From Mayamaea pseudoterrestris (lineage: Eukaryota): a stretch of DNA of 64,000 bases. The number at the start of each line of letters is the position of its first letter. The stretch's first letter is position 1. Of this stretch, positions 1-64,000 are shown piece by piece. The notes below the pieces were generated by a model. That model saw nothing but the letters and a program-made list of their open reading frames with translations, was not told the DNA's origin and searched no databases. The translations under genes were made by a program, and so were the position numbers. The stretch is taken from assembly GCA_027923505.1 (NCBI GenBank), contig BROI01000005.1, positions 992,001-1,056,000 on the forward strand, written 5' to 3'.

Positions 1-1014
1 CACAATGACCGTGTTAGCTATGTGGCTTCACTTCCGTAGTATGCTCTCAAATTGCCTTTGATTACCACGCAATTAGTGCAATATCCAGCCTCTCCTTTGG
101 TCCATATAGACAAGAAATGTTGGCATCAACCATCAAATTGTTGCTGTGAGAGAGAGTGTCAACAATACTGTCTTTGTTTGACAGTGTTTGTGCGCGCGAA
201 GCGCGCAAAATCTTTGCAGGCTTTGTGAAACCATTGATCCTACCACCTCCCCACCCCGCGAATGTGTTTGACCTCCACAAAAACAAATTGCTTGTAGGAG
301 TAATAGTTTTAGATCGTAAGCAAATTTCGACAATATAGTATGGGAGCTGACTGGACAGAGATATTTATTTCACAAACCATTGTCAGTGACTGTTAGCTGC
401 CTCCCTGCTCCATGTCGCTAGCAGTGTAATCACCGATCATATCAAAAAGCAGCTAGACCATCGACGCTGGAAATCGACTCTCATATCGACTGCGACGCAA
501 GAAGTAGCATTGTCTCGCCCGATGAAGAGAAGCTAGCTTCGCCACAGCCGTGAGGGAAGTGTGCGTTTACATCAAGCTATGGTACGCCGCTGTTGCCATG
601 CTACCTTCCTCAATTTCGTTGCCATTTCTAGAACGGTTGATTATGATAAGGCTGATGTGGTTATTATGACTACCCCTACCCCTTCACTTATGCACGGCCC
701 GAAATTCGGAGTTTCCATAGTCGTTTCTACCGATGATGTCCTCTTGTGCCCGCGACTTTAGTGATGGAGCCTCGTTAGTTACTTCATGTGTCATGGTGTG
801 CTTCCCGTGATGAAGTATCGAGAGATACATTGAGAGCATCAGGCAGGCTTGGGCTTCGTCGATGCCGCGCAACGCGCGACTGTGCAGCCCATGCTGTCGG
901 GCACACGCAGCCGACGTTACCGTAAGCGAAAGACGACGTTGCACGAAAGTCAAAATATTTGGCTAAATCTAATTTACCTTATACCCTCAATAAACAATCT
1001 ACTAGTAGATGAAA

Positions 1015-1503
1015 TCACTTTCGACTCAATGAATCCTGCAGGAAGTTAATTCCTCGATTCCACGTCTTTCGGAGCGAAGTGCTAGAGCCTTCAAACTAAA
1101 CAAGTGGGGGTTAAGAGATGAAACGAATCTCGGAAATGAGAGATGTTGAAGACAGGTAAAACAATCGCAGTTTCGTATATGTATACAGTAGACGACACGC
1201 CACCCTCGCCAGCCGCCAGCCCAAGTGTCTCTCACTTACATTCTTCTCTTGTGTTTGTGCTCCGGCGGAAGGTCTCATTGATTCGTACTGCGCCTCGAGA
1301 GACTCTGTAGCAAAGCAAAATAAAGCACAAGAATTAGTTATATTCAGACAGTTGATAAGTCAAGAGGCTCATTATGTGTTCGCACCTCGTAACTTCCATT
1401 TCCACGAGAGCCGTTCTCGGTATGATAACTGCTGATGAACAAGAAGAAAGGACGTGCCAGCAAATGCAACGCCTACAAAGAGGGATGGCATGTGAATAGC
1501 CAT
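1015..1503 (-). CDS. Small single-TM protein, MICOS Mic12/QIL1(MIC13)-like, 3 exons (1503-1386, 1304-1240, 1095-1015), 87 aa
   Basis: GT..AG splicing (GTGCGA..CTACAG; GTAAGT..GTTTAG) joins one frame: MAIHMPSLFVGVAFAGTSFLLVHQQLSYRERLSWKWKLRESLEAQYESMRPSAGAQTQEKNFEGSSTSLRKTWNRGINFLQDSLSRK*. It has an N-terminal Gly-containing hydrophobic helix and a C-terminal 'WN' motif. Confidence 0.6.
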
Positions 1504-1705
1504 TGAATTACTGAACGATAGATGAATAGACAAGTTGTAAAGCTGGCGATGATCGACCAACGCGTCGTGGTCGAAGTCGAAATCGATGGAACGCGATTGC
1601 AACATCGTACCGGTATCAACATTCATTTTCAGTGCCGCTTTCTCACTGTCATTTTTATTGGCGCGCCAACTGCGGTATCTTGCGGCGGATGGTTTTTCTT
1701 TGATA

Positions 1706-1769
1706 CTACGAATTCGAGAACAATTGACACGTCAACGGCTTTTCAATGACGCTCAAAGGAGTCTCAAGG
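1706..1769 (+). repeat. Left terminal inverted repeat, 64 bp
   Basis: CTACGAATTCGAGAACAATTGACACGTCAACGGCTTTTCAATGACGCTCAAAGGAGTCTCAAGG, the exact reverse complement of 5399-5462. Confidence 0.97.
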
Positions 1770-2154
1770 CTTCGCCAACCAATCTCGTTGAGCGTCAAAA
1801 AACAGTTTCGCCGCCATCACCATGGCGGAGCATCGTCTTTAACTATATTTAACAACCATTACCTCGGTTTTTAGAGCGTAAGTAGAGCAATTAGAGCAAG
1901 ACGAATCCATCTGTGCTATTTGTTTTGACGCGGCGCATCAGGAATGCTCCCGATCAGTGCGTCATGATTCGTCGTCGCAGCATGCAGCTTGACGCCTCCG
2001 CCATCACCATCAAGCATCGATACATTTGATGTTTAAATTTCCTTTCAAATGCCTCACTTGTCATTTTTGTTATTCTTTTGAACAGGAATGGTTTGCTTGA
2101 AGGAAAGCTTTAAATTTGATACAACCGCCATCAAGCCGCCACTACAACACCATC

Positions 2155-3284
2155 ATGCCTCGTGCTGATCCTGCCGACATTGTCGCACGCGAGCGCTCGG
2201 CTGCTGGCTTAGCGCGGCAACTTGGAGCTCTTCGTCAAGCGCCTCCTCATCCTTCACGTGGTGGTTCCACTGGCTATCCAGTCTCACAGCGGGAGCAAGA
2301 GCTGGCTCGTGAGCAGCAAGGGCTTCCAGTCGCCATGTCGCGCAGCACAATGTATCGGTACCGAGTCAATGGAGTCAATCCAAAGAGAGCAACCGGAAAT
2401 AGGCAGAGAGAAGTTTTGGTTGGACTTTCGCAAATTGCATTGGCCATCATTTTGTTTGCACATCCAGAAGCCAGTGTTGATCAAATTGCAACGTTCATTT
2501 ACGCCAACACTGGCGAAGTTGTCTCCCGCTCTCAAGTGTCAGAACGCATGGCAGAGCTCCAGATTTCAAAAAAGAAAGCATCTACAGAAGCATACCAAGC
2601 ATTTACCCCAGTCAATATGCTTCGGGCGACATGGTTTTGGAGTCAGCCACCACCACTTGGTGTAGTGACGGTGCGGCGCAATCAATTCATTGATTTTGAC
2701 GAGTGTGCGTTCAACCTTGAGAAACAAACCGTTCCACAGGACATTCAGCCGTTGGTGTTCGCATCCGCAAGCCAGGACACTACAGCAGAGACCAGAAGAT
2801 TACTTTGCTCATGGCAATTGAGCCTGGTGACCCAGCGTTGCCTCCCAATGTAGCTGGAAGCGTCGACAATCCTCGCCGTTGGTTTCGGACGTACATGGAT
2901 CCAGGGACAACAGCAGAACGATTTGCAGACTTTTGCAACATTGTCTGTACTACTTGTGAGAATAGCGGCCTGCCTGTGGATGGAGATCGGGTTTTATTGT
3001 GGGATAATCTGGCTTCTCATGGTGCTGGCATTGTTTACCAAACAGTAGTGGGCCGCGCGCTTCCTCAACGCTTTCGAATCATACCTAGACCACCCTATCA
3101 GCCCAAATATGGTCCAATTGAGTATGCCTTTTGTATGATTGGTGTTCAGCTTCGAGAAATGTCTCGCCAGCACTGGACAGTGCAGCATCTTGAGCAAGCA
3201 ATTCACCAAGTATGCGCTGCCATTGGTCGCAGTGGCGGCTTTGATCGAACGTTTGCGCATTGCGGATACCAAGTTTTAAACTAA
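2155..3284 (+). pseudogene. IS630/Tc1-like DD38E transposase interrupted by a -1 frameshift at about 2721-2728 (376 aa if one base is restored)
   Basis: N-terminal HTH-like region (SRSTMYRY...VSRSQVSERM), first Asp motif IDFDE, then in the -1 frame LLWDNLASH and PPYQPKYGPIEY with 38 residues between D and E. Confidence 0.88.
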
Positions 3285-3485
3285 CAGAACTATTTTGATT
3301 TGTAAATAGATACTGTATTATATAAAGTAGGAGCTGGTGCGTCTATCTTAATGGCCAATGCTGATGCACGACTCGGGTGTAGCACGCACCTCAGCTCCAC
3401 GTTCTGCAAGTCTTCAAGACGATTCAAGCGCCTCCAGTGGCTTGTGAACGTGGTCTACTGTAGAGAAATCTCTTCTTTGAAAGTC

Positions 3486-5304
3486 CTAGCTGAATCGAGT
3501 GGCAAGGACATGGATGCGCTTCTTCAGCTTCTCTTCGTCTGCTTGCATCATTGCTAGGCTTCCCAGCTTGGAGCAAATGGAATTCGTATCGCGGAAGCGA
3601 GGATGATCTTGCGAAAAGAGACTGTCACAGAAAACACCATGGCCTTTGTCTTCAAAACCATCCGCTGACATGATGTCAAGCAGCAAGCCAAGGATGAGTT
3701 CCTTCTTCTGCTCAAGCTCTGGGTCGGAGGCTTGCTTCAACGGTGTACTCTCGCGCAAATGCGCTGGGCTGTTCTCAAGTGGAGACACTCGAAGCAAGTT
3801 ATTGCGTGAAACTCGGTTGCCGGTTGCTGCATTGGGAGGGACCGTAATGCCTGCTCGCTTGTTGGATGAGCTGGTGGCAAATGACATGTTGCGCTTTGTG
3901 GCAATGTCATTTTCACCAGCATTTGTTGCTGCGAGTCGCTTGTTCTTGCGGATCTGATCAATTGAGAACCCTCCATGATAAGTAGTAAGAGCACCAGTTG
4001 CTTCTTGTGCAGCCAAGCGTAGCTGCATATTTCCTTGGAGGAGAGGGTCATGGAGAAGGTTGACGGCTGTCATGCTGCAAATGTCTGGAAACAACGCTTG
4101 CGAATCTGCGCATAGATTTCCATCCACAACCTCTCGCGCAGAGCATGCAAACACATCTCGTACAGTAGAGCAAAAATCAACGGTTGGGCCTGTAGTTAAC
4201 AAGTAGATCATGTGAGTCTGTGAGTTGCGCGTATGGATGGCAAGCATGACAAGAATCCATGAACGTACGTTGGAACGAATCACCTTCACGCGCTGACAGT
4301 GCCATTTCCGCAATCTTACGATGATCAGCTGAATAGTATCCAGCGCAACAAGTTGACTTGCAAATACTGCAGCTACAATCCATGCCAAGGGGACCTTGGA
4401 CCAGTGGCCGCTGCATACCTGCATCCATCAAAGCCTTGCACGCGTAGCAGCTGCATTCGCTTGATCCGCAATGGAGCGAGTATGAAAAGCAAACTAGTCG
4501 CTGCGAGTAAGTCTTTCCGCATCTTGGCTTCTTGTTTGGGTTTGCGCCAGTTCCTTGCCAGTCAGCCAAAGCTTGCTTGTGCGTTGCGAGAGTGCGCTCG
4601 TTCCGTTCCTGGACTTGGCTTGGCGTGTCAAATGCGTTGATCGTCTTCTGTCCACAAACAGCGCACGCCTCTCGTGTCACTGCTTCCAAAGAATCAAAGA
4701 CCATGGAGTCTTGGACGCGCTTTCCATTCTTGTCGAGGATTTTGTAGGATGCAAGGGATTTGGGTTGCGCAGTTGACAAATGGTTGCGATGTGATTCCAG
4801 TTTGATGATTGCGCTGCGAAGGGAAGCAATGGCACTTGATGGCTTGCTGCTGCGACGAGTAGCCACAGAGTCCTCCATTTTAAAACATTCCTTGCTCTGT
4901 TCATCAAAGAGGTGGAGCTGAATGATGGTGCCGGCGCATTCGTCAGCCTTCCACTGCTTCAAGCGCGATTCTGGTTCGACAAGGATGGCATGCAAAAGTT
5001 TTGTGAGAGGCTGATCTGGACCAAGTAATGAAGCATGGAAGTCTGCCTTCTTCTCAATTTGGCGCTTCTTGAAGAGTTTGATGATCTGAAGCTTGTCAGT
5101 CCGGCTCAGAGGCTTGCGAGAGGTGGCGATGGGCAAGAGCGGCGACTCGTTCCAGGACGTGACGGTGACAGCATTGGTGTCGGCTACCAGCTCAATTTCA
5201 TCTGCCGCGAGACTTCCTTCATCATCTACATCCATTACTTCCATGTCAGAAGAGATTAGTAGTGACGCAACAGGGCTATCAATGTTAATAGGTGAGCTAT
5301 TCAT
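3486..5304 (-). CDS. Transposon-borne uncharacterised Cys-rich (putative multi-zinc) protein, 2 exons (5304-4269, 4189-3486), 579 aa
   Basis: ORFs 4177-5304 and 3486-4424 join in frame across a 79-nt GTACGT...CTACAG intron (4268-4190). Cys cluster CAVC...CFSYSLHCGSSECSCYAC...CSCSICKSTCC. Lies wholly inside the TIRs. Confidence 0.8.
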
Positions 5305-5398
5305 TGTTACGGCAGGGCAGCCATGGTGACGTGACGAGGCGAGGAAATGTGCGGCATCGCGTCGCCGCGCGCAGGCTCAATGAATTCCGCTGGGACTC

Positions 5399-5462
5399 CC
5401 TTGAGACTCCTTTGAGCGTCATTGAAAAGCCGTTGACGTGTCAATTGTTCTCGAATTCGTAG
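5399..5462 (-). repeat. Right terminal inverted repeat, 64 bp
   Basis: Exact reverse complement of 1706-1769, followed by TA at 5463-5464. Confidence 0.97.
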
Positions 5463-6112
5463 TATTATATTCTGTCGTTGGCTGTAGATTGTGACCAGGC
5501 GATGATGATTTAAACGCATCTGTGAGAACGCCTGTTAGATCCTTTGTGGTCTCATGTTGCAGAGAAATGACGATGATGCAAGGTGTGCAGTGCAGTACGC
5601 TCGGGTGAACCTTAAAATTGAAAGACATCATTTACTAGTATTCCGATTTGATGTTGCCTCGTCGCTCGTCACCGTCGCGTACAGTTGTACAGCATGGGTT
5701 CCGACAAAGGAACAAGCATACACACACATACTGAGTATTAAAGATAGTGTTTGCTTTGCATATACTGGAAAAACTCGCAGGCAAATCGGTCCGTCGACGA
5801 GCACCGAGATAAAATCACTTCCTCGGGATATGCCACTTGACAAAGTGTGCATTGGTATGATACTTTGAATGTATTTTGGACGTTAAAGGTCGCAAGTCAC
5901 TGTCATCGGCAGATGCGCGATGCGCCGACCCACCCTCGCTGACAATCAACTGACTTTGAGGGCAACCATCAACCAACGATCAACTTTTTGCTGCTCCAAT
6001 AACCTATATAAACAACTCATTGGTTCTAACAAATTAATCGAGAAACAATGGTGATATAGCGCTTAGTAAATGTTAGCATCGACTCAAGTTACTCCTGCAT
6101 TCGCAGAACCTC

Positions 6113-6945
6113 TCAAAACATGCCCAAACTCTTCATACTCGGGGCAGCATCAGGTGGTTGCACGCAGTACTGCTCCTCCGACCTCAGGCAGCTCGCAGCA
6201 CTTTCAATCGCATTAATGATTGCCAAGTCAATTCCATTGTCGCGCACATAGGAGAGTGTTCCGAATTTGCCCTGGAGTCTTGTCCAAAAGACATTTGGCA
6301 GGTTAAGCTTGACGCCATCGCCAACGTTAAAGTTGAGCACATTGCCCTTTCCACCAAACTGGTCCACGACAAGAACGATGTACTTGTCGTCCTTTTGTCC
6401 CTCCTTGCCAAGGTCCCAGTAGTCACGGCTGTTGGAAAAAAGCAGAGATGTTAGCCAAGGAGGTTTACACTTCCATGTGTGACAAAAGGTACGTTTTGAT
6501 CGTATCTCCAATGATATCGCGCATTGACTCACATTGCCAGTCCAGGTGTGATTGGGTATGCCTGGCACAATACACGTAGACGAAATCCTGTGTCTCTCTC
6601 CAATGCAGTTAATAGGTCGTTCATACGTTTCGCTTGGCCCGAAGTGAGAAACTTCTCAACTTGTATGACATTGAGGCCAGATTCCTTGGGCAGCAAGTCG
6701 GGCCGGTTGACGCTTTCCAATCGTGCTGAAGCAGACAGTGGCATTAGCGTCGTTGCTATCGCAGCAGTAACAAAAAATACGCTTTTGGCGAAGAGATTTC
6801 TTCTTTGATAGTCGATTGCAAGTGGAGGTACGGGAGTTGGACTGGAAAATGCATTGACTCGACAACCACTATCGTCCATTGTCGTGGCTAGCAGTAAAAG
6901 AAGTGACGCGCATGCTCTGCGGGATCTATAATTAGTAGTCGTCAT
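6113..6945 (-). CDS. TPM-domain thylakoid lumenal 15-kDa-like protein, plastid targeted, 2 exons (intron 6532-6429)
   Basis: Hydrophobic leader ending VNA-F, RR motif, then NRPDLLP...LERDTGFRLRVLCQAYPITPGLAI|RDYW...LNFNVG...FWTRLQGKFG. Confidence 0.8.
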
Positions 6946-7188
6946 GATGCCCTCTACAGCTTTTGGGTGGAAAGTGTGTTAGAAGATGATGTGTGAGAGA
7001 AAAAAGTTAGTGTGATGGTTGTTGATGGTATTGTATGACGGCGATGACGTACACTTTTCGCCGACCGCGCCAGCGCGCGCAAACAGATCCGTTTTTCGAC
7101 GCGGGTCGTCCCTTACTCCTTTCAGTTTTCTCGCCATCGCAGCCTACCGGTACGCATTATTTCGCCGAATGCCTTTGGAATAGCCGCA

Positions 7189-7941
7189 ATGGAGCTCACT
7201 TTCTCGTGGTGGTGGATTGCCGGCATCGTTTTCATCGTAATTCTCACGGTGGCAGTCATTATGAATCCACTCATTTCTTTGATACTCCACCCCGTCCTTC
7301 TTCCATACCCTTGGCCATTGGACGACGAGAATGAGGAGCAGAAACACGCCGACAAAATGCGAACCGTTGTCTTTGCTGCCAGCTTTGATCCGCCTCATCT
7401 AGGGCACTTGAGGATGCTTGAATACCTTACGCGCAAGTATGGGAAGGTCCTCGTGGTGATTGGACGCAACCCATCGAAAGAGTACAAAGTCACACCCGAC
7501 CAACGCGCTGACTTGGTTCGGATTATGCTGCAACAAAATGACACTAATATTAAAAAAGACAAGAAGGTGAATAAAGTGGACAATATCCAAGTTTTAGTTG
7601 TGGAAGGATACGTTTGGCGTACCGTCATTCGCGAGGGCGCCTCGATTTTCTTTCGAGGCATTCGCACGTGGGAATCGGATGGACCAGACGAGCGAGCTTT
7701 GCAAATACTCAACACGTGGGGACCCCTGGTGCTTGGACCGCTGTGGTGGCCCATACCGACCGTTTTTATGCAAGGCGATCCAGAGTTGAACCATCTTTCG
7801 TCGACTCTTGTTCGAGAGACGTGCTTTCGCGGCTCTAACAAGAAGGAGCTGGAGCAACGCTTGAAGAAGATGGTACCAGAATTAATTGTTTGTAGGGTTG
7901 CGAGTTTGTATGGCGCTGTAAAGGAGAAGAAGAGTGATTGA
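7189..7941 (+). CDS. Bacterial-type phosphopantetheine adenylyltransferase (CoaD-like nucleotidyltransferase) with N-terminal hydrophobic anchor
   Basis: SFDPPHLGH (HxGH), RGIR..D..E and LSSTLVRE motifs matching the CoaD pattern. Confidence 0.72.
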   Translation: MELTFSWWWIAGIVFIVILTVAVIMNPLISLILHPVLLPYPWPLDDENEEQKHADKMRTVVFAASFDPPHLGHLRMLEYLTRKYGKVLVVIGRNPSKEYKVTPDQRADLVRIMLQQNDTNIKKDKKVNKVDNIQVLVVEGYVWRTVIREGASIFFRGIRTWESDGPDERALQILNTWGPLVLGPLWWPIPTVFMQGDPELNHLSSTLVRETCFRGSNKKELEQRLKKMVPELIVCRVASLYGAVKEKKSD

Positions 7942-8269
7942 GGCGATGAGTATGTGACTTTCTCCTGATTGGAGAGGGAACGGTTGCTGGAATGTTCGAT
8001 TGATGGTCTGAGTAGCAATGATGCTTGCGCGACACCAAGTGTTATCGCAAAAGAACTTAATTGGAAGCCTGCGATTGCGGAGCTGAAAGGGTGGATAGAC
8101 GGATAGAAATTGATCGGGGTTAAGCAACCAAATGTCTCTCTAGTGAACAGCAGACTATTCATATCTACTGGGTTACAATACCAAACAGATGGAACATACA
8201 TAAATTTAGATCAAAGATGCTCATTAATATAGAGTCATGACAGCGCGCCCGAATACAATTTACTTTAAC

Positions 8270-9568
8270 CTAACGTCTGTAATGCTTCTTCTTTCGATAA
8301 AACTTTTCCTCTTTTTTGTGACTCATCTGCTTGTTCTTGAACGCAATAAAGTCCTCCCAGTATTTCTTCTCCTCGTCGCCTTTTAAAACCTTGGCTGATG
8401 CCACTTTGGCGCTTCCCACCGTCACGTCACCCGATGCCAGCTTGAAACAAAGACCAGCCACCAGATCAGCCTCGAGAAACCGAATCGCTCCACCAGCTTG
8501 TCCCCGCGAGTAGTCAACATAAATCTTCAAGTCCTTTACTTGGTCCACTGTCATGTCGAGCCCCTGCGACACGGCGGCTAAAAGAGTTTCTCGGTCACAT
8601 TCATCAGGCAATCCCTCGAGGCGAATGACGCAGCCCGGCTTCCACTCCATGGTGAATGCTGGCGCGGCATCCGCGTTGTCTTCGTCTTCGCCATGGTCGT
8701 CGCGATTTCGCTTGTTTCTGCCATCGTCTTCACCTCCTTGTTCCTTTATCGCCTTGCGCTCCTGGACGTAATCGGCCAGGCTGCGCACCGTCAACGTTGT
8801 TTCGCCAAGCGTCAATTTGCGCTTTGGTTCCATCGCCACTCCATCCTTTACAGTAATTGTATCAGCCGCCGCCGTGTCACAATCTTCCTGCGTTGCAAAC
8901 TCTACAAAGGCCATTTTTAATGGTTCCTGCGTAAATCGCTTGCGGTCATTCGACTTGGAATAGTTTTTCCGAAACCGAAGTCGGCAGAGAGCTACCTTAC
9001 CATACTGCGCAAATAGTTCTTTGACTTGCTCCGTAGTGCACAAGTACTGCATCTTTGGAATGCTACTTTCGGTAGTCGTCGTTTCATCTTTCTTATCCTC
9101 GTCCTTGATTTCTGTTGTCGAAACTTCCACCAGCGGCAAATTTTCAACGACCAACGTGAGCGGCAAATTCTCGTCCATTTGTTCCTCCGTCCAGGGCTTT
9201 TTCAAGCCAATAGCCGTCTGATCTTCCGAAAGAACAATCATATCACTCAAACTTTCAGCTGCTTTGGCAACAATCGAAGCATCCTTGGTAATCTTGGAGA
9301 GCGTGTTGAAGCGCAAGAGCGTTGCAATCGGAACCATGTCGGCGTGTGGAGATTCGTCCTGCGGATTCACATTATTGCGACGATTGCGGGGATTTTTGTT
9401 ACTGCTGGACGACGACGTGAGAAACTTGCGGAGGAAGGCATCCTGACGGACATTGGCCGAACTAAAGAAGAAAGATAGGCGCTCCTTGACAGCGTCAATG
9501 TCGACCCCCGCAGACGAGGCAGTTGTGATCGTCTCGGTTTTCGCATTTGTTGCGTCTTCTGTTGCCAT
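8270..9568 (-). CDS. La/SSB-family RNA-binding protein (La motif, RRM, C-terminal xRRM-like)
   Basis: LSFFFSSANVRQDAFL (La motif), AFVEF RNP1, GDEEKKYW C-terminal RRM helix. Confidence 0.85.
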   Translation of the reverse strand: MATEDATNAKTETITTASSAGVDIDAVKERLSFFFSSANVRQDAFLRKFLTSSSSSNKNPRNRRNNVNPQDESPHADMVPIATLLRFNTLSKITKDASIVAKAAESLSDMIVLSEDQTAIGLKKPWTEEQMDENLPLTLVVENLPLVEVSTTEIKDEDKKDETTTTESSIPKMQYLCTTEQVKELFAQYGKVALCRLRFRKNYSKSNDRKRFTQEPLKMAFVEFATQEDCDTAAADTITVKDGVAMEPKRKLTLGETTLTVRSLADYVQERKAIKEQGGEDDGRNKRNRDDHGEDEDNADAAPAFTMEWKPGCVIRLEGLPDECDRETLLAAVSQGLDMTVDQVKDLKIYVDYSRGQAGGAIRFLEADLVAGLCFKLASGDVTVGSAKVASAKVLKGDEEKKYWEDFIAFKNKQMSHKKEEKFYRKKKHYRR

Positions 9569-9749
9569 GCTTGTTGTAAATAACGATGATTTATGCTTTG
9601 CTTTGCTTTATAGACTGTACCAATTGAAGGAATGACGGCAATAGAAATACAATGATCTTGATCCATCAAACCGACGCGCGATGTTTTTGCTTGGTTGGAT
9701 GTGCACGCCGGACGCAGCGGCATGGCGGACAGACTGCTGATAATGTTGT

Positions 9750-10300
9750 GAAACGACTGCCAGTGAAAACTACGTCATGAGGCAATAAATTAAACCAGTG
9801 CCAGTGAAAACTACGTCATAAGGCAATAATAAAAAAGAGTGCCAGTGAAAACTTTGTCATTAGGCTTTAATACGAAATGAGTGCCCGTGAGAACTGCGTC
9901 ATCTCCGAATAAGCCTTCTTCATTGAAAACGTCGCCAAAAGCAATACTACGAAACGAGTGCCAGTGTCAATGACGTCACAAGGCAATAGTACGAAACGAG
10001 TGCCAATGTCAATTTCGCCAGAAGGCAATAGTACGAAACAAGTGCCAGTGTCAATTAAGTCATTAGGCAATAGTATGAAACGAGTGCCAATGTCAATTAC
10101 GTCATTAGGCAATACTACGAAACGAGTGCCAGTGTCAATGACGTCACAAGGCAATAGTACGAAACGAGTGCCAATGTCAATTTCGCCAGAAGGCAATAGT
10201 ACGAAACAAGTGCCAGTGTCAATTAAGTCATTAGGCAATAGTATGAAACGAGTGCCAATGTCAATTACGTCATTAGGCAATGTTACGAAACAAGTTCAAG
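9750..10300. repeat. 42-bp minisatellite (about 13 units) with a perfect 168-bp (4-unit) higher-order duplication
   Basis: Units start at 9956, 9998, 10040, 10082, 10124, 10166, 10208, 10250 (example GAGTGCCAGTGTCAATGACGTCACAAGGCAATAGTACGAAAC). Degenerate 41-42 bp units at 9755, 9796, 9837, 9879. Confidence 0.95.
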
Positions 10301-10437
10301 TGAGTCGGCTTTTCCGTCTGCCATCCTTGCGACCTCACCGCTCCAACATCCAACACAACATCGCATCGCGAAGCACCCACTAGCGGAGTATCATTCGTAC
10401 ATACCTCCTGCATGCAAGACCACCAAGACCTTGCATA

Positions 10438-11715
10438 ATGAATGACTTTGTGCATCGTGACGGGTTTCCAGCCCTGAGGCTTTCCAAGAAGGAGAACAAG
10501 AATGACGAGGACAACGATGCCAACGACGAGACTCCAGAAACAAGCGTATGGAACACTCACGACGATGAAGCAATTCCTCGCCATGCGTTTTGGGCTTGTC
10601 CTGACGCACTCCAAGTAAAGACCATTGACAAGCTCCGTCAAGATTGTCGAACCGTGTTCACTGCTCGCGCCAAGGATGACGGACAAGCCTACAGCGCTGG
10701 CATCACCTACTTTTGTCCATCGCTCATGCCGCCCCGATGTGCTTTGGAAGCCTTGGCGCTTGACATCTTTCGAATGCATACCCAGCACTTGGCGGACGAT
10801 GTCATGGTTCCAGAACAATCTGGAGCCGAGTGGTGGACCTTGGTTATGGATGATGATAAAGATGAACATGATGACAAGAAGAAGGAGAACGATAGCGATG
10901 ATGTTCCTTCCAACGACGAAGATGACGAGAGTGACGAGGTTGGACTTCATTTCGACGCCGACTATGGGCTAGAGGAGCAAGCATCTGGACTCTTGCTACA
11001 CCCGCGACTGGCTACGGTCACCTATCTATCGGATTATGGCGCGCCAACCGTTGTTTTCGACAAGCGGTCGCCGACAGTCAAAGATGTAAACAAATCGTCG
11101 CTGCAGGGAGACATCACCAAAGGCTGGCTGTCCAGTCCATCTGTCGGAAAACACATTGCCTTTGACGGAAGGCTGCTGCATGGTGCGCCTGCCACCTTTT
11201 TTCCAGGAGCTACACTCGATGGCAACGTTATGGCCTCGGAGGATGGACCACCAATCAAGAAGCAAAAGATGGATCGCGTTCGATACACTTTTCTCGTAAA
11301 TATATGGATCAATCATTGTCCACTCGATGCGGAACCACTGGAGGACAGCATTGTCGAGCAACTGACGCCGGTCCATGTCGCGAACAAGCCGTTGTATATT
11401 TGGAAATCAAACTTGCCTGCAGCACTTGAAAACTCCTATGCTTGCACCAATGTGAAATTAAATAAGCACGGAAATGATGAAGAGCCCGCAGGCGAAGAAG
11501 AGTTTGTTCTATGCGATCGCTTGTTAACCGTCAAGTACAATTCGACTATGGAGGATCTGCATAAAGTTGCTACAATAGCAAGAAGCAACGATGGTACGGT
11601 AGAGCTGATTATTGCACCTGACGTTGTTACATTGAAGGTTGGTGGACGCGTAACTGAAAATGACGATGAAGGGAGTAGTAATGATGGAGAAGTAGTGACT
11701 GATGTTATTGGGTAG
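10438..11715 (+). CDS. Putative 2-oxoglutarate/Fe(II) dioxygenase-fold protein
   Basis: GAEWW, HFD (HxD), TVTYLSDYGAPT, FDGRLLHG (distal His), RYTFLVNIW. Confidence 0.6.
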   Translation: MNDFVHRDGFPALRLSKKENKNDEDNDANDETPETSVWNTHDDEAIPRHAFWACPDALQVKTIDKLRQDCRTVFTARAKDDGQAYSAGITYFCPSLMPPRCALEALALDIFRMHTQHLADDVMVPEQSGAEWWTLVMDDDKDEHDDKKKENDSDDVPSNDEDDESDEVGLHFDADYGLEEQASGLLLHPRLATVTYLSDYGAPTVVFDKRSPTVKDVNKSSLQGDITKGWLSSPSVGKHIAFDGRLLHGAPATFFPGATLDGNVMASEDGPPIKKQKMDRVRYTFLVNIWINHCPLDAEPLEDSIVEQLTPVHVANKPLYIWKSNLPAALENSYACTNVKLNKHGNDEEPAGEEEFVLCDRLLTVKYNSTMEDLHKVATIARSNDGTVELIIAPDVVTLKVGGRVTENDDEGSSNDGEVVTDVIG

Positions 11716-12220
11716 AGTATGATCTTGAAACCTGTACCACATTTATTTAGTAATGATTGAGCAACATGTATCATACGGTACAAGTTCTTCTACATACAGC
11801 TAAGAAACTTCTCGCTCGCTATCGATGGAGCAGAACTTGTACGAGTAGTGCGGTGTGCGGGTGCCAACTGGTCGCTTTGCGACACAGATACGAATCGTAC
11901 CGGTACGACTTGGAACGTCACGATCTTGACTCGGAATCTTGGCTTGGATCCTCCAGCTTGCAGCAGTTGCGGTTTTCTAAAAAATAAACTCTCGTCTTGC
12001 CAGTTCACACTACAGCGGCAACAAGTCTTTAGCTGCTTGTCGTTTGGCAGCAGATCAGGAAAGAATACTTGCAATAGCTTGAGTGAGGGATTGAGACGAT
12101 CCGAGCCATTTTCTGTAGTCGCAAGTTGCAAGGGACCCAAGCAGCATCTCCGACGCTGCAACAGCCACACCAGATATAGCTTCGCTAAATCGATTGATAG
12201 ACACGCCATTAACTACAGAG

Positions 12221-13939
12221 ATGAAAGTCGAACTCTCCATTCACGCCGTTCAGCTCAAGAATGTGGCCGGAGCCTTTCGCGGAACTTCCGATCCTTTTGC
12301 CGTTTTGACGCAAGTCGCCACCAAGCCAGGAACCAAGCCAATCGTTCTGGGACGCACCGAAGTCATGAAGAATACATTGAGTCCGCAGTGGGTATCGACC
12401 TTTACTTGCGACTATCAGCTTGGTACGCAGTGCAAGATTGCTGTCAGTATTTTTGACGAGGAAAAGAAATCTAGTAACAAACCCATGGGTTGCGCAGTCT
12501 TTGAAGTTGGCGAACTGCTTGGCGCTCGAGGAAACACCAAGGCCAAAAAGCTTCCACGTGGAGGAACAGTCTTCTGTATGGCACGCAAACAAGTTGGAAG
12601 CGGCGTTCTACGTCTTCAAGTCAAGGGAGCCAATCTCAAAAATGTAGAAGGAATGTTGAGCAAGAGTGATCCATTCTTTGAGCTGTCGCGCCGCGTTGAT
12701 GCGGCGGGGAGTCTGACCTACGACAAGGTCTTTCGGAGCAAAACTATCAAGAACAATCTCAACCCCGAATGGGAAGCTTCGGCCATTGAAATTAGTACGC
12801 TTTGCGGAGGAAACCTGGATCTGCCAATCAAATTTAGCGTCTTTGATTTTGAGGGCAGTGGCAAACACGTTGCAATGGGAAGCTTTGAAACGAGCGTTAA
12901 GGGCATGCAGCAAGCGGCAGCGTCAGGAACTACCATGCACTTGACACAAAAAAGCAAAGATGTTGGAAGCATTACCTTTCTGCGAGCCGATGTGGAAGGT
13001 ATGCAAGCAAGTGCAGGTAGTATCACCCAAGGACTTGCAAATACGCACATTTCTTCGTCAATTGCACCACGATCACAACCAACTTTAGAATCGGCCAATT
13101 TTATTGACTATGTTTCGGGAGGTTGCGATTTGAATGTTGTCGTTGCCATTGATTTTACTGGCTCCAATGGCGATCCCCGCCAGCCAGGCACGCTTCATCA
13201 TCTTGATCCACATTCAAAGAATGCCTACGAAAAAGCGATCACATCAATCGTTGGCATTTTGGAAGCGTACGACTCGGATAAAATGTTTCCAGTTGTTGGG
13301 TTCGGCGCGAAATATCATGGCGTTGTCAACCACTGCTTTCAGTGCGGACCCATGGAGGAGGTTCATGGCATCGATGGGGTTTTGACAGCCTACAACCAAG
13401 TGTTTCATTCCGGCTTGGTCATGAGTTCACCTACGGTATTTACTGGCGTGATTGAGATGGCGGCGGCTCGCGCACATCACAAGTTTGAGGATGCTAAGCG
13501 ACGAAATCAGCAGGCGTATACGGTCCTGCTGATCATTACGGATGGAGCTGTTTCTGATCCAGCTGCCACTGCGGCGAGCATCCGACAAATAAGTGATGCG
13601 CCACTTTCAATTGTCATTGTAGGTGTCGGCGATGCTGATTTCTCCAGCATGCACTTTTTGGACGATGAACCTAAGGCCAAGCGAGACATTGTGCAGTTTG
13701 TTGAATATAACAAGCATTCGCGCAATAGCTGTGATCTTAGTACGGCGACACTTTGCGAGATTCCGGCGCAAGTGGAAAGGTATTTCAAAACCAAGGGCAT
13801 TGGACCGTTGCCAATGGTCGTGGCTAAGGAGGAAGAGGTATTCGTTGAGGATGAAAGAGAAGTTGACTTGACTTTGAATATTAGTGAGGACGAGATCGTC
13901 GTGACGAGTGGCGGAGATGACTTTGCCAGTGGCTTTTAA
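12221..13939 (+). CDS. Copine (C2-C2-vWA)
   Basis: SDPF in two C2 domains, VAIDFTGSNGDP, GFGAK, LLIITDG, APLSIVIVGVG, RDIVQFV. Confidence 0.95.
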   Translation: MKVELSIHAVQLKNVAGAFRGTSDPFAVLTQVATKPGTKPIVLGRTEVMKNTLSPQWVSTFTCDYQLGTQCKIAVSIFDEEKKSSNKPMGCAVFEVGELLGARGNTKAKKLPRGGTVFCMARKQVGSGVLRLQVKGANLKNVEGMLSKSDPFFELSRRVDAAGSLTYDKVFRSKTIKNNLNPEWEASAIEISTLCGGNLDLPIKFSVFDFEGSGKHVAMGSFETSVKGMQQAAASGTTMHLTQKSKDVGSITFLRADVEGMQASAGSITQGLANTHISSSIAPRSQPTLESANFIDYVSGGCDLNVVVAIDFTGSNGDPRQPGTLHHLDPHSKNAYEKAITSIVGILEAYDSDKMFPVVGFGAKYHGVVNHCFQCGPMEEVHGIDGVLTAYNQVFHSGLVMSSPTVFTGVIEMAAARAHHKFEDAKRRNQQAYTVLLIITDGAVSDPAATAASIRQISDAPLSIVIVGVGDADFSSMHFLDDEPKAKRDIVQFVEYNKHSRNSCDLSTATLCEIPAQVERYFKTKGIGPLPMVVAKEEEVFVEDEREVDLTLNISEDEIVVTSGGDDFASGF

Positions 13940-13976
13940 ACAAGTAAGCATGCTAAATGTGTTACGGTCGTACTTT

Positions 13977-16900
13977 CTATCGATTATTTCGTCTAGCTTC
14001 AGCAGCAGCTGCTGCTGCAACATCGCGGCCAATTCCCATACCCGCCCAAATGTCCATTGCTTGAGATTCTTCACCGCCGATGAAGGTTGACTTCTGGTCC
14101 TGCGCCATCCGACCAATTAATTTCAAAGCGGCAAGATTGTAACCGACAATGTCACGTGATTCGGCGAGACGTAAGCGCAACTGGTGCCGGAGCTCACGCA
14201 AAGGAATCGCCAGGGACTTGTTGGCGACCACCTGCCATTGATGCACCTTCACGAGAAAGATTGCCACCTTCGAGCAAGTCTCGACGCCCCTACCTTGCTT
14301 CAGAAGGATGGCGCAATAGTATATCAATCTTTCGACGTGGCTGTGCGACAAAACAAGCAAACTCTGCTCGAGTTCGACATTTTTGATTGACTTAAGAATC
14401 CAAAGCACATAGTGCGCAGGTAACATGCCCATTAGCAGCGGATTCAATTGTCGCATCTTTCTCGTACTTTGGTGGTGATTTCGAAACAATGCGACCTCTT
14501 TTAACTCCTGGTCGGCCCGTTCAAGTCCGTCCATAAGGCGGTCGCCTGCGCTGATAGTCATGACACTTTTCTTGACAGCAGCCTCGCTTTGTGGTTGATT
14601 GTCATCGTCAACAGACTTATCGTCGCTGTCCAAGTTCGCCTTTCCGTGCAAAATCGCGACAGTGCCACTGTCGTCTCTACTTCCTATCCGATCAAATACT
14701 TGCTCCAGCTCTCGCTCTCGCTCCTCTTGAAGAAAAACAATATCCTTTGTTCGTTCCCAAACTCGTACTTGCCGATCCATCCCACACGTCAACACAAACG
14801 CACCCGTCCGACTTATTGCGACACTATTTACTTCGGCTGTGTGTCCAGCTAGTGCGAGAATCTGTTCAAAGCGATCACCGTCCCAGTACCGCACCGAGCC
14901 ATCCTTGCTCGTCGAAAAGAAGTTGTGCGTTCGACGAACAAATCGAACATCAGTGATAGAATCCTCGTGGCCATGAAGGGTGCGATGCGTATCGCCAAAG
15001 TCTAAACCGTGAATCTTGATAGTCTTGTCGGCCGATGCTGATGCTAGTAAAGCATCGTCGTCGCTGCAATCGATAGCCAAGACTGGAAGCTTGTGACCAT
15101 ATAAACTGAGAAACAGCTTGAGCGAATCTTCGAAGAAAACCTTCACAGTACAATCGAGCGAAGCCACGCAAACCAATCGCTTGGATTGCGCGTGGGAGTA
15201 GCGCACTGCAATGACCTCATCCGACATTTTAAGAGAGCGAGTGTGCACGAGGACTGGGTCATGGCCGATACCTTCTTCGCCGTCGCTCTGTTCCCCTGAT
15301 GCCTCGACATCCCAAAATTTTACTTCTTTTGCTCCACCAGAAACGAGAGTGATGGAGCCGTCCACAGTTGTTGGTTTGCGTACGTCAACACTCCAAACAG
15401 CCGATTCGTGTGCTTTTTCTTCTAAAAAAACAACCTCCCCAGCCGCTATGTCGATTACTAATAAATGCCCTTCTCTCGTCCCTACAACGACGTGTCTGTT
15501 GCCTGGCAAAAAAACCACGCAAAGACCATAAGCTGCAGCGAGCTTGGATTTTGATCGCGTATTGGGCGACAAGGACTGGATACACGTTCGGGACCTGACG
15601 TTCCAAATCTTGACCGTGTTCTTGCTAACGGTGCAGGCCATATTGTCATCTGAAGAAAGGCTCACCGCTCTAATTCCAGTGGGATGACCGGATGTGTCCA
15701 TCGAGGCAATTTTGTTGCATGCAATTGTTAATCGTGCGCCTTCCTTGCCGGCAACCCGCGAGATGGAGAATGTCTCGTAAGCGTTTGTGGTCAAAGCACA
15801 AACAACGCGCACCATTTCCCCTCGTTCCTTATGAACCGCAAATGCAAAATTTCGCACTTTATGACTCGCGTGAATAGTTGATAGATGTTCGAACTCATCC
15901 GACGCCTTGAGGGTGCTAGGATCCAGTTGTTGCTCCTCTGATGGGAGAGCTTCATGCTCATCATCCGACAAAATCAAATCGTCCAACATGCCCCGCTTCT
16001 GTGCTGCTGTTTGTCCGCCATCACTTTGTCTCTTCTTGTCCTTCTCCTCTCGGCGTCTTAGTCGGCGTTGACGCTTCTTGGTGCTTTCTTGCGCGCTCCG
16101 CACAATGTAAACATCAACACTCTTTGAATTGCCGTGCAATACACCAACATACTTGCCGCTGGGATGAAAGTGAAGGCTCTGAATCTTCTCAGCCAATATC
16201 GCCACGTTAGGAGGTGGAGGAAGCATGCCCATGAATTGACAAACATCTTCACAAGCAAGATTCGACGGTGCCACCGAATCTGCGACAAGATTTGAAGCCA
16301 CTCGTGTGGGTGTTTGGAGTGACCAAACGCGCACCTGGCCGTCGCTGCCGCCGGTAATTAGGCGACGACGAAACTCAGTCTTCTCTACTCCAAACTCACT
16401 ATGTTGCTCCAAAGTATGATTGCTCCATAAGCGCGCGATGGCAGCACCAATAACTTCACCACGATGATTTGCAAGCGTCTGAATACAGCACTGTCCTGCA
16501 AGATCCCATACCTTGATCAATCCGTCTAGACTCGTTGTTACTAACAAATCGAGGCCGGTCAGTTCGAGAAACATGACTTGAGTAATTCCTCCGACGTGAC
16601 CCAACAGTCGAAACAGTCCAGTTTCCGCAACAACATCCCACAGAACCACAGATCCATAACTTCCGCCCGATGCAAGCCTTCCACCGTTCCCGTCAAACGA
16701 CAATGTCCGAACTGGACTCTGATTGTGCCCATTAAGTACGAGTGGAGGTTCGCGGTGATCGTTGCCGTCTTCGCCTTCATTGTTGAGCAAGGAGTGGATC
16801 AAATTTTGCTGACGCTGAATCAGAAGTTCATCGGACGTCACGGTCCATATTCGGATAGCGCCGTCGACCCAGCCACTCGCTAAGCGAAAAATTATTTGAG

Positions 16901-17270
16901 TATTGCTGATGCTTGCCGCGTCAATGTTTGTAAGTGTGTGTGTGTCGAAGCAAACGACTTCATCATTATTCCAAGCCCGACCCGTTCCCACTCCTCCTGC
17001 AAGCTCTTGATAGTGAAAGAACCGCCATACTGGAAGACTCGTCTTGGTATTATAAAGAGTAATGCTGCTTCCCGTCGTTGCCGCGAGTAAGTTGTTCATG
17101 AAAGAATTTGTCGCTGATATTGAGCTGTTAATGGCACCCGACGCTTCGACTGCGCCGACGAACTTTACGACGGCATTGGAAGGCGGCGCCTTGGACGAGC
17201 CAGAAGAAAAGATTAATCCAAAAGTATCAGCGCATTCGTAGCGCAGGTACGTATGCTGGTTAGTCGTCAT
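13977..17270 (-). CDS. UTP12: U3 snoRNP WD40 protein Utp12/Dip2/WDR3
   Basis: N-terminal YLRY, many WD repeats, SLKLFLSLYGHKLPVL...SASADKTIKIHGLDFGDTHRTL, C-terminal Utp12 domain. Confidence 0.92.
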   Translation of the reverse strand: MTTNQHTYLRYECADTFGLIFSSGSSKAPPSNAVVKFVGAVEASGAINSSISATNSFMNNLLAATTGSSITLYNTKTSLPVWRFFHYQELAGGVGTGRAWNNDEVVCFDTHTLTNIDAASISNTQIIFRLASGWVDGAIRIWTVTSDELLIQRQQNLIHSLLNNEGEDGNDHREPPLVLNGHNQSPVRTLSFDGNGGRLASGGSYGSVVLWDVVAETGLFRLLGHVGGITQVMFLELTGLDLLVTTSLDGLIKVWDLAGQCCIQTLANHRGEVIGAAIARLWSNHTLEQHSEFGVEKTEFRRRLITGGSDGQVRVWSLQTPTRVASNLVADSVAPSNLACEDVCQFMGMLPPPPNVAILAEKIQSLHFHPSGKYVGVLHGNSKSVDVYIVRSAQESTKKRQRRLRRREEKDKKRQSDGGQTAAQKRGMLDDLILSDDEHEALPSEEQQLDPSTLKASDEFEHLSTIHASHKVRNFAFAVHKERGEMVRVVCALTTNAYETFSISRVAGKEGARLTIACNKIASMDTSGHPTGIRAVSLSSDDNMACTVSKNTVKIWNVRSRTCIQSLSPNTRSKSKLAAAYGLCVVFLPGNRHVVVGTREGHLLVIDIAAGEVVFLEEKAHESAVWSVDVRKPTTVDGSITLVSGGAKEVKFWDVEASGEQSDGEEGIGHDPVLVHTRSLKMSDEVIAVRYSHAQSKRLVCVASLDCTVKVFFEDSLKLFLSLYGHKLPVLAIDCSDDDALLASASADKTIKIHGLDFGDTHRTLHGHEDSITDVRFVRRTHNFFSTSKDGSVRYWDGDRFEQILALAGHTAEVNSVAISRTGAFVLTCGMDRQVRVWERTKDIVFLQEERERELEQVFDRIGSRDDSGTVAILHGKANLDSDDKSVDDDNQPQSEAAVKKSVMTISAGDRLMDGLERADQELKEVALFRNHHQSTRKMRQLNPLLMGMLPAHYVLWILKSIKNVELEQSLLVLSHSHVERLIYYCAILLKQGRGVETCSKVAIFLVKVHQWQVVANKSLAIPLRELRHQLRLRLAESRDIVGYNLAALKLIGRMAQDQKSTFIGGEESQAMDIWAGMGIGRDVAAAAAAEARRNNR

Positions 17271-17608
17271 GGTTGATATGAGCTGATAAGAGCAGAGGAG
17301 AAGCAGTAGTAATCCAATCTACTTGCATCAATAGATAATGCAGGGAATTGGAGAATTCGATAATATTGCTTGGCCCTCGAGCAATCTGGCAACTGTCGCA
17401 GCGACATCAACACACAAGTACCGTACTGTACGACACACTGTACGGTAGCTATGGCTTGGGTGTCGTGACCTATGCTACGGTACGGCTTACGTAAAGCCAG
17501 AAAACTCAACTATTGTACCATCAAATCGTAACTCAGGCAAAATTTATACAAATCATAGCCTAGCGCCATTGCTCGTCGGTCAACAATAACTCAAACGATA
17601 AAAATACT

Positions 17609-20600
17609 TCATTCTTTGTCAACGACAGTCCATGGGAAGTACGTCGCCAACCACTCCACTAGGTTAAGTCCTTGACGATCAATCATTAAAAGAGTCTTGC
17701 GGTTTCCACTGCTTCGGAGGATGCATTCATCGACCGCCATATGGGCCAGGCGCAACACCACCGACACCAAAACCGAGTTCAGTAGTGCTGCCACGACTAA
17801 GATCACCGCACTCTTGGATACATGTGTTCTAACAGTATAGCAAGTGGCGTCGTCCCGCTCCAACGTGTCCTTTAATATCTCATCCACGAAATCACAGTAA
17901 TCCCCTACCATGAAAGCGGCAAACGTGGAGGTCTGCATCACGGCGGCGAAAACGGACAACGCAAAAACTTCAATCGCGCTCCAAGCATTCGCAATCTCAG
18001 CCAATGACATTACAAATAATCGACGTTTTAGTGTCAGAGGTTTCAGCACAAGAATGAGGAGTAGTGCAAGGCAACCGAGGGGAGCGATGATAGTATAAAA
18101 GAAGTACAGTCCTTGCAGAGCTGCAATAAAGAGTGACTCTGGATTCTGCATTGACGTCCGCAGCGACAGTCCCAAAGAAATGAGCGAATATTCGGTGCGC
18201 TTGCTACCTTCGATGGCATAGCCCGCCAATCCACCAATATCAAAGACGAAACTGGTTGTCGTGGCTCCAATAGCAATGAGCGCTAAGACAAGTAAGAAAC
18301 ATGCGACCAATAGCGACACAAAAGGAGCAGACAGTCGGCGAATCAAGTCATCCACTTGAAACTCGTGCAATCGCAATGAGTCCAGCTTGTTATCACTCTC
18401 GGGGATAGATTGAAGCTCGCATCGTCGGTGATAGTATATAAGCACATGACCAACAACCAAGGAAAGGTTAGTTGCAAGTAAAAACCCATAAAATCCAAAG
18501 TGCGGCGTCACAAACACATCCAATGCTATATTGCTATACAGTGTAGCGTGATAGCGAAAGGCGACCATAAATAGAATCATCACGTATGCGTCAACCAGCG
18601 AAAACTTGCCCAAGCCGTCGAGTGCCAGCAAGTACCGGCCTCGTCGACGGGGTGATAAAGTGCAGGGGGCAGCAATCCACGCGTAGAGGAGCATGATAAG
18701 CTTGGTGTACGGCCAGATACCGCTTAAACTAACGACCAGCAAAAAGAGTGGATAGATGCGCGCTTTGAGCATGTCTCGAGCAGTATTTATCAGCCCAAAA
18801 GCAAAGACTGACGGCAGGGCCAAATGTTGATTGTTGATTGTGGCGTAGACGTCCACTGTCGCTCCCACTCCTAAATTGCTTGAAACCAAAAGTACAGTTG
18901 TGCTGACAATCAAAACAGTAACGCCGATTTTTGCAAAAAAAGGCACGCACGGATTGTCTATGAGGCGTCGTGTCTCGTCAAGTGGGACGTCGATCACAGC
19001 ATCAGGTGGCTCACCTTGCAGCAGCGGCTGCAACAACTCGTCATCGCTGGCAGATAATGTCACATGCCTATCCGCCAAGCTTTCTTTTGTTGAAGTCCTA
19101 GGTATGAGTAATAAGGTCGGCTGGGCCAGAATGAAGAACGCGAGGATCGTCATTAATATTCCCAAGACATTTACTCCGTCGAAGCCATCATCACCCCATT
19201 CAGGCGATGACATGCCGCACTGAGTGTTTGTAGTTCCTTGAATATGCAGTGATGCTGACTTGACCATTTCCCAAATCGTAAGAATAATCCAGTCAGTAGC
19301 TGAAGCAGGCGCTTGCGCGATCCAAGGGTATTCGCGAGAATCAAAATTTATCGCGTAGGAGTCAAACAACCCATTTTGATCCATGGATGCGTTTACATCA
19401 AACAGCATAGTTAGAATACCCAGTTGACCCCGCATGCGATCGACATTCGCACTGACCGTAGGTAGAGTGAGGCATTGCCCATGTTGTAAAACATCCGAAA
19501 CATGAATTTGCTGCACGCGCGCCAAATCGTACTGGATTACAGATTCCACGAGGCAATCAAAACTACTCACAGCAAGACGCCCTTTAATCGAGAGCACAAG
19601 ACCCAATGGAACGTAGCTCGCGTCGCCCGAAAACAATATTTGCGGCTGTGAATCAATGGCCATGTCAGCCGCTCCAAAGTATATGCTGCTGTTTAGTCCA
19701 ATCCCGTCCAGCATGGGAGCGAGTATTTTCAGTTCCCGCACGCTCCCTGTGTTTGCAATTGTAAATTGCTGCAAGTTAATGCGCAATGAATCATTAACAC
19801 TTGACGATTTGATTGTTTCCACGACGGCCCGAGAGAGGAAGTTGCTTGTGCAGGCGATAAACCCATTAAGCTGTTTCAGTGTTGTTGATTCGCCAAGCAA
19901 ATTGTTGAGTGAGGTAAGCGGCCAAAAATCGGAAAAGTTCGCTAGTCGAGGAAGCACTTTATCATTCGCACGTGGTCCGTGGCATGATCCATCCGAAGTA
20001 GATGCGCGATGAAGCCAGTCGTTCAAGGTTTGTTTCGCCACCCGACGAGTAAATCCGTATAGCGCCTGGCGCGCGTATAAGGAGTAGTCACGAAGTACAA
20101 GCTCAAGAACGTTATTCAGCACATCATCAAGGTCGCCTTCGAATTGCCCACCAAGTGGTCCTTGGTGAAAACGCATGCTGGGAGTTAGCGTCAGGCCGGA
20201 CAATCGCACCTTTATTCCCAAATCCGTTGCTAGCAGCTTCGCTATCGCACCCAATATGCAGCTGACTTGAGGACTCTTCTCGCCGATTATTATTCCCTCT
20301 AGCGCCCCCATAAAGTTGGCAATAGTCAAGTTTTGCCATGCCAAGGGTTCCAAATCGATTGCCATGGTCAGCCAGGCATCCAGCGAGGAAGCGTTTACGT
20401 CCAAGCGAAAATGTTCCAACAAATCGTCGCCTTGAAACATTCCCCCAATGGATGATATATTGGCTGACAAGTTAAAGGAAGCCAACATATTATGCAACGT
20501 CGACAATCGAGTTGTAAAATCGTCATTATTGGTCGGTTGCAACAATGCTGCGTGCGACCAGTCATCCAAACCCGATAGCACCATCGATTGAATAACTACT

Positions 20601-21733
20601 TCAATGCGTCCGTAACTTGGAATTGTCAAAGCTGGCAAGGCTCGTAAACGAGGCGGAATTGGGACAGCAATTTTTCCGCCCGGGGGCAGCAAATCATTGA
20701 CAAAACCATTGACGCCAGAGAATATCCAGCCACAATCCTGCGACTCATCATGGTGCGTGTGCGGGAACCAATGCTGCAACAATCCACTACGCAAATAGTA
20801 TGTCAGGTAGTCGTTGAGTATGGAGAGCGCCTCGACCAGAACCGGCGCTTGCGACGCCAAGGTTGTAACTGTAGAGTTGGTATTAATACTGGTAGTTGTT
20901 GAGATTCGTCGCCGACGACGTTGCTTTAATGGTTGTTCTGCAGCAGTAAATAGTGTCAAGTCTGCAGTGTCGTCATGCATAAAAGGCTCCAAGTAAGTAT
21001 TCAATCGCCGAATGTACTTGGTCATGAGGGGATCTATAAAAGTTGCCAGTAAGGGGCAAACTTGCTGTTGAATTTCGTCTGCCATGTAACGGGCAATTTT
21101 ATACCGAAACAAGTCAATTAGCCTCGCTGATGTACTCCCTGTAAACTCCAAGTTGACTGCGACAGGTCCTGTTTGACATTGATGTGTGTAGATTGTGTCC
21201 GGTCGTGCAAAGGTAGTGGAGTGATTGTTGCTGTTGCGAATTGCCAGCGTCCAGTCAAGTGCTGCCATTGTCGCATCCACAGGCGGCACGACCTTCGCGT
21301 GTATATGTCCTCCCCAGCCTCCCGTCAAGTGGTACGATGCCGAGCAGGCTGCGACAATGTTGTTGATTTGTAAGTGAAAGAGACTTGAATGGTTGACGTT
21401 CGCAAAATCTCCATTGCCAAACGTAGCACTTGAATTCAAACCTTCCAGCACAAAGGCAGTGCATTGCATCCCACTAACATCCATTGTAACAAAACCCGAC
21501 TTGAACGACTGATCGGGTAAGTTGAGAACGAGACTCAAAAGCCAGCAGGCTAAGGCATCGTAGCGATGTGAATGATGCTGACATTCGTCGGGTAGCAGCA
21601 GCGGCAACAGCGTTTGGTCTTCGGCACGGACAGTGAAGAATGAATTTTCTTGTTTCTGGGCCCATATCGATCGCTGACGCTGCGAGAATATAATCAAGAC
21701 CCAAGTTGCATAAGCAGTTAGTTTAACTATCAT
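17609..21733 (-). CDS. Large membrane protein with C-terminal paraquat-inducible protein A (PqiA)-like domains
   Basis: SGIWPYTKL, LGKFSLVDAYV and AWSAIEVF motifs within multiple TM helices, preceded by a long N-terminal region; first ATG at 21733. Confidence 0.7.
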   Translation of the reverse strand: MIVKLTAYATWVLIIFSQRQRSIWAQKQENSFFTVRAEDQTLLPLLLPDECQHHSHRYDALACWLLSLVLNLPDQSFKSGFVTMDVSGMQCTAFVLEGLNSSATFGNGDFANVNHSSLFHLQINNIVAACSASYHLTGGWGGHIHAKVVPPVDATMAALDWTLAIRNSNNHSTTFARPDTIYTHQCQTGPVAVNLEFTGSTSARLIDLFRYKIARYMADEIQQQVCPLLATFIDPLMTKYIRRLNTYLEPFMHDDTADLTLFTAAEQPLKQRRRRRISTTTSINTNSTVTTLASQAPVLVEALSILNDYLTYYLRSGLLQHWFPHTHHDESQDCGWIFSGVNGFVNDLLPPGGKIAVPIPPRLRALPALTIPSYGRIEVVIQSMVLSGLDDWSHAALLQPTNNDDFTTRLSTLHNMLASFNLSANISSIGGMFQGDDLLEHFRLDVNASSLDAWLTMAIDLEPLAWQNLTIANFMGALEGIIIGEKSPQVSCILGAIAKLLATDLGIKVRLSGLTLTPSMRFHQGPLGGQFEGDLDDVLNNVLELVLRDYSLYARQALYGFTRRVAKQTLNDWLHRASTSDGSCHGPRANDKVLPRLANFSDFWPLTSLNNLLGESTTLKQLNGFIACTSNFLSRAVVETIKSSSVNDSLRINLQQFTIANTGSVRELKILAPMLDGIGLNSSIYFGAADMAIDSQPQILFSGDASYVPLGLVLSIKGRLAVSSFDCLVESVIQYDLARVQQIHVSDVLQHGQCLTLPTVSANVDRMRGQLGILTMLFDVNASMDQNGLFDSYAINFDSREYPWIAQAPASATDWIILTIWEMVKSASLHIQGTTNTQCGMSSPEWGDDGFDGVNVLGILMTILAFFILAQPTLLLIPRTSTKESLADRHVTLSASDDELLQPLLQGEPPDAVIDVPLDETRRLIDNPCVPFFAKIGVTVLIVSTTVLLVSSNLGVGATVDVYATINNQHLALPSVFAFGLINTARDMLKARIYPLFLLVVSLSGIWPYTKLIMLLYAWIAAPCTLSPRRRGRYLLALDGLGKFSLVDAYVMILFMVAFRYHATLYSNIALDVFVTPHFGFYGFLLATNLSLVVGHVLIYYHRRCELQSIPESDNKLDSLRLHEFQVDDLIRRLSAPFVSLLVACFLLVLALIAIGATTTSFVFDIGGLAGYAIEGSKRTEYSLISLGLSLRTSMQNPESLFIAALQGLYFFYTIIAPLGCLALLLILVLKPLTLKRRLFVMSLAEIANAWSAIEVFALSVFAAVMQTSTFAAFMVGDYCDFVDEILKDTLERDDATCYTVRTHVSKSAVILVVAALLNSVLVSVVLRLAHMAVDECILRSSGNRKTLLMIDRQGLNLVEWLATYFPWTVVDKE

Positions 21734-21963
21734 TACTGTATAGCGGAAGACTATAGACAAAATGAAAGCGCAGACGAATGATGCCAAAACGTTACGGTTT
21801 CGATGCAAATCAACGTCGCAAGGTAGTCGTAGCGGTACTGTATTTATTGATCCATTTTGACCGTGAACTCAACATCAATCATCTATCTACGGCTAAGTGA
21901 AAAAGTCGTTGCATATAGTAGTGGTGAATTGTAGTTTTGATCTGTTCTAAACTATTTTGCCAC

Positions 21964-22659
21964 TCAATTCACATGCAGAGTCAACGTTCTCGGCCTAGCA
22001 CACTTTCGAGGTTCCTTTGTTCCAGTCTCAAAACAAGACATTTCCTTCCAACTACTCGGAAGCATTTGAAGTCCGCTCGTTCGAGATTCCGCATAGAGGA
22101 CACCAAGTTCCGGCTCACACGTGGCAAGCACGTAGCTTCGGCGCTGCTGCTGATCCAGCGCTAGTACCTTGCATAAAATCAAGTCATTAGGTAGAAATGA
22201 TTCTTGCATTTGAACTTGCTCGGATGCTCCAGCGCGAATGTCTTCCTTTCGTATTGTTCCTTGCTGTATTTCGCCTAAAAGAATGGACTCACCAGTGACT
22301 GACGTTGTGGCAAGTATGTCGACAAATGCTTGCATCCGCGTGATGCGGGTGACGCGGCCAATAGCAACTTGGCCTACCGCTAGAAGTTGCAATGACGCAA
22401 TCGGCTTGGATGGTTGCACTAGAATGGTTGGGCCTTGATCCATGGTACCGGTAGCTGAATCAGTCGATGGCGATGGCAGAACATCCTGAGTCGGTAGCTG
22501 TTCGTCCCTGATTTGCAGCCGCCCCACGAGACTGGCGTATATGCCAGCTTTTACATAAGTTCCGCATCCACTCCTTGCCGTCCTGACGGTTGCTAGTCGG
22601 TCGCCAGGAACTACGATGCTGTCGATTTTGTAGCGAAGGCCTGGAATGGACGCCGCCAT
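21964..22659 (-). CDS. CSL4: Exosome cap subunit Csl4/EXOSC1
   Basis: VVPGDRL, G.GTY, S1 domain GTIRKEDIRA, SFLPNDLI, ELGV, GTKEPRKCA. Confidence 0.92.
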   Translation of the reverse strand: MAASIPGLRYKIDSIVVPGDRLATVRTARSGCGTYVKAGIYASLVGRLQIRDEQLPTQDVLPSPSTDSATGTMDQGPTILVQPSKPIASLQLLAVGQVAIGRVTRITRMQAFVDILATTSVTGESILLGEIQQGTIRKEDIRAGASEQVQMQESFLPNDLILCKVLALDQQQRRSYVLATCEPELGVLYAESRTSGLQMLPSSWKEMSCFETGTKEPRKCARPRTLTLHVN

Positions 22660-23136
22660 GGTGGAACGAATTTTGAATGGAGGTCGGCGCGCGTTGAGAA
22701 TTAATTATTACCGGTACGACAACTATTTAAAACGGTGCGACGTATAGCTGGTCTTGGTTTGTGTGGAAGCGCGACACTCGCACACCGCGAGCCCATCGTC
22801 GTGAAAGCACCAAGCAACTCTGCGATTGACCATCCGCTATTTATAGTATATACTGCACAAGCTTCATCTGGAACGAACTAAAGAGCAATTGAGTGCTATT
22901 TGAATTTAGCGGAAGCGAGCAAGCGAGCGAGCAAAACAGAAAGTGAGAAACGTCAGCGGCGTCGCGGCTTCGGACAGACAAATACACGTACACCGATACG
23001 GTCGTGGGGGTCGCTTACAGTAGCACTACACACAAAAACTATCCCAGCACAATCTCTCGTTTAGAGGCCGCAATGCTTGAACGAGGCTGCAGCAAGCCAT
23101 AGAAGAATAAAAAGCGTAGGACTGAAACGAAAGGAC

Positions 23137-25470
23137 ATGTCAACTGCAATGGTTCATGTTTCATCCTCTTCGATCGCGTCGTCCTCCCAGCAGGTGACTG
23201 CAGAATCCATAGGAGTGCAACCTGCAGCAAATCCGATGGCCCAATTGAGACTAAGCGATGAATCGAGTTACGTCCAGGAGGCGATGGACAAGCCTGTTAA
23301 TGCTGATAGCGCGCCCCAACAAGGTGTAGATGAATCTCATGCAATAGACTTGCTGGCAGCAGCGACAACACATTTTGCCGCGGATGAAACTTTGATTGAG
23401 CAGCTTTTGACCAAGAAACTACTCGAGATACTAACCGAAATGGCTGTCACGGGCGAGTGTAATTGGCTACCTTGGTCGACACCGGAAGACGCCACACGAC
23501 AGAATCATGCAGGGGCAAGGAATATCAACCAAGTCATGGCCGAACATATGCCGTCGCCACTACCTCGTTGTAAGTCGTCACCAACGACTGAATCATTGGA
23601 CGACGATGGCCGCAGTCAAGAATATGCGCGCCAGACTAATGGTGAACTTATCAGAAGCCGCAAACGTCCACGCGGCCCTGCTCATGCGATCGATGCAGGA
23701 AATGAACTCGCAGCGACGGGCTCATACGCGTTTCAATTTAACAACAGTTGTATCAGTAGTAGTACTGTTATAAAAGACCGCGAGTTCGACATGAACGAAC
23801 AAAATGTATCGGAGAGTACAGCTTTGTTTACGCAGGCCGACCAGGGTATTGACAATTACCATTTTCCGGGAAAGGACCGACCATACAAGACACCAAAGAA
23901 TTCAATGGAACCGTTTACCACCATGCCATTTTCGTCATTGTTACGAGAAGAGTTGGACTTTACATCATTGCAATCATGTACCTGCCAAAAAGAAGTGATC
24001 TACATCGCGCTGAGTGTCGTATTGGATCATTTTTACCAGCACCAAGGCTATAAGGCAAGTCCAACAGAAATGCGCCTATACTACGAGCAGCCGCTTGCTA
24101 GCGCGAATCAGCAAACACAAGAGAGGATGGCTACGGTGGAACCAGTAGATCTTGTGTCATTGCGGAGTGCTGATTCTTCCGAGCTTTTCGGAACAGTCAG
24201 AGGTAGTCAGCAACCTTCCGGCGATACAGTAGAGAAACATTTATACATGCAGCGTCGAGAGCGGCTGTTGAACATGTTAGGACCCCTCAATGGCCCGTCA
24301 GCTCAGACAAGTGCGCCATTTACGCTCCAGCGAATTGCCGAAGTTCTTCTTGCGCCGAAACGTTATTACACGCAGACACACAAACTCTGCAACTCTTTAG
24401 AAAAGCTTTTACTCGTCACAACGTCTGAAAGTGAATTTGGCGGGAGCACTGGTGGAGTTTGTGAACGCAGTATACAGGGCGGGTTGGAATCGGCTGCTTT
24501 GGCCGAGGAACAGGGACGATTAATTTACGAAGTCCGTCGTCAACGACTGCGAAGGCGAGCACCATCTTATTTAGACGCGGCAAATGATGCGTCCTTAAGC
24601 GGTGATTATACTTTAAATGAGGAGTCACATGACGACGTGACACATGGTGAGCTTCTTCACGACAGAGAGAGTGCAAGGGGCAATTTCTTGGAAGCTGCTG
24701 CCCGAGCGTCGCTTCGTACAAAGTTTGACCACGTTGGTGTTGATGCTCAATCAAGTGCTGCTGCTGGTCGCGCCATTGCCGAAACACGCGGAGTGAGTGG
24801 TTCACCACCGCCACCGAACTGTTCAGTCGTCGCTGGACTTGCTCATGTGCCTTTGCTTCGGCCAGGAGGCGACTCGGACCACTTACTCTCGCTTGGACAT
24901 GTTTCGTCGCCAATTCTGTTCAACCACCATGGCTCCTCGCAGTCGAATGTCTTACCATTGCAGGGAACAATCCACCCAAATGCCAGTCTGCAGCTGCTCC
25001 AACTTCACCATGCTGCTGCATTGGCAGGAGTATCTCCGTTTGAGCTTCTGAATTTGAACGTTGAGAGTCATTCCTTGGGCGCTGCTCCGACGCTATCATC
25101 CCTTGCCACTGTTGCGTTTGGAAAGGACATTGATGTTGAGAGTCGGTCCTCTTGCTCGTCTGACATTGCTTCTGATTCAGAGTCAGATGTTTCCTTTGAT
25201 GATTCGGCGTCAGATCGGAGCGATGGAAGTGATAGCGGCCACTCTGAACCCATTTCGGCTGCTCGTGCCGTGGCTCTGAGCCGGATGCAGCAACAGCAGC
25301 GTTTGCAGCAAAGTCGCATGTTGAATGCATATAATCTGAACAACGGTCCAAGCAGTCCAGCGCACCATGGTGAGAGCTACCGAACCGACTTGGACACTGA
25401 CGTTCAGTCTAGGGAAGGCGAAGGCAGAAACATTAGATCGCCGCCAGCGGATGAATTTGCAGGTTTATAA
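23137..25470 (+). CDS. PPP4R2: Protein phosphatase 4 regulatory subunit 2-like protein with long low-complexity extensions
   Basis: APFTLQRIAEVLLAPKRYYTQTHKLCNSLEKLL is the PPP4R2 core signature; start codon uncertain. Confidence 0.72.
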   Translation: MSTAMVHVSSSSIASSSQQVTAESIGVQPAANPMAQLRLSDESSYVQEAMDKPVNADSAPQQGVDESHAIDLLAAATTHFAADETLIEQLLTKKLLEILTEMAVTGECNWLPWSTPEDATRQNHAGARNINQVMAEHMPSPLPRCKSSPTTESLDDDGRSQEYARQTNGELIRSRKRPRGPAHAIDAGNELAATGSYAFQFNNSCISSSTVIKDREFDMNEQNVSESTALFTQADQGIDNYHFPGKDRPYKTPKNSMEPFTTMPFSSLLREELDFTSLQSCTCQKEVIYIALSVVLDHFYQHQGYKASPTEMRLYYEQPLASANQQTQERMATVEPVDLVSLRSADSSELFGTVRGSQQPSGDTVEKHLYMQRRERLLNMLGPLNGPSAQTSAPFTLQRIAEVLLAPKRYYTQTHKLCNSLEKLLLVTTSESEFGGSTGGVCERSIQGGLESAALAEEQGRLIYEVRRQRLRRRAPSYLDAANDASLSGDYTLNEESHDDVTHGELLHDRESARGNFLEAAARASLRTKFDHVGVDAQSSAAAGRAIAETRGVSGSPPPPNCSVVAGLAHVPLLRPGGDSDHLLSLGHVSSPILFNHHGSSQSNVLPLQGTIHPNASLQLLQLHHAAALAGVSPFELLNLNVESHSLGAAPTLSSLATVAFGKDIDVESRSSCSSDIASDSESDVSFDDSASDRSDGSDSGHSEPISAARAVALSRMQQQQRLQQSRMLNAYNLNNGPSSPAHHGESYRTDLDTDVQSREGEGRNIRSPPADEFAGL

Positions 25471-25712
25471 AGTGACAACTGGTGGTGCGTTTAAGAGGTA
25501 CAACTATAGTAGATCATTATAATTAAGTCAAGAGCTCTACCTTTCGCCTTTTTGGTTGTTCTGTCGTTGCGCCTGCCTCTTCTCGACCCTCGTCCCAGAG
25601 AATTGGGCGCCAAAAACTACCGTAGAATGCAAGTCCGTCTGGACGGCAGAATTAATTATTTGTTCAATCAGAATGTACGCATTCATCGACACAAGTACTC
25701 TCGGCCACAACT

Positions 25713-28393
25713 TTAGAGAAACTGACTTTTCGTAGCGGTGCTCCCCCAATTTTCGTTCTCAAACGTCTCCGTACCGTGGCCGGCAGCATCACTTTCTTCA
25801 TCATCAGTGTCGTCCATCAAACGAGAGCGCTGTGTGGACGCCTTCTTGCGTCCCTGCGTATTCGCGTGGGAAGCAACCATATTCTTCGCAGCAGGTGCGC
25901 GAGTGCGCTTTTTGGTCTGCTGGAAACCTGAATCGTCCATGTCGTCATCGTCAATTTCAATTACAGCGTCAGAGTCATTCTCGGAATCACTTTCAACCTT
26001 GTAGCTTCTCCGCTTTGCAGATGCTCCACGCGAGGGACGAGCGGCAGGCTTGCGACTGGTCGTCGTCTCCGTCTTGCACGACATTTGACTAGTCATGGAG
26101 GCGCGATTGTCCTTATCGCCATCTTCGTCAGAGCTAAGGCCAATCGTTTCCTTTACGCGCGAGCGCTTTTGCGACTGGCTGCTAATAGCTGTCTTGGATT
26201 TAGATGGCTTGGAAGCAGGCTGGAATTTCTTGGAACTAGGAAAAATTTCATCCTCGTCATTGATACCGTCCTTGTCATAGCTATTTTTTGTTTCCATCGA
26301 AACATCATTATCACCTTTAGTGTCTCCGCCTTTTGAATGACGCTGGGAGCGGGAAGCTGCCTTTTCTTGATCAACAGTCACTTTCATGTCCATTGTCTTG
26401 ACAAGTTCCTCGTCAAAAAAATCGCGAATCGCCGACCCCTTGACAGTCGCGTCCTGTCGGTCAAGTTTGGCGAGCAATAGCTTTTGTTTTTCGGCGATCA
26501 ACTTGTCTGTCGTTTCCTCGATAGTGGAACTGGCGCTCTTGTCCACATACTCAGCAAGTGACTCGGTCAATTTCGTTTTGTCCAGCATTTTCAGCGCCCG
26601 GTCGTGCTTGTCGTCATCACTAAAGTAATCCATCACCAAATCTTCCATGTGAATTCGCTCCAAATTGTCCGGATCAATGGGCGTTTTTAAAAAGTTCTGT
26701 CGATCCTTGGCCGAAATTTTACTATTGACAGACTTCACTTCTTTACGTCGATGGAAAAGTAATATATCATTGGCGTTGGCCACTTCTCCAACAAAGCGAG
26801 CCCCAAAGCGCTGGTTGTTGATCGTTGAAAAGCCAGAATGTTCGACGCGAATTCGAACAAGCACTTCGTTGGACTTTTCAATGCGGTTCTGCAAAGAAGA
26901 ATCTTCCTCCCCTGCATCGTTTCCAAGAGCCAACGCCTCAGCAATAACCTCCTCCGTCCGCTCATGCGCGTTCCGGACAGCAACCCTCACCTCCTTTTCC
27001 AACAGGGCGTTGATCTTGTCGTCAATTTTTGGGTCCTCGGGGTCAAGTTTGGCCTTGTGCTCTTGCAAGGAAAGGTCAGACGTGACAAACGACCGAACCT
27101 GCGTCAAAGGAATGGAATCCATGCGGTAGCGTCGACCCTTGACGTCCAAGATTCCAATGTGTTTGCGAACCGCCTCTCCAGCAACCAGACTAGTAGCCAC
27201 TGATGACCCAGGCTGCGTGATGCGGAACGTGCCTACAACTGATTCGGAGAAGGAGATCAGACATTCATGTTCATGCCCAAATACGACAATGTCCATCCAC
27301 TCTGGGATCATGGTTTCTTGGACACAATTCTTGGCGCCACGCCCAAAATCTCGGTTTTGATGTACCGCAAAGATGTTCAAAAAGCCAGAATCTTGTGCTT
27401 CCTCTTCGTCATCTTCTGCCTCGTCTTCTTCGGGGCGGAGAAATTGAACCTTTTTCGTCGCCCACATGCGGTTCAAACGCGCTTCGCGCATGGCGCCCAT
27501 GCCGTAAATAGCGAGTTTAGTTGAACCCTTTTCTATTAAAAGTGGAGATATTTCAATCTGGGGCAACATTTGGAAGCAGCATGGGAAGCAAGTGATTAGG
27601 CAAAGAATTGAAAACGCGCCGGTAAATAAGCTATGGCAATGGAACAAAACTCAACAGCCGTGACAGCCAGCAACCCAGTCGTACCTTATCTACATTATCT
27701 TGTCGTCCAAAGTAGTTGATAAAATTGCTGATTGATAATAAATCAAGGGCAGCCAGCATGTCCTTGCATCCAGGGTCGCGACTAGGATCATCATGGTTTC
27801 CATGAATCGAGAAAATGGGAAGATGCACTGCATAGTTTGGGTCCAAATAATTTACGCTTCCACTTTGAAAGTTCTTGGCGGGGTCACTGAGCATTCGAAT
27901 CTTTATTGGTTTGGGCCCCATGCAGTATCGTCGCATAATTTCCATCGTCTTGTACATGGTGTGACGAGTCGGACGGTTCTCGTGAAACAAATCACCGGCG
28001 ATTAAGACCTGGCAAGGGAATTGGTAACCGAAAACAAAAGGTGAGCGACAAACAAAGCGAAGAACAATTGCTATGAATTATCATTCATAATCTACCATAT
28101 CGCAGTTGAATTTCTGCGCCACGTAAAGAACTTCCTCGAATGCAGCAAACGAATCGTTGCCTGAAAATGATGAGAGCATAATGTTATTGTAACAAACAGG
28201 TTTACAATCCTCTAAAAAACCATGTTTCTCTATTCTCCTATAGCTTACCCCGGATAGGATCTCGCTCGGCATATCCTAAATGATTATCGGTAGAAATGAG
28301 GATCCGAATCGTGTCGTCACCGACGGAGAATCGTGGCATGGATCGAGCGGCGCGAGGCGACCTATGTTCTTCGTCTGAGGATGAGACAGGCAT
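25713..28393 (-). CDS. MRE11: Double-strand break repair nuclease MRE11, 4 exons (28393-28249, 28160-28096, 28008-27685, 27557-25713)
   Basis: STDNHLGY, GDLFHEN, HGNHDDP, HQNR, GHEHEC, TQPGSSVATSL, RFGARFVGEVAN; GT-AG introns keep the frame. Confidence 0.95.
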
Positions 28394-28763
28394 ATTGCGA
28401 AATGTATTTATGGAGTGATCTATGCGAAAGAAGGGGTATGTAGTCACTTGGATCACTGATTACGAGAAGGCTCCCACCATCATGGCAATGCGCGGAGCGA
28501 AAGACAAGATGAGCGGGTGCGTCGTCATTACCACTGCGATAAACAAAAATGGATCTTTGGGTCTTGCCAACGCAGCCCGCGTACTACTCTCTTGACCATA
28601 GTAGCATGCTTCTTTTCATGAATGAGGAGAGAGGCACAACGTCTCTTTCGTCGGTTTGCATTCATTCACAGCCGCCGCCTGCCTCTTGTTCATCATCATC
28701 ATCGCTGTAAGGATCAGACATCCCGATAATATACACAATTTTGAACCAAGCCAAGCATTGATC

Positions 28764-30018
28764 ATGTCAAAAGAACCGGATTACATTCCTGTCAACATTC
28801 TCGTCACTGGAGGAGCAGGTACGTGGTAGCGACAACTGTCCGATGCAGAATGTTCGTGCTCAGATCATTGGCTGCCGAGTAAAGTCTTTCCAGCTTCTCT
28901 TCATTACTGAAGGTCTGTTACTTTCAATCTTATTCTAAACGATCTGCAATATAATTTTCTTTTTACTTTGGTCGTTTTGCGCAGGATTCATCGCCTCCCA
29001 CGTGGCCATTCTTCTCTGCAAAAAGTACCCCAAGTACAACGTTGTGGTCTACGACAAGCTCGACTACTGCTCGTGCCTTGCCAATCTTGAAGAACTCTTT
29101 GATTTGCCCAACTTCAAGTTCATCAAGGGAGACATCTCATCGCCGGATCTCGTTAGCTACGTTTTGCGCGAGGAAAAGATTGATACGATTCTCCACTTTG
29201 CGGCGCAGACGCACGTGGACAACTCGTTTGGAAACTCGTTTGCTTTCACGGAAACTAACATTTACGGGACGCATGTTCTCTTGGAGTCGGCCAAGTGCTG
29301 CAAGACGCTCCGTCGCTTCGTTCATGTCAGTACGGATGAAGTCTACGGAGAAGGCGAGGACTTCGACACAGACCCCATGTCGGAGGAACACGTCTTGGAG
29401 CCGACCAACCCCTACGCGGCCACCAAGGCGGGAGCGGAGTTTCTCGTCAAGTCCTACTTTCGGAGCTTCAAGCTACCCTGCCTCATTACCAGAGGCAACA
29501 ATGTCTACGGGCCCCACCAGTTTCCGGAAAAACTCATTCCCAAGTTCACTAACCAGTTGATGCGGGGATTGCCAGTCACCTTGCATGGAGACGGCTCCAA
29601 CACGCGCAATTTTTTGTACGTCAAGGATGTTGCGACGGCATTTGACACTATTATGCACAAAGGAACGCCAGGCCATGTTTACAACATTGGAGGCAAGAAT
29701 GAGCTTCCCAATGTCGATGTCGCCCGCCAGTTGCTCAAGATCTTTGGTTACGACAAGGATGAGGAGAAATACCTCAAGTTTGTTCCGGACCGCCAGTTCA
29801 ACGACTTGCGATACACGATCAACTCAAACAAGCTTCACGAGTTGGGCTGGCAGGAGGAAATGCCGTGGGAGCAAGGACTCCAAGAAACGGTCGAGTGGTA
29901 CAGGCTTCATACCAGTCGCTACGGCAATATTGACGCAGCTTTGGTGGCGCACCCGCGCATGTTGAACACCGGCATCGACGAAAATGAAGTTCAAGACAAA
30001 ATTATGGGACCGAAATAA
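28764..30018 (+). CDS. NDP-glucose 4,6-dehydratase (RHM N-terminal/RmlB-like), 2 exons (intron 28819-28984)
   Basis: ILVTGGAG|FIASH Rossmann motif across the intron, HFAAQTHVDNSFGNS, STDEVYG, YAATK, NNVYGPHQFPEKLIPKF. Confidence 0.93.
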
Positions 30019-30301
30019 GTGGAGAAATGGACTGTGAGAGAGGTGGATGTGGAGACATGGATGAGCGAGCCAATGTGGCGGTTTCTGTCAGCTTAATTAA
30101 CGATTATGTCAAAACAAGTCTATGTGTTCATGTATAGATTTTACAATTGTATCTCACTGCACTTAGTAAAAGCCAGGGTTTTGCTTTGCCAGATACAGCA
30201 TATCTTGCGGTGCACCAAATCAATCGCTCGGCTACCAACATAAAAGCGCCAATTTATAACACGAAGTTGTTCAACTGCTTCTCTTTCAATTATTTCTCCC
30301 T

Positions 30302-33300
30302 TTAGCCGTGCGAGAAAAGGTTTACCATATCGTTGACCGTAAGCATCTTCAGCGATGCGGCATCTCGTCCAACTGTTCCATCAAATACGAGGCGCTTCTT
30401 CTCCTGAAGCTGAAGCACACGTTCCTCAACAGTCCCCTCCGCTACCAATCGTAAAGCCCTGATAGGTCGGAACTGGCCTAAACGGTGCAGGCGGTCAATT
30501 GCCTGCTCCTCGCCAGCAGCGTTCCACCACAAGTCCATAAGGTAACACTCCGATGCCACCGTGAGATTAAGAGCAACCCCGGCCGCTTTCAAACTCATCA
30601 GCAGCACGCGACACTCGTCGTTCTCGCGGAATTCAGCCAAGGCTTGATCGCGACTCTTGATATCCATTCCGCCATGCAAAATTCGAACACCCAGGCCCAA
30701 ATCCTGCAAACATGGGTCAGAATGCAATCGCCAACGAACAAGGTCCAACATGTTGACAAACTGGGAAAACACGAGTGCTTTGCTGCCAGGACGCTTGTGG
30801 CGCATGTCCACTAATTCTTGAACCAAAACTTCAATCTTTGAAGACGTTGCAAACTCAGCGAGATTGATACGCCTAAGAATGGAGCCAGTGGCCACGTGAG
30901 ATAGTTCTTTCAGGGTGGGATCAGATGACGATGATTTTGTTGGCGCTATTAGTGTGCCATCGTCTGTACTATCGGAAGATTGCTGGTTCAAATCGATGGA
31001 AAAAGGGCGTTCACAACCAGGACAATTTGCGCTGCCATCTCCAGCAGCAGACACGTATTCGATAACACAGGCGCGACAAAATCCAGCACCACAGCAGCTA
31101 CTAGTAACCCGCTCCGTAAAGGGCTCATCACAAATGGCGCACTCAACGCTGCCATTGGCAACTACGGGAAGCTGGCCAGCCTCGCGCAGCTTCTTCATCG
31201 CTCGATGAGAGTAGACAATCAGATACGGATGATTTACGCCCTGTCGCAACCTTGTTAGCATATCAAAAATGTGCGCGAAGTTATTTAAAACAGTTCCACT
31301 GGCAACATAATCATCAAAGCTTGATTTTGTTTGAGTGTACAAGGCATCATAAAAGTCTTGCTCGATCGGGTGCAGCCGCACCGCCCGGATCTTCACAATT
31401 CGTGGAGGAAGATTCAAATCTGCCGCCTTTGTTTCCTTGGTACGACGTAAGAGGCATTTGTCAAGTACCTGTTCCTTTAATTTGAACATGGCCCGGCGAC
31501 CATCGCCTGTATACCCTTCCCGTTGAATCGGGTTAAGAACGTAACGATTAAAGTGCGCGTAGTGCGTAAACGCTCGATGGCCACAATCTTGACACTGCCC
31601 TGACTTGATTCGGTAATGCAACGATTTGCAAGAGCAGCCTTTTTGGCGGCAAAAATAGTGAGCCATAGGATCAAGTCGCAAGAATCTGATAAGGGAGTAC
31701 AGCTCGCCTACCCTGTTTTGAAGCGGAGTTCCGGAAAGTGCCCATCGATGGACGCTGGTCATGGCAAACGCTGCGGCTGCTGTTTGGCTAGAGCGCGATT
31801 TGATATAATGTGCCTCGTCCAGAACAACTCTCCACCAGATAAACGCATGAAGGGGACTAAAAGTCGCTCCAGCCATTGCCTCATTCAATAGTGCATCCAT
31901 ATTCACGTCAGCCAACTGGTCTTCGCCCAAGTCCTCACTCGTTGACGGATCCTCATCCCCAAATTTCTTGCCTGATACCTTCGTGTGGGCCTTTGTAAAA
32001 GACTTGCTTTCCTTTCGCTTAATGACAAACTTTTCCATCTCCTTTTGCTGTCGACGGACTGCTTCACCCACCGACTCATCAACAGCAGGCATGTAGTCAT
32101 TAGAGCAATCCGAGCCACATGTCTCGCGTTTAAAAGATTTACTTCGGCGACCCTCTATACCCTCCATATGTTTAATTCGACAACGTACAACGCTTTCGCC
32201 GCCAATTGACTGATTATCACTAGACGAATTGTCGCCATATTCATCTTCAAAAACACTGTCAGAGTCGCTGCGAACCCCGGTGCCATTATCTGTTGCAAGC
32301 GCCTTCATGCGTTCAGTCGCATTCGTTGCAGCAGACCGTGCATGTCGTTTCAAATTTTTCGAATCGCTGACTATAGCAGAGAGCTCACTATCCGACGCAT
32401 ATTCACCTTGCGCCGCAACTCGCACCCGAGCCTGCTCTGCACTTTTGTTTTTCCCTTCCACAAACACTTTCTTGGAAAACTGCTTTTGTTTCTTCTTATA
32501 CTTGCTACTGCGATTGCCGATCTTTGGTCTACTGATGCCATTAACGTGCTCACCGTTCCGACGGCTTTCTCCCCGCCTCTGACGAGACTGAGCTTCCGTG
32601 CGCCTGGCGCCTTCACCGCAGAAGTACTTTAAATGCACTCGAAGCTTGTCAATCTTAAACCTCGCCCCACAGTTTGGACATGCAACCTTGTTCGGCGATA
32701 ACATCTTGCGAAAATCGGATTCGATGACCTGATAAGTAGTCAAGATAATGTCGTACTTGCAGATCATATCCAACGGCATTTCCGCCGCACGGTTCGGGCC
32801 ATGATAAATGCCAACCTTAAAGGTGCCTGGCTCTGTAAACTTTTCAATTTCACTCTTCCACTGCGACAGGGCAATTACTGGGCAAACGACCAATGTGCCG
32901 GCACGTGTCATGGCGTGCTTATTTGGGTGACGCTTCTTAGTAACATTGTTCATAACCATTTCGTGATTCCACTCTTCCACCGCAGTGGCCCAAAGCTTGT
33001 CCTCACGCAGTCGATCGGCAAAATCAGCAGCACCAGGCGGGTGCTTCATTGCAGGCTTGCAGTGCTGCAGCAATGGGCGGTTGTCGAGCATTGTAGCAAT
33101 CGTTTGTATCGTCTTCCCCCTGTTGAGGCGAACAAGACGTTGCAAAGATGAGAATATATAACCTCATACCCGTTGTAACCGGGTTAAACCAAACTTTGCA
33201 CTTACATTCCCATTTCATCGGCCAACACCCCGCCCTTAACACCTTCACACTTGACCTCTTGATGGTACATCCACGACAAGCCTTCAATTTGAAACGGCAG

Positions 33301-34503
33301 CAGCGTCGCTGCCAAGCCTGCCGGCGCCTTTCGCGTCTCTCCAGCAAAAGCCACTTGAACCAATTCATCAGGCGAAATTTGCCGATTTTCCTCCTCGAGT
33401 TCGATCTTGGACGCTTCGACCTGCAGGGCCAATGTTTCGAAGTCATGCATATCCAAGTCGCGCCAGCCGCCAACGTCCTGAGCACAGTGAATTTCTTCAC
33501 TAAATTGTGCGCATTCCAAGTGCCGGTATATCCGAAAGCCCGGTTTGCCCCGAAAGAGCGGAACATGTGAAATGCGGCACGTTCCCTTTGCAATGACTTC
33601 ATCGCATCGCCGACATGTCGCTCGACCAGTAGGCGCGTAGTCGACAAAAAATGGTTGATCCTCGCCGCCGTCGTCGCCATCTTCCTCGTCGCCCGCTCGA
33701 CTGCTAGCAGCCTCTGGTTCGCTTTCAACCTTCCCATTGTAATCTTCATCACTGCCACTGGACGCAATGTCGATCACCTTGCGTTTTGTCGCTACAGTAT
33801 GCTTGCCCACTTTTGGGTTCGTTGCTTTGTCGACCTTTGCAGTCGTCGATGGTTTCGTTTTGATCACTTTCGACTTTGGCTTGACTAGCTGGGCTTGCAA
33901 TGCGTCCGACACCATACTATCATCTGTATCATCATCTTCTTCTTCCTCATCTTCTCTCTCGTATTCGTCTCCACTTTCCAAATCACGCTCCTCCAAGCGG
34001 GAACCAAATGGAAGTCCCGTAGACCCCAAACTTATAGAGTTTAAAGCCACCTTCTTCTTGAGCGACTGACGAGTCGTTGATGCTGCCGTTCGATCCAAAC
34101 TTTTGCGCTTTGCGGCTGGTTTCTTGTCTTGAAAGTCTATGCTCGTCGCTGCCTGCAAAGGCGATGGCGTGACGGCTAGTATTTGGTTATTGCTAGCACG
34201 AGGTGCCTTGACAGCTGATTCCATGATCGAATTGGATGATGGAGCAGTGGTTCGGCGCGACGCACGTTTCGAGTCAGAATATGGACGAAGCTGTAATGGA
34301 TCGTAGATACCCTTGGACTTTCCAATTCCAACCTTGAGCGCCACCATGACGCCATCTTGAACAATCAATCCCGAAGCATTCTCGTCGTCACTCTCAGCTG
34401 CCATGTTTCGCGAGCAATTGAGCTTGATGACAGTGCCGACCTCATCCTGACCCTTCATGGCGGTCGGCACCCAAACAAGCTGGCCGACTTTGAATCGTGA
34501 CAT
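30302..34503 (-). CDS. RAD16/RAD5-like SNF2 helicase with PARP-type zinc finger and RING, 2 exons (intron 33205-33120)
   Basis: GGVLADEMGM|GKT, LDEAHYIK, LSGTPLQNR, RING C..C/C..C, SLKAAGVALNLT, QAIDRLHRLGQ; N-terminal YAPTGRATCRRC...HLEC. Confidence 0.9.
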
Positions 34504-34809
34504 TTTGTCTCCGATCGTCTCGCTTCAAGTATCGCAAATAATTGCAGTATCAAATTAAACAACAAGTAACTTTCGTGTCAGCGCTTTGTCGCTTGCTCTT
34601 AGATACTTGCGATACGATTGCAAGTACTTGTGGAAACACGCGGAGTAAGAATTGGACGGACCTCGACGATTGGCGCGCCTCTGCGGCGGAAATACAGCGG
34701 GAATGAGAAGCATCAATGCGACATGATGCTTCCTCTCGGCCGCAAATTCGCCATCACAATGGAACGAGCTGCCAATCACCTTTTAACCTTCAAGTTTTAC
34801 TCGCCCAAG

Positions 34810-36186
34810 ATGCCAATAATAAGAGTGACTCATGCGCGGATGAGACCTTTCGCTGTACGAAGGCGGCGTTTGGGAAACTCCGCACCTATTAACACCGGTG
34901 GTATTTATAGGAACTTACGCGACATGACGACGACGACGACAATTAACCTGCCCCATGCGACGCAGCATCCGCAACAAGACAAACATGACGCACCCGAAAT
35001 CTTGTTCAAGAATCCTATTGTACAGCAGCTATGGAAGGCTCGACAGCTTGCTAGAATGGAGGAAAATTCATCGCATCCTACTGACGTCATGTCGTCCGGA
35101 AGAGCTCCATCCGAGAGTCGCGTTCAGGTTGTTTACGATTTTAAGACAAACTCCTACTTGCTAAACGCCTACCGCAACCCATGGGGACAAATGAGACTTG
35201 GAAAACTTATGGAAGATTTAGATGCACTCGCAGGAAATATTGCATATCTTCATGGCGGACGAAACCATCCCAAGCATCCCATGATCGTCACTGCTTCCGT
35301 CGATCGGATCAGGCTGCGCGAGCGTCCGCAGATTCACGACAATCAATTACTTAGTGGACAAGTGACATGGACGGGTACTAGCAGCATGGAGATCAAAATG
35401 ACTTGCACAACGGTTGACGCAAAGCAACCTTGGCTGGAATGTCATTGCACCTTTGTCACGCTCGATCCAGAAACAAAGAAACCAACAGCCATTCCACCCG
35501 TCCTACCACAAACACCAAAGGAACATGCCGATTATGCTGCCGGTGAGCAGCGGGCAGCCATCAAAAAGATGCGGCGGAATCAGCAGCTCAATGAGTTGGC
35601 GCCTTCAATTGCGCTGTCGCTTGCGCAGGCACTGCTTGACGAGGGACGTCCACTTTTGACGCTTCCAAGCCTTGCCGATCCAAATGCCATTCTCATTGAA
35701 TCTACCAAACTTTCCAATGCCATGATTGCGCAACCGCAGGTTCAAAACCTACATAACCGGATCTTTGGAGGTTTTCTAATGAGACGAGCATTTGAATTGG
35801 CGTTTGCAAATGCTTATGTCTTTGGCGGCGCGCGACCCTTGTTCTTGGAAGTGGATGAAGTCTCCTTTTGGGCGCCCGTTGATGTCGGCGACTTGGTGGT
35901 CTTCAACAGTCGCGTCATATACACAGATTATGGCTATCTTAGTGACTACTACGAAGGCATGACGAGATTTGCTAAGCGACCAGCATTGCTACCGCTCGTG
36001 CACATTGAGGTGGAAGCTTGGGTAACGGAGCCCGAAAAGGCAACCGCCAAGCTGTCAAACCAATTCTACTTCTCGTTTGCAATTGCCGACAAGCAGCAAG
36101 TCCGACGAGTGTTACCGGCGAACCTTGACGAGGCGATGAGAATGGCGCTCCGGATTGGCCGTGACGATGAGCAACGTCAAACATGA
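34810..36186 (+). CDS. Double-hotdog acyl-CoA thioesterase (ACOT9-like)
   Basis: RLGKLMEDLDALAG, IVTASVDRI, NLHNRIFGGFLMRRAFELA, PVDVGD; start codon uncertain. Confidence 0.88.
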   Translation: MPIIRVTHARMRPFAVRRRRLGNSAPINTGGIYRNLRDMTTTTTINLPHATQHPQQDKHDAPEILFKNPIVQQLWKARQLARMEENSSHPTDVMSSGRAPSESRVQVVYDFKTNSYLLNAYRNPWGQMRLGKLMEDLDALAGNIAYLHGGRNHPKHPMIVTASVDRIRLRERPQIHDNQLLSGQVTWTGTSSMEIKMTCTTVDAKQPWLECHCTFVTLDPETKKPTAIPPVLPQTPKEHADYAAGEQRAAIKKMRRNQQLNELAPSIALSLAQALLDEGRPLLTLPSLADPNAILIESTKLSNAMIAQPQVQNLHNRIFGGFLMRRAFELAFANAYVFGGARPLFLEVDEVSFWAPVDVGDLVVFNSRVIYTDYGYLSDYYEGMTRFAKRPALLPLVHIEVEAWVTEPEKATAKLSNQFYFSFAIADKQQVRRVLPANLDEAMRMALRIGRDDEQRQT

Positions 36187-36957
36187 GACGATTATTGACA
36201 AATAAGTACGCAGTTGGCCCAATGGTACGGTAGTTAAAGAGTCCTAGTAGTAAGGTCGTTGGCAATGCGCAGACCGTTCGACAAGAAGAGGACGACGAAT
36301 GATGGTTAATTCAATGATTTTTGCCAGTAGCTGATGTGAAAAAACAAGCGCGCTACGGCTTCTCGCATTGGCGCAGTCTGAGTCGACAAGCGGCGCATCC
36401 GCGATCATTCCTTCAATTATTGCGCACCCGATCGTACGCCCCAGTCGATCCCCACCATGGCAGCCAACGCACACACAGAGCTTGAAACGGTTACGGAGCA
36501 TTACTCTCTTGCCCTCTTACAAAAAACTTGATTGCGTCAATAAGCCGCCACCTGCCATTCAACCGCCTGCTGCCGCTCCGACTGTCGACGACAATTTGCA
36601 TGCCGTCAAACTAAATGCGACACTTTCAATGAATGTTGGCTTCGACATTTACAAGGTGATCGATCGGTGTTTGGCCCCCTAACTCACGCATGGGCTTTTG
36701 CGCTAAATATGGCCTTGATCTTCCATCTAAGGAGCTCGTTCGCTGCAAGAAGGATGAGATTTAAGTTGCTTTGCCAATCCGTGTCAACGCATCGACCACA
36801 ACCTTGATCTTGACCAGTTGATTCAGGATTGGCTGCCGAGCAAACGTTATGACTTTTGCCGTGCGTGCAAGTTCCACCCAGAACCGTTGACGAAGTAGCC
36901 CTGCGGAGAGCACTCGAATTAGACGTCAACGGAGGAGGGATTGGTTGTTGCAAGCAA

Positions 36958-36983
36958 CTGCTGCTGCTGCTGCTGCTGCTGCT
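36958..36983. repeat. (CTG)n microsatellite, about 8 units
   Basis: ctgctgctgctgctgctgctgctgct read directly. Confidence 0.9.
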
Positions 36984-37200
36984 AGAAGAAGAATGAGAGA
37001 TGCAGATCTTACTGCGTACGTGACCTAAGAAGGTACAAGATTTAGCGATGCGATGCGATGCGAGTGGAGTTTCGATTTAATATTTACTTTGATCGTTTTT
37101 ATTGTCACATTTGAAATTATATTTAGCAACATGTTAACGACACCAGACGTTGTTCCGTTTTTACATAACCCTTTAACGCAACATCGTACTGACATTCTGA

Positions 37201-39789
37201 TCAATGCCTGTCATCTGTTGAATCCTCAGCTTGCAGGCTTTCCAACAATTTAGCTGATTCAAAAGCGTAGGAAAATACGCTAGTCAGAATACTCGTCCGA
37301 GTTTCCAAGTTACGATTGCTCGTCCTCATTTCAAAGAGGTATGGATCGGATTCCTGCATCCTCTCGTCATACATCCTGGCTGTACTAACGATCGGCGCCA
37401 ATATTGACCGGCCGCCCATTGTAGTTGCCCGATGCAAGCCTGTACTATCTGACAGACAATCCATTCGACAATTCTCATTACTCTCATCATCTCCAGAGAA
37501 GAAAGAGGAAGATTGATCATCGGTCTTCACGGACGCCGCCACAATATCTACTTGCTTGTTACCTTCACCCTTTCGTCGGCGATGCAGAAACAAAATTCCA
37601 ACGGCAACCATGAGTACCGCTGCAACTGTGGCACTTGCAATTCCCACATTCACGTTCACGGGTTTTACGATCGCATTAGAAGCCAAAGTCTGTCCTGCGA
37701 CGGTGGCGGATCTTAACGCCAATGGCGATGTCGATAGGGAGGGAGCGTCACTTAACGAGGGCTGCCCAGTCGGATTGCGACTTGACGTTGTTTGAAGGTT
37801 TGCGACAGGTAGCTCCGTTGCAATAGCAGCGGTTGGTCTGGCAGTCAGCGATGGTAATGGCACTGTCGTTGGAAGCTGCATGCTTGTTGGTTGAGGACTT
37901 GTCGTGGGAATAGTACCTGCGCTGCTGTCAATTGTTGTAGGGGCCGCGGTCAAAGTCGGCACAGTTGGCATGGAAACCATTGTCGGCAAGGCAGTGCCCA
38001 ATGACGTCGGTCCAGAACTTGAAGTGGGACTAAGTCGCGCTGATGGTACAGCGCTCGCGGTCGGAACATTTGTTCCGATGATGAGAGACGAAGGAGTTGT
38101 CGTTGAGCTCGGGGCCAATGAAGACGGTATTCGCGTGTCAATGCTGGGAACGGTTGCAGGAGGACCCGAAGTGTTTAAATTCGTCGGTGCAGAACTTATA
38201 GACGGATTCAGCGATAATGTCGGGCCCAATGAACCGGTGAAAGGCGTAGCAGACGGCGCAAAAGAGGGGCTACCAGTGAAACTTGTCGGCACGACAGTCA
38301 GCACGGGTGTCGACGGACCAGCTGAAGGAGTAGTCGACGGCGTAATCGACGGCGTCGTCGATGGATAATCAGTAGCAGGCGTTGGCGCAGCTGTAAATGT
38401 GGTCGGCGCTATCGTCAAAGATGACGGTCTAAAGGAAGGTCGGTCCGTCGGTTCACTCGTCGGAGACACTGATTCTGAAGATGCCAGTGATGGAGAGAAG
38501 GATGGTCGTTCCGTCGGTTGACTTGTAGGTCCAGCTGACGGAGGTTCCGTGACTTGCGTGGTTGGGGCAGTTGTCTCCTCTTCTTGTGAAGGTGCTCGAG
38601 TCGTCGCTGAAACAGGCTGTGATGGTGATGCCAAGGGTGCTGCAAATGGCGAAGCCATTGGTGCCCCAAAAGGTGGAATCCCTGGTGCGAAAGGCATGGT
38701 TACTGGTGTCGGAAAAGGCAATCCAGTCGTTGGTGAAGCGAGACATGGTTGAACGGGAAAGGCTGCTCGCAAAACCTCAATCAAAGCATTGGGATCCGCG
38801 GCCATTAACGCATCATTTAAATCGAGTATATTTCTTTGTGTCTCAATCAATAAATCGGCTTCGACTTTACTCGCATCATCACCAGTGGGTCGCACTTCAA
38901 AGTTGGCGCAAACTATTTGACAGTCTCCTCTGTAGTATGTCGGACAAGGCACATCGCCAAGTTGGCTGATAGTTGCTGAGCCGTCTACTAGCGTGACGGT
39001 GGTGGTAGATTGTTCTCTGCCCCTTTGAGGACGTTGCGACAGTGTGTTTGCGTAGTCCTCCACCTGATTGGCAACGTACGCCGCGTAACTTTCCTCCAAA
39101 GCAACTGCGTTTGAAGCTCCAGGCTCAGACCCAGTGGGTTCTATATCAGCAGCAGTCAAACCAACTTGGTTGCCAACAATGAACGAGTTAAACACTGACA
39201 ATGTTGCCTGATTTGCTGTAGGAATCTGGCCCATCGTGGGTGGTTCACTCGGCTCTTGACCGCCCGAAACTGATGGTTCGCGCGTCTCAGTCGGCCGTTG
39301 TACCGGCGAGCTTATGCCAGCACTCGGTTGAGCAAGGATAAAAACGGGCTGCCCGGCTGGGTTTCGCAGCGTAGGTAGTAGAGTTGGTACAATGGTAGGA
39401 TGTTGAACCGGCGCTGGTACTTGAAAGGTTGTTGGAAAACCTTTCCCAGGAAAAACCGGAGGAAGAGGCGGCAACTTTCCTTTTGATCCCTTGACACTTT
39501 TTGATCCGCTTTTCGTCTGATGCGATCCTATGGACTCTTCACCGACTGGCCATATTGGAATGTAAACTATTCGTGTCGGTTCTGAATTTGATGCTGGGAG
39601 AGGAACAGGAAGGTACACGTTGTCAGGGCCCTTTAGAAATGTCGCAGACTGCGGATCAGACTTAAAAAAAGAGTATTCTTTCAGGAATTCAAGTCGTCTT
39701 CTTCTTGTAGCCTTCGACTGACTATGCACTACCTGTAGCATTATTAAGATGACGACAAGTCGCATGGTCGCATCAGTCAACGGAACCAT
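37201..39789 (-). CDS. Pro/Thr/Ser-rich mucin-like type I membrane protein
   Basis: Signal peptide (MRLVVILIMLQVVHS), many PT/PS-x-x-P repeats, one TM (VAAVLMVAVGILFL) followed by RRRK. Confidence 0.75.
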   Translation of the reverse strand: MVPLTDATMRLVVILIMLQVVHSQSKATRRRRLEFLKEYSFFKSDPQSATFLKGPDNVYLPVPLPASNSEPTRIVYIPIWPVGEESIGSHQTKSGSKSVKGSKGKLPPLPPVFPGKGFPTTFQVPAPVQHPTIVPTLLPTLRNPAGQPVFILAQPSAGISSPVQRPTETREPSVSGGQEPSEPPTMGQIPTANQATLSVFNSFIVGNQVGLTAADIEPTGSEPGASNAVALEESYAAYVANQVEDYANTLSQRPQRGREQSTTTVTLVDGSATISQLGDVPCPTYYRGDCQIVCANFEVRPTGDDASKVEADLLIETQRNILDLNDALMAADPNALIEVLRAAFPVQPCLASPTTGLPFPTPVTMPFAPGIPPFGAPMASPFAAPLASPSQPVSATTRAPSQEEETTAPTTQVTEPPSAGPTSQPTERPSFSPSLASSESVSPTSEPTDRPSFRPSSLTIAPTTFTAAPTPATDYPSTTPSITPSTTPSAGPSTPVLTVVPTSFTGSPSFAPSATPFTGSLGPTLSLNPSISSAPTNLNTSGPPATVPSIDTRIPSSLAPSSTTTPSSLIIGTNVPTASAVPSARLSPTSSSGPTSLGTALPTMVSMPTVPTLTAAPTTIDSSAGTIPTTSPQPTSMQLPTTVPLPSLTARPTAAIATELPVANLQTTSSRNPTGQPSLSDAPSLSTSPLALRSATVAGQTLASNAIVKPVNVNVGIASATVAAVLMVAVGILFLHRRRKGEGNKQVDIVAASVKTDDQSSSFFSGDDESNENCRMDCLSDSTGLHRATTMGGRSILAPIVSTARMYDERMQESDPYLFEMRTSNRNLETRTSILTSVFSYAFESAKLLESLQAEDSTDDRH

Positions 39790-40830
39790 GAGTAAGTAGA
39801 TTACCGTCGTGAAGAAATCTTCCGTTTGCTTCTCATCGCTCTCTTGGCGGGATCATTGCCGAAGGTTTTGGTTCCTCCAAATTTAGAATGCATAAATTTA
39901 TGGCTTGCTATTGGCGAAGGACCGATCCGTTTCTCATCAAATTTGTCCATGCTGCCATGCTGCGCGTTAGTTCGACAAAAATGAAAGGTTGCATTCACAG
40001 TCAACAAAACAGCAAAACATGAGTGGCTGACTGTTTTCAAGATCGTAAACAAGACCCATTTTTTTACGAGTATACATACAGTTAGCTAAAGTAGGAGTAC
40101 CGGTATAGGTATTGCTCATTATGTATTGTCATGTATCGTGCCTTGCAAGGTACTTTTTTGTCCATCAATGCACCATGTACGACGTCCTCTATGTCATAAG
40201 GGGATGGTTAAACTAGACAATAATAAATAGGAGCAGTCACTGATCGAAAATGCACCTTGTCTTTAACTACTAGCCAAGGTTGAATCCTCTTTGCAATCGA
40301 TCCACTTTGTCGTTTCCATATCGTAGCCCCTTTCAGTTAACTAGTTACAATACTTCTCACGCAAAAGCAACACCTGCAGTCCCCCCGTGGCCTGTGGATG
40401 ATGCTGGATTACCTGAGAAGTACGATTGTTTTGGACGTCTCCCGGCAGATTGTAAGTTTTACAGCTATCTTTGCTGAGACAATTAGATACTACCTCATGC
40501 CCAAACAAATTTATGATCATTAAAATGGCTGCGGCCATTTCTGATCAAGTGATCGCCAGTGTCAGTCACCGCATCGAAAACCGCTATGCTCCTTCTTGGT
40601 GGCTGTTAGCCGACGATAACACTGCAAATGCGAATGAGTCGACGGTCAACTGATGGCTCGGAGGTTACGAAAAGCCTAACTCAATTCCTCTGTTGACCAG
40701 TTGGGTCGGAAATCTGCGCGAGCTCTATTTCTGGGCATTGTCGCAAATGACAATGCATCATTTCTTTCCGCCTTTCGTACTTGTAAACAATAAAGTCGTT
40801 AAGAAGTCGTATTCTCGCTATTATACTGTT

Positions 40831-41987
40831 TTATTTTTTCTGCGCTGCATCATCCTTGTCGATGCCCTTCTTTTCGCCTCCACCCTTCTTCGCTGCCACT
40901 GCATCATCCTTCTTTTCGTCCTCCTTGCCGTGCTCAAATCCATCGTCACCGTACCGAATCTTGTTATTGACAAGGTCATGTAAGGCAATGACAGAGCGAA
41001 TCAATGACGCAATGTAAATGTTCATGTGCATATCATTCGTCTTGACAATCATGCCACGAACTAAGTCACTGTCCAAATTTGGCAGCAAATTGACAATCGT
41101 CTGCAAGTTAGCAACAATCTCCGGGCTAACCTTGGCCCGATTGTTTGCCACAATACTTTCCAAGTAATTTTGACACTCTTCGAGCTTCTCTGCCAGTGTC
41201 GCCAAGCCCGAAAGCTTGCCCTTGACAAGTGACGCCACTGTCGAAACCGTTGGGTCATTAATGTCGCGCAGCAAATGCTCTACGCCAACCTCCTCAGCTT
41301 CCATGGCTCCCATAGCCGACGGCACATGTGCAAAGGTTCGTTGGAGTTGCTTGTCACCACTCGACTTGGTTTTAATATGTGTTGACGAAAATCCTTGCTC
41401 CACCACCTTGTAGGCTGTCACCGGCAAGTCCGTACGATCAGGACGAATATCAATGAGGCAAAATACACATGGATCTCCAAAGCGCTGACAGATGTCGTGG
41501 ATTCGCAAGTCGTTCGGACGAATCTGAGGGCCAGAGCTGTAGAACCCAACAACGCGTTCCTTGGCATTCACCTTGCGAAACATGAGCAGCATGCTCTCCA
41601 AGTAGTTGTGATCCAAGTAAAAAACAGACTAAAGGAAGAGCACGAAGAGGAAAGATATGACGGAATGGTGTTTAGTAATTGTTTGCAGGCAGATGCAAGA
41701 AACAGAAGCAAACGTATTCAGAAACGCACCGGATTTCTCGAGTCTTCCTCAAAGGGAACTGCAAATGAGTTCGTCGCATCGACTTTTCCTCGAAAGCAGG
41801 ACCCCAACAAGACTCCAACGACACGCTTTCGAGTTCCACGGGCAACGCGATGGTAGTGATCCGCTACTGACAAGAGAACGAGTGGATGAATGATGACATT
41901 GTCGACCGCTGCAGGAGGAGACTTGGTGGTTTTGGTAGTGCTGTTCTCGTGGCTTTCCACCTCCATATATTCTGTGGATGATGACAT
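40831..41987 (-). CDS. RPN8: 26S proteasome lid subunit Rpn8/PSMD7, 2 exons (intron 41729-41629)
   Basis: [52 protein letters not shown]. Confidence 0.95.
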
Positions 41988-42306
41988 GGGACTCTGTCGC
42001 GCTGTCTGATATAGACAACCAGAGTAATTGTACTGACAGTGAAGGCAATGCAGTCAATGAACTCGCAAGAAATGATGCGGAGGGATGGGGCGTCTCGTCA
42101 TGGCAAGCAGCGACGACGAGCATCCGCCAAGATCTTCATCCATTGACGTGGAAGTGTCTTTTCAATGTACAGCGGCAATGAAATGGTATAGTCGGACCGG
42201 TTCTCAACTTGGCGCGCCGACGAACGCGGCAGCAACCACGAGCATTCGTTCCATCGTTTGCCATCGCATCTGGCGCATTGTATTCCAGCTGACGACATTT
42301 GGAAAC

Positions 42307-43377
42307 ATGACCACTGAGCCGCGCGAAAATGAGACTGATGACTACATTAAAATTGCACCATCCATTTTGGAATCGAAGTTGTTAATTTCAACGCCACCAT
42401 CACCTCGATCGCTCCGCGTTTGCTGCTACGGATCGTCCAGCAGCCAAACGCCCGAGCTCTACCTACAGGAAGCTCGACACGTTGGCTACTTACTGGCCAA
42501 ACGAGGACATGTATGTGTAAATGGCGCGGGGCAGTTTGGCTGCATGGCGGCGCTGAATGATGGAGCCTCCAAGGGTAATGGCCATATTGTCGGAGTCATT
42601 CACGAAATGTTTCTACTCGATCAAGGCGAAGACGGAGGCAACAGTTCTTGGACGACTAATTATTATGTTCCTGCTAGAGACGGTGGCGCGCATGGAGTTT
42701 TCGCCAACACAAAAAGCAAGAGCAAGAATGGCGCGTCACCCTTGAACGTCACAACAGACGGCCCAATTCGCGAAATGCTCGTCGCTGGAGGCAAGGATTT
42801 GCAGGAGCGCAAGCGACTGTTGATGGAAGGAGCAGATGCACTGCTAGTATTGCCGGGAGGACCAGGAACGTGGGACGAATTATGGGAGGCTGCATGTGCA
42901 CGAGGAATTGGCCTGACAGACATTCCCATTGTCGTCGTCAATCCTAACGGCTACTATGACCCGTTTTGGCAAATGATGGAGCGCGCCTACAATGAAGGAC
43001 TAACGAAATTGACACCAGACGAACTAATTCATTTCGAGACTTCCGCCGAGGGTGCAATCCAATGGATCGAAACACATCATTTGGGTGAGCATTATGCGGA
43101 CGGGGCACTGTCGCCGCACGCGTCGAGGACTGTGATCCGCAAGTCATCCATGATGACCATTCCACCGCTGGGACAGGATGACTCGTGGCTTTTTGGGTCA
43201 TTGCAAAGGTCTTTATCGAGATTGATGAGTCGCACAGATGACAAGGGCGGACTCTTGACGGTGGTCGACGAGGGTGCCAAATCCATTGGTAATTCCATCT
43301 TGTGTTTTGCTGTCGGCGTTGCCGCAGGAGCCATGGGATACAGCTTGGCCCTGCACCACTACAATAGAAAATTATAG
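42307..43377 (+). CDS. LOG/lysine-decarboxylase-like nucleotide phosphoribohydrolase with C-terminal hydrophobic tail
   Basis: VCCYGSS, GCMAA, ERKRLL, PGGPGTWDE, NGYYD. Confidence 0.85.
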   Translation: MTTEPRENETDDYIKIAPSILESKLLISTPPSPRSLRVCCYGSSSSQTPELYLQEARHVGYLLAKRGHVCVNGAGQFGCMAALNDGASKGNGHIVGVIHEMFLLDQGEDGGNSSWTTNYYVPARDGGAHGVFANTKSKSKNGASPLNVTTDGPIREMLVAGGKDLQERKRLLMEGADALLVLPGGPGTWDELWEAACARGIGLTDIPIVVVNPNGYYDPFWQMMERAYNEGLTKLTPDELIHFETSAEGAIQWIETHHLGEHYADGALSPHASRTVIRKSSMMTIPPLGQDDSWLFGSLQRSLSRLMSRTDDKGGLLTVVDEGAKSIGNSILCFAVGVAAGAMGYSLALHHYNRKL

Positions 43378-43532
43378 AGTTTCGTGACGTAAATTATGTT
43401 ACTTGTAACATTTGAGGTATGTTTGGCGGAAACCCTGCATGATCGAATCCATTATTTTATATTCAGCGGGAAAGGAGGTGGCGTGTGCTCTATGGTCTGA
43501 TACATGAATCGAATAAGATAATCGTCAAATGT

Positions 43533-44505
43533 TTAAGGAAGCAGCTTGGATTGCATATTCTCGTGCTGTATTGGCATTTGTTGTACAAGCCGAGGACGAA
43601 TCATGGCCTTGCCTAGGATTTTTTTAGCGCTAAACCGATCAAATCCCTTGGAAAAAATCGTCCCTTCCTGCCCAACGAGTACCTGATTACCCATGGGAAC
43701 AACTCCGTCACTGTCTGGAACCCACTGATACCAGCGCCATCCAGTCAAGTCCATCTTTTCAAACGCTTCGGCCGCGTCACGATACAACATGGCTTTCTTT
43801 AGAAGATTGTTCGTCGCCTGCATCTCGGACAAAAAGCGATCCTTTTCCACGACAAGTTCATCACGTCGCTCAAAGGCTTCCGCCTTTTTTACTTGTGCCG
43901 AATCAAGTAGTTCCTGCGTCCAAATAGGAAAGGAAAGATACAGGCGACCGGGATGAAGTTGAGCCGTCTGGTCGTTACGTGTGACCTATTCCAGTCACAA
44001 AGAGGATAGAATCATGAGCACTCGTTTCTCGCAAAATGAAATTGACTCTTGTAATTTCACCTACCTTGCAAGGATTGTCAAAGCCAATAATGAGAAGACC
44101 TTGTCGATCATCCACTTTCCAAATCATTTCCCAGGCCGCCTTGTGTTCCAGATGAACCTCCTCCTTGCCCTTCATACCGATATAGTAGGGCAACTGCGTG
44201 AAGTGCACCTCTCGTTTCCCAGATGACGTCTGAGGATGCGGTCCATCAGCACCTGGCATGCAAACTGACGACTTGGGTGCCTTCGTTTGAAGACACTCCA
44301 ATGTCAAGCCGTCCAGCAAAAGGTGATTCTCATGTTGGCTTCCAATCTCGAGACGAATGCTCAACTCCGTGTCAGTCTGCGTCTTGGCAAGTTCCTGCAA
44401 GGCTGGTAGCGCAGTAAATGCGTTGAAGATAAACGCTTGCGTGCGATCGGCAATGGAAAGTAATAGCAGCAGGAATAAGGATGAGATGCGTAAGTTTAAC
44501 GTCAT
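43533..44505 (-). CDS. Hypothetical protein, probably plastid targeted, 2 exons (intron 44064-43986)
   Basis: Signal peptide ending TQA-F; a 79-nt GTAGGT..AATAG intron joins the two ORFs in frame (NPCK|VTRND). Confidence 0.65.
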
Positions 44506-44915
44506 GGTCGTGGCGATAACCAGGATAAATTGAATGAAAACAGGAAATCGATGTGGCAATTTTAGGTCTCGAGTGAGCAATCAGGTAATGATAATGCCAT
44601 CAACGTATTACAACATATACAAGTAAGGCAACTGACAGTGACAACACCTTCACTTTGATGTGGCCTTCTGCTGCGCGTGGTTCTCATTGTCATTCTGTTG
44701 TTCCTTCGCTGGAATCAAACCGAATTCTGATTGGTCGGCAGATTGACATGTTGATGATGTCGCACCTCGCGCCCGCCAGCTAGTAGGCTAGCTATTGTAC
44801 AAGCACGTTATCGCTGGTTTGGAAGAGTAAACAAGCCGATGTGTTGTAACAGTCTAAAAATAAGTGTAAATTTGCAACGCTCATTGTTTTGTTAGATTGC
44901 TCACCCGCTCTTGAC

Positions 44916-47099
44916 TCAGCCGCCATTTGACTCCTTCATATGCCGACCCGATAAAAAAGCGTCCAACAATGTTTTTCTTTGGCGCTTGTGTGCTGTCGAA
45001 GCATCACCTGCAGCGCCGGCATCTCTAACAGCTTGACGAACACTCTCGCCATTCAAACAGAAATCAATGTGCCGATTCAGCGCTTCGTTCTCCGTGACGG
45101 CGAACGCTTTTTCGCACAAAGGACATAGCACACTGACATCTTTGCCAACAACAGCTGACTTTTGTGCACGAAGCGTATTGCTCTCAGCACTCTTCTCCAG
45201 TCCCCCTTTTAGTCGATTTACATTATCATTCTGAAGGAAGCAAGCAACGATATTCATTTGCTTCCGTTCATGCGCCAGGACACGTGTGACGCTGGACCTA
45301 CAAGTACCGGTATGCAACCCACTTTCAATACCGTCGGTAGGGATTGGTGAAGAACAGCGAGATGGTACCGATATATCCGAATGAGGCGACATCTGAAAGA
45401 AAGATTGAATGCTTAATCCGGCGGTATTGAATCGCTTCTCATCGTCCGTCAAGAGGGAAGTACAACGAATTCCCAGCAATCGCACCGAAAATGTCTTGCC
45501 CGTATGGTTCCTCCTAATTTCATGCAGCAATTCACTTGCGTACTGATTAATGTCTTCACTTTCCCGGAGAAAAACGCCAACTGGTAGAGTCTTTGAACGA
45601 CTTAAACAATCAAACGTGTGTAGCTTGACCTTAATGCAAATGTTGCGTGCCCAAAGATTTTTGCGCGTCATATCAGCCGAAAGCAAGCGGCCAATGTCAT
45701 GTAACCAAGCAATCACATCATCCCAGGGTTTTCCGGCGCGAAAGGTCCGCTCTCGGCTGATTCCCTTCTGACAAGGGCTATCCTCGTCCTCGCTAATAGC
45801 CTTTTCATCCGACGACGAGCATCCAATGGACGCGTGCAACAAGCTAGAGGCAGATGCCGACTGAAACAGCAAGCGAACCAGCGCACGCTGTTCGTAGAGC
45901 TCGGCTATAGTGGTAATTCCAAATGCATGCAATATCTTGTCAGTGACGCGTCCTATGCCTCCCACTTTGCGCGGCGGCAACGGATGCAAAAAGGACTTGA
46001 CCTCTTCTTCGCCGCTTCCGATAATAAGTTGACCATCTGGCTTGTTTCGATCGCTAGCAATCTTTGCTAGCATAAAGTTTGGAGCTGCTCCTGCCGAGCA
46101 CGTCAAACCACCCGTCGCTTCCCTGACGCGATTTCGCATATCCCTGATTACACCCGCGATTACTTCCCTACACCTCGAGTCCGGAAACTGGAGCAGTTGC
46201 TCATAACCATAGTTTGTTGGCACATAGTCACCGCCTTCGTCATCGTCGTCCAGTTCCACCTGCGACAGGTCGGCGAGCATGAGCGCATCACGAATTCGCT
46301 CATGGTCCCAATCGTGAATGAGTTTGCAAGCCAGGTAAGGCGCCAGATCTAGATATACTTCATCCAAGCTGTAAGCACGCAAGCCTGGATCATACTCTGC
46401 CAAGACTTTACGAACAAGCATAGACTTGGCAGTGTATAGATCAAAGTTTAACGGAACATGTACCAGTCGCTCTTGCCCACCCGATAATTCTTCAACAAGT
46501 TTATCTCCAATCCAGCCTGCCATGGCGGAGCGCACTCCATACTTGCGAGCCACATAGTTGGATGTGGTAATCATGTTGCCTCCCACGCAGGCTGGTTGAT
46601 TTTTGAGTTCGGGTCGGGCGAGCAACTCACAAGCCATGTAGAACATGTCCATGTCAACGACGACGGAGCAGCTGCGCTCAGGTCGCTTGGCGATTATGTC
46701 GTGGAACTCATAGTCGATTTCTCTTTCCATTTTGCTTTTCCAGTCAGGATCATTCTTCGTTTCGTTTGAGAGCTTTTTCTGTAGTTGTTGAATGCGCTCG
46801 TCTACCTTGACATCACGCCGTCGCTGCTGCTGCATAAAGAGCGAATCTCCCGATTCCCGAAGTATGATGGCATCTATTCTTGTTCTATCTATTCCTTCCA
46901 TTCCAGCTTTATCGCATGCTGAAATGACCAAGGCAGCTGCGGATGGTGCTGCTGGTGGTGCATGCGCTTCTGGTTGTTTGCGGAAGGAGGATGGAAGCGG
47001 TGGAGCTGCATCTGCAATTTTTTCAGTAGGCGAAATTCTGTTTACTGATGCAGCCTTCTGCTTCTTTGCATATGGATTTTCAATCAAGATAGATGGCAT
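44916..47099 (-). CDS. POLK: Y-family DNA polymerase kappa
   Basis: DKAGMEG N-clasp, VVDMDMFY, TSNYVARKYGVRSAM, SLDEVYLD, LAKIASDRNKPDGQ, UBZ CPLC...HIDFCL. Confidence 0.92.
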   Translation of the reverse strand: MPSILIENPYAKKQKAASVNRISPTEKIADAAPPLPSSFRKQPEAHAPPAAPSAAALVISACDKAGMEGIDRTRIDAIILRESGDSLFMQQQRRRDVKVDERIQQLQKKLSNETKNDPDWKSKMEREIDYEFHDIIAKRPERSCSVVVDMDMFYMACELLARPELKNQPACVGGNMITTSNYVARKYGVRSAMAGWIGDKLVEELSGGQERLVHVPLNFDLYTAKSMLVRKVLAEYDPGLRAYSLDEVYLDLAPYLACKLIHDWDHERIRDALMLADLSQVELDDDDEGGDYVPTNYGYEQLLQFPDSRCREVIAGVIRDMRNRVREATGGLTCSAGAAPNFMLAKIASDRNKPDGQLIIGSGEEEVKSFLHPLPPRKVGGIGRVTDKILHAFGITTIAELYEQRALVRLLFQSASASSLLHASIGCSSSDEKAISEDEDSPCQKGISRERTFRAGKPWDDVIAWLHDIGRLLSADMTRKNLWARNICIKVKLHTFDCLSRSKTLPVGVFLRESEDINQYASELLHEIRRNHTGKTFSVRLLGIRCTSLLTDDEKRFNTAGLSIQSFFQMSPHSDISVPSRCSSPIPTDGIESGLHTGTCRSSVTRVLAHERKQMNIVACFLQNDNVNRLKGGLEKSAESNTLRAQKSAVVGKDVSVLCPLCEKAFAVTENEALNRHIDFCLNGESVRQAVRDAGAAGDASTAHKRQRKTLLDAFLSGRHMKESNGG

Positions 47100-47345
47100 G
47101 ATGGTGAAGAAGTGTTGGTGATGCGTGCTCGACCAAAGTGAAATGCATCATGTTTTTCGAGCGAATAGGCTTGTCGCATGTGACATGAACTACCATCATC
47201 TGATGCCGTGCCACTCGATCACATTAATCTTTCGTGCTAATGATACACAACAGACCATTACACAATAAGTGTAAATGAGACTTAATACATCATTTACTAT
47301 CATTAGTACTCTTAAATTAATCATGTGAATCTCAAATGGTCGGAA

Positions 47346-47825
47346 CTAATTCGATGTCGTTGCAGCAGCAGCAGCGTCGCCGCTCGCACTCGAGCCACCA
47401 GCGCCGATGTACGATGAAATATCGATTCCTGTCTTCTGCTTGACCACCTTGGCAATTTCTGGCAAATACTTCATAATCTCCTTCTCGTTGACGCCCTTGG
47501 CCTTCAAGAAAGCGAGGAGCTCCGGAATAGAGTTGACTGATCCACCATCTTGCTGGAATTTTGTCATGAGACTGCTAGCCATTCCCATGAAACCTCCACC
47601 GCCGCCACTGTTTCCGTCACCGTCACCACTACCTTCATTTCCAGTCGCTCTCGCAGCTTCTGTATCTTGTACCAAGTCGGAAGCACCTGGAATCTTGTCG
47701 ACAATCATTTGGTATTGCTCCTCGCTAGTCTTGGACTTGATGAAGGACAGAAAACCACCAAGTGTAGACTTGGCATCCTTCTCCGACACGCCAACTTCGT
47801 TGGCTTTCTTGAGTAATGCGTTCAT
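47346..47825 (-). CDS. Small Gly-rich helical hypothetical protein (DUF2780/DUF2267-like)
   Basis: EVGVSEKDAKSTLGGFLSFIKS...KIPGASDL pattern and GGGGFMGMASSL; family assignment from memory only. Confidence 0.5.
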   Translation of the reverse strand: MNALLKKANEVGVSEKDAKSTLGGFLSFIKSKTSEEQYQMIVDKIPGASDLVQDTEAARATGNEGSGDGDGNSGGGGGFMGMASSLMTKFQQDGGSVNSIPELLAFLKAKGVNEKEIMKYLPEIAKVVKQKTGIDISSYIGAGGSSASGDAAAAATTSN

Positions 47826-48440
47826 GGATGAATTGAATTTGTTAATAACAAGTAGGAGATGGCAGTGGCAAGACTCGGAAACGATTGGTAACGAAAGGAT
47901 CCCAAAGATCGCGCAGAAACGTGGCAAGATGTCGGTACGGTACTAAAATCATCGCAGCGGTTCTCGCTTGGGCCAGTTAGTGTGCTTTGTTTGACGACAC
48001 AACATCACCTAGATGGAAAGGAACGTCGAAGCTGTTTGCTTGCTATGTATGTTCGTACTTATAGCTGCATGCTCATTGCTCATACCTTCATCATACATCT
48101 GCGCGGTGTGTAACTTGCCATTAACACTAATCAAGCAGGCCTTTGAGCTCTGCATATCGGTAAGTGCGACACGTTCGATTCTTCACATCATTGCTTTTTC
48201 CGTCCTTTGTAGTTTGAGTAAACGAATGTCGAATTATCGAGGTATTTACGACTACAGCACGGCAAGACTTATAGTACCGGTCAAAGTATCGGCTATGCAC
48301 TAAAGATTTTTAGATAGAACAGGTATCAAACCAAACCTGATGGTATAACGAAAACACGACTTTCGCGGATGAATGACAAAATAGTTGCTCTCAGCTACGG
48401 TCGAACGTAAAGCCAACAAGAATTATACAAACCACACAAC

Positions 48441-51400
48441 CTAAATGAGTGTCGGCTCGAGCCACTTACTGCACAGAGCTTGAGAGGAAGTAAGGCGACG
48501 TTTTGGGTTCACTTGGAGCAAGCTACTGATCAAATCTTTTGCTTCGTCTGAGACATCTAGCCAGACTTCATCATCCTCAAAGTCGTATCGTCCTTGCAAT
48601 ATTGCCCGCTCTATATCCATAGGATCGCCTGTAAGAGTATAGAATGGATGGGTTGCACTCAACATGTAGTAAAGGCAGACACCTGCGCTCCACAAATCGC
48701 ATTCGACGTCATACGTCGGCTGGTGCACAACAACTTCAGGCGCGATATATACAATCTTGCAGAATACAGTCTCGAGAGCATTTGGGTATGAAACATGTTT
48801 TGCGCCTGAAAAATCAGTAATCTTAAGGTACGCATGATTCTCCATTAAGACACACTTGACACTGCGACTCGTGAGGTTGCGAATTGCTGACAGTGCTCGA
48901 TGCCACTAAAAAGGGTGGCCATACCTTCTTTAGCAAGTATCTCAGAAAAATATCCGCCCTCCATTGACTGCATTCGGCGATACAAAGAGGCAGAATCATC
49001 AGCGCAAAGTGGCTCCAAGACGATGCTGAGGTACGTAGAATCTTCATAATCGCCGAATATTTTGCCCACAAATCGAGAAGACAAGCCGACTGAAATCTTT
49101 TTCAAGGCCTCAATCTCGTCTCGCGCACCATTTGCATCGATAGCGCTAAGATCGGCGCGCTTGAATTGCTTGACGGCAAACGACTCGCCATCCTGTAAGC
49201 GTGTGCACTCACGCCAAACACGGGGCTTTGGGTCCTTAGTCAAAATCACCGAACCAAGCCCCAAAAAAATCCTCGACACGCAACAGTTTCAATGCAGCTC
49301 TCTCGGCAGCGGCTCTCGTAACCCTTTGCATTGTCGAACCTTGAGCTTGTACTTCTCCACCATCTAATCTGACAGTGTCTTGGATAATTTTCAAGGCACG
49401 AACCAAATCATGCTTCACCAAGTCCTTCTCATTTCTGATTTATGCACAAGTCGAACCCTGCTTTGCCGACCAGCGGAGCGGGTATTAGGGTCCTTTTCGA
49501 AAAAACCTCGAATCATGGCTTGGCAAGGCGGTGAGACGGTGCAGTCGTCAGGGAACTCAACCTCTTTCGTCAAAATGGCCGTCGTCAGTCGGCCTGATTT
49601 GTCGTCCGTATCCTCGCGATTGTATGGGAAGATAAATTCGCCAAAGACTATTCTACAGATGACGATACCAAGACTCCAAACGTCGGCACGATAGTCGTAT
49701 CCGGGCGTCAGGATTCTCGCGTCGGCAAACTTCCTGTAATATAGATCGGTGTGAGATATATTGCCTTCGCTTTTACAAACTGTCAGATTCAACATGCGGA
49801 TAGAGTGCTTACCGGAGCCATATAGGGTCTTGTTCCGCATCAAGTACGAAAACAATTCTTTTCCGGCGCAATCTTAGACGACCCAAAGTCTACGAACTTG
49901 ACGACATCGTTTTTGTCAACGAGAATCTGGGGGCAGCAGGATCACGAGCAATGATGAGGTTGATACGAGTAATGCGCTGCAACATCATTTCGAAAGGCTT
50001 ACATTCTCGCCCTTGACGTCGCGATGAGCCACGAACTTGCAATGCATGAAATGTAATCCTTCAATCAGTCCCTTGCAATATCGTCTGGCCTCGCGTTCCG
50101 TAAAGCGCTTAGCTTCTGCAATGCGCTCGAACAAATTACAAAACATCAGTTCCATGATGATAAATGTCCTGTCAGATTCTTCATACACGTCAAAAATACG
50201 AACGATGTGCAGTCCGTTCTGGAGTAAACGCAACATCTGAATCTCATAATCCAGAGCAATCAAGTAGTATGGACTGCGGGCTTTCAAAACCGTTGTGTTA
50301 GCTTCCTTAATGGCATACTTTACTCCCGTCTTCCTGTGTATACCTTTATGAACTGTTCCAAAGCTGCCCATGCCAAGCACTTCTTCGAAGGAGTAGACCT
50401 CATGGCATGACATCTTGCGAAGCTCGCCCTGTTCGATACGAAGACGAGGAAGCTGACATTGAATAGTTTCCTCCATGTCTTTAATAGAAACAACTTTGTT
50501 TAAGCTCATTTCCATTAGCGTCTCCTGGTGGCGGACGACACTGAAAGTGCTTGTCCCAAATGCAACGTCATCTTGGCAAATCCACGCGTGCCGGAGCGCC
50601 TCGGCCGCGCTAAACCGACCTGTCGGATTAGAAACGAAGAGATTGATGATCAAATCTCTGACCAGATCCGATGCCATTTCCTGACACGTTGAATCAAAGT
50701 AGTATTTCGCCGGTATATAATATGTTCTTGAACACATTGTCGTCGACACGGTAGCCAAAAGGCATGCGCCTGGAGAGCATGAAGTAAAGAGCGCCGCCAA
50801 GACCCCAAAGGTCGCATTTGGTGTCGTAGGCGCGGCAACGAGCCAACACTTCCGGTGCGGCAAAGTAGGGGGAGCCACATAGTGTCTGACATTCGTTGTC
50901 CGTCTTGACAAAATTAGCGCAACCGAATCCGCTAATTTTGACTTCCGCGACATTAGTGGCGTCGGCAAGAATTATGTATATGGTTTCCAGCCGCAAGTCT
51001 CTGTGTGCAAATTTACTTTGTATCGAAAGGAGAGACATAGACGGTGAGAAATCAATCCACGAGGAGGTGCCACCGTGCCGCCGCAATTAACTCCACTTCA
51101 CTCACCAGACGTCATGAAGATGCTGCAAACCTTTCGCTACACCCTGAGTGATGTCTCGTGCCAGCTTCTCCGAAAAAGTTGTAGTATTTCGAAAGAATGT
51201 GGCGAGGTTTCCGCTTGGCATAAAGGGAGTGACAAAGTAGTAGTGCTCAGCATCCTTACAAACGGTGTAAAGCTGCAAGATATCCGATTGCTCGCTTTCA
51301 TCATGGAGCGCCTGTCAAAGCGCATCAAATGACGTGAGTCGGGAGTTTTGAAAAATTTGTACCATACCATCCATTAACTTACCGTAGTTAAAATCTTGAT

Positions 51401-51649
51401 TTCGCGATCTAATGCCTTTTTGGCGGCTGCCCTTTCCTTGCCGTCGGCCAGCTCACTCAAGTTTGTGCACTTGACTGCGACCGCTTAATCTTCGTCCCTT
51501 GTTTTGGCGAAATAGATTTCGCCAAATGCCCCTTCGTGTAAAACCTTTTCATAGTTTATTTTAATGTCCTTTCTCAAAGCATCTTTTGCGTCGTCCGTGG
51601 CGATGACTTCCACTCCTTGCAAATCGTCGCTCTTTCTCTTCTTCGCCAT
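48441..51649 (-). pseudogene. Degenerate gene with three tandem CaMK-like Ser/Thr kinase domains
   Basis: Three sets of kinase motifs (GAFG/VAVK/HRDL/APE; GMGSFG/YAIK/HRDVK/DFG/APE; FAVK/ITDF/APE/DLWS). In-frame TAA at 51485-51487, TGA at 49840-49842, frameshifts near 50715, 49705 and 48870. Confidence 0.8.
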
Positions 51650-52239
51650 TTTGCTCCTGCTATCGAAAACTTCTGTTAAGTTACAAATGCCATAGCAAGG
51701 ATATGCGTGAGAATCCAGATGACGCACAATGAAGAACGATGACGTCAAAAACGCAGATGCGGCGATGAACGCATCGCAAAGCGGAGGACTGCTCACCTTT
51801 TACGCTTGATTGTTATATGATTGTTATGTAATGACAGGCGGCGCCAATATACAAAAGAAGAAAGCAGAGCGCTATACGTAAGTAGTATTGCGTATAATCT
51901 GTATATATACCTCCGTTACAAGTGATTGCAACAACAGGCGAGGTCTCATTGCGGACGACGACGAGCGACGCCATCCTCGCATCGGGTCAAAACCGGTGCG
52001 AATGCAGTTTTCCCTCACCTCCCGGGCTTTTGTTAATCGATACGTCGGTTCGGTACTAAAGTTCGTTTTTCATCGCTTGCGCGACCTTGGCATCTCATCC
52101 ATCCAAACACCCATGAATTGGCTCCATCTGCAAGACAATTAAAAAGAGTCCTCTATTATACTACACATATTTTATTCATTCACGTTTAAATAATCGTGCG
52201 ACACAATGAAAATTGACAGTGAACAGTGAACAGTGGACC

Positions 52240-53463
52240 ATGAGCGAGCCAATGCAACCAACGCAAAACATGTCAGCTTCTGATGACATTCCTCTCGCAC
52301 ACTTACCGCTGCGTCCTTCAACACTTCAGACCTTTGAAAAGCGAGGATTCGTTTCATGGAGGGAAGTCCACGATGCCAAGCAGGGAGGAATGCCTTCGCT
52401 CGCTGAGGAACTTCAAGTCTCCGTTTCCGATGCAGCGAGCTTGGTTCGAGAGATTCAAAACTGCTTAGAAACCGATTCGAAGGATCGGGTTACAGATGAG
52501 TCATCTGCCATTCGAATTGGAGTATCAGCTGCTGAACTCTTGCAGGGTTTCGATAAGAATAGTGTCTCATCCATCATTACATTTTGCCGTGCAGTCGATC
52601 AAATGCTTGGCGGCGGCATTGGTCTTGGAGAAATGACAGAAGTGTCCGGTCTTCCTGGCACAGGGAAAACACAATGGGGCATGCAACTTGCGGTCGATGC
52701 GCGTTTACCAGTCGACTTTGGTGGTGTGCAGGGCGAAACAATCTACATAGACGCCGAAGGAAGCTTCGCTCCGGAACGATGCTTAATGATGGCATCATCG
52801 CTTGTCAAACACTTGTCATCCGGATTGCGAAAACGCAATCGACATGCGACGAACTTGCCTCATTGGTTCACGTCGGACGAAATACTTGGTGGCATCCATG
52901 TGTTTCGCGTGCATGACGAGGCCACGCAGACAGCTGTCATTTACTCCTTGCCGCATTTTATTCAAAAACAGTTGGAAGAATCTACAAAAGACAATACGCA
53001 CAAGCGAGCACCTATCAAATTGATTGTCATTGATAGCATGGCTTTTCATCATCGCGCGTCTGGGCCCGCGACTGACTACATTCAGCGAACTCAGTCATTG
53101 ATGCGGCAAGTTTCTCTCCTTGCGAGCTTGGCTTTCCAGCATAATTTAGCTGTTCTTGTCATTAACCAGATGACGACCAAAGTTCTCAGCAACAACGCTA
53201 TTTCTGCCTCGACTGATGAGTCGTCGCGAAGTGTCCCAGCATTGGGCGAGTCGTGGGCGCATGCCGTATCCACTCGCTTACTTCTCCAAGGAAATGGTTC
53301 CGGTCCGCGAACTTGCCGCATTTTGAAGTCGCCCCGATTGCCCAATGCTTCTGCCGAGTATCGTGTCGTTGACGCAGGTGTTCGCGCTGCTGATTATGTG
53401 GAAAAGCAGCCGCAGCAGCAACGTGATAAGGGAGTCCAATCGAAGCGAGCCAAAGTGACTTGA
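52240..53463 (+). CDS. RAD51C: RAD51 paralog, RAD51C-like
   Basis: IITFCRAVDQMLGGG, GLPGTGKTQ Walker A, LIVIDSMAFH, NQMTTK, PALGESWAH. Confidence 0.88.
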   Translation: MSEPMQPTQNMSASDDIPLAHLPLRPSTLQTFEKRGFVSWREVHDAKQGGMPSLAEELQVSVSDAASLVREIQNCLETDSKDRVTDESSAIRIGVSAAELLQGFDKNSVSSIITFCRAVDQMLGGGIGLGEMTEVSGLPGTGKTQWGMQLAVDARLPVDFGGVQGETIYIDAEGSFAPERCLMMASSLVKHLSSGLRKRNRHATNLPHWFTSDEILGGIHVFRVHDEATQTAVIYSLPHFIQKQLEESTKDNTHKRAPIKLIVIDSMAFHHRASGPATDYIQRTQSLMRQVSLLASLAFQHNLAVLVINQMTTKVLSNNAISASTDESSRSVPALGESWAHAVSTRLLLQGNGSGPRTCRILKSPRLPNASAEYRVVDAGVRAADYVEKQPQQQRDKGVQSKRAKVT

Positions 53464-53739
53464 TAAGGCAACCTATTCCTAGATAACATGTAAATCATTT
53501 TGATCTAGGTTCTTGTACGATACTGCAGTATTTTGGCATATATATGACGATGGATGAACTTTCAGCAAAAGTATAGTACGACGCGTCGCGGTTATAATAT
53601 GCTATGGCAGCTGATCCGGTGCTTGTGCGACAAGTCGTTTAGAGCCAACGATTTCATGAAACTTATCCGCTTCGACGATTGCGACAATCACATGTTCTGT
53701 TTGCCCCTTCATTAGTGTCTGTCGCTACACTGCATTAAT

Positions 53740-55530
53740 ATGTCATCAAGTATGACATCCTTCAAGTCTTCCTTGGAGCTGCAAACGAAAAAGTCTAGCT
53801 CCCGCGACTTCGCCGGCTCCGTTCCAGACGCCATCTCGAATGCATCCGAGGCGCGCTACTGGTCGGAAAAGTTTGGATTAGGATCGATACAAGGAAAAAA
53901 GCCAACGTTTGCTCACTCTAGAAATGCGACATTGCAAGCAGGTTCAGCTGCCATGGTGCAGGACATTGTATGGGATACAGTGGGAGGCCAATCGATGGCT
54001 GTTGTTTGCGGCCCCCGCGTGCTTCTTTACGGAACGACGCCCCAGTCGTCATTGCAACGAACGCTGGCGAAACACACAATCAATAGCACGCAAACATCAG
54101 CAGTTACTCCAGATCGTCAAGTTCCAACAGGAGGCCACCTGGCTTTGACTGCCTCCTTTCGCAGCGACGGTCGGCTCTTGGCTGTTGGAACAGATCGCGG
54201 ATGCGTTCGCATTGCCGATGTTTCATCGCGGGCAACCCTTTGCACTTTCGCGCCCACTAATGTTCTCGGAATTCGCTCCATTCAGTGGTTTCGCAACGGC
54301 AAACATCTCATGGCGGCGGGAGACGATGGTGTTTTGCGCGTATGGGAATTGGCGCAGGGTGGATTGACGGGGACTAAGCCCATTTGTTCGCTTCGTGGAC
54401 ATGGCGATGCGATCCGGTCGGCTGTCTTGTGGCAGAAAGCAAATGATGAGGGAAAAAAGACGTTGCAGACTCTTAAATGGCCACATCAGTCGCTAGCAGC
54501 AACTGGTAGTTACGACATGACGGTGCGAGTTTGGTGCATGGACGATGTTGAAGAGGAGAACAAAAATTTGCTTGAGCGCTGTTTATCGGTTCTCTCGCAT
54601 GACGGTCCCGTGGAAGCCTTGCTGTTTTTGACAAGCACAAATGCCAAAGTTCCAGTTTGGTTACTGTCAGCGGGTGGAACCTACGTTAAAGTATGGAATC
54701 CGTTGACTGGTGCGTGCGTTGCAACTGTTCATGCGCAGCATCGCAAAACCATAACATCGTTGCTGGCTATGCCAAGGTTGAATGCTGAGCTAGGGACAAC
54801 GACTATGCGCGTCCTGACGGGCAGCGTTGATGGCTTGCTTCGCATTCATTCCTGGGACAGTTGCTCGGGTAGCCTTACGTTACTATACGGCATGAAATTG
54901 AACGATATTGCCATTACATCCTTAGCGTGCAACCCAGCTGCGGATCGACTGGCTATTGGCACGGCTTCGGGGACGGTACTTGTGAGGCAATCCGGACCGA
55001 ACATTGCGCAACACAAGCGACAACGCGAGCCACGGGCGGGTACGTTCGCCTTTTTCACCCGCGGCATGAACGCGGACTCGTCAGCCGCTGATTTCGTCGT
55101 TTCGACGGAAGTTAAGAAGCGAAAATTGAAAAATTACGATACATCGATTAAACAGTTTCGATACGGCGATGCACTTGATGAAGCTCTTGAATCTAGGATG
55201 CCACTGGCGGTTGTCACTGCGTTAGAAGAGCTTGGACGGCGTAGAGGGTTGACGATTGCTTTGTCGAATCGCGATGAGGAAAGTTTAGAACCAATCCTGT
55301 CGTTCACGGTTCGTTACATTACCCGTCCAAACTTTTCCTCCTTGCTGATTGGAGTTGCAGAAAAGCTCATCGATGTATACGCAGGCGTAACTGGACAATC
55401 TGAAAGGATTGACGAGTTGTTTGACAAACTTAAAATACAAGTCGAACATGAGTTGCGCGTACAGAAAAAGCTTTTGCGCATTGTTGGCCAGCTTGAGGCG
55501 ACAATGGTAATCTTAGGCGACGAAACCTAA
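53740..55530 (+). CDS. UTP15: U3 snoRNP protein Utp15 (WD40 plus C-terminal domain)
   Basis: FRSDGRLLA, TGSYD.TVRVW, H.GPVE, HRKTITSL, FRYGDALD, ALSNRDEESLEPIL. Confidence 0.9.
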   Translation: MSSSMTSFKSSLELQTKKSSSRDFAGSVPDAISNASEARYWSEKFGLGSIQGKKPTFAHSRNATLQAGSAAMVQDIVWDTVGGQSMAVVCGPRVLLYGTTPQSSLQRTLAKHTINSTQTSAVTPDRQVPTGGHLALTASFRSDGRLLAVGTDRGCVRIADVSSRATLCTFAPTNVLGIRSIQWFRNGKHLMAAGDDGVLRVWELAQGGLTGTKPICSLRGHGDAIRSAVLWQKANDEGKKTLQTLKWPHQSLAATGSYDMTVRVWCMDDVEEENKNLLERCLSVLSHDGPVEALLFLTSTNAKVPVWLLSAGGTYVKVWNPLTGACVATVHAQHRKTITSLLAMPRLNAELGTTTMRVLTGSVDGLLRIHSWDSCSGSLTLLYGMKLNDIAITSLACNPAADRLAIGTASGTVLVRQSGPNIAQHKRQREPRAGTFAFFTRGMNADSSAADFVVSTEVKKRKLKNYDTSIKQFRYGDALDEALESRMPLAVVTALEELGRRRGLTIALSNRDEESLEPILSFTVRYITRPNFSSLLIGVAEKLIDVYAGVTGQSERIDELFDKLKIQVEHELRVQKKLLRIVGQLEATMVILGDET

Positions 55531-55574
55531 ATACTTCCTATTGTAGCGTATAACTGTGTGATCAGCATAAAAAA

Positions 55575-58002
55575 CTAATATATAGCATGGCCGCTACTAG
55601 ACCTTTTAAGCTGCTCGTCTGAAAGGCTCGCAATTGATTCAGCTGTCGGAAAATGCCCGCACGTGATCAGATGCCGAACCGTCCCATTCCCGGTTCCTTT
55701 CAACCCACAAACAGCAGCAACAATTGCATGGATTCTGTTCCAGTAGACGTCTAACCACGGCGCATCAGCGACCAGCACTGACTCGTCATCTGGAGCTTTA
55801 GCATTCAGTCCGCCCATGGCTGCTCCGACTTTTTTTGCCCACTCAAAAACGGCTATTTCAATAGCTAGCACTACAGCAGCAACATTCATAATTTCAGGTG
55901 ACAGATGAGTTGCCATATCCTGTATGAAAGTTAATGCGAGCGCTCGAATGGAGTCGTCTATTGGAGCATTTGTCGTCGCATCAGTCATCCAAGCTGGACA
56001 GTTTGATTGCTGCTTAAAATCCGTATCTTCCGCACCATTCTCCACCACCGGTTGAATCTCAGAACGAGTTTTTAAATACCCCAACGAAAAAGCCTTTCGA
56101 TCGATCGTAGACAACGCCAGTTCCTTACTCTCATCCGCTTCAGTTGGGGGTATATCGAGTGGGCCAGACGATCGCAAGCAATCATCGACGGGGCTAAGCG
56201 ATCTTGCTACATGAGCTATGGCCCTGCTCTGCTTGACCTGGTCAGCAACACGCGTCTTTTCGACCTGATCACTGTCCACGTTGGTGTTGCCAACGAGTTG
56301 AGCTTCGTGGTCCCCCAAAAATGGCTTGGTGTCTATACTTGCACTAGCAATTAAGTCGGAGAATGGCTTGGCTTTCGGTACCTTGAAGCCAATTGGAACT
56401 TTTGCTTTCTTTTCGGCGTAGAGATCCTTCAACTCCTTTCCAATTCGTTTGATAGATATGAACAGAGCTTCATTCCCTGCCTCGCTAGTTGAATCCCGAA
56501 GCATCGATTTTGTTAGCTTGACTAAATCCGCAAAGTACGCTTCCAAGAAGGGTGCTGAACAATCTGCTACAACAGCGCTAGCCCGCTCGAAACATTCACT
56601 CAAAGTTACCAAATTTCTATGGTGGACGGCAGTTTCCCACTCAAAAACAAACATGCGATACATCCGTTCGCACCGCACGAACGAGCGCTTTTCCGCTTTG
56701 GCCGGCGACAATTCCTTTCTCGGTTTCTTCCTCGTTAGCTTTCTTGACTTCACAGGCATTTCCTTCGCCTCTTTGCCCTTTGCCTTCCCCTCATTTCTCT
56801 TTCCAGCTGGCTTTTCTACAAGGACAAGGTCAGTAGAGAGTTCCATCTCATCAAAACCACCATTCACAGCTCCGAGCCAACCAGAGTCATTCTCATTGTC
56901 TACGTCTTCAATGTCGCTATCTCCCAGCGCATATTGCAAATTTGCTTCGTCCTCATCGTCTGCGTCTCCGACAAAGTCATCCGTGTCCGTCTGGCTACCA
57001 GCAGGCATCATTGAATTGAGAGTCGGAGATTTGTCGCTGGTCTTTAGCACTGCTACCGGTAGTTTAGTTGGCTGCTTTTTTGCGATGATCATTTTTTTCC
57101 GCTTCTTCGCAAGAGGCTTCGTTGCGACCTTTCGATCAACGACTGGAGGACCATCATTGCTATCGCTCTCACTGCTACTTCCACTTTCAACGTCCAGCAA
57201 ATCCGTTTCCGACAACAAATCATATTCCTCTGGGAATGGCAATATTCGGCGGTGAATCTTATCGGTTGTCAGGTCGTCTTCTATTTCCTGCAAAGCCCTG
57301 AGATTGTACTCATCCATCTTGGTCAGCTTCTTTCCAGCTTCTTGCTTCTTTCGCGACTGGAGCAGCACAGGAAAGTAGTCCTTCTTTTCCTTGCCTTTCT
57401 CAAACGGTGTAAACTTGTCCTTGAGAATGAAGGAATACATCTGATTAATGTTTTGTTCACCGTAAAAGTAGATTAGGAATGGCAGTTCATCCAATCGACC
57501 CTGCTTCCGGAGCTGTCAATGGAATAAATTACATGTTGAGATAGTCATCAAGCTGTGACTGAATATCGACAGCACTGCTTTCACGCCGCCAGTTGCTCAC
57601 CTCAGAAAAAGATTTGTAAAACTTTCGTCTCACGTCAGAAGGAGGAATTTGGTAAGGGTTCAAGACAATGCAACTATACACTTTGCCAGACCATCTTGTG
57701 AAGCCAATTTCTCCAAACATGTCCTTCCACTGCTTCGGGCATTCAGACAAAATTGCTTCCTTTTTTGAATCGAATTCAGCCTTGACTTCATTGCGACTCT
57801 TTTTCAATCTTCGCTGCAATTTATCTTGCGAAGAAATTGACAGTCGTCGCTTCTTGCCGTGTGGGTGCGCGCGTGTGCTCGACGACGGCCGACGTCCGTT
57901 TCCATTTTTGCCATTCTTCATATTCTGAGCCGGCTTTTTCTCTTCCGCCTGTTCATTGCTACCGGTAGATTCATCAGCGGATGACATTGTAAGCAAGTCC
58001 AT
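55575..58002 (-). CDS. PWWP/Tudor-like chromatin protein with TFIIS-central-domain-like C-terminus, 2 exons (intron 57600-57513)
   Basis: FGEIGFTRW...VLNPYQIPP...|...LIYFYG...YSFI; C-terminal IEIAVFEW...YWNRIHAI...LITCG...LSDEQL. Confidence 0.6.
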
Positions 58003-58186
58003 GACTGCAGTGTTGCAATTTGGAGAAGAGGACGATGTCGAAATCTTGATGGCTTTGCTGGTGTGCGAATGGGTGATGGAAACGCAACGCTGCGCATGGC
58101 GCGCTGCAACTGACAAGGGTTAAAGATAGATTGATCTAGCTATTGCCATGCCACCCTGGAGGCTGCTAAATTAATTGTACGTTCAT

Positions 58187-58870
58187 TTACAGTGACTTAT
58201 CCATAGGCAAGCAGGCACTATTCGATCGAGACAAAGTCAACATCTCATATGCCTCCGAAAAGCTCTTGTACCCACGACACCGTTGCAAAGGCTCTATTCG
58301 AGCATCCATTTCCTTCTCGCGTAAAACATTCATTAGATGCTTGTGCTCAGGATTCAAAGCCTCCTCCCCTTCGAGAAGGAAGCGACGCTGGATTTCGGGA
58401 GGGATTTGACCAAGGCCGCGTCGCTCGCCCTCCTCGTAGGAAACAAGCTCAGCCGGAGGCACTAGCGCGTAGCAGTGATCCAAAGCGTCTGCCTTGTCGC
58501 CCATTTGTCGCGCGTCATATTGATACACCAGAAACGGCAGTTGATCAAGTTGTTTAGTCCGTTCCATCTGTCGATCAGTAGTCAACCTGAGCTGGTGATC
58601 TCGTTGAATGAGCGAGAACGCAACAAACACTATAATAAATCGCTTACCTCCACCAGCGTGTTCATCCACATGGTGCGAAGCTTCCCAGGTGGAACGCTGT
58701 ATGGGCTCACGACTAAGACTGTGTGCTCCTTGTAAAACCCCATGGCACCAAAGCTGTTTCTGTGAACCTCCGACAGCTTGGATAAAACCATTTCCTTCTC
58801 TCGGTTGAATAATTTTCTAGCCTCGACTTTTAAATGTTGTAGTGCAGCGAGATTATTGGCAAAAATCATA
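58187..58870 (-). CDS. PWWP-like paralog (short, divergent; 5' end uncertain), intron 58647-58568
   Basis: FGAMGFY...VVSPYSVPPG.LR..W|...LPFLVYQY...YALVP..ELVSYEEG. Confidence 0.5.
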
Positions 58871-58976
58871 CCGCCGCCGCTGCTGTTACTAACGGAAAGA
58901 CGCCATCGCTCTGCTTCAAATGCGAACGAAAATGGAATGAGGCGAGTTGAGCTACAGGTGAATTGGCAAATCAAAG

Positions 58977-60081
58977 TCACAAACATGAACACCATGACGC
59001 ACCATCCTCATTAGGTGCAACTTGTTGGCTGACAACAATTGCAGCCTTCGAATTGCAGTGCATTTGGCAGGGACCAATGCTTACGAATTGTTCTGCTGCA
59101 TTGAATTTTGATGACATCGTCGTAGGCTTGGGACAAATCACTGGGCAGTGACTAACAAATTTATTGGCCCCATTACTTGGATGATAACTATCGTGGTAGC
59201 TCTTTCTCCGCGCATAACGCTGAGGTTCTTGCTCGTCATCATCATCATCATCATCCTCGTCCTCTTCGTCCTCAACGTCGTCATTGTCTTCAAGTTTGCC
59301 CGTACGTTGTTCCTCCTCAGACGATGAATTCGTGTCATCGTCTATGTCATCAAGCGTCAATAATTCCCACACTTCTGGAAATCCAAGAACGCCCCGTCTT
59401 CTTTCTCCCGATGTTATACTCAAATCGTCGTTTACTTCCTTGAGCGCCAAGAGCTTATCTTGATCGCCCTTTGTAAGTTTTCTATCGTCCGCCGCCTTGA
59501 GCTGGGCAGCCTCATATGGCTTGAGCAGTCCCCGATCCAAACCTTCTTCGTACGTGACCAGATCCCTGGGAGCGACAAATCCATAATAGCTGCATTCTTC
59601 GCGAGCACCGTACCAGTACACAATGTGCGACATGTCCTCCAAAGATTCGTTTCTGCGACACTGCGTGGTAATGAAACAAGTGGGTTCAATGAGGAAACTT
59701 AACGACATATTCTTCAAGTCAACTCAATGTTTCTAATCGTACCCGTTCAAACTGCTCAATCCACTGATTCCGAACGTTTCCAGGTGGTACATCATATGGC
59801 TGAAGGCACAATGCAAGCCAATAAGCCTTTCCAAAACGAGCAAAGCAAATCTGCCCGAACATGTCGTTCAAATGCTTTGGTGCCGTCGATAAGACGCGGG
59901 CTTTAGCCTTGTAAAACTGTAGCTTCGTTTCTACCCTAGCCTCTTCAAGCTTTCGCATTCTTTCAATGTGATGGTCATGGCACGGTTTGACCCTTTTGGT
60001 TGCTGACGGAGTCGGTTGGCGCAGCAGCTGATGCTTGGGCGGTCGGCCGGGTCCTCGACGTTTCTTGGGCTTTTGGTCCAT
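58977..60081 (-). CDS. AT-hook plus PWWP-like protein with acidic tract, intron 59742-59661
   Basis: KKRRGPGRPPK; FGQICFARF...LQPYDVPPG.VR..W|...HIVYWYG...YGFVAP..LVTYEEG; poly-D/E tract. Confidence 0.6.
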
Positions 60082-60619
60082 TCTGTTATGATCAGATAAG
60101 ATCTGATGTTGGACAAATGGTACAAGAAACCAATGCTCCTATATACGTAGTCGCAAAGGTTGCCAGTGCAAGTTTGTGTATTGGACAGTCGACCTCTTCC
60201 AGTGTTGAAGCTGCTGCGACCAGATTCGTGACTCGAGTACCGATCCGACAGGAGCTACCGATCCCCGACCAGTCAGTTAATGTGAGTCTTCCCCGCACTC
60301 AATGCCAAGGCGATTATCGTGTCCGTAGCAATCGACCCAACACATGCGCTGTTGCAGTGTGAGTGACCTTTGCACACTTTTTTCCTAACTGTAAATGCGA
60401 TTTGCGCAACGTAACGACATCATAGAAAATATGGCTTCACGAACAGCAAGACAGAACATGCTTTAGTTTGTTCCGTTGCTTAAATGATATATAGCTTAGT
60501 ATACGGTTGTACACACAGAGTGGTTACTCACAGTCAGTGGTGGAGGCGATATTACCTATGTCACAAACATCGCATCTGGTGAATCGTAACCATTCTATTA
60601 TCACACGTACACGTAATCT

Positions 60620-61540
60620 TTACTTTGCCGCATTAGTGGCTTCCACTGCAGCTGTGCGGCGACCGCGAATTTTTTCGTTAAGTTGTGTTATGCGTCGTGT
60701 GATGCGCCGGGTCAATAGCAGCTCCTCGTTAGGCTGGCGAATCGTCAATTCACGAAACTTGTTGTTCGAAAACGACCCAATACCAAAAGCTGGTAGAATA
60801 CGAAGCCCACGAGCAAAGCACACTTTGCCAAATTCTTTCTTAATCTGGGTCATACGCTCCGTTGTTGTCGCGTCTGGTCGGTTGTAGACATCGAGAGCAG
60901 CAATGTGAACCGGTGCCGTGATGAACTGCGAGAACACGGGAATGGAGAGCGAGCAACCAATTTCGGCCAAGTGTCGGTTTACATCTTGCTCCACAACCAA
61001 GTACTCCGTCGCCTTGGGCGCAAAGTAGAAGGTGGCAGCCATTGTTGCGCAATCGCGAACGGCGAAGCCAGCTATAGTTCCCGCAGGAGTCGCTCGCTTG
61101 ACCGTACCTGGACCGGAAAACTCGCGGGCAAACACCGAGTCGCGCCATGCGAGGAGCCCAATGTTTGCACCAGATGCCGCAGAAACCTTGTACAACTTGC
61201 GCGTCTCCTCAGCTCGCACCTTGTAGAAATCCAGTGCAGCCTCGCTGAGGTTAGCCGTCGCGTAAGTTCCAAAGTAAACGAGGAAGGTTAACCGGAAGGA
61301 CAAGCCATTCAAAAACTGTTTGGGCTTCATAACCATTTCCTTACTCGCTTCGCCCATGGTTCTCATGAGCTGGGAGATGCCGGCGATTTCCTGAACGATC
61401 GCTTTGTCAATGATGGAAACCAACGGAGAGACGAGAAAACTTGCCGTGAATGCACAGGCTAGTTCTTTCGGAACTCTTGCGTAGGGTCCCTCAAGGAACT
61501 GATGAGTGAAGGGAGACGCATCAGCAAGATGAAAGGGCAT
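60620..61540 (-). CDS. Divergent mitochondrial-carrier-like membrane protein
   Basis: Hydrophobic helices with SPLVSIIDK and TAPVHIAALD proline motifs, ARGLRILPAFGIG. Confidence 0.55.
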   Translation of the reverse strand: MPFHLADASPFTHQFLEGPYARVPKELACAFTASFLVSPLVSIIDKAIVQEIAGISQLMRTMGEASKEMVMKPKQFLNGLSFRLTFLVYFGTYATANLSEAALDFYKVRAEETRKLYKVSAASGANIGLLAWRDSVFAREFSGPGTVKRATPAGTIAGFAVRDCATMAATFYFAPKATEYLVVEQDVNRHLAEIGCSLSIPVFSQFITAPVHIAALDVYNRPDATTTERMTQIKKEFGKVCFARGLRILPAFGIGSFSNNKFRELTIRQPNEELLLTRRITRRITQLNEKIRGRRTAAVEATNAAK

Positions 61541-62148
61541 GGTAAAGGTGGTGTTGGATCAACTTGAGTAAATTCTGTGTTAGCGAAAATGTTTTATGGA
61601 TGTGAGCGAACGAAGAGATTATTAATTGTCGATAAATTTCTTTGCAAAGCAACAAGACATCATGAGGTATGTTAAAAAGACACACCTGACTAGTTGGCCT
61701 CTGATGCGCGCAACAAGAGGTGCAGTATTGATTTCCAGTGAGAGTACTCGAAGTCGTGTCGAGGGTCGAGCGCCGCCGATGCAGGTACTGGAAAATGATG
61801 ATTAGGCCCGTAAAGGGAGAAGATTTCTGTAACTGCGTCCAACCCTGCAATAAACTTCAATCCTACTATATTCGCCGTTGTTTCTTCGACTCTCCGAAGG
61901 TGGCAATAGGCAATGGCAATAGGCCATGGTGAAGCTGTCGTCAGAATCGACCACGAATGTGCTCACTTCTTGGTCACGTCATCGTTCAAAACGTCACTGT
62001 CATGAAGAATGTCACATCACGACTGAAATATCATTGTCGACTCACCTCTGTTTCGTTCCATCGAATTGACCATCGACCATGATATGTTAGTCCCGTCAGC
62101 TCAATACAAGCAACGCCCTCCTACTCTGCTTACTTAAGTAGCTTACAC

Positions 62149-62835
62149 ATGTCAATCGAAGCTGCTCCCAAAGTGGATCGTTTGGTCTCGGACATCGTCA
62201 TCAGTGAGCAGGAAACCTTTCAACACCTTGCTGCGTTTCTGTGGATGACTCGCGCCAGTTGTACATCCACCGCTGACGAGTCGCATCATTTAGAAGATCT
62301 TTGTGCAATTGCCGAGTCACTAGCGTTTTCTGAAAGGGATAGCCAAGTTGTCCAGCAACTGCTTCGCAGCACAGGTTTGGACACGACGACACCCATTGTT
62401 TCGCCCATCAAGTTTGAACATTCTATTTTGTCGCAGACCAACCACTCGGTGCACGCGACAGCAGCTACGCCAGATATTTTACTTTCCACGCAGATACCAC
62501 TAAAGAGCAAAGTAGCAGCGATGTCGTCGAGTACTGGAAAGAAAGAATCTCGGTATGAGTTACCAAATGAGATGCAATACTCGCCCGAACAGATCGAGCT
62601 TGACGATTCATTTTTGAGAACGCAGTACACGTCGGTATCGAAGGACAAGGATGCATTGGAAAGTCCAAGTCTGGTTGACGCTTCGATGAAAGAAGAGCTG
62701 TTAGAAGATTGGATGTCTGCCAAGATTAAGGATGAGGCATCCATCTCGGCTGTCGAACAGTCTTTGTCAGAGGATGCAAAGAGAAAGGCTAGACATGGAG
62801 CGAAACAGTCGAGGAAGATGACCAAGAAAAAGTAA
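62149..62835 (+). CDS. Hypothetical protein
   Basis: 228-aa ATG-initiated ORF with basic C-terminus; no recognised motif. Confidence 0.45.
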   Translation: MSIEAAPKVDRLVSDIVISEQETFQHLAAFLWMTRASCTSTADESHHLEDLCAIAESLAFSERDSQVVQQLLRSTGLDTTTPIVSPIKFEHSILSQTNHSVHATAATPDILLSTQIPLKSKVAAMSSSTGKKESRYELPNEMQYSPEQIELDDSFLRTQYTSVSKDKDALESPSLVDASMKEELLEDWMSAKIKDEASISAVEQSLSEDAKRKARHGAKQSRKMTKKK

Positions 62836-63515
62836 AGGAAGAAGATTAAGAATGTCTTCGATTCGAAGCATTGTATTGCTTTGTAAAATAATGAACATCA
62901 TTGGTGGGTAGCTGGTAGCTGGGCAGGACATTCTACCGATACCTGCTTTATTGATTGTACACATCCGCTGGACCAGCTTGCTACTTGATGCCACATTCTC
63001 TACAATTTAATAAAACTACAGTGGAGTACAGTAGGTTCATTAACACAATGCTCCGACTGTTAAGTAAGTAAGTAAGTGACGGCTCTACATGTACTGATAT
63101 GATAGCTATGACCAGCTTGATATGTCGTGTGGCAATGAAGCACCCGGACGGACATGTCGGACGTGCTTGCGTGTGCATATATCCTTTCCAAGGAAGGGCG
63201 TATAGAATGCGGGAGGGCAACGGCCATCAAAGAGGGTATGCTACCTACCAAAGATACGAGAAAACCTAGTTAGGTAAGCCGATCTCGACGCACGTCCGGA
63301 CAAAGCGAGAGAATTAGCCCACCGTTTGATTGGGCAATATCGGAAAGAACATGACCATCTGCTCGATGACGCAAGCTATTTAACAGGATCAACAGAAGCC
63401 CCCAAACCGTTGCGCGAGGCGGATGGAACCCCCTCACATCTTTTTCCAAATTCCAGTTCTCATCGCATCAATCGCAGCTGCACCAAACACTTCGAGAAGT
63501 TTACCTTAACAAAAT

Positions 63516-64000
63516 ATGCTCTTTCGTATATCCGAGTCTTTGTTGCTCTTAAGCTTGTTAGTAAACAAGTCGGCTGGTTTTGTGGCGCTGCCAGTGCAGC
63601 AAGGACGATGCAACGCTGCACAAGCTCGTTCAGATCAGCAGCCATTCGTCACATTCTCAACACAAGTGTTTAATCAGCATTATAATCACGAAGACTCTGA
63701 AGAACAGAATGAGCTAGTCGATGATGCAAGCCAAGATTGGAGAGCATTTCGTGCCAAGCTCATTAACAGCGAACCAGAAATCTACAAGGAAGGTACCAGT
63801 CTCTCAGAGCGAGACACACCCAACCGCGACGCAGAGCAAATCTTTCACGACTGGCGATCATTCCGTGCCAAGCTTGTTCGAAGTGAGCCGCAAATGTACA
63901 AGGAAGATGGCCTTGATGAAGATATATATGATGACTGCGATCCAGCGACGGGTGACTGTGACTTAGATGGCATAGGAGAAGCATTCTTTGAAGATATTGC
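63516..64000 (+). CDS. Plastid-targeted protein, probably DUF179 (YqgE/AlgH) family; runs off the window end
   Basis: Open frame from ATG 63516: MLFRISESLLLLSLLVNKSAG-F..., with two copies of DWRxFRAKL, the N-terminal motif of algal/plant DUF179 proteins. Absent from the ORF track because it has no stop in the window. Confidence 0.6.
   Translation, partial: MLFRISESLLLLSLLVNKSAGFVALPVQQGRCNAAQARSDQQPFVTFSTQVFNQHYNHEDSEEQNELVDDASQDWRAFRAKLINSEPEIYKEGTSLSERDTPNRDAEQIFHDWRSFRAKLVRSEPQMYKEDGLDEDIYDDCDPATGDCDLDGIGEAFFEDI

Follow-up and report, generated by a model that had tools for sequence, protein, structure and literature searches.

The window (the whole analysed stretch, 64,000 nt of Mayamaea pseudoterrestris DNA) harbors what is almost certainly an IS630-like (DD38E) low-copy cut-and-paste DNA transposon, from a diatom family in which two genes are the standard complement; we are confident that the second gene, ORF2, is an integral, ancestral and selected component of this family. 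Cut-and-paste transposition by a single protein is the textbook picture of ITm transposases; exceptions with several genes have been described in ciliates, where the extra genes are unexplained. What the diatom lineage adds is a selected, co-diverging partner gene kept over a transposase range of about 30–90% identity.

The terminal inverted repeats (TIRs; Table 1) match at 64 of 64 positions (66 bp counting the flanking TA dinucleotides), and a looser similarity extends to 91 nt at 88%. The identical 64-bp TIRs claimed in a first-pass annotation thus stand, as does the TA duplication: there is a TA on each side, and a 2-bp duplication was deduced at the site of a second copy (below). The span given there, 1704–5464, does hold an element but counts both TA copies, the element proper being 1706–5462. 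The two genes are convergent, each pointing into the element from its own TIR. Six elements with both ends visible share the ends TA–CTACG, with TA at both ends in all six, and five of them carry ORF2; L021, L027, L037, L039 and L059 have the same end as the window element.

Table 1. Features of the element (positions in the window)
Feature	Position	Strand	Remarks
Whole element, TIR to TIR	1706-5462	.	3,757 bp; 96%-identical second copy in genome
Left TA target-site duplication	1704-1705	+	flanks TIR; 2-bp duplication deduced at C29 site
Left TIR, 64 bp	1706-1769	+	starts with family terminal motif CTACG
Putative intron, transposase 5′ untranslated leader	1878-2085	+	GT donor/AG acceptor context; inferred, splicing unobserved
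Transposase 5′ part from ATG	2155-2853	+	weak HTH region, first catalytic D; out of frame after shift
1-bp deletion site (frameshift)	2722-2723	+	relative to intact C29 copy
Transposase 3′ part	2724-3284	+	second D, E, DD38E, DDE_3 domain
ORF2 exon 2 to stop codon	4189-3486	-	conserved C-terminal motifs
ORF2 intron, 79 nt, GT-AG	4268-4190	-	joint in run X4
ORF2 Cys/His cluster C214-C319, putative modular zinc-binding domain	4348-4665	-	10/13 family ligand positions kept
ORF2 exon 1, codons 1-345	5304-4269	-	acidic N-terminus, conserved helical-looking region, Cys cluster
Right TIR, 64 bp	5399-5462	-	exact inverted match to left TIR
Right TA target-site duplication	5463-5464	+	adjoins right TIR

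The catalytic residues of the transposase are D at 2698–2700, D at 3003–3005 and E at 3120–3122; 38 residues separate the second D from the E, a spacing found in 41 of 55 homologs, and the triad is retained in 53. The DDE_3 domain scored above the Pfam cut-off in the transposase (P0002) and was matched in 55/55 homologs. All 55 aligned homologs also match the IS630 profile NCBIfam NF033545; the score, 59.6 bits (E 3e-16), is below the curated cut-off of 100 bits, and by this profile test the transposase is IS630-like and not an NF033545 family member. Its best plasmid matches are IS630 transposases (23–34% identity). The earlier assignment to the IS630/Tc1/mariner type is borne out by the ITm features; profile and plasmid matches make the element IS630-like rather than Tc1/mariner proper. 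The helix-turn-helix (HTH) signal is weak (HTH_33, E 0.002, below cut-off; each HTH family in 1–4 of 55 members). The GT/AG context of the putative leader intron is kept in a diverged relative, C4.

While triad and domain agree with the DDE transposase that had been annotated on the plus strand, its ORF is not intact: the 1-bp deletion near 2722 throws translation out of frame after codon ∼189, leads to a stop at 2851–2853 and splits the catalytic triad. The shifted allele is present in contigs of runs X1 and X4, and the intact allele in run X2. As the X1 and X4 contigs are short-read contigs, a long-read error is unlikely as the cause of the shift. Programmed frameshifting was rejected as well; the sister copy is in frame, and breaks in relatives are at scattered positions. 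Judged from its reading frame, then, the window copy cannot produce a full transposase of its own.

A genome search for further copies found one, G000:C29:237681-241451, 96% identical to the window element and with an intact transposase frame; two full copies make a low copy number. A TIR search of the genome yielded no MITEs (a lower bound). The window insertion is polymorphic, since sequencing runs also contain an allele without it: in run X1 this empty allele has roughly half the depth of the flanks (15.7 versus 37), a heterozygous pattern, and in run X2 it reaches full flank depth (166.5). The empty allele and its depth pattern uphold the earlier view of a recent insertion. The empty site predicted there, TTTGA-TA-TTAT, was right in that an empty allele exists; in this AT-rich stretch, however, it has six letters where three were expected. 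At the C29 site, 12 bases lie between two anchors in the occupied allele and 10 in the empty one (one side of this comparison comes from a single read-contig loose end), which indicates a 2-bp target-site duplication. A loose end that hinted at a third genomic insertion proved to be the C29 copy's far flank, and the insertion was rejected. If the chemistry is that of the ITm superfamily, the transposase would bind the TIRs, excise the element and insert it at a TA, which is duplicated; the window copy would move only in trans, e.g. via the intact C29 copy.

The ORF2 product of 579 aa is identical to a database protein. Its 79-nt intron appears in run X4 (regarded as RNA solely since four CT..AC introns are joined in it) as a CT..AC joint, and the gene covers about 48% of the element, in agreement with the second spliced minus-strand gene, filling about half of the element, described at first pass. 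Only a full HMM scan detected the family, which comprises 775 clusters (50% identity) and has a modular 12-Cys/1-His motif; no Pfam, NCBIfam or PDB entry gave a match, and we consider it a new protein family. Single-sequence and profile word-index searches with ORF2 returned ORF2 alone, Atlas searches gave no usable match, PDB sequence searches gave at best an unrelated helical protein (E 0.048), and PHROGs comparison gave nothing consistent. Fanzor, kinase and recombinase identities had no support: 107 ORF2 members gave no match to a kinase, tyrosine recombinase or TnpB/RuvC domain. Nor was a Tesmin/TSO1 CXC identity supported (no TCR match in the same members; comparison with a single host CXC region by hhalign gave a probability of 1.5%). 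Net positive charge was found in 14 of 16 members of at least 500 aa. ORF2 is most likely a nuclear, zinc-stabilised protein.

The association of ORF2 with the transposase extends far beyond the window. Among metagenome loci having at least 1 kb downstream, 25 of 30 carry both; after clustering, 23 independent element clusters offer enough flank, and in 19 of them an ORF2 homolog faces the transposase, while four have none detectable. Without exception these homologs lie downstream of the transposase and on the other strand; none is upstream or on the plus strand. Pairwise identities of the two proteins are correlated (Spearman 0.89; 0/2000 permutations as high), as expected if ORF2 and transposase have to be compatible with each other or with the same ends; physical linkage alone, though, would suffice for co-divergence. 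ORF2 diverges twice as fast (mean identity 26% versus 52%), and is found on all deep branches of a quick transposase tree restricted to members of the diatom IS630-like family, with transposase identities as low as about 30%. For ORF2, dN/dS is 0.12 between the two genomic copies (17 synonymous, 7 non-synonymous, P 6e-7), and in three diverged pairs it is 0.18–0.32; four near-identical pairs showed no purifying signal (2.1, 1.07, 2.4 and 0.28, none significant). Some elements have an internally deleted ORF2, and at two separate sites (L039, whose transposase carries two stops, and L074) there is a single-gene 1.58-kb form in which the right TIR follows the transposase immediately; this form suggests that ORF2 is not needed in cis. 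The named hosts of the family are diatoms; exact peptide patterns, which can miss relatives, found none in viral contigs and GTDB genomes.

Co-occurrence in diverged elements had been set in advance as the test that could refute a two-component family; the claim holds, since related transposases mostly carry ORF2. The counts, the correlation and the selection on ORF2 argue against a one-off capture. That ORF2 is a captured host gene, a passive passenger useless to the element, is largely refuted and very improbable: its intron and the elements lacking it or carrying a deletion would suit such an origin, but ORF2 is on all deep branches and under purifying selection, and the queries used found no host source gene.

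ORF2 probably works for the element at the element's own DNA in some way. The likeliest single role is that, like mudrB of MuDR and ORF1 of PIF/Harbinger, it raises transposition by acting on the transposase or on the ends of its own element; a transposition cofactor specifically has somewhat less than an even chance. mudrB is apparently required for integration (PMC6446971), and the ORF1 protein of Harbinger binds the TIRs as well as the transposase (PMC2836001). Counting against a cofactor, the diatom transposase shows a weak HTH signal of its own, unlike the Harbinger transposase, so that a DNA-binding partner may be unneeded; also, ORF2 is dispensable in cis and 4/23 clusters are without a detectable ORF2. 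If ORF2 is a cofactor, the view of how ITm transpososomes can be built would be altered.

Somewhat less probable is a role for ORF2 in anti-silencing or transcription: like VANC, it would bind family-specific element motifs and keep off host methylation or activate TIR promoters, with no part in cutting and joining. Its fast divergence relative to the transposase would fit an arms race equally well, and its dispensability in cis (L039/L074) is in line with such a role. Family-specific short repeats lie near the ends of L027, L037, L038, L039 and L059; VANC works via short tandem motifs (PMC6719617), and DNA methylation silences young diatom transposons (PMC9998398). However, single-gene L039 also has short repeats, the window element is without any 7-mer repeated three times in its terminal 260 bp, and the 107 ORF2 members have no similarity to chromatin reader or eraser domains. 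CpG observed/expected is 0.89 in the element, only slightly under the 1.09 of the rest of the window. An ORF2 that does block silencing would give the element a new counter-defence to DNMT5-type methylation. One could speculate, with some reserve, that mobility in a widespread diatom ITm lineage depends on a zinc protein of no known relation, either an obligate subunit in a class of transposases that otherwise work as one protein, or a new-fold sequence-specific anti-silencing factor; this would be the first ITm case outside ciliates, and the first in a transformable alga.

Strict linkage and selection leave the step unspecified, and ORF2 could help otherwise, by target-site choice, by steering donor-gap repair, or as addiction or host-benefit cargo favouring carriers; two full copies yet wide spread would suit cargo paying its own way. 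We regard this as unlikely: ORF2 matched no enzyme or toxin family, no small antidote-like second gene stands out within the element, and no host homolog of ORF2 outside the two elements was found with the queries used.

Among known systems, IS630/ITm elements likewise have a DDE_3 transposase, a D-D-E triad, TIRs and a TA duplication. The diatom element differs in being eukaryotic and spliced, with a large second gene and TIRs of 64 bp or longer. A similar layout is found in ciliate multi-ORF elements (Paramecium Anchois, DDE1-3, Sardine and Thon; Oxytricha TBE; Euplotes Tec), in which an ITm transposase and conserved extra ORF(s) of unknown function lie inside TIRs, as here; the TBE 57-kD ORF encodes zinc fingers, evolves under purifying selection and is the least conserved TBE gene (PMC4724952, PMC3464196, PMC5405496). 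The ciliate elements are DD32-35E rather than DD38E; the diatom element has no telomeric ends, and its host has no germline/soma elimination. The Paramecium ORF2 proteins, in the sequences inspected, have about 200–260 aa and, by eye, no cysteine cluster, unlike diatom ORF2; ciliate accessory kinase and tyrosine recombinase domains were not found in the 107 diatom members. The two-gene ITm layout as such is therefore not new, and the diatom family is a variant of it. The suggestion that the two-gene family may be undescribed holds for the literature searched, which yielded no description of a diatom two-gene IS630-like family; two-gene ITm elements were already described in Paramecium.

In MuDR the layout is convergent and TIR-driven. 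MuDR (mudrA/mudrB) and VANDAL (VANC) pair a transposase with an accessory gene that aids integration or blocks silencing (PMC6446971, PMC6719617); they differ in transposase superfamily (Mutator) and in 8–11-bp duplications, and no sequence similarity to ORF2 was detected. PIF/Harbinger, too, is a cut-and-paste element with two genes, the second of which encodes a partner in transposition (PMC2836001); its 3-bp duplication, DDE_Tnp_4-type transposase without a DNA-binding domain and Myb-like ORF1 have no counterpart in the diatom element. Intruder (DD38E/IT) shares the DD38E spacing; it is an animal element of 1.5–1.7 kb with a single gene, derived from DD34E/Tc1 (PMC7731502), compared with two genes, 3.76 kb and an IS630-like profile here. 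Because the diatom transposase is IS630-like, we infer that the shared spacing is most likely convergent.

Fanzor-carrying mariner/IS630 elements combine a transposase with a second gene of 500–600 aa with cysteines. At the sequence level the 107 ORF2 members gave no TnpB/RuvC match, no Rfam match was found in the element, and the 3′ end of diatom ORF2 is directed inward, away from the element end, unlike in Fanzor/TnpB elements. The function of an ITm accessory gene is now testable in transformable diatoms or yeast, and one genome naturally provides both a copy that seems intact and one that is transposase-null.

The transposon is a real, young, polymorphic and transposase-broken member of a widespread two-gene diatom IS630/Tc1/mariner (ITm) family, in which the second gene, ORF2, encodes a new cysteine-rich partner protein. 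The element proper has 3,757 bp. Its terminal inverted repeats (TIRs) are identical, as the first-pass annotation claimed, and the claimed spliced gene on the minus strand was confirmed: its product is identical to a database entry named hypothetical protein from the diatom Mayamaea pseudoterrestris. The claimed DDE transposase retains its triad, with a D-E spacing common to 41/55 aligned homologs; its ORF is not intact (one base lost). As both genes read inward from the TIRs, these probably hold both promoters; short upstream ORFs at both ends could possibly dampen translation.

Features of the element, its second full-length copy (C29 copy) and related loci (window positions unless a contig or locus is named)
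Feature	Location	Strand	Remarks
TIRs	1706-1769, 5399-5462		64 bases exact; 66 counting TA on either side
Transposase	start 2155	+	split over two frames; 1 base absent near 2722 (alignment to C29 copy)
Catalytic D, D, E	2698, 3003, 3120	+	38 residues separate last two
ORF2	5304 to 3486	-	579 aa; one 79-nt intron
ATG within each TIR	1746, 5422		opens upstream ORF of 41-42 codons
Further short ORF at each end	1822, 5324		CACCATGG context; ahead of main starts
Spliced host transcript	1626-1018	-	128-aa ORF; introns 1305-1385 and 1096-1239, both joined in run X4
C29 copy	G000:C29:237681-241451		
C29 locus with duplicated host DNA	G000:C29:236768-243480 (L080, L083)		direct, 759 bp, 91%
Tandem array	G000:C4:646500-650430 (L079 1-3930)		~168-bp units; ~1.8 kb from decayed transposase relative
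L018 inverted repeat	30-151, 3290-3411		reaches into ORF2 start
L027 terminal-motif copies	205-1254, 4627-4820		several; with second partial TIR
Extra ORF, L020; L072	991-2082; 400-822	-	60% identical
Convergent ORF, L045; L078	1201-1779; 400-936	-	78% identical

Among 8,000 candidates scored, 130 proteins matched the transposase at E 1e-10 (mostly 35-57% identical); the named relatives are diatoms, Thalassiosira exigua and Skeletonema marinoi. All 55 aligned transposases matched DDE_3 and, weakly, the IS630 model (query 59.6 bits vs cut-off 100). The closest solved structures were mariner domains (E ~3e-5), the best plasmid matches were IS630 transposases (E 2e-4), and searches of viral contigs and GTDB genomes confirmed no relatives. 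By sequence, the transposase is assigned to an IS630-like ITm lineage, which apparently belongs to diatoms.

The two-component family proposed earlier is borne out by 64 transposase loci from one metagenome scan. A profile search (the profile excluded rows of these loci, though it derived from a search seeded with them) placed ORF2 downstream of the transposase on the minus strand in 33 of the 47 loci with at least 500 bp of flank, one positive being weak (L038, E 2e-5), and in 25 of the 30 with at least 1 kb; it was never upstream or on the plus strand. After clustering into 43 groups (85% nucleotide identity) the counts were 22/31 and 19/23. The opposite-strand ORFs of these loci form one family, and window ORF2 directly matches that of L027 (22% identity, E 3e-7). 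Both ends are visible in six elements, all with TA/CTACG; ORF2 lies within these boundaries in the window and in the diverged copies L021, L027, L037 and L059, and is absent from L039. Transposase and ORF2 identities were correlated (Spearman 0.89; 18 loci, 148 pairs; 0/2,000 permutations as high), with means of 52% vs 26%. In a quick transposase tree ORF2 occurred on every deep branch and the five rows lacking it were scattered, thus absence reads as loss. Against a strict need for ORF2 speak a 1.58-kb single-gene form, seen at the separate sites L039 (with two stops) and L074, and two clusters of internal deletion derivatives with broken transposases.

In two independent sets of internal deletion derivatives (L044, L047, L050; L043, L068, L077), ORF2 is reduced to its 5′ and 3′ ends, without the cysteine cluster; L047 and L044 are in frame. 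In the L018 subfamily the inverted repeat reaches into the ORF2 start and thus places a copy of the first ORF2 codons upstream of the transposase as well. The extra motifs around L027 suggest nested or adjacent short derivatives. Another conserved ORF sits directly behind the transposase in L020 (there, separating it from an ORF2 remnant) and L072, and may be a nested insertion or else a third gene; the ORF2-less cluster of L045 and L078 has another convergent ORF, which may have replaced the partner gene. Neither had a Pfam match.

A full HMM scan collected 775 representatives of ORF2 clusters with E ≤0.001, of which 377 reach 1e-10; of 20 looked up, one was named, from a Bacillariaceae genome. 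Among 107 members no consistent Pfam or NCBIfam family emerged (best: generic zinc-ribbon models, 3-4 members), and searches of PDB, PHROGs and Atlas gave no consistent match. At its core ORF2 has 12 Cys plus 1 His in a cluster, with all 13 positions present in 37 of the 70 rows covering it. C214, C217, C272 and C319 are nearly constant; six inner Cys are absent as a block in five rows, and H219, C274 and C317 are absent together in four, window copy included. Because block and trio are each lost together, the cluster may comprise three separable metal modules; these co-loss tests ignore relatedness, yet the branches that lost the trio are distant from each other. It is not a CXC domain, judging by a comparison with one host CXC region. 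Of 16 long members, 14 are net basic.

The window and C29 copies of ORF2 are separated by 17 synonymous changes against 7 non-synonymous ones (dN/dS 0.12, P 6e-7); for the transposase parts the ratio is 0.02-0.03. Eight ORF2 pairs from metagenomes were also compared: three that have diverged gave 0.18-0.32, one was saturated with a strong synonymous excess, and four near-identical pairs gave 2.1, 1.07, 2.4 and 0.28 (0/4 significant), as expected for copies that decay after insertion.

Judging from anatomy and ITm knowledge, the element would move by cut-and-paste into TA. We tentatively favor ORF2 as a helper that would act on element ends or transposase, for which mudrB (PMC6446971) and Harbinger ORF1 (PMC2836001) are precedents. 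An anti-silencing factor like VANC (PMC6719617) is a possibility that ranks only slightly lower: ORF2 diverges fast, is dispensable in cis, and young transposons are silenced via DNMT5 in a diatom (PMC9998398). Some other service to the element appears unlikely, and a passive passenger highly improbable.

The multi-ORF ITm layout is already known from ciliates; new is the diatom family with its cysteine-rich partner. TBE and Tec are multi-ORF (PMC7325037, PMC4724952), as are 13/13 Paramecium families, some with ORF2 and transposase alone (PMC3464196, PMC5405496); unlike diatom ORF2, the Paramecium ORF2s, compared by eye over part of the sequences, are short and have no cysteine cluster. Two IS630 copies make up the composite Tn630 (PMC11544213), and Intruder is an animal DD38E family with a single gene (PMC7731502). 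Searches of open-access literature yielded no description of this two-gene diatom family (subscription papers, Repbase and Dfam were outside this scope), and the main text of the M. pseudoterrestris genome paper, in the part available, does not mention mariner or IS630 (PMC9724779); automated repeat libraries may already contain its consensus.

The genome contains at least two full-length copies, 96% identical, and one decayed relative on contig C4 (71%, first catalytic D lost) with no ORF2 within 9.9 kb of sequence. The window copy is transposase-null yet ORF2-intact; the C29 copy, with an intact 376-aa transposase, could move it. The left TIR of the C29 copy is truncated by 15 bp and adjoins the duplicated host DNA; the reads and the nearby empty allele suggest that both reflect two haplotypes put in tandem by the assembly.

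Contigs from four sequencing runs (X1-X4; at most three samples, two studies; X1 may be the source of the assembly itself) were compared with window 900-6700. Three runs contain a joint that skips the element: X1 (depth 15.7 vs 37 for the flanks), X3, and X2 (166.5, equal to the full flank depth). Given the X1 and X2 depths, one sample carries the insertion in heterozygous form and the other study's run lacks it at this site, in agreement with the claimed recent insertion. The claimed TA duplication stood in part: an empty allele exists, with six letters where the predicted site needs three. As the stretch is AT-rich and the occupied and empty haplotypes differ elsewhere as well, the window site is no proof of duplication. 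At the C29 site, where the empty allele lies 2 kb downstream in the assembly and its right side matches a loose end behind a TIR in X1 and X3, the same anchors enclose 12 bases when occupied and 10 when empty, a 2-bp TA duplication.

X1 and X4 carry the frameshifted transposase allele, and X2 carries the intact one. X4, a run not recorded as RNA, joins the ORF2 intron as well as three introns of the host (all CT..AC), which makes transcription and splicing of ORF2 probable. With its start 78 bp away from the insertion, the spliced host transcript has the element in its leader or promoter region.

Follow-up and report, generated by a model that had tools for sequence, protein, structure and literature searches.

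A TIR-bounded IS630/Tc1/mariner element of the diatom Mayamaea pseudoterrestris carries a second, cysteine-rich gene

Transposons of the Tc1/mariner type are the textbook case of a mobile element that has one gene and is independent of its host, and widely used tools for gene transfer are built on them. Transposons can also encode proteins that are not transposases: VANDAL VANC and En/Spm TnpA are encoded by elements whose own DNA or chromatin they act on. In Ectocarpus, Harbinger elements carry two tail-to-tail genes in one TIR-bounded unit, and the same excerpted source describes TcMar-2_Ec32, a 4.4-kb stramenopile IS630/Tc1/mariner (ITm) element whose transposase is fused to a Cys-rich EsV-1-7 module (PMC12477816). 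The ciliate Tec/TBE elements, which are ITm relatives, have three ORFs, and the complementary strand carries one of these (PMC7325037, excerpted text). In open-access literature text, our search found no paper that describes an additional gene for elements of diatoms or of the mariner type.

Mayamaea pseudoterrestris is a freshwater pennate diatom. We analyzed a 64-kb stretch of its genome (the window, to which all positions refer). Positions 1706–5462 are a 3,757-bp cut-and-paste ITm transposon. Its two genes converge, and each starts close to one of the TIRs (Table 1). The inverted repeats (1703–1793 and 5375–5465, 91 nt) are 88% complementary, and the 33-nt TIR end was found in the window at 1706 and 5462 only, with 0.00 matches expected from 100 shuffles. 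The window holds a single copy of the element, and the 64-nt TIR had no match in viral contigs. The locus departs from the usual single-gene ITm layout by a 579-aa second gene inside the TIRs, the cargo gene. As the initial annotation had estimated, the cargo ATG lies about 95 bp inside the right TIR, measured from the inner edge of the perfect 64-bp repeat, and 158 bp from the element end; the TIR region may act as a promoter of the gene, as was proposed there.

Table 1. Coordinates of the element, its two genes and its flanks, and conservation of the cargo cysteines
Feature	Position	Strand	Remarks
Left TA flank (target-site duplication)	1704–1705	.	TA directly outside the TIR; the empty-site joint starts after 1705
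Left TIR	1706–1793	plus	64 bp perfect (1706–1769), weaker similarity up to 1793
Transposase gene, IS630/Tc1/mariner-type DDE_3	2155–3284	plus	Frames 2155–2724 and 2721–3284; ATG 2155
Spacer between convergent stop codons	3285–3485	.	201 bp
Cargo gene exon 2	3486–4189	minus	Stop TAG 3488–3486; conserved C-terminal motif, about residues 376–433
Cargo gene intron	4190–4268	minus	79 nt, GT..AG; X4 contig departs from the genome exactly at 4268
Cargo gene exon 1	4269–5304	minus	ATG at 5304; acidic N-terminus, helical domain, Cys cluster
Cys cluster	4345–4665	minus	Residues 214–320; 13 Cys, 10 family-invariant
Right TIR	5375–5462	minus	64 bp perfect (5399–5462), weaker similarity from 5375
Right TA flank	5463–5464	.	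TA directly outside the TIR
C214, C217, C272 conservation			31/31 sequences with a letter at the site
C279 conservation			29/29 sequences with a letter at the site
C286, C289 conservation			28/28 sequences with a letter at the site
C310 conservation			26/26 sequences with a letter at the site
C312 conservation			25/25 sequences with a letter at the site
C315 conservation			25/26 sequences with a letter at the site
C319 conservation			25/27 sequences with a letter at the site

Some smaller features lie between the TIRs and the genes. The 9-mer CCGCCATCA occurs in three direct copies (1811, 1998 and 2125) within the 450 bp from the left TIR to the transposase ATG. Short uORFs at both element ends (1810–1835 and 5310–5360) start at CACCATGG, within the inner, weakly similar stretch of the TIRs, and the right-end uORF stops 3 nt ahead of the cargo ATG.

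We mapped Logan contigs from four public sequencing runs on positions 1–12000 of the window. One contig of run X1 (60 letters past the joint) and one of run X2 (45 letters) joined 1705 to 5468; thus, filled and empty forms both exist as DNA. The joint omits 3,762 nt, which correspond to the element, one TA and three letters of the TA-rich run. At the X1 empty site, six letters (ATATAT) replace the skipped stretch. The empty form is an ancestral empty allele or an excision product, and the joint letters are unlike the element's ends. Depth was 15.7 for the X2 empty-site contig versus about 37 in flank contigs; contig depth is no guide to copy number and we drew no count from it. The mobile unit thus comprises both genes, which are there or missing together, and its boundary is the TIR ends. 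The initial annotation had described the gene as transposon cargo, and it does lie inside a TIR-bounded ITm element whose empty-site joint falls exactly at the TIR ends.

Repeats also lie elsewhere in the window. A 42-bp tandem array at 9899–10360 (eight overlapping copies of 168 nt) reached a summed depth of about 24,000–29,500 in X1 versus ~94 beside it, and of 4,400–5,100 versus ~37 in X2. Such depths point to a satellite of very high abundance, whose units are joined in many alternative ways. At 1–400, summed depth rose well beyond that of the adjacent bins (about 5,177 in X1, 956 in X2), with loose ends at 207–268; another repeated sequence probably ends near 220.

We then compared the transposase with known families. 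Its second frame matched Pfam DDE_3 (PF13358; E=7e-7, 29.6 bits, cutoff 28.6). An intact paralogue, P0077 (MPSEU_001030500; 376 aa), is encoded on another contig of 329 kb and is identical to the second frame at 185 of 187 residues; it matched the NCBIfam IS630 model (NF033545) with E=3.3e-16, the 59.6 bits lying below the equivalog cutoff of 100. A profile of 29 transposase relatives found the catalytic domains of SETMAR (9e-6) and Mos1 (2e-4). D284 and E323 are invariant in these 29 sequences and are separated by 38 residues, a DD38E spacing equal to that of the animal 'Intruder' group. At the N-terminus, HTH_33 (E=0.0038) and HTH_32 (E=0.02) matched weakly, both under their own cutoffs.

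The transposase gene carries a 1-nt frameshift, a feature overlooked in the initial annotation. Because P0077 reads straight through this position ('...FNLEKTNRSTGH...'), one A must be missing from the A run at 2722–2724. Contigs of X1 have an extra A behind 2721, and those of the runs X2 and X4 show the same letters as the window; the deletion is thus real and not an assembly slip. A third transposase, P0078 (367 aa, 71% identity), is annotated on yet another contig. Judged by these paralogues, the M. pseudoterrestris genome holds at least two lineages of the transposon family.

We next turned to the cargo gene. Removal of the proposed 79-nt intron gives an open frame, as had been claimed, and every residue of the 579-aa spliced product is that of the NCBI hypothetical protein MPSEU_000368700 of M. 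pseudoterrestris. Gene models of this species were built with funannotate and RNA-seq, and the strain is diploid with a heterogeneity of 2.97% (PMC9724779, excerpted text). The two supplementary files of that paper contain none of the locus tags and neither 'Mariner' nor 'TcMar'.

The run contigs also bear on expression. X4 contigs omit two CT..AC stretches (GT..AG on the minus strand) at 1096–1239 and 1305–1385, and the DNA-like runs cover both unbroken. Because its contigs skip these two introns of the neighbouring gene, X4 holds spliced RNA; none of the runs is recorded as RNA, and the RNA nature of X4 is read from the skipped introns. X4 contigs lie on the transposase (2446–3193) and on the cargo gene (3364–3841 and 4268–4900). 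The contig at 4268–4900 ends in 45 extra letters that do not continue into the intron, as expected of a 4268/4190 splice; the 4268/4190 joint itself was not among the joints listed for the four runs. The cargo gene is apparently spliced and transcribed. The neighbouring gene (684–1731, minus strand) contains the two GT..AG introns named above. Its upstream ORF has a first ATG at ~1626, which places the transposon ~80 bp upstream of this ATG.

X1 also covers the element interior, including cargo positions 3511–5280, and so provides a version of the element that is either a second locus or another strain's copy. Over this part of the cargo gene, the X1 version and the window differ at 11 positions (7 synonymous and 4 non-synonymous: A106G, G125S, S313G and G437S), without indels. 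The resulting pN/pS is about 0.17 (386 S sites and 1,303 N sites; 11 substitutions in one pair of versions), and the binomial probability of at least 7 synonymous changes among 11 is 0.0044. In the transposase (2359–3172), all six substitutions were synonymous. Judged by these substitution counts, a small sample, the two versions keep both genes under purifying selection. The signal may be compatible with a benefit to the element or to the host.

To find relatives of the cargo protein, we scanned 1.84 billion representatives with exon 1 (full HMMER scan, E <= 1e-3). Including the query itself, 31 proteins were returned, and ten reached <= 1e-10; the best of the 30 relatives had E 3.9e-26 and 36% identity. 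Only two sources carry a name among the 31 representatives and the cluster members listed for them, namely M. pseudoterrestris and one Bacillariaceae MAG; the other relatives come from JGI/IMG, ENA or Logan, and most of them lie on contigs of 1–4 kb. A word-indexed search with exon 1 returned only the protein itself, and with the family profile only two known members.

Exon 2 was compared separately. A phmmer search with exon 2 against the 30 relatives found no match. A C-terminal profile built from 11 other members, with the 579-aa protein excluded, scored 25.6 bits on exon 2, and 2,000 shuffles scored at most 7.8. By this profile comparison, exon 2 is homologous too and the 579-aa protein is a full-length family member. 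Many short relatives stop 0–37 residues past the intron column (Q345) with odd hydrophobic tails, and the long relative P0010 has an in-frame hydrophobic insert at this same column. We infer that the short relatives were cut by prokaryote-style gene calling at an intron in the same place. Their lengths are untrustworthy because gene calling probably stopped at this shared intron, the position of which may be conserved across the family.

The initial annotation had pointed to a dense Cys cluster of about 14 residues. Its pattern stood: C214-x2-C217, C262 and C272-x6-C279-x4-C284-x-C286-x2-C289, followed by C310-x-C312-x2-C315-x3-C319-C320. Its count did not, and is 13 within residues 214–320. 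N235, P260 and W249 are also near-invariant in the family alignment. Since ten of the Cys are invariant or nearly so across the 31 sequences, zinc binding by these ten residues is plausible. The triad H219/C274/C317 is jointly present in 14 of the 31 members, jointly absent in 10, including the 579-aa protein; 3 members have a mixture and 4 have gaps. Because these three residues co-occur, the alignment suggests a further metal site in the larger subfamily; the pattern tracks two clades.

The segments described around the cluster were also recovered. Residues 1–45 have a net charge of -11 and lack K and R. Residues 435–500 are mildly basic (net +5), 47% S/T/P/G/N and of low complexity, and they are disordered in the structure model; the C-terminus is helical in the alignment-based model. 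From N- to C-terminus, the protein consists of an acidic N-terminus, a helical domain (about 50–180), the Cys cluster with the ten invariant Cys (214–319), a helical hairpin, the conserved C-terminal motif and disordered basic stretches. A SUMO-interacting motif consists of a hydrophobic core followed by an acidic/Ser run. A SIM-like regular expression, applied without a shuffle control, matched the N-terminus of 7 of the 21 members with an N-terminal stretch of at least 15 residues, including P0003 (MEVMDVDDE).

The cluster had been called unfamiliar, and indeed it matched nothing in Pfam, NCBIfam or PDB sequences. Tesmin/TSO1 CXC, Zn2Cys6 and other Pfam zinc modules have what we take to be a similar Cys pattern; none of these profiles was matched by the cargo protein. 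Searches at E <= 1 with P0001 and P0002 found no Pfam zinc-finger family, nor did searches of all 31 members at E <= 0.1, which gave 9 unrelated singleton matches only. Myb/SANT was absent from 31/31 members at E <= 0.1, and EsV-1-7 had no Pfam match in the cargo protein or family. The best PDB sequence matches had E 0.97 for the protein and 0.41 for the family profile. NCBIfam gave no match for the cargo protein, and the ESM Atlas no usable match for either the whole protein or residues 45–345.

Structure prediction and Foldseek had been suggested as a check and were run. The single-sequence model had a pLDDT of 37.6. The alignment-based model was confident, with pLDDT >90 over most of 50–340, and had no clear Foldseek match in PDB or BFVD. 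Pfam, PDB and structure comparisons found no known DNA-binding fold or motif in the cargo protein. By these comparisons, the cargo protein belongs to an undescribed family, so far found in diatom and environmental sequences.

We wondered whether relatives of the cargo gene also lie beside transposases. Searches for their loci gave no match in metagenome contigs (queries P0004 and alignment A5), in genome contigs (alignment A6 and P0003) or in viral contigs (alignment A6, P0031 and P0004). For P0039, a 636-aa relative of the cargo protein, and likewise for P0098, a 380-aa relative of the transposase, the longest Logan contig is 3,625 nt, a length that is enough for both genes. By a rough estimate, ~0.03 such ties would be expected by chance among the 9 x 10 Logan pairs, and the tie is a hint that relatives, too, may sit beside transposases. 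The 90% cluster of MPSEU_000368700 has one member on one contig; the loci of P0077 and P0078 are thus without an annotated cargo gene. A predicted complex of the transposase with cargo residues 45–435, computed without alignments or controls, gave no verdict (score 0.00).

Three other readings of the locus have to be weighed against an element-borne accessory factor. The gene might be a decaying or spurious ORF that was annotated by a pipeline and has no function. The lack of a Pfam, NCBIfam, PDB or Atlas match and the poor single-sequence model would fit this idea, but 30 homologues with invariant Cys, the confident alignment-based model, the excess of synonymous changes and the RNA-derived contigs on the gene speak against it. 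The family and selection evidence contradicts a spurious ORF, and we regard this reading as highly improbable. Equally improbable, in our judgment, is an ordinary host gene that happens to lie between chance inverted repeats beside a dead transposase. The gene is single copy in the window, as expected of a host gene, but the empty-site joint contradicts the idea by removing exactly the TIR-bounded stretch with both genes, and the TIR 33-mer has no expected chance occurrence.

A more serious alternative is capture of a host gene by transduplication: a complete diatom gene of the Cys-rich family would ride as a passenger and serve the cell, or nothing. ITm elements normally encode a transposase only (PMC7325037, excerpted text); the proteome has no second annotated cargo copy, yet has two further transposase paralogues; and the intron position is apparently conserved, as in ordinary eukaryotic genes. 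Against a passenger speak, however, the completeness of the gene, its own start close to the TIR and a compact 3.76-kb arrangement in which it faces the transposase tail to tail. The gene is also intact in both element versions with its low pN/pS. Furthermore, the family was not seen among the named proteomes of other diatoms in the relatives' listings examined, and the P0039/P0098 tie hints at linkage with transposases outside this locus. We consider capture possible but rather unlikely.

Our favoured reading, to which we give about an even chance, is a two-gene ITm transposon with an element-borne, zinc-stabilised accessory factor. The Cys cluster would hold two or three zinc ions and stabilise a compact domain. 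The element would thus encode its own accessory factor, the cargo protein, which selection retains for its usefulness to the element. Its likeliest action would be to bind the element's own ends, chromatin or its transposase, so that transposition is assembled, targeted or de-repressed. The copy at 1706–5462, which is without a working transposase of its own, could be moved in trans by the intact paralogue P0077. A bolder and more doubtful version is that a diatom ITm lineage cannot do without the Cys-rich family as its second component: a zinc-cluster partner would bind ends or chromatin, perhaps through the acidic SIM-like N-terminus, and recruit the transposase or lift silencing. If true, the superfamily regarded as the simplest of all would contain a two-component system, with a partner fold that has no solved relative.

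If the second gene is indeed a conserved part of the element, even Tc1/mariner elements can need an accessory factor or benefit from one. Diatom biology would also gain a recently mobile DNA transposon with filled and empty alleles and an intact transposase paralogue. With a confident predicted structure without a clear PDB or BFVD match, the cargo family is a target for structural work. It is likewise a target for tests of transposon targeting or anti-silencing, mechanisms that are little known in diatoms.

How does this element compare with known systems? With classic ITm transposons it shares the TA flanks, the TIRs, a DDE_3 transposase with its D..D..E residues and the catalytic likeness to IS630, SETMAR and Mos1. 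Classic elements have one gene and are usually about half as long, whereas the M. pseudoterrestris element adds an unrelated, conserved second gene in the opposite orientation. The tail-to-tail two-gene layout is shared with Harbinger/PIF elements, and by analogy the transposase could plausibly be recruited by a second protein that is itself not catalytic. However, Harbinger/PIF elements have a Myb/SANT-like partner and a 3-bp TNA/ANT duplication. The DDE_3 transposase, the TA flanks and the lack of Myb/SANT in 31/31 family members rule out that the diatom element is itself a Harbinger/PIF element. VANDAL VANC and En/Spm TnpA belong to other superfamilies, and any likeness of the cargo protein to them would be by analogy alone.

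Extra coding modules are also known from ITm relatives. The ciliate Tec/TBE elements likewise combine an ITm-type DDE transposase with further ORFs, one on the opposite strand. They differ in their very long TIRs of about 700 bp, their host lineage and, it appears, their extra genes. TcMar-2_Ec32 is another stramenopile ITm element and has likewise acquired a Cys-rich module that putatively binds zinc. In that element, the transposase carries the module as an N-terminal fusion, whereas in the diatom element the Cys-rich protein is encoded by a separate gene and has no EsV-1-7 match.
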